A DNA stretch of 64,000 nucleotides from Octopus bimaculoides (taxonomy: Eukaryota). Shown piece by piece: positions 1 to 64,000 of the stretch (position 1 is its first letter; each line of letters starts with the position of its first letter). Made by a program: the position numbers and the translations under genes. A model generated the notes under the pieces. That model worked only from the letters and a program-made list of their open reading frames with translations, did no database searches and was not told the DNA's origin. The stretch is from NCBI RefSeq assembly GCF_001194135.2, contig NC_068994.1, positions 22,666,698 to 22,730,697 on the forward strand. Reading direction: 5' to 3'.

Positions 1-20
1 TTACATTGTAGTAGTTAATA

Positions 21-176
21 GTGGTTGGCGTTAGGAAGGGCATCCAGCTGTAGAAACTCTGCCAAATCAGACTGGAGCCTGGTGTTACCATCCGGTTTCA
101 CCAGTCCTCAGTCAAATCGTCCAACCCATGCTAGCATGGAAAGCGGACGTTAAACGATGATGATGATGATGATGAT
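21..176 (+). mobile_element. 3' tail of RTE LINE family (5'-truncated copy or tail-sharing SINE) ending in (GAT)n
   Basis: GGTTGGCGTTAGGAAGGGCATCCAGCTG...CCAACCCATGCTAGCATGGAAAGCGGACGTTAAAC(GAT)n; same tail ends the RTE at 12071-14195. Confidence 0.8.
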
Positions 177-642
177 AGATCGCTAATCACTACACACATT
201 TTTCCTCTGCTTGTTTCTTACTGTAGAAGAGCATAGGCTCAAAACGTTAAAGACTTTTTCAATTCCTGAGCGTTATACTAATACATCTGTTTGTTTTCTA
301 CACTACCTGTCTTCGTCTTTTGTTTTTTGTGAATTCTCCCTATATATATATATATATATATATATGCATACATACAATATATATATAATATTTGGACTCT
401 ACTGTGATTTTTTAACCCCAAGAGGACATCTCTAGCGAGTTAATGATGTAGAGCTGCATCCAATAAATTGCAAGCAGAGGAGCAAAGCTCTACCACATTC
501 TAGCGACAGAACCAGTAGACTGGTCCTGGTTTCAACCTATTTCTGCCCTCTTGGGATTAAAAGAAATCACAGTAGAGTACGTTCAAATGGACAGCCATGT
601 TGAAGTGGCTATGAATAGTACAACAATTGCATCAATTTCTTA

Positions 643-788
643 GAGGAGTTGCTGTGTGGTAAGAAACTTGCTTCTCAACCAGATGATTCCAGGTTCCCAC
701 TGCGTGGTACTTTGACAAGTTCCTTCTACAATAGCCTCGGGCCAACCAAAGCTTTGTGAATGGATTTGGTAGACAGAAATGGAAAGAA
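643..788 (+). mobile_element. tRNA-derived SINE family A, 5' part
   Basis: Matches the head and core of the full copy at 17183-17572 (GCTGTGTGGTAAG...CCCACTGCGTGG...GGATTTGGTAGAC). Confidence 0.8.
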
Positions 789-979
789 CAACAATATTTT
801 CTTGTGAAAACAATAAACTATTCATTTGACTTTTAGTATATTCTCAGTTCATTTAATATCACTTTGTCTTTTACATTCATATTATACACCCAATGGAATA
901 CTAGAAGTAATAAGCCAGTTGTTTATAAGGGTAGATTCATTTCTGGAGAATACTCTTCCAGATTGAAAAACTCTCCAAT

Positions 980-1190
980 ACTCTTTGGATTTTTATGGTG
1001 AAAAAAAGAGTTGTGTTACATTATTATTTGATGATGCACAGTAACTACATGTTTGTTAATAGAGCACATTCAAAGGATTCATTTGAACAATGTTTGTGTC
1101 AATATCAGGGGAATAACTTTCTTAATAACTCAGAGTAAACTATAAACTGAACCCCTTTTTACATTTAATTGAAGAACTTCTTAGTTAAAT
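980..1190 (-). mobile_element. Possible Penelope-like relic (RT to endonuclease linker)
   Basis: Frameshifted minus-strand pieces (KLFP...SYCASSNNNVTQ) resemble the Penelope SYSC..N linker; highly degenerate. Confidence 0.3.
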
Positions 1191-1343
1191 TTGTTTTTTT
1201 CCATCACACATTGGTCAAAAATAAAGGTTTCTTCTGCTAAAAACATCTAGACTGGAATTTTATTCTAAGTTCCTTCCTTCTTTTTTGCAAGTGAAATTTT
1301 ACAATATATAAAAAATTAAGGATTTTATATTGATACAAGTTAA

Positions 1344-1590
1344 GGTGCATGGCCTAGTGGTTATGGTATTGCACTCATGATTGCAAGGTTGTAGTTTCAA
1401 TTCCTACACCAGTTGCATGTTGCATTCTTGAGCAAAACACTTCATGTCATGTCACTCCAATTAATGGGTAATGCTGGGACAGGCTGATGGTCTGTTCAAG
1501 GGGAATGTTGGCCTGCCTGCCTAGCCAGAAAGATGATATCATTGAAAAGCTAGAACAATGCAAACTGCATTGTGACAAGTGATGCACGAC
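1344..1590 (+). mobile_element. tRNA-derived SINE family D
   Basis: A-box TGGCCTAGTGG and B-box-like GTTTCAATTCC; related copy on minus strand at 54265-54500. Confidence 0.65.
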
Positions 1591-2680
1591 AACATCCAGT
1601 AGTCTGGTTGACATTATTATATCACTAATCTTGTTACTCATGAACATCACACAGCTAAAAATCTTGAAAATCACTACAAACGTTATGTCTTACTATCACC
1701 TTCACTAATTTGCAAACCAGAATTTAATCACAATCAGCACACTCAATTGATCACTGCATGAGTATATGCAAATGATATGAACCACCTTTGGAGGGTATAG
1801 AAACTTATCAGTGATAGACACTAGCAAAATCTTGAAGACAACAACCTGATTTTGGGAGTATGCTGATTTGTCTGACTCTGGCATTATTGCTGAAACTCAA
1901 ATCCTTCTAAAAATTTGGGAGCTTCTATGTAGTTACTTAACTGGCTGAAAAGAGTAGCCAAATTTGCCATAAATAACATCTTAAAGTTCTTAGGTAAAAA
2001 AAAAAAAATATCTTGGACAATGTAAACCTAAAAATAGGGGTCTTTGATCATAGGTCTGTTTTGATTAGGGTGGACATAAAGCTAAACCCCCAGGTAGTTT
2101 ATAAACATTTGCGAAATTACATTTTGATATCCTTCATTTTCTAGAGTAACTTACATCAAAATAAAATGTAAAGAGGTCTTCTGATCCTGTAGCTGTATAT
2201 CCTGAAAACTTACAAGCATGAAAGAAAGAGTTTTTAACATTCAGCAATTTTTGCAAAACCAGTCCAGTTCCATATTCTTTAACTTGGCACAGATCAAGAT
2301 TCTTTGAAACTTTATAATGAACTATGACTTGAAATCTTTTCCAAATACAGAAATCAGCTTACTTATCTTGGATCTTATGGCAAGAAATTCCACAAGTGAA
2401 AGGTCATTTTCAAAGTTCAAGTAGGTAGGAAACAATAATGGACAAACAAGTATTTTGAGTTAGAGAGAACAGCAAAGTTTTTTTTTTTTTTTGGGAACCT
2501 TGTCAATTTTGAAAGACAGTGCCCATGGCTCTTGTAGTCCTTCTAGTATGACAATCAAAGTTGCATGTTAAACATCAAAAATATATTTTGGGGGTGTCCA
2601 AGTTTATGGTCAAGTTAAAAATTTAAAGTTTCAAGATATGAAAATGAACTAGCAACCTCACATAACTTTAAGCTAGCCCT

Positions 2681-2690
2681 GGTGGTGGTG

Positions 2691-2766
<76 letters not shown>

Positions 2767-2793
2767 CAGCAGCAGCAGCAGCAGCAGTAGCAG
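2681..2793 (+). repeat. Compound microsatellite (GGT)n(AGT)n(AGC)n
   Basis: Directly visible trinucleotide tracts. Confidence 0.95.
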
Positions 2794-3285
2794 CTATAAT
2801 CTTATTGAGTTCAGACTCTATACAGTATTTAGTTCAAACCCTATTAGAGTTATCTTTGTCTTTCATAGACTGAACATCAATAAAATAAGTGGAATTAAGT
2901 TTCATCAAAAGAAAAATAATACAGCTCTGCTATAGAAAAGAAATGAATTCCTGGTTAGCTAAGCTCATAAAATAGGAAAACCACAACTTTCTATTTCTCC
3001 ACCTACCAAATTTAAGGCATTTTAGTACAACTTCCTCACATTCTGTATGGTTTCATACATCATAAGGAAATTCATGAATGTACAATGAAAAGAAACATTC
3101 AATGAAACAAAATCCAAAAAGATTCTGCAACCACAGCAACACTACATATGCAGGATGTGAGGAGCATTTGAGGATACTTAATTATCAGTATATTGCCCTC
3201 TTCAAAGCAATTAAAAGGTTTCATTTCTTTTTTTATAAGGACATCACAATTTACCCAACAGTTTCAAAATATCATCAATGATCAT

Positions 3286-3610
3286 CATCCTCATCATCAT
3301 AATTTAACATTTTCCATACTGGCATGGGTTACACGGTTTGAATGGAGATGGTAAGCCAGAGAGTTGCACCAGGCTCCAGTCTGTTATGGCTTGGTTTCTA
3401 GGACTGGATACCCTTCCTAGCACCAACCACTCCACAGTGTACTGAGTGTTTTTTACGTGTCACCAGCACGACTGCCTTTACGTGTCACTGGCACTGGCCA
3501 TGACCATGATTTTGCTTGGATTGGAGTGTCTTCTCAAGCACAGCAATTCACCAGAAGTCTCAGTGACTTGTCATCACCTCCATGAGACTCAACACCCAAA
3601 GATCACATTT
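3286..3610 (-). mobile_element. RTE 3' UTR/tail copy
   Basis: (ATC)n then TTTAACATTTTCCATACTGGCATGGG...GGATACCCTTCCTAGCACCAACCAC, with two TTTACGTG units. Confidence 0.75.
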
Positions 3611-3619
3611 CACCATCTT

Positions 3620-4535
3620 GTCCCATAAAAAAATCAATGAGGGCTATAGCCAAAGAACTTCAGGTATCAGAATGGACTATTACAACTGTGATGCATGAGA
3701 AGATTTTATAAAAGTCATATGTACTAAGGAGAGGACAATTCATCTGCAAAGATATAGGAAAACAGTTTGATCCATCCCAAGCAGTTATTTAACAATGCTA
3801 AAACCCCTTACAAAAGTAGCATGCTTTGGTGAGATAAATAGCATGCTCTGATGAGATAAACTTTGATCAACACCAAAAGTGCAAGAGGAGAAATGACAGA
3901 TGAAGATCCTGCTTATGTCCCCAGAGTGATACACACTAAGTTACCAGCAACTGTGATGGTTTTAGGTGTGGTGAGCAATGAAGGTCATATCATGCCACTT
4001 CACATATTTCCACAGGGTCTTAGAATTAATGTTGCCAGGTACACCGAGGTGCAGCTGTTAAGCCTTGGCAGGATGAAGTAAACAGTGGAAGATCACACGT
4101 TTCAACAAGACTCAGCACTTTCTCACAAAGCTCACATTCTCCAAAAGTGCATGTCAGACAATTTTTACAATAATGATATACCAAACTCATGGGTTCCAAA
4201 CTTGCCAGATTTAAATCCCATGGACTACTATGTTTGGAGCATTACTGAAAGGGAGGTTAATTGACATCCTCACAATACCTAGCTTCACTGAAGACTTCCA
4301 TTTTCTAGGTGTTGTTCAAAATCATTAAGAACATTTGGTGTAAGTGTGTCGATGATTCCAGTCCTACACTGAAGCAATCATAGGCGCAGAAGGCAGATTT
4401 ACAAAATAATCTTATAAAAGAGCTTATTGAGAACATGCACACAAACTTATATTAAAATACATTTGGTTTTTGCTAGATTAGAGTTGTTTTATTAAATTAA
4501 CAAATATGCCCTAAGATACCTCTTGTACTCTGTAT
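3620..4535 (+). mobile_element. maT/Bmmar1-type (DD37D) transposon relic
   Basis: VMVLGVVSNEGHIMP and FQQD-x37-DYYVWS (37 residues counted between the Asp at 4109 and the Asp in PMD); stops and frameshifts. Confidence 0.8.
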
Positions 4536-4544
4536 ATATAAATA

Positions 4545-5250
4545 TATATGTGATATAAAAAGTACATGACTTTATTTTTTCCTGGCAAAATTAGTGACAC
4601 ATGGGCAAAATCCTTTGGGTGGGATGTAATGCTATTCCTCCTGTGCATGTATGAAATTTTTCACACTGGTAGGCCATATCAGTTCCCAGCTGTTATGTTT
4701 AGAGTACAGCTGTGTAGTGCATGCTTGTTGGATTTTTGTTTCAACCGAATGCATTGAGCAGAGATACTGCATCAAGTTTTGCTCCAAACTTAGTGATACT
4801 TAAGCTCAAACCATCCAGAAGATTCAGCAGGTCTTTGGCAATGATGCCATGGGCAAAATTTATATTAAGGAGTGGTACAACCACTTCAAACATGGCTACA
4901 CCTCAGTGGAGAGTGAGGTATGCTCAGGCAGACCATCCACAAGCTGAAATGAGGAGCTGACTGAGAAAGTTTGGCAAATAGCTATGGAAAAACATTGTGT
5001 AACAATCCAGGAAATTGCTCATGAAGTGGGAATAAGCACAGGATCAGTGCATTCCATTTTAATGGAGGATTTGTGCTTGCAGAAAGTGTTAGTGAAATTT
5101 GTTCTAAGGTGCTGATGGAGAAGCAGAAGCAACTCAGCATGGAAACTGCTCAGAACATGCTGGACTGTGCAAACCATGACCCAGTCTTCCTGAAGACCAC
5201 CATTACCAATGATAGTCGCTGCTCAATGTGTTCAGTCACCTTGCATGACA
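4545..5250 (+). mobile_element. mariner relic, N-terminal half
   Basis: EQRYCIKFC...EWYNHFK...SGRPST HTH region up to the ITND (first Asp region); breaks off at the TA preceding the next element. Confidence 0.75.
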
Positions 5251-6399
5251 TATGAGGTGGTATCAAAAAGTTCCCAGACTAATTCTGTAGCATGCCAGCA
5301 GATGGTAGCACATGATTGCATGTGCTACCATCTGCTAACAGTGGCCTTCATGAGGCAGTGTGCCAAGTGATATTGAAGTGTTTACTTCACAAGTTGTGAA
5401 ATTTGTGCTTTTGTGATCACATATATTCTGTAGTCCACAATTGTCATGGACAGGAAATTGGAACAGAGAGCCAATGAGAAATTTTGTGTTAAACTTGGGG
5501 AGTCTGCTACTGAGGCATTGAGCATGCTTTCGTAAGCTTACGAAGCAGTGGGTCATATGCAATGTTTCGAGTGGTACAGGTGTTTCAAAAGTGAAAGACC
5601 ATCCATAGAAGATGATGAATGATCTGGAAGACCTGCCATGAGTGTCACTCCTGAAAATGTGGAGAAAATTCATCAGAGAACAATCAATGACATTGATGAT
5701 GTTGTCGGTCTGTTGTACAGGTTCATGCAGGTAATTCTAATGTCTGAATTGAACATGCAGCATGTCTCTACCAAGTTTGTCCCCCGCTTGCTCACCATTA
5801 AGCAGGAAGAACATTACACTGAAGTCCATCAAGATTTCCACCAGTGAGCCACTGCTGACCCGTCCTTCATGCCAAAGATCATCACCGATGATAAGAGTTG
5901 GGTGTACGGGTACAACCCTGAGACAAAACAGTTGTCACAATGGAAAAGCACTTCATCTCCACTACCAAAGAAGGTACAATAGAGCTTACAGCTCAATGAA
6001 GAGCATGCTCATTGTTTTTCTTTTTTGCCATCCATGGTATTGTGCATCAAAAATTTATCCCCCAGGCCAGACCATCAGTCAAGAGTTCTACTGTGATGTT
6101 TTAAAGAGTTTCAGAGAGGACATTCAGCGAAACTGACTGGATCTGTTGAGCGCAAAGAATTGGATTCTTCACAACAATGCACCCTGTCACTGAGCTCTCC
6201 TCACTCGTGAGTTTCCCACCAAAAACAACATGATATTACTTCCACACCTGCCCTGTTTGCCAGGTTTAGCACCTGCAGACTTCCATCTCTTCCCCAAGAT
6301 GAAAATGCAGTTCAAAGGTCACCATTTTAACACCGTTGTCGAGATCCAGAGCAAATCGTAGAAGGTCCTTGACTGACTTACAGAAAACAACATCAAAGT
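5251..6399 (+). mobile_element. Second mariner relic (different subfamily), 3' end lost in gap
   Basis: TA+TGAGGTGGTATCAAAAAGTTCC TIR-like start; KFVPRLL, IITDDKSWVYGY, HNNAPCH, LAPADFHLFPKMK motifs with stops and frameshifts. Confidence 0.8.
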
Positions 6400-6866
6400 N
6401 NNNNNNNNNNNNNNNNNNNNNNNNNNNNNNNNNNNNNNNNNNNNNNNNNNNNNNNNNNNNNNNNNNNNNNNNNNNNNNNNNNNNNNNNNNNNNNNNNNNN
6501 NNNNNNNNNNNNNNNNNNNNNNNNNNNNNNNNNNNNNNNNNNNNNNNNNNNNNNNNNNNNNNNNNNNNNNNNNNNNNNNNNNNNNNNNNNNNNNNNNNNN
6601 NNNNNNNNNNNNNNNNNNNNNNNNNNNNNNNNNNNNNNNNNNNNNNNNNNNNNNNNNNNNNNNNNNNNNNNNNNNNNNNNNNNNNNNNNNNNNNNNNNNN
6701 NNNNNNNNNNNNNNNNNNNNNNNNNNNNNNNNNNNNNNNNNNNNNNNNNNNNNNNNNNNNNNNNNNNNNNNNNNNNNNNNNNNNNNNNNNNNNNNNNNNN
6801 NNNNNNNNNNNNNNNNNNNNNNNNNNNNNNNNNNNNNNNNNNNNNNNNNNNNNNNNNNNNNNNNNN
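6400..6866. other. Assembly gap
   Basis: Run of N. Confidence 1.
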
Positions 6867-6991
<125 letters not shown>

Positions 6992-8142
6992 CGTCTTCCA
7001 TAATCTTCTAAATATTGACTTTGGGTTCTTGTAATGTTATATTGGGAATTTAGTATTTAACAAAGACTGTCTTTCACCTGAGGACGTAGCTTAAATTCTG
7101 CATTATTTTGAAAGATTTTTTGCATTTTGTATTAATGTAAACATGCAAGTATTCTATTTATTATTAAATATAATAATATAAATTACTGACATGCTTTTAA
7201 GTTATAAAACAATGTTTTTAAGTCACGAAATAATGTTTTTAAGTTACAAAACAGTTTGTCATGATATTTGAATTTTCTTATTAATAAAATTTCATCAAAC
7301 TGTTTCTCTATCATTTATGACTTTATACACTCCTTATGGTTTTCTCTTGTATTGTACTATATATTCTATATGTTTTGTAGAATGATACATTAAGGAGCTT
7401 TTTTTATGAGTGCTACCAGATTACTTGAATCTATATACTGTGACTTAAATTTATATATATGTAATACACAACATTTATGTAATACATACATACTGATACA
7501 CACACATACAATTCATATGAGGTTGGAATTATAGAAAATTATGTTATCTTCATCATGTCTAATTTGTAATAGAGAGAAGATATGCTGAACAAAACTTAAC
7601 AATCATTTTCTGTATGATGACAAGTTCCATTATTCCACAGTAAAAAGCATTTAAAAACTGTAGAGAAAATGTGAATACAACAGAAATTTAATAGGTGCAA
7701 TATGAACAATAGTTGTGATGAAATTTCATGTTTATTACAATAGATCTTCTCAAAGTTTCATCATATTCAACTTTCCCCAACAATTTATTTCATAATTACC
7801 ATCTTCCAATGGCAAGAAATGATATGTAAATTTTAATGACATTTACTCTTCACATGTTTGTGACATTTTTTGCTTAATTTTGTCTTATTTAGAATAACTT
7901 AGCACCTCAAGCAAAGCATCTCAAATGTCTTCATATCTCAAGAAATTTGTATCACACTTTGCATTTAATGTCTTCTATATAATGTAGTTAAAAACAAGTG
8001 CCATAATGTTCCAACATACCCCAAATTCAATGAACTATATCAGTTTAACGTCATGTCATGCATGCAAAAGGAACTGGTGAGAATCTTTAAAATGATAGAC
8101 AAATACAATTCCTGATAATTCAAATTAATGACTAAACTATTT

Positions 8143-9618
8143 TCATATGTTCATATAATGTGGTACATCAGTGTGTTGTGAATCTGGTTGTGGTGTTGGC
8201 ATGTCTGGAACTTGTGAATTTGGCTGTTGTGATGGAGTCAGATCTGAGTCTTGTGAACCTTGAGGTGGTGGTAAGTCTGTATGTTGTGAACCTTGTTGTG
8301 ATTGAGGAAGGTCTGCATGTTGTGGAGCTTGTGGTATATCAGATGGTTGTGATATGGATTGTGGCATATCTGTGTGTTGTGAGTTTTGATGGGATGACAT
8401 ATTTGTATGTTGTGTGTTTTTTTGTAGATCTTGCTGCTGAGGTGATATATTTGCGAGTTGTGAAGTTTGTGATTGTTGCTGTGAAGTTTGTGACTGGGAT
8501 ACATTCAGCTGAGACTGATGAATATCAATGAATTGTTGATTCTGGGTTGATTGAATTGCCTGTTGTTGTTGTTGTTGTTGTCGTGGTGATCGCTGCAGGT
8601 GTTGAGGGACACAGCTCAGTTTTCTGTCACCATTATTAGTTTTCTGATGCCTCTCAAGATGATCTTTTCGAGAAAATGCAAAACCACATATGTTGCATTT
8701 AAAGGGGCGCTCCCCAGTATGAGTACGTTTGTGCAACTTTAGTGATGATTTCTGAGTAAAAGACTTTAGACAAATATCACAGCTGAACATTTTTTCATTT
8801 GTATGAGTTCTTCTGTGCCGTTCAAGTGTGCTATTATCATGAAAGGCTTTACCACAAATTCCACATTTGAATGGCAGTAGTGCTGCATGTATACGTTCAT
8901 GCACTTCACCATCAGAGTGCTCTGTGAAAGCCTTCCAGCAAGCCTTACAATTGAATGGATTTTTAGGACTTTGATATTTTTGCATATTGCTTACATTTGT
9001 AGGTGCATTACTTCTTGGAATAATGACAGCATCATGACTTCTAAAATGCCTTGTTAGATCTCCTTTACGAGAAAAAGCACAGCCACAGATACTGCATTTA
9101 AAATTCTTCTCAGCTAGATGATGTTGGTAAATAGTAGTATTGCTCATATGAGAGTGAGTTGTGGTATTAACATGTGTTCGCATGTGGCGTGTAAGATTAC
9201 CATTTCGAGAAAATATACAGCCACATATATGACATTTAAAAGATTTGTCAGTACGTTGATGGTTACAAGAAACACTACTACTGCTGAAAGTGGTGGTTAT
9301 TGGAACTCTGTGAGTTCGCATGTGACGTGTCAAATCTCCATTACGAGAAAAGATACTCCCACAAATATTACATTTCAAAGGCTTTTCTCTTGTGTGTATC
9401 ATTTGATGTTGTTTTAGATGATACTCTTGACTAAAAACTTTACCACATGTGTCACAGTTAAAAGCTTTGTCCATTTGGTGGGTCCCTTTATGTTGCTCAA
9501 GGTTGTCGTAACAAGTGAAACCTTTTCCACAAATTTCACAACTATGTGACCGTTCTACACCATGAATAGAATCAACCAAGTCAAAGTTAGGAATATTTGA
9601 TGGTATCATATGATTCAT
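8143..9618 (-). CDS. C2H2 zinc-finger protein, 491 aa: 8 C2H2 fingers plus 1 atypical terminal finger, Gln-rich repetitive C-terminus
   Basis: Uninterrupted 1476-bp ORF; CxxC-x12-HxxxH at aa 27, 55, 83, 129, 175, 224, 252, 280 and an incomplete finger at 308; TGERPF linker; candidate acceptor TTTCAAG 10 nt upstream of the ATG; no KRAB/SCAN/BTB recognised. Confidence 0.93.
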   Translation of the reverse strand: MNHMIPSNIPNFDLVDSIHGVERSHSCEICGKGFTCYDNLEQHKGTHQMDKAFNCDTCGKVFSQEYHLKQHQMIHTREKPLKCNICGSIFSRNGDLTRHMRTHRVPITTTFSSSSVSCNHQRTDKSFKCHICGCIFSRNGNLTRHMRTHVNTTTHSHMSNTTIYQHHLAEKNFKCSICGCAFSRKGDLTRHFRSHDAVIIPRSNAPTNVSNMQKYQSPKNPFNCKACWKAFTEHSDGEVHERIHAALLPFKCGICGKAFHDNSTLERHRRTHTNEKMFSCDICLKSFTQKSSLKLHKRTHTGERPFKCNICGFAFSRKDHLERHQKTNNGDRKLSCVPQHLQRSPRQQQQQQQAIQSTQNQQFIDIHQSQLNVSQSQTSQQQSQTSQLANISPQQQDLQKNTQHTNMSSHQNSQHTDMPQSISQPSDIPQAPQHADLPQSQQGSQHTDLPPPQGSQDSDLTPSQQPNSQVPDMPTPQPDSQHTDVPHYMNI

Positions 9619-10143
9619 AGTGAATTTTCTTGAAATATTTGATTTTTTAAAACAAAACAGAAATAAAACTAAATATGGGCTTTAATCAAGATTGAATAAT
9701 ACTAATAAATTCAATTACAAATTATTTCATTAAATCTAAAATCTAGTTGAAAGAGTTACTGAAACATTTTTTTCCTTTTATTACACTTGTTTGGGGCACT
9801 AGAGACAGTGCCTACATCCTTTATAGGACCATCTAAATTTGTAGATATTGATAATAGGTGAGATTAGGATATGATTAATGTTTAAATTGAATTATTGTAG
9901 GTTGGTGATTGGAAAGAAAACAGGACAGGGAACAATGGAAAATAACAGTATTATATTATAACAGTAATTATTATATCAAATTTTGAGAAAGGTTTGAAAA
10001 GAAAAACGAAAAAAAGAAATGTTTACAAATTTCTTCAATATAAATAAAATCTTACAAAAAATAATAATGTATGGATGAGAAATAATTACTGAGAGTAATC
10101 TATAAACATATATACTCTTTCATCAGTATTATATTCTATTCAA

Positions 10144-10445
10144 GGTGGAGAGCTGGCAGGATCATTAACACACCAAGCAAAATGCTTGGTGACATTTTGT
10201 CTGTCTTCATGTTCTGAGTTCAAATTCTGCTAGGGTCAACTTTGCCTTTCATCCTTTTGAGGTCAATAAAATAAGAACCAATTGAGCACTGTGGCTAATA
10301 TTATCTGTGTAGATATGCATGATTGCTTACCTTCATACATTTAAAATATGACACCAAATTTCACAATCTGAATAGAGTATAATATTGGTTTCAAATTTTG
10401 GCACAAGGCCAGCAATTTCAGGGGAGGAGGTAATTAACTTATTGA
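10144..10445 (+). mobile_element. SINE family B with its 3' end inverted
   Basis: GGTGGAGAGCTGGCAGGATCATTAAC...TTCTGAGTTCAAATTC on plus; the family 3' end (GCTGGCCTTGTGCCAAAATTTGAAACC) lies on minus at 10385-10445. Confidence 0.7.
10331..10367 (-). other. Candidate 37-nt 5'-UTR micro-exon of the 8143-9618 gene
   Basis: CTCTATTCAG|...GAAG|GTAAGC splice-like signals; motif evidence only. Confidence 0.25.
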
Positions 10446-11113
10446 TAATAATATTCTTGAATAACAATCAGGTTGATCTGACAACAGGTTTAGCCATTCA
10501 ATCGGTGATATGGTTATCTGGAAAAAATGTATTAAAAAAACAATGATGAATAATAGAAATAAAGCAGATGAAAATAAGAAATTATAATTACAAATCAAAG
10601 TTTATGTTATCTATAGATGAAATAAAATTCTGAAATTAATGACTTTTGTGCTTGACTTTTTCAATCATTCCAGCCTCCATTCATTTCAGGCGCTTTGTTC
10701 CTGTAGAGTGGATTTAAACTACAGAGTTTAATTTCAACTGTAAAGTAAGTACTTCAATGTCTTTGACTTCATGCATAAATATATTAAAAACCACCAGTTA
10801 AAAATATAGATCCTGAGTTAAAACTCCCAACAAAGAGAAATATATAAATTTTTTAAAATAGGCCCGAGATNNNNNNNNNNCTCATTTATATATAGCCATG
10901 GTTAGGTTATTGTAGAAAATTATGATTAATATTTGTGAAAGACACAAAGTAATTGAAATACAGTAATTGGAAGACAAAGCTAATGTGTGGACTCAGTTTG
11001 CAATGTTAGGTAAAGAACAAACTTATTAAATGGAGAACTACTTTTTTTAAAGTTTAAATTAATTTCAAAATAAAAGAACACCATTATATAGAGAGATAAT
11101 GTGTTAGCATAGA

Positions 11114-11341
11114 TTAACCCTTTCACATTTAAACTGGCAATATCAGGCCCAAACATTCTACCTATTCTACATTCAAACCAGCCAGCTCCAGCCTCTCACA
11201 CCTACCCTACAATATCATTCTAAATATTAATAATCACGTCATCAAAATCTCAAGTCTACAAAATAATGCATAATTAATTCAGAACAGCATAAATAAAAAA
11301 GCATTACATATGACAGCATAATCTGAACGCTAAAGGATTAA
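11114..11341. mobile_element. TTAA-flanked (piggyBac-type) MITE family 1
   Basis: TTAACCCTTTCACATT...AACGCTAAAGGATTAA imperfect TIRs; related copies at 43724 and 51999. Confidence 0.7.
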
Positions 11342-11604
11342 TGTATTCATACTTAGTTATGTCCAGATAACACACTGAAGACCTCTACAGGGTTCCAGGA
11401 CAATTACAGAAAAAAATAAAACAAAAATACATAGCTTTTTCTAGGAAAGATTTTATTCAATAAAGTTTTTAAGCAGTAGCCAGTACTAAATAATGCCTTG
11501 TTATAACTATTTGTGATGGGTATAACCAACTGTAAGATTTCAGATCTATGGTTATTCTACGAGATCTCTATAAATACACGAAACTTAATAATTTACTTAA
11601 GTAA

Positions 11605-11815
11605 AGTGAGAAGCTGGCAGAATCATTAGCACACCAGGAAAAATGCTCAGATGCTTTTTGTCCATCTTTTAGTTCTGAATCCAAAATTCTTCCACGGTTG
11701 ACTTTGCCTTTCATCCTTTTGAGGTAGATAAAATAAGTACCAGTTTAACACTGAGGTTGATACAATTGACTTACCCCCTCCCCTGAACTTTTTGGCCCTA
11801 AACCAATATTTTGCT
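11605..11815 (+). mobile_element. SINE family B
   Basis: GAGAAGCTGGCAGAATCATTAGC...GACTTTGCCTTTCATCC...AAAATAAGTACCAG. Confidence 0.75.
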
Positions 11816-12070
11816 GAAGCAGCATCCAATATTATAAATAATTCCATATCCAATGGTCTATTTTCTTAAAATCCTAAACATTCACACATTCACACAAACA
11901 CACACGTAGATATGTATGCATGTGCACCCCTAAAAAATTTCAGTAAAATTGCCGTTACTCAAATAATATCAAAGGAAATCAAACAAAATTTATACTGAAA
12001 AAAATATATTATTCATGCAAACATTATACAAATTTGGAACACAAAACAATAAACATTTTCAAAGATATGA

Positions 12071-14195
12071 ATCATCATCATCATCATCGTTTAACGTCTG
12101 TTTTTCATGCTAGCATGGGTTGGATGGTTCAACCGGGGTCTGGGAAGCCAGGAGGTTGCACCAGGCTCCAGTCTGATCTGGCAGTGTTTCTATAGCTGGA
12201 TGCCCTTCCTAACACCAACCTCTCTGTGAATGTAGTGGATGCTTTTTGCATGCCACCAGCACAGGGGCCAGAGGAGGCTGGCAATGGCTACGATCGGTTG
12301 GTGCTTTTTACGTGCCACAGGCACAGAAGCCAGTCAAGGCAGCGCTGGCATCGGCCACGTTCAGATAGTGCTTTTTACGTGCCACCAGCACGGGTATCAC
12401 AGCTACAATTTCCATTTGGTTTTCATTTTGATGTTGATGTACTTGACTCAATAGGTCTCCTCAAACACAGCAGGTTGCCCGATGATCCAAGGTACTTTTG
12501 AATGGGCTGGGGTTGATTATGTGAAACTGGTGTAGGATACAGCCGTGAACTCACTTTATTCGCAGTCACAGCATATCTCCAGAGGTCTCAGTCACCAGTC
12601 ATTGCCTCTGTGAGGCTCAATGTTCGAAGGTCATGCTTGACCACCTCATCCCATGTCTTCCTGGGTCTACCTCTACCCTGGATTCTTTCAACTGTTTGGG
12701 AGTGGCACTTCTTCACACATGTCTCCTCATCTACCCGTAGTACATGATCATACTAGTGCAAATGTCTCTCTTGCACACCATATCCTATGCTTCAACATTT
12801 CTCTCAGGGCGTTTACACTCTGTCGTGTGTGCACACTGACATTACACATCCAGTAGATCATGCTCGCTTCATTTCTTTCAAGCCTATGCATGTCTTCAGC
12901 AGTCACAGCCCATGTTTCATTGCCATGAAGCATGGCAGTTCGCACACATGCATCGTACAATCTACCTTTCACTCTGAGCGAGAGGCCCTTTGTCACCAGT
13001 AGGGGTAGAAGCTTTCTAAACTTTGCCTAGGCTATTCTTATTCTAGTGGTAACACTCTCTGAGCATTCACCCCCATTACAGGCTTGGTTACCTAGGTAGC
13101 AGAAGCAATCAACTACTTCTAGTTTCTTTCCCCGGCATGTGATGGAGTCTGTTTTCTGAGCATCTGTGGTGTTATTTGCCCCTGTGCATCTGCTGCACGT
13201 GAAAGCTATCATCTCAGTTAATCTTCCTTTGATGTTGCTGCACCTCTTATGTGTCCATAGCTTACACTGAGTACATCTTATGGTGTTTCTACCTACACCT
13301 TTTCTACACATCGAGCAGGGCCACCTACCTGAGGGGGTGTGTGTGATGTGTTCGCCTTCCTACTTACTAGAACTTTGGTCTTTGCAACATTGACTCTAAG
13401 GCCTTTTGATTCTAAACCTTGCTTCCACACCCAAAATTTCTTTTCTAGTTCTGGTAGTGATTCTGCTATAAGGGCCAGGTCATCAGCATAGAGGAGCTCC
13501 CAGAGGCAACCCGTCTTGAATTCCTCTGTTATTGCCTAGAGGACTATGATGAATAAAAGGGGACTGAGGGCTGAACCTTGGCGGATCCCTACTTCTACTC
13601 AGAATTCTTCACTATATTCATTGCCAATCCTAACCTTACTAACGGCCTCTCTGTATAGGGCCTGTACAGCCCTTATTAACCATTCATCAATCCCCAGTTT
13701 CCGCATCGCCCACTAGATAAGGGATCGAGGGACCATGTCAAAGGATTTCTCCAAGTCCACAAAAGCTAAGTATAGGGGTTAATCTTTAGCTAGGTATTTC
13801 TCCTGCAGTTGTTGAACCAGGAATATGGCATCAGTGGTGCTTCTACCTGGCACAAAACAGAATTGCATCTTATCTAAGCAGACTCTCTCCCTAATGAGAT
13901 GGGCTATGACTCTCTCCGTGACCTTCATCACCTGATCCAGCAGTTTGATACCCCTGTAGTTATTTCTATCTAGAGCATCACCTTTACCCTTGTAGCAGTT
14001 GACTATGGTACTGCTACACCAGTCATTGAGTATGATTCCATCACATCATGAACTACTTGGTTTACAAATGTGGGTGACTAGGCCATAGTCCTCACCACCA
14101 GCATCTCAGAAGTGATTCCTGATGAGCCAGGGGCTTTTCCTGGCTTCATACCCTTAACTGCTTTATCTACCAGGGAGTTGTCTATTCATATAGCT
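12071..14195 (-). mobile_element. RTE-clade LINE, 5'-truncated (RT + PHD insert + 3' UTR + (GAT)n tail), pseudogenised
   Basis: GKAPG, QGSALSPLLFIIV, WELLYADD (13479-13490), LEVVDCFCYLG, GRGRPRKTW motifs; stops and frameshifts; (GAT)n tail at 12071. Confidence 0.9.
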
Positions 14196-14576
14196 TCTTA
14201 ACCACACAGCTATGCCTGCACATGTTTATTATTATTTTTTTTAATTATTGATATCCATTAATGAATTTGTGTTGCTATTTGGCTCCAGGTGCACACCAAT
14301 CAAGCAGAATTATGATTATCTGGCTTTTATGTATGTAAGGGATTAGTTGTGTGTGTGTGTGTGCGTGTGTGCCTTTGTGTATGTGTGCTTGCCATCCATT
14401 TTATGTTTGTTTTCCTGTGCTACCATGGCTTAGCTTGCTAGGCTGCCTTGATTGCCTTCCACATAATCCCTATTTTTCACTGCAATCCCTGTACCAGACA
14501 CTTTGGTGTCTCTGGAACTGATATACTGCAGCAGGTGGTCATGTACCCATGACACTATGAATTTCTGAGATAGAAC

Positions 14577-14618
14577 TGAGAAGTATCACACTGCTTCCAT
14601 GCAGTGTGATACTTCTCA
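14577..14618. repeat. Perfect 18-bp inverted repeat with 6-nt loop
   Basis: TGAGAAGTATCACACTGC-TTCCAT-GCAGTGTGATACTTCTCA. Confidence 0.95.
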
Positions 14619-14804
14619 AATTAATGGCAAACTCGGTCGTCTGCAAAGGTGGCTACTCACCATATTCTCTAAGCCCTCTGCTACTTCATGGGAACTTCAT
14701 AAACAAGCAGGGACCAGAGTATTCGAAGGAGGATCCCATGCTGCTAAGTCAAAGTCTTCAATCTTTCTAACAATCCATTCTTGTCTACAGCACTCAACCA
14801 GCTT

Positions 14805-15010
14805 TTACCTTTTACCTGTTTCAGCCATTTGACTGTGGCCATGCTGGGGCATACCTCTTGAAAGGTTTTACTTGAATGGATCAACCTCAGGACATTTTTT
14901 TTAAAGCCTGGTACTTATTCTATTGGTCTCTTTTGCTGAACCACAAAGTTATAGGGACAAACACACCACCACCAATTGTCAAGCAGTGGGAGACAAACAC
15001 AGACAGAAAG
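14805..15010 (-). mobile_element. SINE family A, 3' part
   Basis: Reverse complement of the 17380-17572 segment (TTTCAGCCATTTGACTGTGGCCATGCTGG...GTACTTATTCTATTGGTCTCTTTTGCTGAACC). Confidence 0.75.
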
Positions 15011-15027
15011 ACACCCCATCACATACA

Positions 15028-15069
<42 letters not shown>

Positions 15070-15079
15070 NNNNNNNNNN

Positions 15080-15116
<37 letters not shown>

Positions 15117-15129
15117 TATAAATATAACA

Positions 15130-15565
15130 TCATCACTATCATTATTCAACACCCATTGTTCATGCTAGCATGGGTTGGACAGTTTGACCAAAGCTGGCAA
15201 ACTGGGGAGCTACACCAGACTCTAGTCTGATTTGACATGGTTTCTACAGCTGGATGCCCTTCCTAACACCAACCACTTTACAGTGTGCTGGGTACTTTTA
15301 TGTGGGACTGCATGGGTGCTTTTATGTGATGCCACACTGGCATTTTTATATGGCACCACACGAGTGCTTTTATATGGCACTGCCATGAGTGCTTTTTACA
15401 TGACATCAGCACAGGACTTTTGTAGGTCAATCCTCACCACCAGGGGGACCAGTTTTAACACTTCTGCTGTGGAGTATGGGTTTTCTTGAGTATAGCAAGG
15501 TGCCAGGCATCTCGGTCTTTTATCATCTCGCCTGAAAAGTTTAGTGTCCTGAGGTCATTCTTCAG
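15130..15565 (-). mobile_element. RTE 3' UTR/tail copy with five 24-25-bp internal units
   Basis: Tail motif plus GTGCTTTTATRTGGCAC-like units at 15291, 15316, 15340, 15364, 15389. Confidence 0.75.
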
Positions 15566-15589
15566 CATACATATATATATATATATTTA

Positions 15590-15760
15590 TATACGATGGG
15601 CTTCTTTCAGTTTTTGCCTACCAAATTCACTCACAAGGTTTTAGTGGGCCTGACATTGCACTAGAAGACACTTGACCAAGGTGCCACACAGTGGGACTAA
15701 ACATGGAACTATGCAGCTGGGAAGCAAGTTTCTTACCACACAACCATACCTGCACCTATA
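15590..15760 (-). mobile_element. SINE family A, 5' part (a further partial copy at about 16000-16150)
   Basis: CTTCTTTCAGTTTTTGCCTACCAAATTCACTCACAAGG...CAAGGTGCCACACAGTGGGAC. Confidence 0.75.
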
Positions 15761-16744
15761 GACCAACTTTCCAGGTCTGCTCTGGTTGCCTTGATGGAGA
15801 TGCTTGCATAGGTCAGATAGAACTCGTTGAGGCAGATTTTCTTTGCTCAGATGCCCTTCCTATCACCATCCCTCACTTGTTTCAAAGTAAGGTATTATTT
15901 CCACATGACTAGACATGTGTTTATGGAAGATTAGAAATGAATTACACTGCTTGTATGATGGTTGTGCTCATTTAAAATTACCACATGATGTCAAGATGAG
16001 GAAACCAAATCCACTCACAAGGTTTTGGTTGGCCTGGGGGTATAGTAGAAGATGTTTACCTCAGGTCTCAAATAGTGGGTACCAAACAGTGGGACTGAAA
16101 CTGAAACCACATGGCTGGGAAACAAACTACTTATTCATGTAGTTATGCCTGTATTTATTGTTAACCTTTGGGTAGCACAAATACTTCTGCTAGATTACAC
16201 TAAAAAAACATATTTTCCCTTCATTTCTCAATTGTGTAAATTAAATCTAAATGTAGACCCAAATAAACAGATTTTAACTGAAATCATCTGGCACATTTGT
16301 AAAATTAAGTTACCAAGTCGAAGTAATATTTTATTGCAATGAACATTATTTAAGCACAAGGAAATTATAGTAATAAACATGGATATTTGATGTATATAAA
16401 GTGAAATGTTTTTAGAATAGATTTCATAGTCTGAACAATAAGTAGCTGTGCATGGACATGAGCACAAGTATGTATATGTGTGTATGAGTTGAGCAAATAG
16501 TAGACGATATGAATATTCAGTCTTTTCAAGTCAACTAAGGAATCAATATTGCCAATAAAATTAATGATATAAATACTATCCCCCTACCTCACTCTTCCCC
16601 AAGATCTCTCTCAGCACACTGCAATTAATTTCATGCAACATATGCAGAAAATTGTGCTAATTAAGTTTCAACTCCAGCATTTATTATATCTGAAATTAAA
16701 ATTAAGATATCACCAAGGAACATTAAAAAATAACTGTTCAAATA

Positions 16745-17135
16745 TAGGCACAAGCTAACAACTTTTAGGGGAGGGGGCTAGTTGGCTACATTGACTACAA
16801 TATTAGACTGATACCTATTTTATTATACTCTGGAAGGATGAAAAGTAAAGTTGACTGCAGTGGGATTTGAACTCAGAACATAAAGGACCAGAAGAAAAAT
16901 TGCAAAGCATTTTTTCTGATACTCTAATGATTCTGTCAATCCATCACCCTAAATTGTTTCTGATTTGGGCACAAGGCCAGCATTATTTAGTGAGAGGAGT
17001 AAGTAAATACCATTGACTACAGGACTTTATTTTATTGACCTTAAGAAGATGAAAGGCTAACTTCAGCAGTGTTTGAACTCAAAACAAACACTGCAAAGCA
17101 TTTTGATTGATAATCTAATGGTTCTGCCAATCCCT
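16745..17135 (-). mobile_element. Two tandem SINE family B copies
   Basis: Two successive GGCACAAG...GATGAAAG...TTTGAACTCA...GATTCTG(T/C)CAATCC units. Confidence 0.65.
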
Positions 17136-17182
17136 GACCCTCACATATTAAATATTAATAAAATCATGGATATCATTAAGTG

Positions 17183-17572
17183 TAGGAGTGGCTGTGTGGT
17201 AAGTAGCTTGCTTACGAACCACATGGTTCCAGGTTCAGTCCCACTGCGTGGCACCTTGCGCAAGTGTCTTCTACTATAGCCACAGGCTGACCAAAACCTT
17301 GTGAGTGGATTTGGTAGACGGAAACTGAAAGAAGCCTGTCGTATATGTGTATATGTGTGTGTGTATGTTTGTTTGTCCGTGTTTGTCCTCCCCAACATCA
17401 CTTGACAACAGATGCTGGTGTGTTTGCGTCCCTGTAACTTAGCGGTTCGGCAAAAAGAGACCCATAGAATAAGTACTAGGCTTACAAAGAATAAGTCCTG
17501 GGGTCGATTTGCTCAACTAAAAGCGGTGCTCCAGCATGGCTACAGTCAAATGACTGAAACAAGTAAAAGAGT
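17183..17572 (+). mobile_element. Full-length tRNA-derived SINE family A
   Basis: Pol III B-box GGTTCAGTCCC at 17232, CORE-like GCACCTTGCGCAAGTGTC, internal (GT)n, 3' GACTGAAACAAGTAAAAGAG. Confidence 0.85.
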
Positions 17573-18339
17573 AATCATTAGTGCCTGATAGGAGTATGGG
17601 TGTGGGTGTGTATGACTGCAATGAGTGCTACTGGTAACATGAAATCTTGTACAACTTGTTATATTGTTGGGTTAGTGACTAAAGTGGCACCTCACCAGGC
17701 TAGCCCAGAGGTTTTCAAAAAACCAAGCAGACAAAAGAACAGGTGAATCAGTACAATTTCTGTAGAATAGTGCACAAAGATATAGTAATACTTAAGATTG
17801 TGAATGAGTGTTCTGTAAGACCAATTTGGGAACAACAGACACACAGTTCTTGTTAGAACATCTCTTCAAGAAAGGAGCTGACAGGGACGTTTAAGTGTAG
17901 TGGATGTAACCTTACAGGTGAAATCAAGATACCAGAAGCCAGGAGAGTACACTCTAAGACAAAAGCATGTTTTGGCAGTAAACTTTAATGTATTTTCTCA
18001 TATACTAGATTTCTGGCAGTACGAGTTGTCTTAGATTATTCTTGCTACTAGATCTATTGCTTTCAAAGTAAAGATAGTGACACAGGAAAATGTGCACCCA
18101 AAACTTAATTGCACAGGTATTTTTTCATGCAATTTGGGTCACAGATCTTTATTCTCAGGGATAATCAATGTTACTATGGCACACGAGTATAACGCATGCC
18201 TACTGTAGTTTTATTGCCAGTTAGAGCACAAAGTAAGTGAAATATAGACAGTAGTAGTGATAATTCTATAGTTAGACACAGCAGCAATCACAAAAAGAAT
18301 TTCAGATGTTAAAACTACATTAAATGATGAATAATAAAA

Positions 18340-18735
18340 ACTTGAAATGATCCCTATACAACTTTATAAACCCTAGGGTTAAGTATTATAAGATATTGAA
18401 ACTTCCTATGATTGGTATATGTAGACAAATAGCTTGTGAGAACCATAGAGGTCAGGTACATGAGTACTGTCAGTACAGTAAGAGATACAAGTACAGAAAC
18501 AAATTTAGAGTGCAAGTAGTTCCCTTCTATTCATCATAATCCTCCAGAGTTTAAAAGTCAGATACCAATGGAAATTGCTATATGCTGGTGGCATCATTCT
18601 TACAGCTGAATCTGCAGCAAAATTAGAAAAGTAATTCTAAATGTGAATGCAAGACCTAGAATCAAAGGGTCTCAAAGTTTATTTACCAAAGACCAAATTT
18701 TATAGGAAATAGGAAAACAGACAGAACTCTGCTTC
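18340..18735 (+). mobile_element. Old RTE RT fragment
   Basis: WKLLYAGG (degenerate YADD) and DLESKGLKV...KT with stops. Confidence 0.65.
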
Positions 18736-18830
18736 TGTTGTAGTCAACAAGTACCAGTTGAGTACTGGGGTCAATGTAATCTACTTATCCCCTTCCCTGA
18801 AATTGCTGGCTTTGTGCCAAAATTTGAAAC

Positions 18831-19468
18831 TATTATTATTATTATTATTATTATAGACATCACACAGTATACAATATCGTGAGGTTGTTGATTGAAGATA
18901 TTGTGTCTACCGGGGGTTTGTACTGTCTGTCAAGTCACAACAANNNNNNNNNNGTACTCTACGCAATATGCATGCAGTTCCAAGTAATGCTGACTTTTGC
19001 AATACACCTAGATTGTAGGGTATTTCTGAAGTTTTCAGGTGGGTTTTTTTTCAGATTGGGTGGTATTGATGTTCCAATGAAAATAAGGATAACCTTTATG
19101 TTTGACTCTCGTAACTGTTATATCTTAGCGATCTCAAATCTTGGCTCTCCATATTTATCAACCTTTTCTCTTTCTTTCATGATGATACGTTGATCCCCTG
19201 ACACTGCCATGTCAATTATTAGGCATTCTTGTTTGTCCCTCCTAAAAGTTACTATATCTGGCCTTCAGTGCTCTAATACATTGTCTATCTGGAAGTCAAA
19301 GTCCCAGAGGATTTTTGCCTTCCCCTTTTCGTCCATTACCTTTTCCGGTGTATGTTGATACCAAGCACCCATAACCTCAGATCCATACTTATGGCATAGT
19401 AGCCAATGGAGGTTTTGGGTTACTTTGTCATGTCTACACTTGTACTCTTTCTGCACATGTTATTATTA
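18831..19468 (-). mobile_element. R4/Dong-like (restriction-like endonuclease) LINE, 3' fragment in a (TAA)n tract
   Basis: RHDKV..LHWLLC..YG, KILWDFDFQID..LEH*RPDIV, IIDMAV, LQKSALLGTACILRRV; TAA repeats at both ends. Confidence 0.8.
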
Positions 19469-19470
19469 TT

Positions 19471-20021
19471 ACTGAGTGAGAAAGCAACACATGCTATCAA
19501 AGTGACACTGGGGTACAAATATATGAAGCCCAATATACCATCATGACTACTTCTCTGATAAGGATACACCAACACATGCATCACAACCACATGTGCATGA
19601 CATGGTGATCTCATACCAAGATGAACAGCACATGACCTTGCAGATGGGGCCCAGTTAAAATTCTTTTCGGGTTAAGTAGCCCATCCCACTTAAAAGGTCC
19701 TTGAATAAGGGTTGTTTAAGAGGATAAATGAAACACTCATGTTTCCAGAGGTGAATTATTCAAACCCCAAAGAATTCCTCTCAATACATGGCTATGATGC
19801 CCCCCCCCACTACTCCTGCTTGTGATTAGAGATGCACATATCATCAGCCACTAAGGACATGCTCAACTGGTTAAGATCAAGAAACTGACAAAGCAAATCT
19901 GCAGTAGTGAGCAGAATGTTTGCTGTAGCCCATCTTTTACACCAAGACAAAAATATGATAACACTTCCAATCAGTTAAGATCCAAAGCCATGAGAGCCAC
20001 TGCCTGGTATTGCATTAGGGT
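19471..20021. mobile_element. Approximately 550-bp non-coding interspersed repeat (family C), copy 1
   Basis: Highly similar to 23674-24196; adjacent to TTA repeats; no ORF. Confidence 0.8.
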
Positions 20022-20034
20022 ATTTTCTTATTAT

Positions 20035-21117
20035 AGCTTTTTTATCTCAGGTTTTGTTGGAGTTCCTGGAGTCTTGCATGCATAATGGGCTTGCTACCTG
20101 CAGCTTATGATACCATGCTATCTGTTCTTTTCAACTTTCTAATGCTTTCCTGATTATTCTGGATGTGCCAAGGAAGCAAACCTTTTGTAAAAATTCTATT
20201 TGGTACTCTATTCCAATTTCCTTTATATTCCTTTTGATGCCTTCTGATACTGTCCTCAAGAACCCAGCAATAATTTTTGGCACTATCTTCACCTTCTTCA
20301 TTTTCCATAGCCAAGCTAATTTGTACTGAAGAGGACTGTATTTATCCATTTTTTCGCCTTCCTTCTTGAAGGGTCAAAGGGGCACACATCAACTATCTTG
20401 ACGACCACCACTAGGTCCGGTCTGTTATGCTCTAGCACCTGATCTGTTTGGATTGGGAAATACCAATTCTCCGACTCTGCCACTCTCTGCAGTTTGTGCT
20501 CGTACCACATCTTACCTCTCTCTAGCCCCCACTTTTCGCACAGTTTCCAATATAGCACTTTCACTACCTTATGTTGCCACAACTTGTAATAGTTTTGGAC
20601 AAGTCTAAGGTTTTCGATCATGATATGGGCAATGGTTTCATCCACTCTGTTACAAATGCAGCACAGCGGAGACACTTGCTCATTCCTAAAGTTGACCCTC
20701 CAATTCGTGGCCAAAGCTTGGTCTTGCACTGCCAGTATAGTGCTCTCAGTCTCTTTATTCAGTGTTCCTTTCTTCAGCCAATTTCACCTGTTTTCCAGCA
20801 ACTTCTGTTGTGGCTACATGGAATTGATTGTGTAGTCCCTTGTTGTGTAATGCATCTTAATGTCATTGTTCAACATTTGGTAATTTCAGGCAAAATTCTA
20901 CTGCATCAACTTCTACACATTCATGTTGTTGGGGTGTGTGCAGCATTGTATGTTCTTTTCTGTTGTTGGGAGTGTGCAAACTCTTCCCAGTATTGCATTG
21001 CACCAGTTTCTTTTTATTTCTGAGGTGTGGTGCAGTCTTTTGTTGTATTAGAGTTTGTATTGTGTGTTGTGTGTGTGATGCATCAAGTATCCAGCCTGCT
21101 TGTGTTAGTTTATTTCT
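20035..21117 (-). mobile_element. Second R4/Dong-like LINE 3' fragment
   Basis: QDQALATN, C..C....ETIAHI zinc knuckle, EHNRPDLVVV..IVDV RLE motif, LQKVCFLGTSRIIRKAL. Confidence 0.8.
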
Positions 21118-22620
21118 CAGAGCAACCACCCCCAGGTAGCAGAAGTTATTGATTACTTTTAGTTTTTCCCCCTGGCATGGGTCGCTGGTCCCTTACTTGC
21201 GTCAACCTTCGGCAGATTCTCCTCCTCCCATTCATTCTTCACATTCAGCAGTCTTTCATAATGGCATCTCCAAGCCTCTTTCTTTGCAGAATCATTAAAC
21301 GCAAGGACACCATCATCCATGTGGACCCATTTCTCTCCTATGACATCATGTTTTTCTCTCACAAACAGTCTTGCAATCCAAAATACTTCAGTTCTTTGGT
21401 CCTCACATCACTGAACATTGGCAAACTTCTTTTCTGCTACTCCCTTGGCTATATATATACCTGTCTCCTATCTTCCCTTTTGGCTATCTGATACAGTCTC
21501 CAGCTACCCCCACTCTTCCAGGCCTTCAAGGCCTGTTTCTTTGCTCTAATGGCCCTGTCTACAGTATTGTTCCACCACCATGTTACCCTAGGTCTGGAAG
21601 GGACTTTGCACCAGCCACAGATTTGGTCTGTGGTGTTCAGCAAGCTGTCTCACATGAATTCCCAGCTGCCTTCTATGTCACAGGACTGTAGCTCCTCCTC
21701 CCTATCATCAAATTTCTCAGTAAGGATATCCCTAAATCTCTGACCATGTGAAGGGTTCTTAAGCTTCCAAGTCCTTCTTTTCCAGATTGGTCTGCTTTTT
21801 GGCATCCTTCTGGCCTCAAGTCTAAAGTTAATAATAACTAGTCTATGCTGGGGGGTACATTCTTCACCAGGGAGGGTCTTTGTATTTAAGAGCAACCATG
21901 CATCCCGCTATCTAGTGAGAATGAAATTAATCTGGTTAGTAGAGTCACCTGATTGATAGGTTATCAGGTGGCTGGCTGGCTGGCTTCCTGAAGTTGGTGT
22001 TGCGGATCAATAGGTTATTTGCATCGTAGAACTCCAGGAGCCTAGTTCCCTCTTCATTTCTGGTACCAACTCCATGGCCTCCATGTACACCATGGAAGAT
22101 ACCAGGTTGCTGTCTGACATACCCATTAAAATCTCCAGCCACAAATATGAGATCATTGTCACTCATCTTTGAGGTAGCCTGCAGAAGAATATCATAAAAG
22201 TGATTCTTCTGTTTATTTGGTAGGCCTGCTCGTGGGGTATAGGCAGAGATAATTGTAGCTATACCATACTGCTAGACTAGCTTGAATTTAAGTACTCTAT
22301 TGAACACCCTCACTATCTCTATGACCTTACCCACCCATTTCTCTGCAAGAAGTATGCCCACACCCCCTATTCCATTACTATTACCTTCCCAGAAGAGTTT
22401 ATACCTATGTGCTTTGCCTGTGAGGACTCTGGCTGAAGCTCCTCTCCACCTTACCTCTTGTATGCAACACATCTCCATTCAAACATTTCTACAATCTCGC
22501 TAGACCTACCTTTCAACGTGCCTACATTTACAGTGCCAACTCTGAAAACTGGGAAAGAGATATAGGAGAAACACAAGAAGGAGAGATGTTATTCAGCACC
22601 TGAAAAGAAGGTTCCCATGA
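21118..22620 (-). mobile_element. RTE LINE 5' part (APE endonuclease + linker) with the RT core deleted
   Basis: CIQEVRW, GVGILL, AGDFNG, RNEEGTRLLEF, QHRLV, WWWN; GPAT is joined directly to CQGEKLKVINNFCYLG. Confidence 0.85.
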
Positions 22621-23054
22621 TCTTTTGGTAACAGACATCACAATAGTTGTTCTTGCTTTTAACCTCCCATCATTCAAATATGTTACAATTGTTAAGGCTG
22701 TTGACTCTACTGGGGAGTGGGAGTAAGGAAGCATTGTATATGAAAGTGTTTGGGGCGATGTAAATATAAGCATTATGAGCATTGTGGATGTAAGCATTAC
22801 TGATGCTGCAGATATGCTTAAAAAAAAAAAAGAGTGAGAAAGAAGGTAAATGGGCTGTTATCTGGTTTAGTTAGTCCAAAGATGGAGTGAGGAAGAGAAA
22901 GGAAAGGGCGGCGAGATTACCAATATAACAGGAGAGAGGGGAAGGGTAACTGGATGTCCAGGAAAAGAAACGAGATTTCTGGTAAGAGAAATGAGATTTC
23001 TGGTATTGGTGGTGGTGGAAGGGGAAAGGGTGGGTACAACCATTACAAGAGAGA

Positions 23055-23460
23055 GTCATTTAAGGAAACAGAGCAAACAAGAAAGAATTATTTTAGAGAA
23101 AAATATAAAATATGTATATACATGTAGCTAAGAGACAAGGTTAGTCATTTTAGGGGCAGAAAAAAATAAGAAAGAATTATTTTAGAGAATAGATGGGTTT
23201 GAATGAATGAGGTAATTAAAAACAAGGGAAATTCTTAGCTTAGCTGTGCATATTTTCAAGTGTCATCAAATGGCCAAATACATGGAATAAACTAATGAAA
23301 GTCTGAGAGGTGGGGAACAGGTGTGGATCGACAGCCAGAAATGGATGAAGATGGCAGACTTTTCTCTAAGGAAGTAAGAGAAATCGTAGTAACTGACCAT
23401 TGCATCCAGGAACAAGAGAGATACAGACAGGAAAGAGATTATTTTAGAGAACAGTATGAA

Positions 23461-23493
<33 letters not shown>

Positions 23494-23672
23494 GAAACAA
23501 GGGAAGGGATTATTTTAGAGGGAGAGATTACAATTTGGAAGTTATTTAATGAATTAATATGTTTTCAGTTTACAAAAACAACGACGGACAAGAGAGAATC
23601 ATTTTAGGGAGCAGAGCAAACAAGAAAGAATTATTTTAGAGAACAATACAAAATATGTATATACATGTAGCT
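23055..23672 (+). repeat. Degenerate tandem region: about 75-bp direct repeat (23055-23130 / 23598-23672) with five ATTATTTTAGAG cores
   Basis: CAGAGCAAACAAGAAAGAATTATTTTAGAGAA...AAATATGTATATACATGTAGCTA occurs twice. Confidence 0.75.
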
Positions 23673-23673
23673 A

Positions 23674-24196
23674 CCATCAAATTGACACTGGGGTAAAATA
23701 TACAAAGCCTGTCATGACTACCCATCTGATAAGGGTACACTAGGCACATGCATTACAACCATATGTCGCAACATGGTGAATCTCAAATCAAGATAAACAG
23801 CGCATGACCTTGCAAGTGGGAGCCAGTTAGAATTTTCTTCAGGTCGAGTAGCCCATCCTGCTCAAAAGGTCCCTGAATAAGGTTGGTTTAAGGATGATGA
23901 ACAAAACACCCATGTTTCCAAAGGTGAATTATTCAAACCCCAAAGAATTCCTCTCAACACATGGTTATGATGCTCCCCCACTACTTCTGCTCATGATCAG
24001 AGATGCACATATCGTCAGCCACTAAGGGACATGATAAACTGGTTAAGGTCAAACAACTGACAAGCAAATCTGTGGTATTGAGCAGAATATTTGCTGTAGT
24101 CCATCTTTTACACCAAGACAAAACATGTACATGATAACACTTCCAATTATTTAAAATCAAAAGCCATGGGAGCCACTGCCTGGCACTGCATCCCTG
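23674..24196. mobile_element. Family C repeat, copy 2
   Basis: Aligns end to end with 19490-20021; followed by a TTA/TCA microsatellite. Confidence 0.8.
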
Positions 24197-25098
24197 TATT
24201 ATTATTATTATCATCATTATCATCATCATCATCATTATAATTATTATTATTATTATCATTATTATTATTTTCTTTATTTTTCTTGCTATTTTGCACAATC
24301 ACTTGCCAAATTGTTACCTATGAGCTAATGCAAGAGAAGGCAAGCTATTGGAACCTTCTGACTGCATGAACTGCTTCTCTCACTGAACATTCTATATTAC
24401 AACACATCATCAAAAACATTCTGTAAAAAAACTTGGAATATAAGTGACATAAAAGTTAGGCAAGTTTGATGTGTGCACGATATAAAATTATGCATGTTGT
24501 TGCATATTTTTCTCATTGTTCCCACTGCATTCACTCACTGTTCCCTTTTCTCTCACTGTCCTCTTCCCACAGCTTCTCTGCCCCCTTAATACCCCTTTCT
24601 TATCTCTCTCCTTCTGGCTTCCACCTTATCAATTTTCCACTCCATCCTTCCCTTTCTCACTAACCCCTGACTCCAATTCCTTCTCCTATCCCTTCCATAT
24701 TTCTTTCCCCCTCAGTAGTTTCTACTATTACTCTTTCTACTACCACCCTCCCAAAACTATAAATGTGTTCCTCGCATACACCTTACTCTCTCTTACCACA
24801 CCACCTAGAATCATTACACCCTCTTTCTTCTATTCGCTTTTGGTTGTAGGAATCACTTTAGGCCTTTAGTCTTGCATAAAGTGGTTGGCATATCCAGCCA
24901 AAACAGACTGGAGCTTAACATATTTCTCTGAGGTGTTAGATCCTGTCCAGCTGTCCAATATATGTCACCATGGAAGGTGGATATTAAATGATGATGATAC
25001 ATATAAGCATGCATATGTGCACATATATGCATGAGTGTATGCACATACATGTACACACACGGACATGCAAACACACACACACTATATATATATATATA

Positions 25099-26293
25099 TA
25101 GGCTGTAATGAAAGTTCTGTTTCAATTTTTGATGGGAAACTTTGAACAAGATTTAAGTCTTATCTTTTACCAATATTTAGATAAAAAATTTTCTTGTTTT
25201 CTTTCAGATTCTGGGAAAATTACTTGAAGAAAATCTTTCAAATTGCCCCCATGTTTGGGGTAAAGAATACATTCATCATGCTACACTCTATGAATTTTAC
25301 AGAGGAAACAATGCAGATGTAGCTGCAAAATCCATCAAAAGCACATATGGTGACAACATAGTGCATGAAAGAATATGAAGTGGTTTTCTTGTTTCAGAAA
25401 AGGAAACTTCAGTTTGAAAGATGAGTGAAGAGAGGACTTGATTCTAAGGCACTGAAAGCAGCTGGTGAAGCTGACCTTACCATTACAGTTAGAGAACTCA
25501 GCAGACACTTCAAAGTAAGGCATATGAGTGTCCATCGTGAAATGAAAAGGCTTAGGAAAGAGTCAAAGGTTAGAAAGTGAAGAGTTGCAAACATGTCGCT
25601 TATAGTGCATCACTGCATACCCATCAGCTTCAAATGCCTTTTTTGGACTGAGTCATCACTGAGGATGAGATGTGGATCTTTTACAACAATGTTAAGCAAA
25701 GGCATCAGTGGCTTAGTTTTGGTGAAAAGCCTGTACATCAACCAAGAGCAAGCCTGCATCCAAGGAAGATTCTTCTGAGTGTATGATGCAAGGAATTGTC
25801 TATTATGAGTTACTAAACAATAGACAAATAATCGCAGCCAAAGTTTACTGCCCACAACTAAGGCATTTAAAAGTAGTTTTTGACAGAAAAACATTCCTCT
25901 TCAGCAAACAGAAAAGCGATCATTCTTCACCATGAAAACACATGACTCTGACTGCATGAATGACCGAAGATCTCCAAGAAAGACTTTGCTGAAAAAATGT
26001 TTCATTCACAATATTCCCCAAATCTTGCTCTTTCGGATTACCATCTGTTTAAAAGTTTTCAAAAACATCTGGATGGAGACTAACTTCAGAAGATGAGGCT
26101 GAAAATGAGTTATCTCTTACTTCAACTCAAAACCTAATAAATTTTATACAAGTGGCATCAAAAAGCTTAACAGATGGGATAAGGTCATTTAAAACAATGG
26201 TTTATATTAATGATTAAATACATTTATAATAACCACTATGTTGTTTTATTCGTCATTGAAAAAAAATCAGACGGAACTTTTGTTACAACCTGA
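25099..26293 (+). mobile_element. Full-length mariner relic
   Basis: Imperfect TIRs GGCTGTAATGAAAGTTC / GGAACTTTTGTTACAACC; VTEDEMWIFYNN and YSPNLALSDYHLF motifs; inserted in (TA)/(CA) repeat. Confidence 0.8.
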
Positions 26294-26801
26294 TACACAC
26301 ACACACACACACACACATAGATGTATATAAATATAGATACATTAAGGTCCTGGAAGATGAGATATTTCCAATTCAGCACTCAACCCAAGCTTGAGGCTAT
26401 CTACACTCTTGAATTGTAGTCTTATGTAAGATTGAAATTTATCTGATAAAAAATCCAAGTGTCACATCAGTAAAACTAATGTGCAGGTCTAGCAAAAAGT
26501 GAGATACAATCCAAATAAGACTGGCGTTGCTAGTGCCTATAGCTTGTCTCCATTTCAGAATCTTATTCATATCTTTATTTATACTTCTTGTTTGCATCTG
26601 ATATAAGTAAAATACATTGATTGGTAGAAACACAATTTAAGTCTGCACCTTTTGATGCAAGTCTGATGAAGTGTCACTCTGGTGTTTAAATATTATATAA
26701 CTTTTCACATTGAACTTTTGCATGCAATGGTGTTAAAACAGTGTTTGAGAAACAACTGTAACTTTTCATTAAGATGTGTTAAACTTCGCCTTCTTATCTG
26801 G

Positions 26802-26838
<37 letters not shown>

Positions 26839-27227
26839 TGTGATGTATTTCAACTTTTAAAGGCAAATTCACTGCATTTATCACGAAGAGAAAAATTCTC
26901 TCTTATGTAAAAGGGGTAAAAACCCATATCTGTCCAGTGCTGCCCCTTATCGGATTCCCAGATGCAGGGTTTCTAGCTCTCTCTCTCTCTGTGCTGTGTA
27001 TGTGTGTGTCTTTTTTGTTCTCTCTCCATTTTTTTCCTCTCAACCCTTTCTGTCGAAGAGCATTGGCTCAAAAGGTCAAAGACTTTTCCATTTTTCCCAA
27101 GCGCCAAGCTAATACACCTGCTTGTTGTTCCCTCACTTGTCTTCGTCTTTTGTTTTCTGTAAATTTGATCTATACACACACACACACACACACACACTCC
27201 CTCTCTCTCTCTCATATACACATATAT

Positions 27228-27410
27228 AGTCCCACAGGCCATCCCAGTGGAGTTTAAAACTGGCTGCCCATATGAACTCCTGTATGCAGATGATCTCAAT
27301 CTCATAGCTGAGTCTATAGTGGAGTTAGAGAGGAAATTCCAAGAATTGAAGTTAAACCTAGAACCAAGAGGCGACAAGGTAAAATCAGCAAAAGACTAAA
27401 GTTTTAGTAA
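27228..27410 (+). mobile_element. RTE RT fragment
   Basis: EFKTGCPYELLYADDLNLIAES. Confidence 0.75.
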
Positions 27411-27706
27411 ATTGGTTTCTTCTGGGGATCTTTTTCTTCATTTTTCTCAGTTGGTACAGTGTAATCTCAGTTTATTAGTGTTACACTGTGCCCGTTTTCT
27501 GTTAGTTTAACAACATGTGCCTTGCTTACTATGTATTTTTAGTATTATTTAGTATGATCAAATTTCACTGAGGTCAACTTCACCTCATTTTTGGGGCCAA
27601 TGAAATAAGTACAAGTTGAGCAATGGAATCAATGTAATGAACTAACTCCCTCCCACCAATATTTCAGAGCTTGTACCTGTAGTAAAAGGGATTATTAAAT
27701 AGCTTG

Positions 27707-27934
27707 TTAACCCTTTTGATACCAACCTGCCTGAAGCCACCTCTGGTTCCATGATACAAACCTTTGGTTTTAATGTAATCTCAGTTAAAATCTTCCACCA
27801 AAATTTCAGGTTAATTTATGTTCTAAACACTAGTTTAATAGTGACAGTTATTTGTGTAAATTTTTCATTATTTTAAAAATTAATTGAAACAAAGTCAGCA
27901 TATTTCAACAGAAATAGGGTAATAAAAGTGTTAA
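27707..27934. mobile_element. TTAA-flanked MITE family 2
   Basis: TTAACCCTTTTGATACC ... GGTAATAAAAGTGTTAA TIRs. Confidence 0.7.
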
Positions 27935-28279
27935 TTCTTTAGTAGCTGTCATGCTGGAGTTCTTGATAGATGACAACACATTTTCGTAGTATTAGTTTAG
28001 ACTTAACAATATTTATGGAACCAGCTTTATGTGCTATGACTATTTTACCCCTCCCACCTACACACCTTTATGATGGATGCACACATTTTGTTTACCTTGT
28101 TACCCATAACTAGACCTTCATTCTGTGTTTAAGTACAATGTATATGTGTGCATGTATGTGTGAGGTATATATGTATACACACACACACACACACACATGT
28201 ATATGTAGATGGCTATATATGTATACATGTGCAGCTTTCAAACATTAGATATGTGAAGGTTTATATATATTCTTACATA

Positions 28280-28717
28280 CAGTGGTGGACTGGCCAGCTT
28301 GCCAACTTGCCCGATGGCAAGTGGGCCCCTGCGCCATTAGAATCCATATATGAGGGCCATCTAGCCATTCAAGAAAGTCTGTTTCTGGTGTGTTCATAGC
28401 ACATACTGCTCCAGAGCATCTATCACATACAAAGAGTATGTTGTCTGAGAGTCTGCTTCCAATTCTATTACATTTCTTGTGTCCCTAGCTTACATTAAGA
28501 ACAGCATGTAGAGTTTATCTAAGGGTCCCATCCCCTCAAGTCTGAGAATTTTTTATTCACTCCTGGGAGATGCATTAATTATTTCAGCCTGGCTGTGTTT
28601 GTAGACAGTTGAAAAGAATACTTTTAACAAAAAAAAAATTAAATGATAGCACTGTAGTTGCAGGTGAGCCCCCTTAGTCTCCTGGCAACCAATATTTTCA
28701 TACCCAGTTCGCCACTG
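28280..28717. mobile_element. hAT-type MITE carrying a 163-bp RTE fragment
   Basis: TIRs CAGTGGTGGACTGG / CCAGTTCGCCACTG; perfect 8-bp TSD CTTACATA (28272-28279, 28718-28725). Confidence 0.9.
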
Positions 28718-29029
28718 CTTACATATGTATATATAAAATACAGGTGAGGTGCAAATTTGTCCACATATACTCACCATCACCTGTAGTCATGTCCTGCTAA
28801 GCCAGAACACCCATCCCCCACTTCCTCACCCCCTATTGCTCCCCTCTCCTTAGATTGCAGATGCTTGTCTCAGAAATGTAATCTGTTGTGACAAATAATG
28901 CTTGTTTCACTGGACAGGTGAAAGAACCCACTGCTTGCTAGCAAGTGTTCACAAAATTGTTCATCTTCATGCTTTCAGGTGCTGAAAACTATCCTCCAAT
29001 TAACTTCTCACTTCTCCCAGGCCTATAGC

Positions 29030-29662
29030 CTTAGAGCTGTCAGGACCAATGTTGGCACAATGAAAGTTAAGTTCAATGAAATAGATGAAATATGCTTGAG
29101 GGGAAGCATGTAGATGTGTACTATGTGCAAGAGGTAAAATGGTGGGGAACCTCAACTAAACCCCTCACAGGCAAGGAGCAGTGTTTCAAATTCTTTCTCC
29201 TGGGAAGATAGCAATAATGAGTGGATAGTGTGAGCATGCTTTAGGTAAAGAAATGGATAAATAAAGTGATCAAGGTAGTCAGATTGTGTGATAGTGTAAT
29301 TAAGCTTAGACTAGCTTGGAAAACATGACAGCAATGTTTATCTCTGCCTATGCTCCACATACCGGACTGACAGACAAACTGAAGGACAACTTCTACAAGG
29401 CCTTTTGCAGGTTACCGCAATAAAGAATGACAATGACCTTATTATCACTTCAACATGTTGGGCAGTAGCCTAATGGATTTTATGGTGTATATGGAGGAAC
29501 ATAGTTTTGGTTCTAGAAATGAAAGAACAAAGTTGTTGGAGTTCTGTGATTCATATGACCTAATGATTTGTAACACTAGCCTGGTAAAAGCAGCCAGCCA
29601 CCTGATCACCTATCAATCTAGTGGGCATACAAGTCAGATTGAGTATATCCTCACAAGAAACT
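29030..29662 (+). mobile_element. RTE endonuclease fragment
   Basis: NVGTMK, VQEVKW, RNERTKLLEFCDSYDLMICNT, SQIEYILTR. Confidence 0.75.
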
Positions 29663-29900
29663 AATAACAGCTATCAACTACAGTTAGTGAGCCATCTAGG
29701 CATTCAAGAAAATCTATTTCTGGTGTGTTCATAGCACATATTGCTCCAGTGCATCTATCACATACAAAGAGTATGTTCTCTGATAGTCTGCTTCCAATTC
29801 TATTACATTTCTTGTGTCCATAGCTTATATTAGGAACAGCATGTAGAGTTTATATATACTCCTTTTCTGCTTGCTGAGCAAAGCTATTTTTCCTTGAGGG
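29663..29900 (-). mobile_element. RTE RT fragment spanning the PHD insert
   Basis: LCSASRKGVYINS...YKLWT..KCNRIGSRLSENILFVCDRCTGA...DGSLTVVDSCY. Confidence 0.75.
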
Positions 29901-30719
29901 CATTATCAGGGCATTATCTGATTTCCTACTTGGAAATACCTAAACTTTATAATAAATGTAGAACAAGAAAACTGTGAACTGGTACCACAAGATGCAAAGG
30001 CCTTGCTGAACTTGATGAAAGTGCTTAAAGCATTGAAAAAAAAAAAAAAAATTCAAGTTTTTATGAAAGATGCTTCTCGTATTTAGATCTTAGACCATGA
30101 ACTTTGAATGTGCAGAAGATTTGTTGAATTAAAATTCTGGAGGCATATCTTGTTTCAATGTTCAACCATCTGCAGTTAAGATCAACCCAAAGACTGGAAA
30201 ACAAGTAATAAGTATTGGTAATTTATTTGATGTAGTTATTAAAAAAGAGGAGCAATATGGTAGAAGCTACAGCCAGGCGTCTTCTGATGACTAAAATAAG
30301 CATTCCAACTGGCTCAGAATTTTTTGGACAAAATTAGAAACGACCAAGAATTTCTTAGAAAGTAGTTTCAATTAAAAATATATGAACTTATTAGTGTTTG
30401 AAAGATATATCTGATAATTAAAAAAAAACGTGCTTATTTTTAAACTCCCCTATTTTAACATTATACATACTTGTACTGCTTTTGTACATTTTCTGTTTCC
30501 ATTACCTGCCTTTATCTCTTAGCCTGACTCTCAACCTTCTACATTTTACCAGCTAACACGTATCACTTCAGCACAAGCTGGTAACTGCCTTCAAACAAGA
30601 AAACGTGCAATTATGTTAATATATGAGCAGTTAAAAAAAAAAACAACCTTTTGGCAACTGGGGAGAGGAGGCTCAAACCTATGAGCTGCAATCCNNNNNN
30701 NNNNTATATATATATATAT

Positions 30720-31273
30720 ATATATATATCAGTGGAAACTTATGGTCACGAATAATGTTACAAAACAGTTATTATTATCAAAATTAGAAAACCAGGATAT
30801 TGATTCACATCTCGTAGTGTATATTATCGGTCGGGTATTGTTATCTACAAGGCTCCGTCCAAAGAATTAAGAGCAAGGTAGCAATTATGCAACATGTCAG
30901 GTAGAAACACTTTGGGTACAGGTGACTGAAAGAATGCATGTATATAACAAATGTGGGCAGCTTAGAGTGTATGAAAAGTTGTAAAATGATGATAGGTATA
31001 ATAGAGGGGAAAACACTAGTAATTGAATGACACTTTCAGCAGATTGAGGAAATCAAAGAGAAAGTAAGAAATAGGGAAGAAATCGATAGACACATAAATA
31101 GACAGTTAATCTCTTGTGTATATGCACAAATCTACGAAGAATCGCGAGACTCAGAGTAACATTAATAGACTAATCTCATTACCAAGTAATTATACTCTGA
31201 TTTGTACATTCAAACGTGCATATGAGTGTGGGTGTGAATCCATCAATTTCTCTCTCTTTATATGTGTGTGTGC

Positions 31274-31311
<38 letters not shown>

Positions 31312-32520
31312 AAAACGGAAGACACGCAGGAAAAAATAAAAATTAGTAGGTAATTTTTTAAAAAAAATAAAGACTAGTATGGACAAAAAAGAAAAACGTA
31401 AAATAACAAGGTGAATACATGCAATTAGCATTCACTTACATGAAAGAAGTAATTAGAAGAAATGTTAAGGAACCCACATCAATTTGTCCAACCACATGTC
31501 TCTGAATTCTAAACAATCATTGATTGAAATGAATCAATGAGAATTGTCATTGGTAGTTCACTTAGTCTCACATATATGCTTTAGCCATCAATAACACAGA
31601 ATTCGACGAGGGAAACCTTTATGCGATCGCTTGCCCCGATAGAAATAGCAGTCAAATTACCACGAATCATACTGTTTAGTCTTAGAAAAGAAGGATATTA
31701 GATAATGTGGTTATAGGTGAACTGTGTCTAGAAAACACGTAATGGTCATTGTTTGAATACTTTTGATTGTAGATCTGCTCTATAAGGGCTAATCTGGACT
31801 AAATAAATATACTTAATAAATGGATCGATAGGTGATGAACAGTAATTAAGGAAAATTACTTACTATTTCATAACATTTTCATTCCTTCATATAGTCAAAA
31901 TAAAAAGGTTTGTTTCGAAAGATCACCGCCAAAATATGAAGATAGAAACATTCAGATACCACCGCACGAGTTTCACTTAATGAGTATGTGGCTGTGGGTG
32001 TGTGTGTGGAGCAGCTACTCATACCATTCAAGTGGAAGCAGCTTACTCTTTACTTACATATATATACATACATTGCTTACTTTGAATACATTTTCTTTCA
32101 AAAAGGAAAGAGTTAATTAAATATTTCAATTCAATATCGGATTTGCATGACATGTGCATTTGGAAGTACGATAGTGAATTGACAATCAAAACACTAGACA
32201 TGTTCACAATATGAATCAAAACTCACATCTTTGCCTTCTGTTCTCTCACTAATTTCAAAGAGTGCGTTAGGAAATGGTAAAATTTCATTCTGTTGCAAAC
32301 AAATAAACAACGGTGATACACTATATAGCGTTAAAGAAGCTACCGGTTAGATGTAAACATAGAAAGGGGCAGATAACAAGTTGGCTTAAAGTCGGAGTTG
32401 GCTGATTCAAGGCAGGAAAGAAGGAATACTGAGAAGAGAAATATATGCTGACATGGAAACCAGAATAAATGTTGGATGTCGCATCTCAAGGCGTGAATGG
32501 GGAAGGTCAGTGCCACTAAA
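30720..32520. promoter_or_regulatory. CpG-retaining, largely TE-poor island; candidate promoter/first exon
   Basis: About 35 CpG in 1.8 kb by hand count versus about 7 in 47300-49100. Confidence 0.4.
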
Positions 32521-32919
32521 GGAAGTAAAATTGTCTAAGAGTAACAAACATGTTCATAAAAAATATATAATTGTCAAAATAGAAGAGTAGGATATCTTGG
32601 GGTATCATGCATAGATATCAAAAACAAGACTATACACACACTCATACATATATAGACATATACATGTGTATGTGTGTGTGTGTCTGTGTGTATGCACACA
32701 CACACAAGAATTTTCGTGTGTATGAATGTTCACTGTCTCATAGTTGCATGAGTCAGACTTTCTATGGCCAGAAGCCCACCCTGTTGCCAACTTTCTCTTG
32801 TTCTCAGGAGAGGTAATATTTCCCTATGGTCTGACAGGTTTTTCTTGAAAGATTGAAAACAAACAATGCTTGTTTACAACCATCATGTAGTATCAAGAAC
32901 AGATACACACATACACAGA

Positions 32920-33050
32920 TACAATCTCAAGGCTTTGGTCAGCCCAGAGCTATAGCAGAAGACACTTGCCAAAGGTGCCATGCAGAAAGACTGGATCTAA
33001 GACAACATGGTCGGGAAGCAAGATTCTTAACCATACAAACATGCCCATAC
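32920..33050 (-). mobile_element. SINE family A, 5' part
   Basis: CAAGGCTTTGGTCAGCCCAGAGCTATAGCAGAAGACACTTGCCAAAGGTGCC. Confidence 0.7.
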
Positions 33051-33074
33051 CTATCCATACATACATACGTATGT

Positions 33075-33320
33075 ATATGTATACTTATCATCATCATCAT
33101 CATCATTATTTTAACATCTGTTTTTCATACTAGCATGAGTTAGATGGGTCGTCAATGGTACAAGTCATCGCCAATTGCAAGCTGCTATTCCTGAAAACTA
33201 GGTGCTTGTACATGTCATTTTGGCTTCCTTTGTACAAATGGATCCTCTTCCTAATGCCAACTACTTTACAGAATGGACTGGATGCATTTTCTCATGGTAC
33301 CAGTATGAATGAGGTTGAAT
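33075..33320 (-). mobile_element. RTE tail copy
   Basis: (ATC)n TTTAACATCTGTTTTTCATACTAGCATGAG...CTTCCTAATGCCAAC. Confidence 0.65.
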
Positions 33321-33479
33321 AATCTTTGATGAGATGAGAGGGTCCTTATCTTGAAATTACTGTCACTCCTCTTCTTGTAAAATGACTTCTCCAACATCAG
33401 ATGGGGTATCATTGACAGGGCCCATCTTATTCGCCTGAAGCTTTCAATTGCCCACTCTGTCTCCATCAAATACTATATA

Positions 33480-34664
33480 TTGGGTTGTCCAGAAAGTTCG
33501 TGCCGATTTTTAAAGGAAAGAAAAAGGTCAATAAATACTTGCCATTACATTTTTAATCAACCAAATACGAACCATTTTGATGCAAAATGCGTCTCCATTT
33601 TTCCTTTAACTTGAAAATACCTTTTTCCCAAGATTGAGGTGGTTTCATGGCAAAGAATTCATCAACGTATCTTTTTATGTCATCCAAAGAATTGAATTTT
33701 TACCATTAAGACTATTCTGCAGAGACCTGAATAAGTGGAAATCCAAAGGAGCAATATCTGATGAATATGGAAGGTGTGGTAACACATCCCAGCTGAGCTG
33801 CAGCAATTTTTGTCTGTTTCCCAAAGAAACGTGCAGTCTTGCATTATCATGTTGGAAAACAACACNNNNNNNNNNNNNNNNNNNNNNNNNNNNNNNNNNN
33901 NNNNNNNNNNNNNNNNNNNNNNNNNNNNNNNNNNNNNNNNNNNNNNNNNNNNNNNNNNNNNNNNNNNNNNNNNNNNNNNNNNNNNNNNNNNNNNNNNNNN
34001 NNNNNNNNNNNNNNNNNNNNNNNNNNNNNNNNNNNNNNNNNNNNNNNNNNNNNNNNNNNNNNNNNNNNNNNNNNNNNNNNNNNNNNNNNNNNNNNNNNNN
34101 NNNNNNNNNNNNNNNNNNNNNNNNNNNNNNNNNNNTCATGTGGTACCCAAACATCTTAGCAATTTGTGTACCCAGGCTTTACCAGGTGCTCATGAATGAC
34201 AGATTTTGATAGGTTGAGGCTTTCTGCCAATTCTTGGGTTGTGCAATGTGGGTTATTCTCAATTCATGACTTGATTTGGTCATCATCTATAGTGGATGGT
34301 CTGCCTGATCGCTCTTTATCAATAAGGCTACAATCTCCAGCTCGGAACCTTGCGAACCACTTCTGTACAGTTCTTTCAGATAAAGAAACATCACCATAAA
34401 CTGTGCATATTTCTTTGGTTGCTTGTGAAGCATTTTTCCCTTTACCGAAAAAGAAGCATCAAGTGCCGAAAATGAACTTTCTTATCTTCCATTTTAAAGG
34501 ATTACAGAATTAACACAGGTTATAGGGACATAAACCTTCTTCCATGAAAAGATAGCATAAACTGTGCTCCAAATGGAGGTGTAGTCAAATCCTATTTTAT
34601 GGACTCAACCATGTTCTAAAATAAGTCAAAAGGTAAATCAGCACGAACTTTCCAGATAACCCAA
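33480..34664 (-). mobile_element. Full-length Hsmar1-like (DD34D) mariner relic with internal gap
   Basis: TIRs TTGGGTTGTCCAGAAAGTTCGTGCCGATTT / AAATCAGCACGAACTTTCCAGATAACCCAA with TA TSD; FQHDNARLH...YSSDIAPLDFHLF. Confidence 0.9.
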
Positions 34665-34924
34665 TACATTCCATCAACCTGCAGTATCTATCAACAGGAA
34701 AATTGAACTATCATACTGCTACCACAAGAGGTACGCCCTGTTAGTGAACTTCAAGCTATTGGCAGCTGACAACTCAGACATACCACTCTAGGTGTGGCTG
34801 TCCCACACATAAGGGCAGGATATTCAATCCCTGCTGCACATATAGAATACAGCCTCTGCCACCCCATATTGATTGCAGCCTCAGTTGTAACCCAACACCA
34901 TCAAATTTGGTTATCTCCACATAA

Positions 34925-35105
34925 AGACTGTTTCTTCTCTAGTTCTGGTAGTGATTCTGCTATGGGGGCTAGATCATCAGCATAGAGGAGTTCCCAGAGG
35001 TAACCTGTCTTGAATTCCTCTGTTATTGCCTGGAGGACTATGATGAATAAGAGGGGACTGAGGGCTGAACCTTGTTGGACCCCTGCTTCTACCCAGAATT
35101 CTAGA
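34925..35105 (-). mobile_element. RTE RT fragment
   Basis: GVQQGSALSPLLFIIVLQAITEEFKTGYLWELLYADD. Confidence 0.85.
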
Positions 35106-35436
35106 TGCCTAACATGTAGAAGACATCTCAAATTTTTCTCAAAACTTTCACATTGTTCCTAGCATCAGATGAGATGAACATGTTCTATGCACCCATGAAA
35201 CTATAATTCATGTGAAGCTGAGTCAAACTCTTATTAAAAATATATGTAACTCCTACCAAATGTATTGAGTGCTAATCTTGTTTTGTTTCTTCACTTACTC
35301 ATAGATAGATATATAGATATATGTACATATGCATACATGTATACATATACACATACATGCACATATATACATAACAAATACGTACATATCATCATCATCA
35401 TCATCATTTAATGTCCGTCTTCCATGCATGCATGGG

Positions 35437-35585
35437 GAGGCACAGGCATGGTTGTGTGGTTAGGAAGCAAGCTTCCTAATCACATAGTTTCCAGTTCAGT
35501 CCCACTGTGCGGCACCTTGGGCAAGTGTCTTCTTCTATAACCTCAAGCCGACCAAAGCCTTATGACTGAACTTGATAAGCAGAAG
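35437..35585 (+). mobile_element. SINE family A, 5' part
   Basis: GGCATGGTTGTGTGGTTAGGAAGC...CAGTTCAGTCCCACTGTGCGGCACCTTGGGCAAGTGTC. Confidence 0.8.
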
Positions 35586-35626
35586 TGTGTAAGTGCTTGT
35601 GCTGCCAAACAGAGAGGTTCCATACA

Positions 35627-35657
<31 letters not shown>

Positions 35658-35989
35658 CCATATCAGTATACACATACATTCACATTACCTGCAAGTATAC
35701 ATAAAGTATCACAAAAGTAACATGTACACATATACATATACTCATATGCACATAAAAAGCAAGTGTGTAAATGCACACACAGCTACAGTGCCATCCAATA
35801 AGAGAGTAATATAATTATGTTTAATACAGTTAAATAATAATATATAGTAAAATATTAAAGGAAAGAAAGCAAGGTCATACACTGTATTATTGCTACATTA
35901 TGCGATATACTTATGTGAGCTGTAATTAGTAATTTATGTTGCTAAGGTAAATCCACTATAAGATTGCCAATATAGAATCTATGGAGTAG

Positions 35990-36500
35990 GGTTGCAGGCT
36001 GCCAAAAACTGCATAAAATATCTTGAAGGAGATGTAAGCAGAGGTTTGCAGAATTGCATAACCAGTTTAAATTACATAAATCTCTGCCTAATCTAGTGCA
36101 AGCAATTAACCCTCAATTCAGCTCTTCTATTCAGTACACTGCCTTAATGCTTTAATCTCTCATAGAGTTTGCTGTAACATAATCTGAAGCCATACCTATT
36201 ATTAGAATATGGTGAAGCCCTTTGAATGATATCCCACACAATCTAAAATTGAATATTACTGTCCTTTAATTACCATATTTTTCAGCCAAAGATGTACTAC
36301 TAGCCTTATGGCAGTGTTTAAAGGAGGAGAGGTGATTACACAATCTTACTTTGAAGTCACATGATGAACTGCCTTTGTAGGTTAAGGTATTAGTACTGTT
36401 TTTTATACTACATTTATAGACGATATTATTTGTAAAACAGGCTCTTTAAATTGACAATTAGCTTGGTCCCAACAATTGCATTGTTTTTTAGAATTCCAAT
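35990..36500 (-). mobile_element. Penelope-like element GIY-YIG endonuclease relic
   Basis: YKGSSSCDFKVRLCNHLSSFKH..ASSTSLAEK..LKD...IVWDIIQRASPYSN...LC...LNRRAEL..C.H. Confidence 0.7.
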
Positions 36501-36777
36501 CCCTTAAACAAGTTCATTAGTTTATTACCATGAATATATACTTTGAAATAACATCTACTATCCACTCTCTCAGCTGTAACCTAGATGAAAGGGTCAGCTT
36601 GCATTATGTTCTATTTTTGTGAAGAATCCTAAGCGTTAAATTTTACTCTTAGTTCACCAGAAGAAAAAGGGTTTTTTTTCTTTTTTGCATGATGCAACAT
36701 CAATAAAGAACACGACTGAAACAGCTATAGTAAGCCTCAACACATCTGTGTTATTGGTTATATATATATATATATAT

Positions 36778-39700
36778 CATCATCAGCATTGTTTAATGTC
36801 TGCCTTCCTTGCTGGCATGGGTTGGATGGTTTGACAGGAGCTGGCCAGGCAGGAGCCTCCACCAGACTTCTGTGTCTGTTTTGGCATGGTTTTTATAGCC
36901 GGATGCCCTTCCTAACACAAACCACCTAGCAAAGTGGGCTGTGTGCTTTTTACATGGCACAAGTACTGGTGAGGTCAGTTTGGCATGGTTTTTACAGCTG
37001 GATGTCCTTCCAAATGCCAACCACTTTACAGTGTAGACTGGATGCTTTTTAAGTGGCACCAGCACTGGCAGGGTCTCCAAGTAACTTGCAAGATAAAGAT
37101 CCTTTGAGAGGGGAGGGGGCATTGGAGAATGGGATCTTGTGTCAGATGATGAAAGGTTATAGTGAGACAGAGAGATAGAAACAGGTGTCTTACTGTAAGG
37201 GAGGTACATCGTTACCCAGCCAGTGAGAGAGAGAGAGAGAAAGAGAAATGAGGACAGAAACAGGCGTGCTGCTGTAAAGGAGGTACATGGCTACCCAATC
37301 TGAAGGAAGAGCAGGAGAAGGAGAGGGAGAGTGGGAGACAGCAGGAGTACAAGAGAGAGAGCAGGAGAGAGATGGTGGTAAAATGCCAGGCATACTCACA
37401 AGGGACAGGGATCAGAATATAAATAAGACAGTTGAGTAAAAGAGAGTGATAGATGGTGGCAAGTGCCAGGGCATACCCTTGAAGTATGGAAGTTATAATA
37501 TAAGTAGCAGGGCATTGCCAAAGCTGCATGAGCAGAGAGTGGGGGAGAGGAATGTAGTGGGTGGTGAAAACCTGGGTATATAGAGGAGGAGTTACTGGAT
37601 ATCAATGATACAGTGAACGGGGTAGTGAGAACAGGATTGGGGAGTGAGAGATAAGCATAGTGCATGAAAGAAGAGATGTGAGGAAGAGAAGAGATGTAGT
37701 TTGGTTTGTTGGGGTAGGGTCTGTGAGTAGTTTTCTTATTACGTGTAGGTTGAACACAGCATTTCTAGAACTTTGCACATCCAGTAGAGTATATTGCCTT
37801 CATTTCTCTCCAGTTTATGCATGTCTTCTGCATTCAGAGCCCATGTCTCACTACTATGGAGTATAGCCATTTACACACAAGCATCATACAATCTACCCTT
37901 CATTCTGAGAGAGAGTCCTTTAGTTGCCAACAGAGGTAATAGCTCTCTGAACTTCCTCCATCCTATTCTTATTCTAGAAACAATACTTTCAAAGCATCTT
38001 CTACCATTGCTAATTTGGTCACCTAGGTAACAGAAACTATCTACAACCTCGCAAGAGTCTCCTGGGCATTTGAGAGAGACTAAGTCCCATGTGTTCTTAG
38101 TGCTTATTGTTCCTGCACATCTGCCACATATGAAGACATTATCTGTTAATCTACCTGTGATTCCACTGCACCTCTTTTGTGTCCATAGCTTACACTGGGT
38201 GCAGCAAATGGAATTACTTCCAACTCCTTTCCTTCATACTGAGCAGGGCCATTTACCTGACGGGAAGAGAGTCCTCTCTTTGTTTTCTTGCTAACAACTT
38301 TGGTCTTTAAGGCCCTTTGATTCCAGGTTTTGCTTCCATACCTGGAATTTCTTCTCCAATTCTGTTACAAATTCTACAATAAGAGCGAGATCATTAGCAT
38401 AAAGTAGTTCCCATGGACATCCAGTTTTAAATTCCTCTGTTATGGCCTGGAGGACTATAATGAATGAGAGTGGGCAAAGAACTGAACCTTGGAGAACCCT
38501 TACTTATACGCTAAATTCATCACTGTATTTGTGGCTGACTCTCACCTGAATGACAGTTCCAACAAGCCACTCCTCTACTCCTAACTTCCTTAGAGACCAC
38601 TGGATAACAGAACAGGGGACACTAAAAAACTTTCTCCAGGTTGACAAAAGCTAAGTACAGTGGCTTACTTTTTGGCCAAATACTTTTCCTGTAGCTATCT
38701 CATTAGGAAGATAGAATCTGTGGTACTTCTCCCAGGAATGAAACCAAACTGCATCTCATCTAGTTTAATTGTATTCCTAATCAATTGATCTACAACTCTC
38801 TCAGTAACTTTCATGACCGGGTCTAACAGTTCGATACCTCTGTATTTGTTTCTATCTAAGGCATCCCCTTTACTCTTGTAGCAGCTAACTATAATACTAC
38901 CTTNNNNNNNNNNCATTTTCCACATTTAGTAACCTTTCATAGTGGCACTTCCATGCATCTTTCATCTCTGAGTCACTAAGTGCAAGCCTACCATTATCCA
39001 TTCACACACATTTCTCACCCACCACATCTTTATTCTCCCTGATCCACTGCTTTGTAATCCTTGATCCTCATGCTATATAACATTGGCAAACCTCTTACCT
39101 TCAGCTATTCTTTGCCATGTAAACCTGTTGCCTAGCTTATTCTCTGCTTCTAATGTTTTTCCAGTCTTTCCAGGCCTGTCTCTTTGCTTTTATACTGCTG
39201 TCCACCTCCTTGTTCCACCACCATGTCACCACAGTCTAGCATCAACCACATATTTGATCTGCAGCCCTCAGTAAATTGTCCCGCAGGGACTTCCAGTTTT
39301 CCTCTAAGCTATATGTCTCTACCTCTTCCTCTCATCAGAGGCTTCCATTAGAATGTCTTTGAATTTTTGTTGGTTAGCTGAGTCTTTGACCTTCCAAATC
39401 CTCTATTCCAGTATGGTTTATTTTTCCAAATCTTTCTAGCCCTTATTTTGAAGTCACTAACTAGTAGCCTATGTTGGAATGTACACTCTTCACCTGGGAA
39501 AGGCTTCACATTTGTTACCAGGCGAGGAGGTAAACAATCTGGCTTATGTGTCCATCAGACTGATAACTAATTAGGTTGCTGGCTAGTTTTCTGAAGTTAA
39601 TGTTGCAGATCGTGAGATCATTTGCATCACAGAACTCCAGTAGCCTCGTTCCCTCTTCATTCCTGGGGCCAAAGCTATAACCACCATGCACCATGGAGAT

Positions 39701-40180
39701 GCTGCCCAACATGTCAATTAAAGTTACCAGCCACAATAACCAAGTTTCTGTCATTTGCTGTTGAGGTAGTCTGCTGAAGGACTTGTAGAATTGGTCCTTC
39801 TGGTCATTAGCCAGCCCAGCCTGTGGGGCAAAGGTGGAGATAAATTTAACTGTTAATTTATCTATGATAAATCTTAGCTTAATAATCCTATCACTTTATT
39901 TCAGTTACCTTATCCACCCACTTTTCTGCTAACAATATGTCCGCACCACCCTGCCTATTCAGAAAAATTTGAATCTCTGTTTCTTACCTATGAGGAATCT
40001 AGTAGAGGCCCCCTTCTTGCACACTGCACACATCAATATGGTAACACTCCATCATTTCAATAATCTCACTGGACCTACCTTTCACTGTGCCAACATTCAT
40101 GGTAGTGGCCCTACCTATCAGGGTGACAGTGAGAAAGCAGTCACTGTGAGTCTTTTCTCAGCACCTGAAAAAAAAGATCT
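36778..40180 (-). mobile_element. Near full-length RTE LINE relic (EN, RT with PHD insert, purine-rich spacer, 3' tail)
   Basis: EN motifs 39500-40100, WKCHYERLLNVE, NKYRGIELLD, QFGFIPGRSTTD, YANDL at about 38395, PHD 38115-38245, (GAT)-type tail at 36778; attachment of the tail across 37150-37770 is inferred. Confidence 0.8.
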
Positions 40181-40964
40181 GTGCAAGCACTTGCAAGGTG
40201 GCATAGAGCTTTTAAACATAGTTTATTCAAATCAATTGAATCACTATTTCCTCAATCCATACAGCATCCAGATTAAGGGACAAGAAGGAGAGAAAGGGAG
40301 AGAGGAAAAAGAGGGCATGAAAGTGGGTAGTGGTAGAGTAGCGTAATTCATAAAGATCTTGGTACTGGTAGTTAGTTAGCATCAAGCATGTATGACTTGT
40401 ATAGATCACAATAGCAGATGATACTCAATCAACAAAGTCTATTAATCAATGTATGTTATACGCTTCATCCCATATTAAATTAGATGGAGATTTCAATAAG
40501 ATGACTGCCACTATACAACTGATGGCCTAACAAAAAATATTTGGAATTATGTGATTATAAGTTAAAGGGCATAGGGAATGGTGAAGATAAATCTGTAAAA
40601 CATATGTTTCAAAGCCAACCTGAATATGCTTTACATAACTCAAAGCTGTATATATGTGTGTTACACCTTTGAATTATGTAAAATGTTTAGATTGGCTTGG
40701 AAACATATGCAATACAGATTTGCCTTCTTCATTCCCTACATCCTTTAATACACACACACACACACACATATATACATATGAATGTGTTTGTGTGTATACT
40801 TGTCCAGACATCATGTGATGGTTGTAAATGAGCATCAGCATCATACAAAGTTGTTTCCAATCTTCTGTAAAAACACATCTGGCCATAGTGAAATATTACC
40901 TTGCTTGGAAACACATGAAGGTTAGTGGCAGGTGTTTTGCTGCACATATATATATATATATATA

Positions 40965-41169
40965 TGCCAGTGGCACATAAAAAGCACCCACCATACTCTG
41001 TTAAGTAGTTGGCATTAGAAAGGGCATCCAGCCATAGAAACTATGTCATAACAGACAGTTGGGGTCTAGACAGCTCCCTGCTAGCCAGCTCCATGTCAAA
41101 CCGTCCAATCCATGCCATCATGGAAATGGGTGTTAAACAATAATGATAATGATGATGATGATGATGATG

Positions 41170-41170
<1 letters not shown>
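40965..41170 (+). mobile_element. RTE tail copy
   Basis: GTGGCACATAAAAAGCACCCA...GGCATTAGAAAGGGCATCCAGC...GTTAAAC..(GAT)n. Confidence 0.75.
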
Positions 41171-41226
<56 letters not shown>

Positions 41227-41384
41227 TATATATGTATGTATGTATATTTGTGTGTGTGTATGGATTGCTATTATATATATCCATATATGACAGCAATCCA
41301 CTGCATTATTTCCTTAGCGTGTCCCTGAAAAGTGGCCATAACATGAAATCTTATAGAAAATCATGTTATAAAGTGATAGAGCAT

Positions 41385-41765
41385 TCTGTGTCATGTGGTT
41401 AAGAAGCTTGCTTTGCAATCATGTGGTTACTGGTTCAGTCCCACTGTGTGTAGTACTTTGTGTGTGGTACTTATAGCACCAGAGCAACCAAATGACTTGA
41501 GATTGAATTTAGTAGATGGAAACTGTGTGAAAGCTTGCCATATAAATATATGAATGTGTGTCTTTGTGCTTGTCACCTCATCCACCACATGACAACTGGT
41601 GTTGGTTTGTTTATGTCCCTGTAACTTATTAGTTCAGCAAAAGAGACTGATAGAATAAGTACCTTGTTTAGAAAATATGTAATGGCATAGATATGTTTGA
41701 CTAAAAACTCCAAAGCAATGTCCTATGGTTGCTGCAGTGCAGTGACTGACGCAAGAATAAAAAAG
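41385..41765 (+). mobile_element. SINE family A, near full length, diverged
   Basis: GTGGTTAAGAAGCTTGC...GGTTCAGTCCCACTG...GATAGAATAAGTACC. Confidence 0.75.
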
Positions 41766-41769
41766 ATTT

Positions 41770-42140
41770 TTAAAAAATAGGTAACTCTTGAAAGCCCTTC
41801 AATTTTTGGAATGATACACAAGCGAGGGCTTTAATTTCCTATCACCCGAAGCTTTTTCTCTGATAAGAAGCATCAGATGATTTATAGAAGCTTTAAATCA
41901 TGGTGTTTCTTCTTGAGAAATAAATTCTAGCAAGCATGATCTTCCAGAAAGTGAATTTTCATCAACATCGTATCCTTGCTCTGGTGTATAGCCCCCTTTA
42001 GCAATCATGTTTTTTTAGCTGCTCAAGCTAATTAGAGGCGGCTTCTATGTCAGCACTGGCAGCTCCACCAGTCATTTTTAAGTTGTGCAAATTCAAACAC
42101 TTTGTCAACCTTTCAGACCAGATTTTACCAATCAGAAAAG
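41770..42140 (-). mobile_element. Tigger/pogo-like transposase fragment
   Basis: TGGAASADIEAA...GGYTPEQGYDVDE...FKAS..LMLL..ASGDRKLKP.LVYHS. Confidence 0.7.
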
Positions 42141-42804
42141 GTTTTCCAATTGAAGTTTTACCTTTGTATAAACTGTTATAGAAACTCTCTGATATCGGAA
42201 TGGAGAGCTACTTGCAACATCAGAGACTATTTTGTTCACTTTTTTCCTTATCAGAGATGATGGATTTTCATGCAAGCATGTGGCCTGCTGCAAATATGCA
42301 CAGTTGAAAAAGTTCAAACTGGCTGAAATGCATCTGGCACTCTCTCTGGCCACTACTGAGATGAGCTTTTGTCTTTCTCTGATATTTATTGTTTTAACAC
42401 AGCAAGCACATAGATGTTATCTCAGGAAATACTGCAATAACAGGTCTATCAACAGTGTGTATACATTAAGTATGATACATAGAGGGCTATTTTAATTAAA
42501 TACTGCCTAAATTGCATATGCAGCTATTCACAATATCAGTGAAAATTTCACTCACTTTTACCAATATCAGAGATGAGAAATTCTCATTTGAGCATGTGGG
42601 TAGCTGTGACTACACGCTACTGAAAAGGCTGAAAAAGGACAAATGCATCTAGTGCATCTCCCAGTGGCCACTGCTGGGTCAAGTTATTGTTTCTCTCTGA
42701 TATTTATTGTATTTTCAACACAGCAAGCCCATAACAGATGTCATCTCAGGACAAATACTGCAGTAAGTGGCCTAGCAACAGTGTGTATACAATAAGTATG
42801 ATTG

Positions 42805-43613
42805 TTCATCCATCATTCATGAGCACCTGGTAAAGCTTGGGTACACAAATCACTATGATGTTTGGGTACCACATGAGTTGAGTGAGAAGAACCTTTTGGA
42901 TCGCATTTCCATCTGTGATTCACTTTATAAACGGAATGAAAACGCGCCTTTTTTAAAGCAAATTGTGACAGGTGATGAGAAATAGATTATCTACCGAAAT
43001 GTTCAGAGAAAGCAATCCTGGAGTAAGCGACATGAGCCACCCTTAGCCACCCCAAAAGCAGGTCTTCACCCTAAAAAGGTCTAGCTTTGTGTCTGGTGGG
43101 ATTGGAAAGGAATTCTGTACTATGAGCTTCTCCCAAGTAACCAGACAATTAATTCTGAGAAATTCTGCACACAACTGGACAAGTTAAAAACAGCAATCCA
43201 AGAGAAACGTCCAGAATTGGCCAACAGGAAGGGTGTTGTTTTCCAACATGATAATGCAAGACTGCACGTTTCTTTGGGAAACAGACAAAAATTGCTGCAG
43301 CTCAGCTGGGATGTGTTACCCCACCTTCCATATTCACCAGATATTGCTCCTTCGGATTTCCACTTATTCAGGTCTCTACAGAATAGTCTTAATGGTAAAA
43401 ATTTCAATTCCTTGGATGACATAAAAAATACCTTGATGAATTTTTTGCCATGAAACCACCTCAATCCTGGAAAAGGGTATTTTCAACTAAAAGGAAAGAT
43501 GGAGACACATTGTGCAACAAAATGGTTCATATTTGGTTGATTAAAAATGTAATGGCAAGTATTTATTGACCTTTTTCTTTCCTTTAAAAATCGGCACGAA
43601 CTTTCCGGACAAC

Positions 43614-43617
<4 letters not shown>
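42805..43617 (+). mobile_element. Hsmar1-like DD34D mariner, 5'-truncated
   Basis: WVPHEL, IVTGDEK, HDN-x34-DFHLF; 3' TIR ...GCACGAACTTTCCGGACAACCCAA+TA; same family as 33480-34664. Confidence 0.9.
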
Positions 43618-43651
<34 letters not shown>

Positions 43652-43653
<2 letters not shown>

Positions 43654-44320
43654 CAGGTTGTAAGATGTATTTGATGATATATTTGTTAGTCTAAAACAGC
43701 TCCAATGGAGCAAAGCCTGTGCTTTAACCCTTCAACATTCAGATTAGTTTGTCAAATGTAATGCTTATTTATTTGCATTTTGAATTAATCATGCATTATC
43801 TTGTAACTCAAGCTTTTGATGATGTAATTGTTTAGTTTTAGAATGACATTGTAGGGTAATTGTGAGAGGCCAGCTCCAGTTAGTTAAAACAGACAGAATA
43901 TAAGCTTTCTGATAAGATAATTCCATGAATCCACCATCAGCTTCAATGACAGCTTCTATGTGGGACCAGAACTGCTGATATACCTGCACTAAATGGGCTG
44001 TGTTCATTGTAGACACCACCTGGACAATGGTAGCCTTCAGTGAAACTATGGCATCATGAGCATGTCAATTAGCTTCTCTTTCAAGAAAAACAGTAATTCA
44101 TGGGATTCAAATCTGGTGAGTTTGTTGCTACATGATTGTAAAGATTGTCTCATATCCATTCTTGGGTTATGCAAGCTTTGCGAGAAGGTACTGAGTTTTG
44201 TTGAAACATATATGACCTTCCACTATCTCTAGCACCTCAATGCAACCAGCAGCATTAATTCTAAGACCATGTGTTGAGACATAAGATGGCATGACATGAC
44301 CTTCATTTACTCACCACACC
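43652..44320 (-). mobile_element. maT (DD37D-family) relic, 3' half
   Basis: GLRINAAG, FQQNS, NSPDLNPMNY, HIEAVIEADGGF; 3' end similar to 4470-4535. Confidence 0.7.
43724..43901. mobile_element. Truncated TTAA MITE family 1 nested in the maT relic
   Basis: TTAACCCTTCAACATTCAGAT...GACATTGTAGGGTAATTGTGAGAGGCCAG, homologous to 51999-52226. Confidence 0.7.
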
Positions 44321-44329
44321 TAAAACCAT

Positions 44330-45548
44330 CGCAGTCACTGAAAACTTCTGAGGGTAGGCTGTGAAGGAACTGTGAAATTTCTGAGGGTAGGCTATGCTAG
44401 AGCTGTGAAATTTTGCATGCATTAATGTTGACTCTTCTTATTGGTAACTGCATTGTCTCTTTCCAAGTAAACTGACATCTGACTTATTGAAAGAAAACTT
44501 CAGAAGTAACTAGTAGCAACTTCTCTTCAAAATGGACAAAATTTGGCATCATCTTATCAAGTACCTGCAGAAAAAGGGTTTAACCCCTAACAACATTCAT
44601 GTTGACATAGTTGCTACATTAGGGGATGACATTCCAGCTTTATCAACAATTGTAAAAGTGGGCAGCTGAATTTAGGAGGGGAAGGGAGTCTTGAAGATGA
44701 CCCAAGGTTTGGATGTCCTGCAACTGCCACCACCAAGGAAAATATTGTGTTCACCACATGGTAATAGATGACAGACGATTGACTGTAAATCAAATGGCCA
44801 ATACTATTAACATATCCTGTGAGAGAGTTGAGAATACTCTGTACAATGAACTTAGCATGACAAAGGTTTCTGTCACCTGATCAAAAATACACCAGGCTGA
44901 TCACATCATGGGAAAATCTGGCATTGTTTGAGGCTGATCCAGCTGGTTACCTTGAAGGTTTCCTAACTCAGGATCAGTGTTGGGCCAGAAACAAAGAGAC
45001 AACCAATGCAGTGGAAACACCCCTCCTCACCTGCTCAAAAGAAGGTCAAGGTCATTTCATCTGCAGGGAAAATGATAACCTGTTTTGGTGGATGCAAAAA
45101 GTATTATTTTTATCAACTATCTTCAAAGGGGCCAGAGTACTAATGCCAACTTGAAGCAGTTTCAAAAGGCTATCAAGACCAAATGCCCAGGAAAACTGAT
45201 GAAAGGGTTCTTGTTTCATCAGGACAATGCTCCAGTATACAAGTCCTTGATTTCAAAGGCTGCTGTGCATGACTGTGGCTTTGAACTAGTCAATTACCCT
45301 CCCTATTCTCCTGATTTGGCCCCATCTGAATATCATCTGTTCTGCAACATGAAAAAGTACTTGGCTGGGAACCGGTATCAGTGATCATGTTATATCTGCC
45401 ATTGATCATTAATGAGATCCAAGCACCGCAACACTGATGAAAGACATGTGGACTACAAAGGGGACTATATAGAAAAATAAACCTCATTTGGTTACATTCC
45501 ATGAGAGTATTTTGGTCAGCCTTTGAACTTTTCAGCCGATTCTTGTAG
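44330..45548 (+). mobile_element. irritans/Hsmar2-like mariner relic
   Basis: KWAAEFRRG..SLEDDPR, HQDNAP-x-PPYSPDLAPSEYHLF (third Asp mutated to Glu); 3' TIR-like GAACTTTTCAGCCGATTCTTGTA. Confidence 0.8.
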
Positions 45549-46497
45549 TGTGTCTCACTCTAGGAACATCAGAAGGATCTGCACATAACCAGCTGTCATT
45601 TCTCCTCTTGGACTTTTGGTGTTGGTCAATGTTTTTCTTGTCAGAGAAGAATCAATGCATGCTATGTTCATGAGGGATTTTAACCTTGTTAAATAACTGA
45701 TGGCAGGGATCAAAGTTTGCCTGTATCTTTGCAGACATGAATTGGCCTTTCCTCAGTGAATATGACTTATACTGCATACCCTTGTGCATCACGTTCTGAT
45801 AGTCCACTTTAACACTTTAAGTTGTTTGGTGATAGCCCTTATTGATTATTCTGAGATGCTGAGCTTCACAAGAGCGATGGCAAAGGACCGAAATGATTGG
45901 TAATTTACTGTGTTTAAGAAGAAACTTTAATCAATGCAAAAATGAGACCCTACTCAGTAGCATCTCTTTCTACCTTATTTTCCACTTTCACCATTATCCT
46001 TTTCCATGTACACACCTTCATTTTACCAATGGCATCCCTGTTTGCTTTCCATTATTTCCATCCTTATGTACCGCAAATTTTGTCCATCTCTCTCACAGTC
46101 CACCCCACACTTCATCTCATCTGTGTTACCACCTATCACCTCTCTGACCCACACCTACTTCTTCCATCTTCCTGTCCAACTGATATTCACAATAAACAAT
46201 GCCTCCACCTATATTCACCAATTACTGCATTCTTTATCCAGTTGTTAGTCTCCTTCTACACTCGTGTGAACTTACCTACCACTTCACACTTCCCCAACCA
46301 ATCATCTGTATGACTTCTCTCATATACACTTTCCTGGAACTTGAGAGTTTCCCTGACTAATCTTCATTACTATCTTCTCTTTTCCAATAGAGGCAATCAG
46401 ATGTCTCACAGCAAGACACCTGTACCTGTCAATCATAAGTTAACCTCCCATTACCTTGTATAAAGCCACTTCCTTTAATATTATTCATGCCTTATAT

Positions 46498-46799
46498 CAG
46501 TGGTTCCGAGACATTTTCGGGCTGCCCCCCCCCACATCAAGGCCACATTCCTAGTGCCCCCACCCCAACTAACCATCACAAACATAGACCTCATTCTGAA
46601 GCAAACTCAAAGCAACTGTATTTCACAAATAAAACTTAACCTTATGAACCCATTATTTTGTTGCTTTTACATGAATCACCACCCCATTATTGCCCCAATT
46701 TTTACATGAATTGGTACCCCATTATCACCCCACTTTTCAACATCCCCTTGGAACTTTCCACCGTGGGGGGTGCAATACTGCACACTTTGGGAACCACTC
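46498..46799. mobile_element. hAT-type (Charlie/Buster-like) MITE
   Basis: CAGTGGTTCC ... GGGAACCACTC TIRs (terminal G mutated to C); 8-bp TSD CCTTATAT. Confidence 0.85.
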
Positions 46800-47234
46800 C
46801 CTTATATCCTCTATGTACAAAACATTACTCTCTTTCTACAATTCATATTTATCATAAAATACCCCCTCCACCCTTCTTCATAAATCTCTACCCATCCTTC
46901 ACTCTCCTCATACACTCTTGCAATTGCTACCCAACACCCTTCCTCTCTTCTTCCCCCACTCCCCTATTTACTCTCATACTTTGAGGGCTCACCCTGATAC
47001 TCTGTTACCACCATCTTTCTTTCCAGCTCTACATTGATTACTCCCACCCATTCTTGTATGTGATATATCTCCATGTTTTTGCCCCTTCTTTCATACTTTA
47101 ACCTCTCAACACCTAGCATAAAGTTGCTACCACCTCTACCCTAGTCATTCAGTTGAGGGTTATATTAGTCTTGCAAGCTGCATGGCAACTTGAACAGAGT
47201 TAGAGCTACAAAAAAGAAAAAGAAAAAAAAAACA

Positions 47235-47370
47235 CCCAGTACTCTTAGTAAAGTGGTTGGCATTAGACAGGGCATCAAGTTATATAGAATTTATGCCATA
47301 CCAGACAATGGAGCCTATCAAACTATCAAAACCATTCCAACATGGAAAATGGATGTTAAATGATGATAAA
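47235..47370 (+). mobile_element. RTE tail copy
   Basis: GTGGTTGGCATTAGACAGGGCATC...CATGGAAAATGGATGTTAAATGATGAT. Confidence 0.65.
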
Positions 47371-50153
47371 CAATTAACTTCATTACACTTCTCTGACACA
47401 ATTATTATCCACTCAAGTCAAGGATTGATAGTTTAATACACATTTACGTTGGTAGGTGGCTTCTCTCATGTCAGATGACAAATATCATTTGAAAATTTGA
47501 TAAATACATTTCTTCAATCACTTTCAGAAATAAGCGACTGGGATTTATGTTATGAGCAAAACTAAAAAATAAGTTGTCTTGAGAATCAATTTATAAAGTG
47601 CTTTCTTAACCAGATAATTTTATGCTTAATTCTTCAGTTTAATAATACATTGTTATAGCACAAGATCTAAGTCTGGAGAAAGGTACAGAAAATTAAAATC
47701 AGTCATTATATTCAATTAGTACATCAATCTGGAATAAAACGGATAAAATAAAAAAAAAATGTAAATAAATCTGAAAACATTTTAGCATTTGTTTCATGAA
47801 TTTTTATTAACTGCACAAACAATAAAAGTGCACTTAACCAATATTTCAGTTTATGTCAATAACACTGTGATTTGACATCTGTTGAGCATAATACAGAAAA
47901 CACTTAAGTAGCCTAAAATTTGGACTATACAATAAAGGGCTGGAAGAAAATAGTTAGACTGGCTTGTGCTAGAAAAAAAATCATAACACTTTCAGCAGGA
48001 ATGTAATAATGAAATTAAATTTACATTTCATTACCTATTGTTGAAAGAATTTCTTAACAAATAGAACACATTTCAAATTCATTTGTTTGTTTTCTAAACA
48101 CTCAGTTGTGCTGATAATATTGTTTTGAAAATTAGTTCTTCTATTTCCACATTAAAATTTTAAAATTAATTAGAAATAGCAGAAAATAAGAAATAAATTA
48201 AGATTGTTATTCTTGAAACAGCACAATTTTCCTGAAAGGAATTCAAATGGCAAATTATTCACAAAAATCAGATGTTTTTTTTCCTATCACAAGATAAACC
48301 TTTAGCAGAGAGATAAATATATGAATGTCTGTGTCAGATGTTCTCTTTTTAGATAGGAAGTACTTCAATTATTGAAGTTACAGTGTCAAGCAGATCTGTG
48401 GTCTTGAGGCAGCTAAACAAATATTTAGAGGTAACTCGATATACATTATGCAGTCTGGAATTTCAATCAAGCATTCCTATTCTGGAGACATTTATTTTAA
48501 AGATATTTTGACTAAAAATTAAGCTATTGAAATGCTTAATTATTTTTAATGTTATACTTCCATAGCATGTTTTTGTCTATCGACATAAACAGCTTTTCAA
48601 GAGTTATAGGAAGTTCCTTCTCTCCACAGAGAAATTATTGAAAACATTGTTCCATACATTTGACCATCTGAAGATATAAAATGCCTATAATAATTATGTA
48701 ATTTTTTAAAAATAGACGTAACAGCTAATTGAATCAAATTCAAAGAATGTGTTACCATGATGATATATGTTTTATCAAAGTAACATAATCAATGTTTCAA
48801 TATTCAATTTTCCATTTCCAATGCAGATTTATCTGAAAACAAGTGATAAGTTACCTTAAATGTTTTCTCCATGTGAAAAGATTGATTTATAACAAGATAA
48901 ATAGTGCAATCTTTACCAAATAAGTAAAATGCATAATGAATTAGCTGGATAAAAAAGGAAGTTTCTCTAAGAAGTGGAGAAAAAATTAACACTCACAAAA
49001 GTAACAGAAAAAGAAGAAAAATTTAAAGACAGAAAAAATAAATATGTTTGGAGTTTGATTATCTAATGTTACAATTTTTAGAACACTGTTCGCAACATTT
49101 TGTACTTTTCTCTTTCAGATGATATATTTGAAGATTTGTAATCTTTATAAAGATTTACATTTCTCTTCAGACAACTCTATTAACTAAGAAAAACAGCAAA
49201 AAAAAAAAACTTGGTATTTAAACAGAAGGCTGACCATATTAAAGAAACTAAAACAAAAATTATTCAGTAATTGTTTTCTAAGGAAACTGTTGTTAAATTC
49301 AAGATTTATTTTGAGTTAAATTTCTTATGATTCTCAATAAAAGTTAATAATTTATTTAAAAAGCAATAGTTGTTTGGAGCATAAAACATCTTTGTATATA
49401 CACTAAGTACTATACACTTTTTTTTATGTACACAGTGTGNNNNNNNNNNNNNNNNNNNNNNNNNNNNNNNNNNNNNNNNNNNNACATTTCTCTTCAGACA
49501 ACTCTATTAACTAAGAAAAACAGCAAAAAAAAAAAACTTGGTATTTAAACAGAAGGCTGACCATATTAAAGAAACTAAAACAAAAATTATTCAGTAATTG
49601 TTTTCTAAGGAAACTGTTGTTAAATTCAAGATTTATTTTGAGTTAAATTTCTTATGATTCTCAATAAAAGTTAATAATTTATTTAAAAAGCAATAGTTGT
49701 TTGGAGCATAAAACATCTTTGTATATACACTAAGTACTATACACTTTTTTTTATGTACACAGTGTGCGTGCAGGGGGTGATGTATGCTGGCAAATTGTGT
49801 GAAATTTGGAAAATATCAGTCTATTTGTAATTATTTAGCCATGTCCCTCTGCGTAAAAAGTATTCAAAGACGAGATCACATTCTACATAATGAGACCTCT
49901 TCAAAAAATGCTAATTAGTCACAGTATAGTAAACAACTAAAATATTGAAGAAGAAACTAAGGCTAATAAGCCTCGTATATACAACTTGTTAGTTAAGCAA
50001 GTTTCAAAAAATAATGCATCAGTGTGTGTGTGTGTGTGTGTGTGTGTAAATATTTGTGTTTGAGTGTTTGCCTATGTGTGTGTTTGTGTGCTTTAGTAAA
50101 AATGCAATCAATTACATGATACATAGATATTGAAAAAGGATATTTTCAGAATT

Positions 50154-51704
50154 TTATTTGCTCTGTGTAATCTGAGAAGTTGGAATAATAATTTCATGAG
50201 AGACATTTGCATGAAGAGGTACATTGAGCTGTGTGGCAGCTGGGTACATCTGAATAGTTGGGAATATTTGAGCTGTTGATTGTGAGATTTCAATAGTTGT
50301 GGGAAATGTTGACAGCATTGGATAGATTTGGTTTGTGCCAGTGCTGTCTGTCTGATTGACAGTAGCTTCTTGTTGATACATGGCAATAGTTCTGGCTACA
50401 TCAGCTGGATCTGTACCAGGGGCATGAGTAACAATTAAATTGCCTTCAGCATCAGTCACAGCAGATGCATCAGCTGGAACGACGACTGCTACCTGTTGAC
50501 AGTTTCCCTCAGGTGTGATAATATCTTCCTTCAGGTCAATAAGTTGCTTGGGAGGAACACAGCTCAGTTTACGTTCTCCTTGATTATTTTTCTTATGTTT
50601 TAGTAAGTGGTCTTTCCGTGAGAAAGCAAAACCACACCTGTCACAGACAAAAGGTTTCTCCCCTGTATGGATGCGATGATGGACTCTGAGATAAGACCTG
50701 CGTGAAAAACTCTTTTGACATATGTCACAGCTATAAAGTTTCTCATTAAGGTGAGTTGATTTGTGACGCTCCAAGTTTTCATGACGGGAGAAACATTTTG
50801 AACAGTAATCACACTTGTAAACCATACCAGTTCCACTTAAGTCAGCAGTAGCTTGATATATCTGATGCTGTTGTGTATTTTCCTGGCCTGGCTGTATATT
50901 AGTAGCACTTTGGAGAGTTGGTATTATTTGGTTGGGATGGATAATACTGCAAGAATGGTAAGTGGTCTTGTTACCATTAGTAACAGCTGCTACTAACTGG
51001 TCTCCCGAATTGTGAATAATACCATCATTATTGTTGGTGTTGCAAGAGATGTCAGTACATTTAAAAGCTTGCTGCAAATCTGTTCCTTCCATATCACTAG
51101 TGGTTTGTACTGTAACAACTTGTATTTGTGTTTGGTCAACAAGAGAAGTTTGTTGTTGCTCTTGTTGAACGGTCTCACATTGGCTGTTAAAACTATCAGA
51201 ATCCATATTATTGTTTTCATTCTGCATATGAACCTGCTGAGTTGTGCTTGTAACAAGTTCAACAGAAGGAAGAGCCTTTATTTCTCCATGCTGCTTAGTT
51301 TGATGCCGAACAAGATGGTCTCCACGATAGAAAGCACACCCACATACATGGCATTTATATGGACGAGTATTTGTGTGGATACGTTGGTGCACAGTTAAGT
51401 AAGACCGACGTGCAAAAGCTTTGTGACAGATTTGGCAGTTGAACATTTTAATTCCTTGATGTCCTCTGATGTGGATCACTAAATGATCATTGCGCGAGAA
51501 AGCACGACCACACAAATTACACCCAAAAGGTTTTTCTCCTGTATGAAGACGACGATGCAACTTCAGATAGGATTTCTGACTAAAATCTCTGCCACATGTT
51601 TCACATTTGAAGACTTCACGGCGCAGATGACGAATGCGATGTCTCTCCATGTTGTCTCGGCGAGAGAACATCTTTCCACAAAGGTCACAGGTAGGCTTCT
51701 TCAT
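50154..51704 (-). CDS. C2H2 zinc-finger protein, 516 aa: 5 + 3 finger clusters (last finger atypical), Gln/Thr-rich spacer and tail
   Basis: Uninterrupted 1551-bp ORF; fingers at aa 6, 34, 62, 90, 118, 298, 326, 354; TGEKPF linkers; candidate acceptor TCTGTTATCTTTCTAG at 51771-51772, 66 nt upstream of the ATG. Confidence 0.93.
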   Translation of the reverse strand: MKKPTCDLCGKMFSRRDNMERHRIRHLRREVFKCETCGRDFSQKSYLKLHRRLHTGEKPFGCNLCGRAFSRNDHLVIHIRGHQGIKMFNCQICHKAFARRSYLTVHQRIHTNTRPYKCHVCGCAFYRGDHLVRHQTKQHGEIKALPSVELVTSTTQQVHMQNENNNMDSDSFNSQCETVQQEQQQTSLVDQTQIQVVTVQTTSDMEGTDLQQAFKCTDISCNTNNNDGIIHNSGDQLVAAVTNGNKTTYHSCSIIHPNQIIPTLQSATNIQPGQENTQQHQIYQATADLSGTGMVYKCDYCSKCFSRHENLERHKSTHLNEKLYSCDICQKSFSRRSYLRVHHRIHTGEKPFVCDRCGFAFSRKDHLLKHKKNNQGERKLSCVPPKQLIDLKEDIITPEGNCQQVAVVVPADASAVTDAEGNLIVTHAPGTDPADVARTIAMYQQEATVNQTDSTGTNQIYPMLSTFPTTIEISQSTAQIFPTIQMYPAATQLNVPLHANVSHEIIIPTSQITQSK

Positions 51705-51998
51705 TTTTAGGAATTATCAGCAAATATTTAAAATTTGGTGCATCAAAGGTTTAATAAAACAATGGATAACCTAGAAAGATAACAGATATAATTAAAGAGT
51801 GAAGCATAATACAAATTATAAATGTTGGAAATTAAATAAAATTAATTGTAATATTTATGTATTGGTTTATGTTCCTTTAGGAATTTTTCATAATATATAC
51901 TAGATTGCACCTATTTAAATAAGTAAGACAGAAAACTATAATGTAGCTGGATGTTCCTACAATGCAACCTACTATAAACCACTACGCTATTCCATAGC

Positions 51999-52226
51999 TT
52001 AACCATTTAGCATTCAGATCAGTCTGTCAAATATGTTTATTTATTCATGTTATTTTCAATTAGTTATACATTATCTTGTAGTTTTGAGATTTTAATGATG
52101 TGATTGTTTATTTTAAAAATGATATTGTAGGGTAGTTGTGAGAGGCCAGATATGGCCAGTTTGAACATAAGACAGATAGAATATTTGGGCTGGATATGAC
52201 CCAAATGCTAAATGCTAATGGATTAA
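51999..52226. mobile_element. TTAA MITE family 1
   Basis: TTAACCATTTAGCATT...AATGCTAATGGATTAA; reverse-complement homologue of 11114-11341. Confidence 0.75.
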
Positions 52227-53524
52227 GTAGTGAGCACCTTAGTTTAATGAAGCAGAAAATACTATTAGAGATGAGTGCAAATTTTTCTAAGAAACAGCAA
52301 CAAGAAGCAAGGGAAAAATATCTGGAGTCTAAGTAAGAAGCTAGTTCTTGAGATTACTAAAATAAAACAGGTACATGTTGTGCTGAAATAATCGAGAAGC
52401 ATGATGTGCATTAAATTGCAAGCTTATGTGACTCTGAATGAGGACAACACTGGAGAGATGTATCTGCAATGATGAGTGTATGCTCTTACAGGTAATGAAA
52501 TGTGCAAACATTGAAAGAAACAGATTGCATTGGTATTATACTGAATATGTGATTAATACACACACACTGAATATAAGTAATTGTTTTGTGTGTGTGCACT
52601 ATATCACTTTCATACACTGACCATAGGTATACAGTATTTCCTATGTCAATCACTGTTAGCTCACTCATTCAACATGTCTTTTATTTTCACTACAGGAAAA
52701 TGTAACTCATTACATATTGAAGATAAAACATTTAGGAATTCCAACAATTTAAAATAAAACCAACATAAGATGGAAAGGTCCTTTAGTTTATTGAACAGAA
52801 AATTGAACACTAATGCAGCTATAAATAAGTTGTTTTGCTAGTTGGCAATAAGAAAGGTACTCCCAAATGAGAAAAATGCACCACCAAAAATATGCAGAAC
52901 ACAGGTATTGTTGTATTAATAAACATAGCATATCAGTGCAATACAGAATAGGTAAGCTACTAGGTGTGAATACTCCTTGAATTTTTCAAGTATTTTCACT
53001 CTCTATTTTTAGCAAGTTGATATCAGTGTTAATGTAGGTACTAATAAGAAGAATTAGTGAATGTTACATGTCAAACTTAATGATTGTTAACTTAAAGAGG
53101 TTATTTCATGGCCCATGTTTGCTGTACATGCGAAATAAAATTCAGTTATAGCTGTTGTAAGAATGGCAATTTGACACAATTATATTTTTAAAGTATACTA
53201 AAGAAATTCTCACCATCCTCATTGAATCATAGTCAATGACTGCCATTCATTTTTCATTTTATTTATTTAATAATTTAGACTCAATACAGCGTATGGACAA
53301 TTAGATATGGCTAATGCTCAGTCTGAATTCTGAAAGCCAGTAGTACAAGGATTTCCACAGGAACCAACAAGTGTAAGCAGTATTCAATAGCAAAGTAATC
53401 TTAGGGTTTGTATAGGGCTAACAGTAGCTCAGAACCAAAACACTCTGTAGCTCTGACAAGGATAGCTGAGCTTTCCTTAATTAAGTTATAAATATTGTTA
53501 TGTATCATATATTAAAACACCAGA

Positions 53525-53760
53525 AGTCATCATTAACAACAACAATATTTAATGTCCATTTTCCATGCTGGCATGGGTAGGGCAGCTTGACAAGAACTGA
53601 CAAGGCCTGAGGCAGCACCAAGTTCCACAGTCTTTTTTTGGTTTGACATAGTGTGCTGGGTGCTTTTTACATGGCACTAGCACCCACATCAATACTTTTT
53701 GCATAGCACCTTGGTTTTAGGATCTCAATTCTGTTGTGATGAGCAGGTCTTAGTATTGTT
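53525..53760 (-). mobile_element. RTE tail copy
   Basis: TTTAATGTCCATTTTCCATGCTGGCATGGG plus two GTGCTTTTTACATGGCAC-like units. Confidence 0.65.
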
Positions 53761-54264
53761 GCAGTGTGATCATTTTAGCAGTACTTTTGATGTGGGGCTG
53801 TCGATGACATGTTGTTTAACCTCAGATCAACCTGGATAAAACAGACTTAAGATTAAAAGCATCCCAGCTGTCTTTTATAACTGGAATGCTTTTGATCATT
53901 TTGTGCAGAGCATGTCTCAGACTACATTACTTATATAAGGTGGTATGGTGCAATTAAGATTTGCTTGGTATTTCAAATAAAACAAACAACTGTGTAGAAT
54001 CTCCCTTGATGGCTGTTGACATGTTTTTTTTTCTGCTTTTCAAGACTTGTGTCGCAAAAAGATGGAGGAAATGGAGAGCAAACATTCCATTTTCAATGTT
54101 TTAATGTCTGTTAGGAGACCTAAAAAAGCAGTCCTAGTTAAGATTCCTGGTGACATGTCACCAATGTTTTATTATTAACAGTAGCCCTTTGTATCAGTTA
54201 CTAGATATATCTTTTAGCTTGTGCCCTTGTTACGTAAGATAATTTGAAACAATAGTCAATGACC

Positions 54265-54500
54265 AACAGATCAAAGGTCCATCCCAAGCCATAGGCTCAT
54301 AAGGGCAATTTCCCAGATTCTGTGACATATATATTCTCCTCTGGATGGGATGTTGGTCCACCATGGGATTACTCAGTTTTGCCAGCTGAGTAGATTTGAG
54401 TAACTTGTGTTCTGCTCAAAAACACAATGCATCGCCTGGTCCAGGAATTGAAACAACAATCTTACAATTACAAGTGCAACACCCTAACCTCATGCCTCCA
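54265..54500 (-). mobile_element. SINE family D
   Basis: Reverse complement of GGTTAGGGTGTTGCAC...GTTTCAATTCCTGGACC; related to 1344-1590. Confidence 0.6.
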
Positions 54501-56224
54501 CAAACCAATAGTATCAGATTACAATTAATGGTTTTTATATTAGGAAATAGCTAAGACAGAATCTTTAACTAAAAACAAAATGAAAAAAAAATTTGTTTAA
54601 CTTAGTTTAATCTAGGTTACTGTTTAACGTAGTTTAAACCAGATTATTTAAGATAATTAAACCACTCACAGTGAGCACAACATATAATTAAGCAGAACTA
54701 CTCAAGGATTCAATGCAGGAACTATAAGAGATAATAATAAATATACTGAGATGAATAAAAGATTTCAATGACTTTGGTTAAATCTGTTATGATTATTGTA
54801 GAGGAGTCTATTTTGAAGAAAGAGTTCCTTTATTTTTAAATGGAATAGTCACTTTACGGCTTTGTTATTTTTGTCTCCGAGTATTATAGCTGCAGACTAC
54901 TGAATTCAAAAGATAATATTTATGTTTCACTTCCAAGCATAGATTTACAGGGAGAAATTTTTGGTAAAAAATGGCCATCAGTTTCACTGACAAAGGTCTA
55001 TAGAGTGGGTGACAAATTACCTGTGATTTTGAAGAATTCAATAAGAGAACACTAGTAAATGCAACAGTAATTGAACAAATACAAGTGCAAGATTGCTGGT
55101 AGGATAATGTTCATGACATTCTCTTCTAAGCAAGAATACAAAACTACATTTTAAAATAGCTTCTTCTGAAAATATAAGGGACTAAAAATTGTTGAAATAC
55201 TTATTGAAAATTTTTTTTTTTAAATATATTACATTTTTTTCTGCACACAGCATTGAAGGTCCTTTTCTAAGAAGAAAGAGGGAAAATTTGATTATGGACT
55301 TTATTTTATTACTACTATTTATTTTATCAATCATGGATGACTGATAGATAAAAATCAATTTCAGTGTAGTGTGAGCTCAGAAAAGTAAGGAACAAGTTTA
55401 TGATGACCAGTAAGTTTCTCTCATAACTAGGAAGCCAGTTATCACAAAAAGGCATATCTATCTACCACAGAAACACAAAATATAGACACTGACTATGTGT
55501 AATTCAAAGCTATAGTGCAACACCACTTGCAACACTAATCCACTTAGTCATCATAACTTTGTCTTTGATTCTTTTTAAAGATAACTTGGTTTGAAATTAT
55601 TGCATTTCAGCACATTTCCAAATTATTTTTTTACATTTATGAGGTAAGTTTAATCTGCAAGGGCCATTTTCCAGTTTATTAGGTCTGCCAAAATCACGAT
55701 AGCCCTAGAAACCATGCCAAAGCAGATATTGGAACATGATGCAATCTTTGGACCTGTCAGATCTTGTAAAGTTGTCCATGGCAACATGGAAGATGAATGT
55801 TAAAAGATGATGGTGATGTCAGAGATTTTATTACATATTGTTATACATCTTCACAGTAAACTAGTCATCACACTTTTAATTTCAATGGATCTCTTGTTGC
55901 CATTGAGTCTCAATGAGTATAGTCATATAAAGTTTTTGTCATTAATGTTTTCCAGCAAGTTGGTGAAACAAATAATTTTCCATTACACAAGTTTACTATT
56001 TTCAACTGTTAACACATTTTTCAATGACTTAAATGGCTTTTCAATAACAGGACAATTGTCCCATAGAAATTGACAAACCTAATTGTTTCTTATACTTTGG
56101 TGGTTTTACACCTACAATTCTTGCTAGTAAACAAGGCACTGGTGACACCGTCTCCTCTTTATTAGTCAATATACTAAAAAAAAGATAATTAATTAGTCTC
56201 TAATTGATTATCATGCTTGATAAT

Positions 56225-56530
56225 TCTAACCATTACATTTTTTTTATTTACTTGTAGAGTCTGAAGGAAGGGGTAGTACCATTAAGTTGGCAAGCTTCAT
56301 GTTGTTAACGTTTCATTTAAATAGTTGCAGTTCAACACCTGCAGGAAAGACATGATCCGGGAGAAGATTCTAGAGGACTGATGTTCCAATAAAGAAGAAC
56401 TGGGCATGGCTCGAGCAGGGTTGAGGAGAGAGGCTGAAGAGGCAAAGAAGGGCAAAAGTGCCTGAGTGATGGAGGTATGAGACCCGCCAGCTCCAAATAA
56501 CAAAGGCATTATAAAGCAGTCTTTTGCCAC
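56225..56530 (-). mobile_element. CR1/L2-like LINE 3' end
   Basis: ELAGLIPP...FFIGTSVL*NLLPDHVFP...QLFK*NVN; 3' end CCTTCCTTCAGAC shared with 61690. Confidence 0.65.
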
Positions 56531-56899
56531 TGTTGTATCTGTCTTTGTACGACAGTTGTCGCTCTGACAGATATTGTTATATTCCAGACTCATTGATAGG
56601 ATGTTTCTATCTGGCACTGTATGATCCCCAGTCGTATAGTGTTATTATCCTCAAAAAGTTGGATTGTTATAACGCCCACTCAATATCACAGTATAATTAC
56701 TAGATCAGTACAGACATGACTATCAACACAGCTTTCTCGTACTCTCTCGATACCAGCTGACGTCACCTTACTTATTGTAACTGCCTCATTCCACTTGTCA
56801 CATGGGAGGGGTGTACTATTATTACTAATTCCCTACATCTCCTCTTTTAAGTTTTTCTTAGGAAGTGTCATTTTATTTAGGAATATTTTTATTCACCCC

Positions 56900-57280
56900 A
56901 TCTCCCTTTTTTGAGTTTTTTGTTTAAATATTTTTTTCTCCTGGCATCTATTTTCAGGAACTCTGTTTTCTCTTCCTCTCACTTGTATGCCTGGGTTCAA
57001 TCACCTGCAGTGGCATTGGTACTTGGAACATATCGTACAACCATTCTATAGGTTCCTCCAACTTCTTTGCTTCACTTTACACAAATCTCTTTTTCAGTTG
57101 GTTCCTGTGTCTCTTTTGTATGCTTTTTCTACTTTTTACTCGATACATCATTGCAAAATTTGCATCTCAGAGAGACATAGGATGTTTGGTTTGGTGACTG
57201 TGCATGGATCTGAGTGCTTGCAATAGAGTGAATTCCACTAAAAGCACCCAAAGGCCATACAATGGCTACACTGACGTGAT
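56900..57280 (-). mobile_element. Possible LINE ORF1 gag-knuckle relic
   Basis: RQCSHCMAFG and CKFCNDVSSKK...EKE; very degenerate. Confidence 0.35.
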
Positions 57281-58191
57281 ACACCAAACAGTTTTATCAC
57301 CAACATTTGTATCATCTTCATAAATAATAACATCTATGTCATTTCCAACATGTTCAATTGCTCTCTGAAACTATGTATTGGCAGTTTTAATTCCATAAGA
57401 CTTGTCCTTGTTAAAAGGATTCCTTGGTGTATATATTGTTGTAACTTTTCTCACTTCAGAATACATTTCTATCTGATGACATAAACCCCTTAAAATCAAT
57501 CAATCAATATAATTTATGCCAGAAGTAGAATGAAATATCGATTTAGTAATTGCAGTTGGATAAGAATCTATACAAAAATTTTCATCTAAACTTACTTTAC
57601 AGTCTCCAGATATTATTCAGAGATGTGCATTTGTAGTAAACACAACTACTAAAGGAAATGCCTGTTTAGTCCCTCCTCTAAGTGGAACTTTTCCAGTTTC
57701 AATACAACAAATAGTTTAATGTATACTGACAACAGTGTCACCTCAGAATAACATGTTCTGATATTTTCTTTGAAAAGAAACAATAGCTTAAAACCTATCT
57801 ATCTTCCAAACTATACTGGAACTTCATCTCATTCATTACATCTATCCATACCAACAAGCCATGATTTTTCTTCCATTCAGCAACAACTCCATGATACTCA
57901 CACCATTGTCCTTATTTGTTTCCATTTAATGCATCAAACTTTTCCAAAATTTCAATGAGGGATCATTAATTTGTTTTAATATGAACTCACTGGTTTATTC
58001 AAATCCATCCAAATATTCTAAGGGATTACAGTTCAAGTATTTTTAGACCAATTTCATAAATATTTGCCGAATTATTACTTTCAATTTCCTCAATCTATTC
58101 ACAGTGGTTTTACATACAACCTTTTCTCTCTCCAATTTATGAAACAAAATCAAACAACTATTGCTTTCTCACCATTAGCATGGCTTCTAAG

Positions 58192-58467
58192 CAGGGCTGT
58201 AGAGTCAGAGTCGTGGAGATGGAAACAATTAAGGAGTAGCTGGAGTCAGAGTTGGTATAGTTTTACTGACACCAACTCCAACTCACAATATCATTATTCT
58301 TTAATATAAACAGGGTATAACATATAGGCCTATTCAAAGTACAAGTATATGCATATGCTTTATGAGATATGTAGACCACAATCACTTAATTACATAAAGA
58401 GGGGTTGGAGTTGAAAGTGCCAATAGTAGGAGTTGTCAAAGTTTTTTGTTTTGACTCCACAGCCCTG
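58192..58467. mobile_element. hAT-type MITE
   Basis: TIRs CAGGGCTGTAGAGTC / GACTCCACAGCCCTG; perfect 8-bp TSD CTTCTAAG. Confidence 0.9.
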
Positions 58468-59653
58468 CTTCTAAGCCAGTACTACTGGAGATTTGCTTTT
58501 GTCCAGAATCCACCAGTAGTCTCTTGCCTTCAAGAACTTTAGCAAAAGCACTGTTGTTGCTCTTGTGATTAGCAGAGCTTTCAGCTGAGGGGTCTGGCAA
58601 AGTGTTTAACTTCAGACTTCATTCATCTTTTATTTGTTGGATCAGAAGTTAAAAAAAGTTTCAATAAATGCAGGACATTTTGATGATACTAATTTATATT
58701 CATAAAAGCAACATTTAGAAATAGATTTACGTTTGTTTCTCTCAACATATGACATAGTGACATGATCAATATCATCCTTTTTTTTTTTCGTTTTAATAAT
58801 CTGAAATCATTTCAGTGTTGAATCAATTCAATGCAGGCATTAAGTTTCAGATTACTGGACTAAAAAAATATTCTAAAACTTTTACATGATGCTTAGATGA
58901 TTGCATGCTTCTAAGAGCCTCGTTTGAATCATATCTTCTTGTGGACTTTGTGCTATAAGCTCTAATTTTATCAAATTCACAAAAATGAGTTGACTCATGC
59001 AATCTCTAAGAATAACAGAATTGATTCAGTCCAGATTTTGAAGCTGTGATAAGAATTGAACTCTGTTAATTTCTTTTAGGAAGGAACTGGTGACATTATG
59101 GCAGATCTTATCTTGCTAAAATTAATTTCTTCAAGTGCTAATAATTTTATCAGAAAAATAAACTTTATATATAGTTACTATACCTACTGTTGATAAAAGC
59201 AAAATCTATTATTTGTTTTTTAGCATTGGTGCCCAGAAGCCTTTTGTTCTTGCTGCAGCAGTAAAACATCACAGCCAGGTCTCTATAATGTTTGGGTCAT
59301 CAAGTAGAGAAATTCATTGTTATTATTAACTAGCAGCACCACAGTCATGTACTAAATTTATCCAAGTAAAGCCATAGTCACCCACAATCCCTTATGTTCA
59401 GAAATGTTATCGAATAGTCAAATTCCGGTACTGAACTGATAACTACCTTATAGAGTCTTAATCAGCATGTACAATAAATGCAATGCTATAACAATACTAG
59501 CATAACAATGACATCACAATTTGTAAACTTGACAGGAACAATACTTACTTCACTAGTATACTGAAATAATACATACAGCACCATTTTGCATATATAAACA
59601 AAAATATGAATGTGTTGTAAACTGCAAGTTACATTTTAAGGGCTAAGGCTTAC

Positions 59654-59721
59654 CTTCAGGTGTATAACATCAAGCAGAAAAAGATATATCTCCCTTTAGA
59701 TAGGATGTGGTTTATCTTCAG
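59654..59721 (-). other. Candidate 68-nt 5'-UTR exon of the 50154-51704 gene
   Basis: GTTTTATAG|...CCTGAAG|GTAAGC; motif evidence only. Confidence 0.3.
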
Positions 59722-59859
59722 CTATAAAACGTAGATCTGGTACCTATTCCTGATAGTTATGTAAATGGAAGTAGATAGAATTAAGGGAATTGCCCAAATG
59801 TACATTGAAACACCTTAAGAAACTTTGAGTTGATTGTCTGATATATTTATTCAGCCATT

Positions 59860-60428
59860 TCGTGGCCTCTGCCAGAAGTGTAGCCAGCTCACTTATTCCT
59901 ATCTTTACTTCATTGGACACTAAACTCTGCTTGCAAAGACCTGTTAAGGTAAGTGAAATCGAAATCGTAATTGAACCATATTCGATGACTGGCACCTGTG
60001 CCAGTGGAGCACTAACAGCACCATCCAAGTGTGATCATTACCAGAATAGCTGTCTGGCTTCCGTGCTAGTGGCACATAAATAGCACCATTTGAGCGTGAT
60101 CGTTACCAGCGTCGCCTTACTGGCACGTTAGAAAATATTCGAGCAAGGTTGTTGCCAGTGCCGCTGGACTGGCTTCTGTGCAGGTGGCATGTAAAAAACA
60201 CTATTTTGAGCGTGGCTGTTGCCATTACCGCCTGACTGGCCCTCATGACGGTGGCACGTAAAAGCACCCACTACACTCTCAGAGTGGTTGGCATTAGGAA
60301 GGGCATCCAGCTGTAAGAAACTTTGCCAGATGAGATTGAGCCTGATGCAGCCTTCTGGCTCACCAGTCCTCAGTCAAACCGTCCAACCCATGCCAGCATG
60401 GAAAGCAGACGTTAAACGATGATGATGA
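59860..60428 (+). mobile_element. Long RTE 3' UTR/tail copy with five internal units of about 60 bp
   Basis: GTGGCAC(G/A)TAAAAGCACC-like units near 60005, 60069, 60120, 60184, 60251; (GAT)n tail. Confidence 0.8.
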
Positions 60429-61659
60429 TATATATATATATATATCATCATCATCTTTCTATATACAGTAATAATGATTTAATACTCACAACTTTCTCTA
60501 AACAAACAAGTTCACCAGCTGTTTCAGTCCTCTGTGAGCAACAGTCTTAGTACAGAGGCTGAAACATTTACTATCATCATTTGTCTACTCAAGTTAGTAT
60601 CACCAACTTCTCAAACCTTTGATCTCTTTCTTACTTCTCAACCCATCATTTTCCCTGTGGTCACAATATCTACCCACCTAATATTACCTGGTCATTAAAA
60701 TTTCATGGCATTTCCATCTAAACCACCTTGTTACACACAACCCTGAAAACTTGAGTCATTTACCTCAAAATTCTACTTATAATCTGTGCTGCCTATCTTT
60801 GACAGTAAACATGCTTCATCTCTGACTCATCTAAGTTAAGTGGTAGACTGAAACTAAGTTCCAAGCTAGTCAATAATTTCTAAGCAACTCATAGCTGAAG
60901 AATGCTGCCTACAAAAACTGGAAAAATTCACTTACCATCAATTTAAAAGTGTTCACCCAATATTGCACCTCAAATTTTATCATCAGAAACAAAAAGATAT
61001 CTTGAATGTTGCACAATCAGCAAGCTCCTTTATCTCCCAAACTGCAGCCTGGTTTTCAAGAACTTCTCAAGAAATTTATCAACTAACTTTGTAGAATAAC
61101 CAGTTCTACTGGAAATTTGCTTTTGTTCTCAATCTACCAGTATTCTCTCACTTTCAAGAATTTTAGCAAAAGCAGTGCTGAGCTTGAGATTATTAGCAAA
61201 GCTTTCAACTGAGTCTGACAAAGTTGTACAGTTTTGGATTTCATCCATCTTTTATTTCTTGACTCAGAAGTTACCTGTCAGATTACTCCACTAAAACATA
61301 GTTTGCTCTAATCCACATTATATCAACCTCAGTGTGCAATTTTCAAGATTTTCCACATTCTTCCTTCTCTGTATTAATGGTCATTTGATATTACTTCTCA
61401 CCATATGCTCTTCAATAGATCCCTCCACTCTTCATAAAATTTCAACAGACAAATAACATTCATATTCAAACTAGACACTTCATGCCACTCTTGCACAACT
61501 TTTATAAACAGGACTACATTTCACCAAAAGGTATCAGTTTCAGATATTACAAGCAGAACATCAGCCTTAACAGAAAAGTAATTTCTAGTTTAACAAGACC
61601 ACCAGTGGATAAATACTACCATTAAAATTTCAAGTTTTACTACAACAAGCAATAAGTTT

Positions 61660-63450
61660 CTTTTTTTTTTTATTATTATCCTAATTAGGTCTGAAGGAAG
61701 GAACTACATCCTTAGCTTTCAGGTCATCCAGCAGTAAGACTGATGTTAACATTTAGCTTAAACAGAAGCAAGTTGATGACTTTAAGAAAGATATATATAG
61801 AGAGGGAATTCCAGAGGACTAAAGTTCTGGAAAGAAAGGACAGGGTATAACAGTTAGTATGTGTGAGGGGAGGGGATTATATAAAAACAATTGGAAGAAA
61901 CAAGTGAATTGAGAGGGCCTGGGTAAAGTTTATATGAGACCAGCCAGCTTCAAAGATAAGAAGTCATTATAGTAGCAGTAGAAAAGGCAGAGGAGTCAGT
62001 ACATTTCAGGGCCAGAAGTTAGAATGAATCTGTGAGTGAGTGACTTGAAGTCATTAAGTGGCCTTTCACTGGATGTAATCCACAATAGCCATGTGTGCAG
62101 CAGCTTGTACTGACCCAGACGTAGAAGCAATACCTCATTGTAGTCTCACCTAAGCTTTGTAGAGGACTAATTGTTGGTGGCTGAAATGCTAGCAAGGCAT
62201 AGTATTTCAAGTGATCATAAAGACTCTAGTTATGTGCTGCTCATGTGTGATGAAGTTAGAGTGAGATAATGTTTTCCTGATATGTGCAGTGATTGTCTTT
62301 TTTTTTTTTAATTAGAGCTCCTTATGGCAAGGAGACTAAAAGGATCATCTGCAATTTCAGAAGTAGGAGAGCTTGATGGCTCTGCAATGCACAGAGGCAA
62401 CCTTTTCAGTTTGGATGGTCTTACTGGAATTATGATATTGGGTAAGAGCTGTCTAGTTTGTAAAGTGGGTGATTTTCTCCAAGTATTATAGGTCATGTAT
62501 TTTTGCCTAAACTACTACAGCACAGCTGCGTGAACCATTTGGAAAAGTCAGGGCTGTGAGTTTTGTTGTGGCATGTAAGAAGACATGTTTAAGAAGATGG
62601 TTTCAGTAACTCCCCAAGGTTTTGTTGTGTGAGATGTGGGAAGACATGTTAAACAGGATGGCTTTAGCAAGCCATCTGGTGTTTCTGATGTGTCAGAAAT
62701 GAAGCACGTGCTGTCAGGGCAAGAATAAGTGGAATTCTGTTAGTTGGTTAACTTGAAATGCCATAGGATCAGGGACATGTATATGTGGAGGGGAGGGCAT
62801 TGCATATGTGCATTTATAGTGGGTAGTTGTAATAAGGCACTAATCAGACAACCTGATGGTTTGATGGTTGCAGAGAAAGTTTTGGTCTGGTAGAGGATGT
62901 ATTTAGGTAAGAAAGTGACCAAGGGAGTCTGGCGAGTCTGTGTGTTGGTTAAGGAGCGAAAAGACTTGTTTCTGCATTGGTATCATCAATATGGGATGTG
63001 TATGAGAGCCAAAGAAGAGTTGTGAGCATTGAAGTCTTCACTGAATGACTTCAGAGAGGAGTGAAGGTGAGCTAGGTGTTCTCAATAGTTGAAAAGTTGT
63101 TAGTGGTTTGCGAGGTTTGAGGAAGGAAGCAAATTTGGAGGTGGGAAGGCTGGCTTTGAGCCAGAGTAATTGAAAGTCTTCATGACTGAGATCCAGGTGA
63201 AAGAGATGAATGTCAGGGAGAGGGAAATTTATGTATGACCTTTGAGTAAAAAAAGTATATCCTTACAGTAGAGACTGATAAGATAAGATTTGTCTCAGAG
63301 GAACAAGATGTGAAGTTAGCATATTCATAAGAGGTGATCTTGGTGTTCATGGATGTTAGAGAGAAGGAGGGAGAATTGTTTTTATTTCTGGCATCTAGTG
63401 AAGTGTAGCAGGTATCAGCTCTTTGTGTGGTCACGCTAACTTCTTGTCAT
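61660..63450 (-). mobile_element. CR1/L2-like LINE relic (EN to 3' end, internal deletions)
   Basis: SETNL, EDFNAH, IADD (62344-62355), SFLSRTLVLWNSL...FKLNVN, A-rich tail. Confidence 0.7.
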
Positions 63451-64000
63451 GAGCTGGGTCTGGAGGTTCACAACAGAGTGAACTCTTTTAAAGGCTTTTA
63501 TGTATCAGGCTGTAGTGTTAAACCGGGTAGCATGATGTACCTACCACACAAGTTAGGAAACACGTTACCATGTGTCATTTAAATTTAAAACTTGAAAAAA
63601 AATTCATCTTACAAGAGAAGATGTTAATTTAAAAGCGATTTCTTTTGGCAAAACTCAAAACCAATTTTTACAAATGATATGGAAAATTGATTCCCCTTCG
63701 CATACTACTGGTATTCATGATGTTTCTGTTTAAAAGTTTAACTTTTTAAAGAAATTCTTGTAAATGCTGCAACTTTTGAATAAAGCATTTAAAAGAAAAG
63801 TAATTGTCATTGGCGTTACTGAAAAGAAAAACTAGATCTCTTTAACAAATGGTATACAGAGAAGGTAACTTCATTATCCATGCAAAGCAAACGAGTTCGA
63901 AAAATTAAGAGTTTTGATGGTAGTTGCTTGTCTGTGTAAATACAGCTTTATATTCATATCTTGTTTTGGATTAGAATTTCCGAAAATTTCAAACTATCTA

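Follow-up and report, generated by a model that had tools for sequence, protein, structure and literature searches.

Finger-type CCHC domains such as ZNF750 Z*, FOG/U-shaped, NEMO and BCL11A (PMC10465944) have a C-x2-C-x12-H core and a ββα fold, and replace the last His of the C2H2 zinc finger with a Cys that lies 1–6 residues past the remaining His in the characterised examples. In no solved domain of this type are the His and the Cys more than about 6 residues apart, a loop of 11–12 residues being without precedent (PMC10465944); the solved ZNF750 finger is spaced H-x5-C, and the known CCHC fingers bind protein. Other natural fingers lack the fourth His and bind zinc by three ligands and water, as in ZNF711 Z7 (PMC11030341) and the C2HR finger of Nizp1/ZNF496 (PMC4838375), conserved domains in which Phe and Arg, respectively, stand at the fourth position with no conserved downstream Cys. 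A nearby downstream His of ZNF711 proved not to be a ligand (PMC11030341), and a fourth protein ligand is not required, because both of these fingers fold with three ligands and water. The literature already records both CCHC fingers and conserved fingers that have no fourth His.

Three further systems resemble the module described here. Human ZFP57 finger 7 (H374...C391; PMC10465944 Table 3) has a CCH core with a proposed fourth ligand beyond its annotated boundary, candidates of this type being single proposals that were never tested (PMC10465944). The mammalian ZNF7 finger (C..C-x12-H-x3-N-TQKKPxRC.EC; P0125, P0144, P0167 and others) has at the fourth position an Asn that its relatives also keep, and 12 residues past the third ligand a Cys that is in register with the following finger. 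Dimerising dipteran C2H2 proteins combine the core of a single isolated finger with an N-terminal, Gly-containing CGxΦ stretch, found in Diptera only, whose conserved Cys is not one of the canonical ligands (PMC12774644). The coleoid C2H2 expansions consist of KRAB-less, intronless genes common to octopus and decapod lineages; degenerate fingers, linkers and motifs are not mentioned in that study, nor is the present module described there (PMC12513265).

The window, a stretch of 64,000 nucleotides of Octopus bimaculoides DNA, holds two such genes on the minus strand, both of which end C-x2-C-x12-H-x3-N and continue G-x-R-K-L-S-C-V-P. Their terminal finger shares the core and, by prediction, the fold of finger-type CCHC domains, but its Cys follows the His by 11 residues (12 in the relatives P0003 and P0018), and it ends a DNA-type three-finger array with the DNA-reading residues kept. 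In comparison to ZNF711 and Nizp1, the family has Asn or Lys at the fourth position and always has a Cys, which in one paralogue group has been relocated and not lost. The idea is that of ZFP57, although here the comparison extends across six old paralogue groups. ZNF7 differs in that its next unit keeps C-x2-C and the finger lies inside the array, and there was no evidence for common descent with the cephalopod module. The octopus stretch lies C-terminal to the last of three fingers, reads L-S-C-V-P and does not show the CGxΦ feature, while the family fits the 'coleoid' duplication layer.

Two octopus genes with a shared terminal module

Gene 1 contains nine C-x2-C-x12-H units and is already on record as a called gene in GCA_001194135.2. 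Its features are as follows.

8143-9618, minus strand: gene 1 coding sequence, complete, intronless, 491 aa (ORF list; Pfam zf-C2H2, 1.1e-43; alignment with P0003 and P0004)
8719-8871, minus strand: two intact C2H2 fingers ahead of the terminal finger, residues 250-300 (both ββα in AF2)
8605-8703, minus strand: module, comprising the terminal finger and its extension to CVP
8635-8703, minus strand: terminal finger FKCNICGFAFSRKDHLERHQKTN (PF00096 match; AF2 helix)
8695-8697, 8686-8688 and 8647-8649, minus strand: ligand codons of the terminal finger, C308, C311 and H324
8635-8637, minus strand: N328, Asn at the fourth-His position
8650-8670, minus strand: recognition helix RKDHLER
8605-8634, minus strand: extension NGDRKLSCVP (conserved in the family; no Pfam coverage; pLDDT about 55)
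8611-8613, minus strand: lone Cys, C336
8146-8169, minus strand: C-terminal end DVPHYMNI (conserved in group C relatives in the alignment)

Gene 2 has five N-terminal and three C-terminal finger units.

50154-51704, minus strand: gene 2 coding sequence, complete, intronless, 516 aa (relatives P0122, P0123, P0124 and P0131)
50667-50819, minus strand: two intact fingers ahead of the terminal finger, residues 296-346 (AF2)
50553-50651, minus strand: module, comprising the terminal finger and its extension to CVP
50583-50651, minus strand: terminal finger FVCDRCGFAFSRKDHLLKHKKNN (group A dN; AF2 helix 77-88)
50643-50645, 50634-50636 and 50595-50597, minus strand: ligand codons of the terminal finger, C354, C357 and H370
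50583-50585, minus strand: N374, Asn at the fourth-His position
50598-50618, minus strand: recognition helix RKDHLLK
50553-50582, minus strand: extension QGERKLSCVP (alignment; codons vary synonymously among species)
50559-50561, minus strand: lone Cys, C382
50241-50306, minus strand: tail motif FPTTIEISQSTAQIFPTIQMYP (kept across groups A and B; the group F proteins P0088 and P0069 have a related one)

The peptides quoted in the original prediction for the last fingers match both minus-strand reading frames exactly, and each has, as described there, Asn at the fourth (x3) ligand position and a lone Cys 28 residues past the finger's first Cys, with no His or Cys between the third ligand and that Cys. 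The intervals given, 8605-8865 and 50553-50813, start at the first Cys of the antepenultimate finger and end with the Pro of CVP; they contain the module and are not the last finger alone. The listed synonymous codon pairs (gca/gct, ttt/ttc, tct/tca, cga/cgg, gat/gac, cat/cac, and AGA versus CGT) are all correct, and over the 33 module codons the genes have 12 identical codons, 12 synonymous differences and 9 non-synonymous differences. Module pN was 0.19 and pS 0.71, in comparison to a pN of 0.78 for the following 33 tail codons. The tails are indeed unalignable between the two genes, but each is conserved among its own relatives, with the end (D/E)VPHY(M/I)NI in the group of gene 1 and the motif FPTTIEIS..IFPTIQMYP in that of gene 2 (alignment).

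The lone Cys was predicted to lie in the register of a truncated next finger, and N followed by xGERKLSC is spaced as H followed by TGEKPFxC, with the Gly, the acidic residue, the hydrophobic residue at -2 and the Cys all retained. The Cys may therefore be the remnant of a TGEKP-type linker and the first Cys of an otherwise lost neighbouring finger, an origin suggested by the register and the surviving G, E, hydrophobic and Cys positions. For an internal duplication of fingers 1–3 and the start of finger 4 as the source of the C-terminal triad, registers 1 and 3 scored about alike (43 versus 39–46 identities in 85), which does not single out a source finger.

Distribution of the module and selective constraint

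A C2H2 family common to octopods and cuttlefish is defined by its C-terminal module, and in both genes this module is the last finger. Paralogue groups with the module number at least six, with members from the octopods O. bimaculoides, O. sinensis/vulgaris and Argonauta hians and from the cuttlefish Acanthosepion pharaonis.

Group A: gene 2, P0122, P0123, P0124, P0131
Group B: P0102, P0174
Group C: gene 1, P0003, P0004
Group D: P0040
Group E: P0018
Group F: P0088, P0069

Proteins of Acanthosepion pharaonis are present in groups B, C and D and those of Octopus or Argonauta in groups A, B, C and E; the module is older than the octopod/decapod split, because both sets of proteins carry it. Groups B and C have members in both Octopodiformes and Decapodiformes, as the coleoid-wide duplication layer requires (PMC12513265). 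P0122 and P0004 may be hidden paralogues of the window genes and not their orthologues, as the tree suggests, and in the O. sinensis synteny comparison only dispersed repeats aligned besides coding sequence. The motif was not found in the chiton, scallop and Solemya zinc-finger proteins among the matches listed. A 46-residue module profile searched against a 5.8-billion-protein collection returned 38 short generic zinc-finger fragments, with candidate selection favouring short proteins, and a HMMER search of 1.84 billion representatives, ranked by summed finger scores, returned giant poly-zinc-finger proteins as its best 150, none of them with the motif.

In the 14 family sequences the C, C, G, F, R, L and H of the finger core are invariant. 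The fourth position is Asn in groups A, C, D, E and F and Lys in group B, and thus the 'H to N' change that had been proposed as a conserved feature does not hold across the family, the constants being an absent His and a present Cys. The extension follows the consensus G-x-basic-basic-L/W-S/N-C-V/I, its Cys being invariant in every member that has the extension and K-L-x-C invariant in groups A–C, while across groups A–E the Cys is the sole invariant residue of the extension. Conservation extends to the residues flanking the Cys (basic, Leu/Trp, Ser/Asn, Val/Ile), a pattern that fits a linear motif or an added strand as well.

Module dN among group A relatives was 0–0.066, as low as that of the intact fingers, in comparison to 0.33–0.76 in the spacer and 0.10–0.40 in the tail, dS being saturated. 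The codons of K-L-S-C-V-P differ synonymously among species, and the strong purifying selection on the whole unit acts at the protein level, because synonymous positions of the extension vary in this way. Constraint at the nucleotide level (RNA structure or an editing site), considered for the 14 shared bases AAACTGAGCTGTGT, was rejected since the same codons vary synonymously in other species. The module occurs beyond the two genes with dN at 0–0.07 over saturated dS, neither a restored His nor total loss of the Cys was found in the 14 family proteins, and no Pfam model spans the extension, so none of the objections anticipated in the original prediction arose. Its claim of a maintained, subfamily-defining module as opposed to decay is upheld by the presence of at least six groups in octopods and cuttlefish and by a dN equal to that of intact fingers, and we regard the module as a working variant of a known domain.

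These results bear directly on whether the module could be a neutral relic, in the form of a decaying last finger, or an annotation artefact with an exon boundary hidden in the reading frame. Degenerate terminal fingers are common, and the fourth ligand was missing in 91 of the 6401 CCH units of 416 unrelated poly-zinc-finger proteins, although very few of those 91 units have a lone Cys at +28. Decay is contradicted by the dN values and by retention in six paralogue groups from octopods and cuttlefish. Gene models and transcript-derived assemblies of several species read straight through the module, and the tails end in conserved in-frame motifs. A hidden intron or splice site at the motif was ruled out because the protein start and C-terminal end are conserved (MNHMI and DVPHYMNI* of gene 1 are both kept in relatives in the alignment) and the relatives' genes are contiguous single exons. 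Likewise, the Gln-rich tail of gene 1 is translated up to its stop codon, because the DVPHYMNI end is conserved in group C. A relic or an artefact is accordingly a most improbable explanation.

Fold of the terminal finger and candidates for its fourth ligand

In both genes C-x2-C-x3-F-x5-L-x2-H provides the first three ligands and the hydrophobic core of a classical C2H2 finger, while N328 and N374 stand where the fourth-ligand His, 3–5 residues past the third ligand, would be expected. PF00096 matched the gene 1 module at 31.9 bits (cut-off 25.2; profile positions 1–22 of 23) and that of gene 2 at 21.3 bits, under the cut-off, the match stopping at position 21 of 23. Sub-threshold Pfam matches to zf-BED (E 0.027) and to BIRD-IDD C2HC fingers (E 0.05–0.26) involved the common core only. 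Two AF2 runs, whose models are without metal, predicted a ββα unit of two short strands and a helix at segment residues 77–88 (helix pLDDT about 70–83 in gene 1 and about 76–85 in gene 2), with the linker and Cys at an intermediate pLDDT of about 55 in both runs, and the closest solved structures in Foldseek were DNA-bound three-finger arrays of the Zif268 type. The term 'broken' finger used earlier is probably wrong, because the finger looks functional.

We infer that the terminal unit is a folded zinc-binding ββα finger that may still read DNA, as its helix retains Arg at -1, Asp at 2, His at 3 and Arg or Lys at 6. In Zif268/Sp1-type fingers this combination reads a G-rich triplet. The unit might instead bind no zinc and persist as a linear or regulatory motif, for example as a basophilic-kinase site R-K-L-S or as a redox-sensitive or modified Cys controlling the neighbouring DNA-binding fingers. 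R-K-L-S fits the PKA-type consensus R-R/K-x-S, and the extension is conserved where the tail beyond it is not; however, the Ser is Asn in group B and has a Gln/Asn context in group F, and several members have Leu, Gly or Thr in place of the first Arg. The finger is normal in the AF2 prediction, and the near-invariance of the finger core (both Cys, Phe, Leu, His and the DNA-reading positions) would not be needed in an unused fold, which makes this explanation improbable.

In the most likely mechanism for a zinc-binding finger, the downstream Cys would fill the fourth position and form a C2H...C site with a His-Cys loop of 11 or 12 residues. Described as a 'borrowed-ligand' finger, the unit would use the first Cys of its vanished neighbour in a C-x2-C-x12-H-x11-C arrangement with a long closing loop, reading DNA at the end of a three-finger array, with the Cys free to move as long as one thiolate stays in reach; we consider this detailed version quite possible, if somewhat less likely than not. 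The C-x2-C-x12-H-x11-C geometry is seen in no solved ββα finger.

Comparison within the family provides the main evidence on the ligand. Across the 14 family proteins, each of the 24 internal fingers that end a cluster has its fourth His in place and is free of Cys from +2 to +14, in comparison to the 14 last fingers, where the fourth His is always missing and a Cys always follows (at +12 or +13 in 12 proteins, at +6 in the other 2); this contingency is phylogenetically non-independent, and Cys is in any case rare in disordered spacers. Neither these 14 proteins nor the other members of their clusters have a His at x3–x5 of this last finger. Cys spacing after the His is x11 in genes 1 and 2 and x12 in P0003 and P0018, and H-x5-C is found in group F only, the spacing of the solved ZNF750 finger exactly.

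In group F the distal Cys is gone and a new Cys lies five residues past the His (H-L-R-G-N-K-C), where it may meet the same need. When the linker and Cys columns were left out of the tree, the last unit of group F was sister to that of group C (100% bootstrap) and nested among distal-Cys lineages, indicating that the F lineage swapped a distal for a proximal Cys. The group F module was recovered in DNA from two sources, which differed by 7 synonymous and 1 non-synonymous changes, and groups F and A co-occur in one assembly. Although it represents a single evolutionary event, this relocation is the best evidence in favour of the Cys as fourth zinc ligand. Between the C2HC variant and the docking motif that had been offered as alternatives, the relocation in this one group favours the C2HC variant.

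A strong rival is a three-ligand CCHX finger, completed by water or a weak fourth ligand, with a separately functioning extension in which the Cys is buried or at an interface and is not a zinc ligand. The extension would then act as a helix cap with basic, TGEKP-like contacts to the DNA backbone, or as an added strand for cofactor docking or dimerisation. Natural CCHX fingers are stable and functional (PMC11030341; Nizp1 C2HR, PMC4838375), as also supported by Kluska 2018 and Simpson 2003 insofar as they are cited in PMC11030341, and dipteran C2H2 domains dimerise through an adjacent strand with a conserved Cys-Gly motif (PMC12774644). Within the family, the pattern basic-hydrophobic-polar-Cys-hydrophobic is conserved around the Cys, group F keeps K-I-Q-N-F without the distal Cys, and AF2 does not pack the Cys confidently; a His-to-Asn finger is kept in mammalian ZNF7 relatives too. 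This rival leaves unexplained why loss of the distal Cys is confined to the one lineage in which a Cys arose at the classical x5 position and why no other residue of the extension is invariant across groups A–E, and a free-standing motif would not need a His-Cys spacing nearly fixed at 11 or 12 residues. The comparative Cys pattern leans against a water-completed tridentate site in the module, and we give the rival a substantial chance of being right that is well short of even.

In summary, our preferred explanation is a family-defining, constrained module that forms a DNA-reading zinc finger with the downstream Cys as its fourth ligand, and taken as a whole we place it just below an even chance of being correct.

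Degenerate fingers and conserved octopus regulators

Databases label thousands of C2H2 fingers 'degenerate' and these are presumed dead, but recent NMR work has shown that several of them fold, with three ligands or a substitute Cys. The cephalopod family is a natural experiment in this respect, as the fourth His has been gone since before octopus and cuttlefish diverged, a Cys has always been kept and in one lineage it has moved to the classical position. Should the distal Cys prove to be a ligand, recognition rules that place the fourth ligand within 3–5 residues miss a class of functional domains, and other 'degenerate' fingers, those of ZNF7 and ZFP57 among them, could be revisited with this pattern. 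A merely tridentate finger would be one more conserved CCHX finger and ordinary. The octopus has roughly 1,800 C2H2 genes, and the module is a sequence signature for an old, conserved subset of them that may help to tell conserved regulators from the fast-evolving bulk.

Zinc-finger genes and other features of the window

Only two zinc-finger genes were found in the window, lying 42 kb apart and both on record as called genes (Octopus bimaculoides, GCA_001194135.2, CM046614.1, near 22.7 Mb), and Pfam identified C2H2-type fingers and no other domain in either. The module in question comprises the terminal finger, C-x2-C-x12-H-x3-N, and the extension G-x-R-K-L-S-C-V-P.

8143-9618, minus strand: gene 1, uninterrupted reading frame of 491 residues
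50154-51704, minus strand: gene 2, uninterrupted reading frame of 516 residues
8605-8703, minus strand: module proper of gene 1
50553-50651, minus strand: module proper of gene 2

The peptides, coordinates and codon comparisons of the original prediction were all correct, its wider ranges corresponding to the last three fingers. As it had described, the last finger of both genes has Asn at the fourth-ligand position (C-x2-C-x12-H-x3-N) and a lone Cys lies 28 residues past the first Cys. No His or Cys stands between the third-ligand His and the lone Cys.

Two 283-bp copies, 100% identical (49157-49439 and 49484-49766), flank a 44-base N run (49440-49483) about 390 bp downstream of the gene 2 stop codon; the duplicate was not reported by TRF, and the pair is almost certainly an assembly artefact at the gap rather than a true tandem duplication. 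A dispersed ~390-nt repeat with many copies (17184-17574; others near 644-788, 14803-15039, 15567-15759, 35438-35584 and 41394-41705) shares up to 87% identity with elements at three O. sinensis/vulgaris loci (L001-L003), has shorter matches in an Argonauta locus (L004) and looks like a SINE-like family common to octopods. Three further stretches look like transposon remnants:

20316-20729, minus strand
5762-6136, plus strand
33675-34154, minus strand

One ORF among the remnants weakly matches zf-RVT (E 2.4e-4, below the cut-off) and may be the tail of a LINE ORF2, and ORFs adjoining large N gaps (6400-6866, 33866-34135) contain HDNARLH...D, which we take to be mariner/Tc1-like and for which Pfam returned no match.

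Distribution, anatomy and constraint of the module

Whole-protein searches retrieved relatives of gene 2 from Octopus sinensis/vulgaris (P0122) and Argonauta hians (P0123), together with P0124 and P0131 (group A), as well as a third group of P0102 and P0174 (group B) and two proteins resembling gene 1, P0003 and P0004 (group C). Inspection of further matches added three groups:

P0040 (group D): H-K-Q-T-N-A-G-N-T-R-L-S-C-V-S
P0018, Octopus vulgaris (group E): H-R-R-G-N-K-K-K-G-K-R-W-S-C-V-N
P0088 and P0069 (group F): H-L-R-G-N-K-C-E-G-K-I-Q-N-F

By cluster membership, P0003, P0102 and P0040 each share 90% identity or more with proteins of Acanthosepion (Sepia) pharaonis, and at least two paralogue groups therefore span octopods and a cuttlefish. 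The module was thus present and duplicated before the split of these lineages in the Permian-Triassic, well over 200 million years ago. Absence from the match lists is weak evidence, since gene 1's own protein, although a public called gene, was not among the best 120 matches of the word-indexed gene 1 search.

Across 14 sequences of groups A-E, both Cys, the Gly, Phe, Arg and Leu, the third-ligand His and the lone Cys are invariant, and the Asp-His of R-K-D-H-L and the Leu two residues ahead of the Cys are nearly so. Five groups have Asn at the fourth-ligand position and group B has Lys, indicating that the missing His, and not Asn itself, is the conserved feature. The extension, x-G-E/D-R-K-L-S-C, which carries a one-residue insertion in two groups, matches the inter-finger linker T-G-E-K-P-F/Y-x-C residue for residue and keeps its Gly, acidic residue, hydrophobic residue at -2 and Cys. 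Register and retained linker residues thus support the earlier reading of the lone Cys as the opening Cys of an adjacent finger that has been lost, whose parent was not identifiable by internal finger comparison.

The recognition helix is R(-1)-K-D(2)-H(3)-L-x-R/K(6), and in Zif268/Sp1-type fingers residues in the pattern R(-1), D(2), H(3), R/K(6) make contact with a G-rich triplet. That this pattern is conserved suggests that the terminal finger would still read DNA and hence still fold. Two AlphaFold2 runs on family alignments gave an ordinary ββα finger (helix 77-88 of the segment, pLDDT ~70-85), a linker and Cys of intermediate confidence (~55) and a disordered tail, and the nearest solved structures to the model were ordinary DNA-bound three-finger arrays.

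Between gene 1 and gene 2, the 33 codons from F-x-C to C-V-P include 12 identical, 12 synonymous and 9 non-synonymous ones. Proportions of differences were pN 0.19 and pS 0.71 in the module, in comparison to a pN of 0.78 in the next 33 codons, indicating that the conserved block stops sharply at C-V-P. Among group A relatives, dN was 0-0.066 for the terminal module, 0.016-0.14 for intact fingers, 0.33-0.76 for the inter-cluster spacer and 0.10-0.40 for the tail, with dS saturated in every comparison bar the closest pair. Pfam cover of the extension was not found, PF00096 reaching profile position 22/23 in gene 1 and 21/23 in gene 2. Low dN and occurrence in six paralogue groups, in octopods and cuttlefish, bear out the prediction of a maintained, family-defining module in place of decay, and a neutral relic or annotation artefact is exceedingly improbable.

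Nucleotide-level constraint on the 14-base identity AAACTGAGCTGTGT shared by the two genes was rejected, as codons for those residues vary across species (AAG, CTA/TTA, TGC, GTG/GTA/ATT and CCC/CCA elsewhere). A hidden intron was likewise excluded, since the gene models of relatives are contiguous and start, end and tail motifs are conserved: in gene 1's group, MNH(M/I)I at the N-terminus and (D/E)VPHY(M/I)NI directly before the stop codon, and in gene 2's group FPTTIEIS..IFPTIQMYP in the tail. The tails had been called unalignable, which holds between gene 1 and gene 2, but they are real coding sequence conserved within their own groups.

The gene 1 tail (8146-8391, minus strand, residues ~410-491) is Gln/Pro/His-rich with about five loose S-Q-H-T-D-(M/L/V)-P copies, the last merging into the conserved end DVPHYMNI common to P0003 and P0004, which could be a candidate docking motif. 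The gene 2 tail motif FPTTIEISxxTAQIFPTIQMYP (50241-50306 and 50181-50228, minus strand), a repeated (F/Y)P(T)xIQ unit without Pfam match, is conserved in group A and group B, with an echo of it, MYPATIQMYPTSIQLYPGTPVFPTIQ, in group F. Gene 2, P0124 and P0131 retain the final LNVPLHANVSHEIIIP, and group B retains the opening LNVP.

Whether the O. sinensis proteins are orthologues of the window genes is uncertain, which leaves the conservation conclusion unaffected. P0122 clusters with the Argonauta protein rather than with gene 2, at odds with the species tree. In O. sinensis/vulgaris (L001/L002, ~11452-11473) and Argonauta (L004, ~12584-12605), the gene-2-like proteins end early after ...ATTQCLINKT, without the last 25 residues (window 50154-50228 in gene 2). 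Together these observations suggest paralogy that is hidden, or loss of the tail in particular lineages. P0122 and P0004, the closest O. sinensis relatives retrieved for gene 2 and gene 1, are separated by 14 Mb on one chromosome (CM016872.1; L001 at 42.99 Mb, L003 at 28.79 Mb), in comparison to the 42 kb of the window. With 84% bootstrap support, gene 1 is placed with the cuttlefish protein instead of P0004, and its true O. sinensis orthologue may be absent from the retrieved relatives.

Role of the downstream cysteine

The distal Cys may fill the fourth zinc position in a borrowed-ligand C2H...C arrangement, a model that we hold tentatively, at somewhat less than an even chance. Comparisons across the family lean towards the Cys being a displaced fourth ligand. 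In 14 family proteins, cluster-ending fingers other than the last kept the fourth His with no Cys in the next 14 residues (24/24), whereas the last fingers all lacked the fourth His (14/14) and all had a Cys (14/14), although the counts lack independence and a Cys is in any case uncommon in spacers. The ligand case draws its weight from Cys invariance across six old paralogue groups and from group F.

Group F has Asn in place of the distal Cys within the same basic-hydrophobic-polar-x-hydrophobic surroundings, and a new Cys five residues past the His, giving an H-x5-C spacing like that between the ligands of the ZNF750 CCHC finger, whose structure is solved (C27, C30, H43, C49; PMC10465944). 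A neighbour-joining tree was built from all three-finger units that end a cluster, with linker and Cys columns removed; in it, the last unit of group F is sister to that of group C (100% bootstrap) and nested among distal-Cys lineages. The simplest history would be loss of the distal Cys and gain of a proximal Cys in a single lineage. This module is reproduced in five sequences from two clusters and was seen in DNA of a genome assembly and a sequencing-run assembly (7 synonymous and 1 non-synonymous differences), and one assembly contains both group F and a group A gene.

Alternatively, the finger may be tridentate with a separate appendage whose Cys is not a ligand, a reading that we rate somewhat less probable than the borrowed-ligand model; either accounts for most of the data. 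The fourth ligand is dispensable in ZNF711 Z7 and the Nizp1 C2HR finger, both folded with three ligands (PMC11030341, PMC4838375); Z7 leaves a conveniently placed downstream His unused (PMC11030341), Nizp1 adds water (PMC4838375), and a conserved non-ligand Cys on an adjacent strand can mediate C2H2 dimerisation in flies (PMC12774644). Against this, the distal Cys is lost only in the lineage gaining a classical-position Cys, and a Cys of unrelated role need not be dispensable only there, which favours a ligand. The ligand reading is in turn opposed by an AlphaFold2 loop not confidently folded back, by the lack of a characterised finger-type CCHC with more than about six residues from His to Cys, and by Cys relocation being a single event. 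A non-zinc regulatory motif is quite unlikely, and an intermolecular zinc bridge takes part of the small remaining probability.

Comparison with known fingers

As a working model, the module resembles a finger-type CCHC or CCHX finger. It lacks the fourth His that defines classical CCHH fingers and the short spacer of known CCHC fingers, which group F has, whereas by sequence it would fit CCHX fingers, whose defining biochemical feature is water as fourth ligand. A far-downstream Cys completing a 'degenerate' finger was suggested, as a proposal, for human ZFP57 finger 7 and others (PMC10465944 Table 3).

Mammalian ZNF7 relatives have a conserved His-to-Asn finger, again with a Cys 12 residues past the third ligand. 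Eight of them (P0125, P0144, P0148, P0167, P0177, P0178, P0183 and P0204) carry Asn at the fourth-ligand position, or Ser in one, followed by C-x2-C of a next unit that itself lacks His, and it could be asked whether a composite or borrowed-ligand site is conceivable here also. P0420 (Pelobates fuscus ZNF605-like) has three finger clusters, all of them ending in F-x-R-K-E-H-L-x-R-H without a fourth His and with a Cys 7-8 residues past the His, forming another recurring, unusually spaced CCH...C family.

Degenerate fingers or motifs are not mentioned in the 2025 survey of cephalopod C2H2 expansion (PMC12513265), and no published description of the module was found. The candidate mechanisms for the module are two already known kinds of non-canonical finger.
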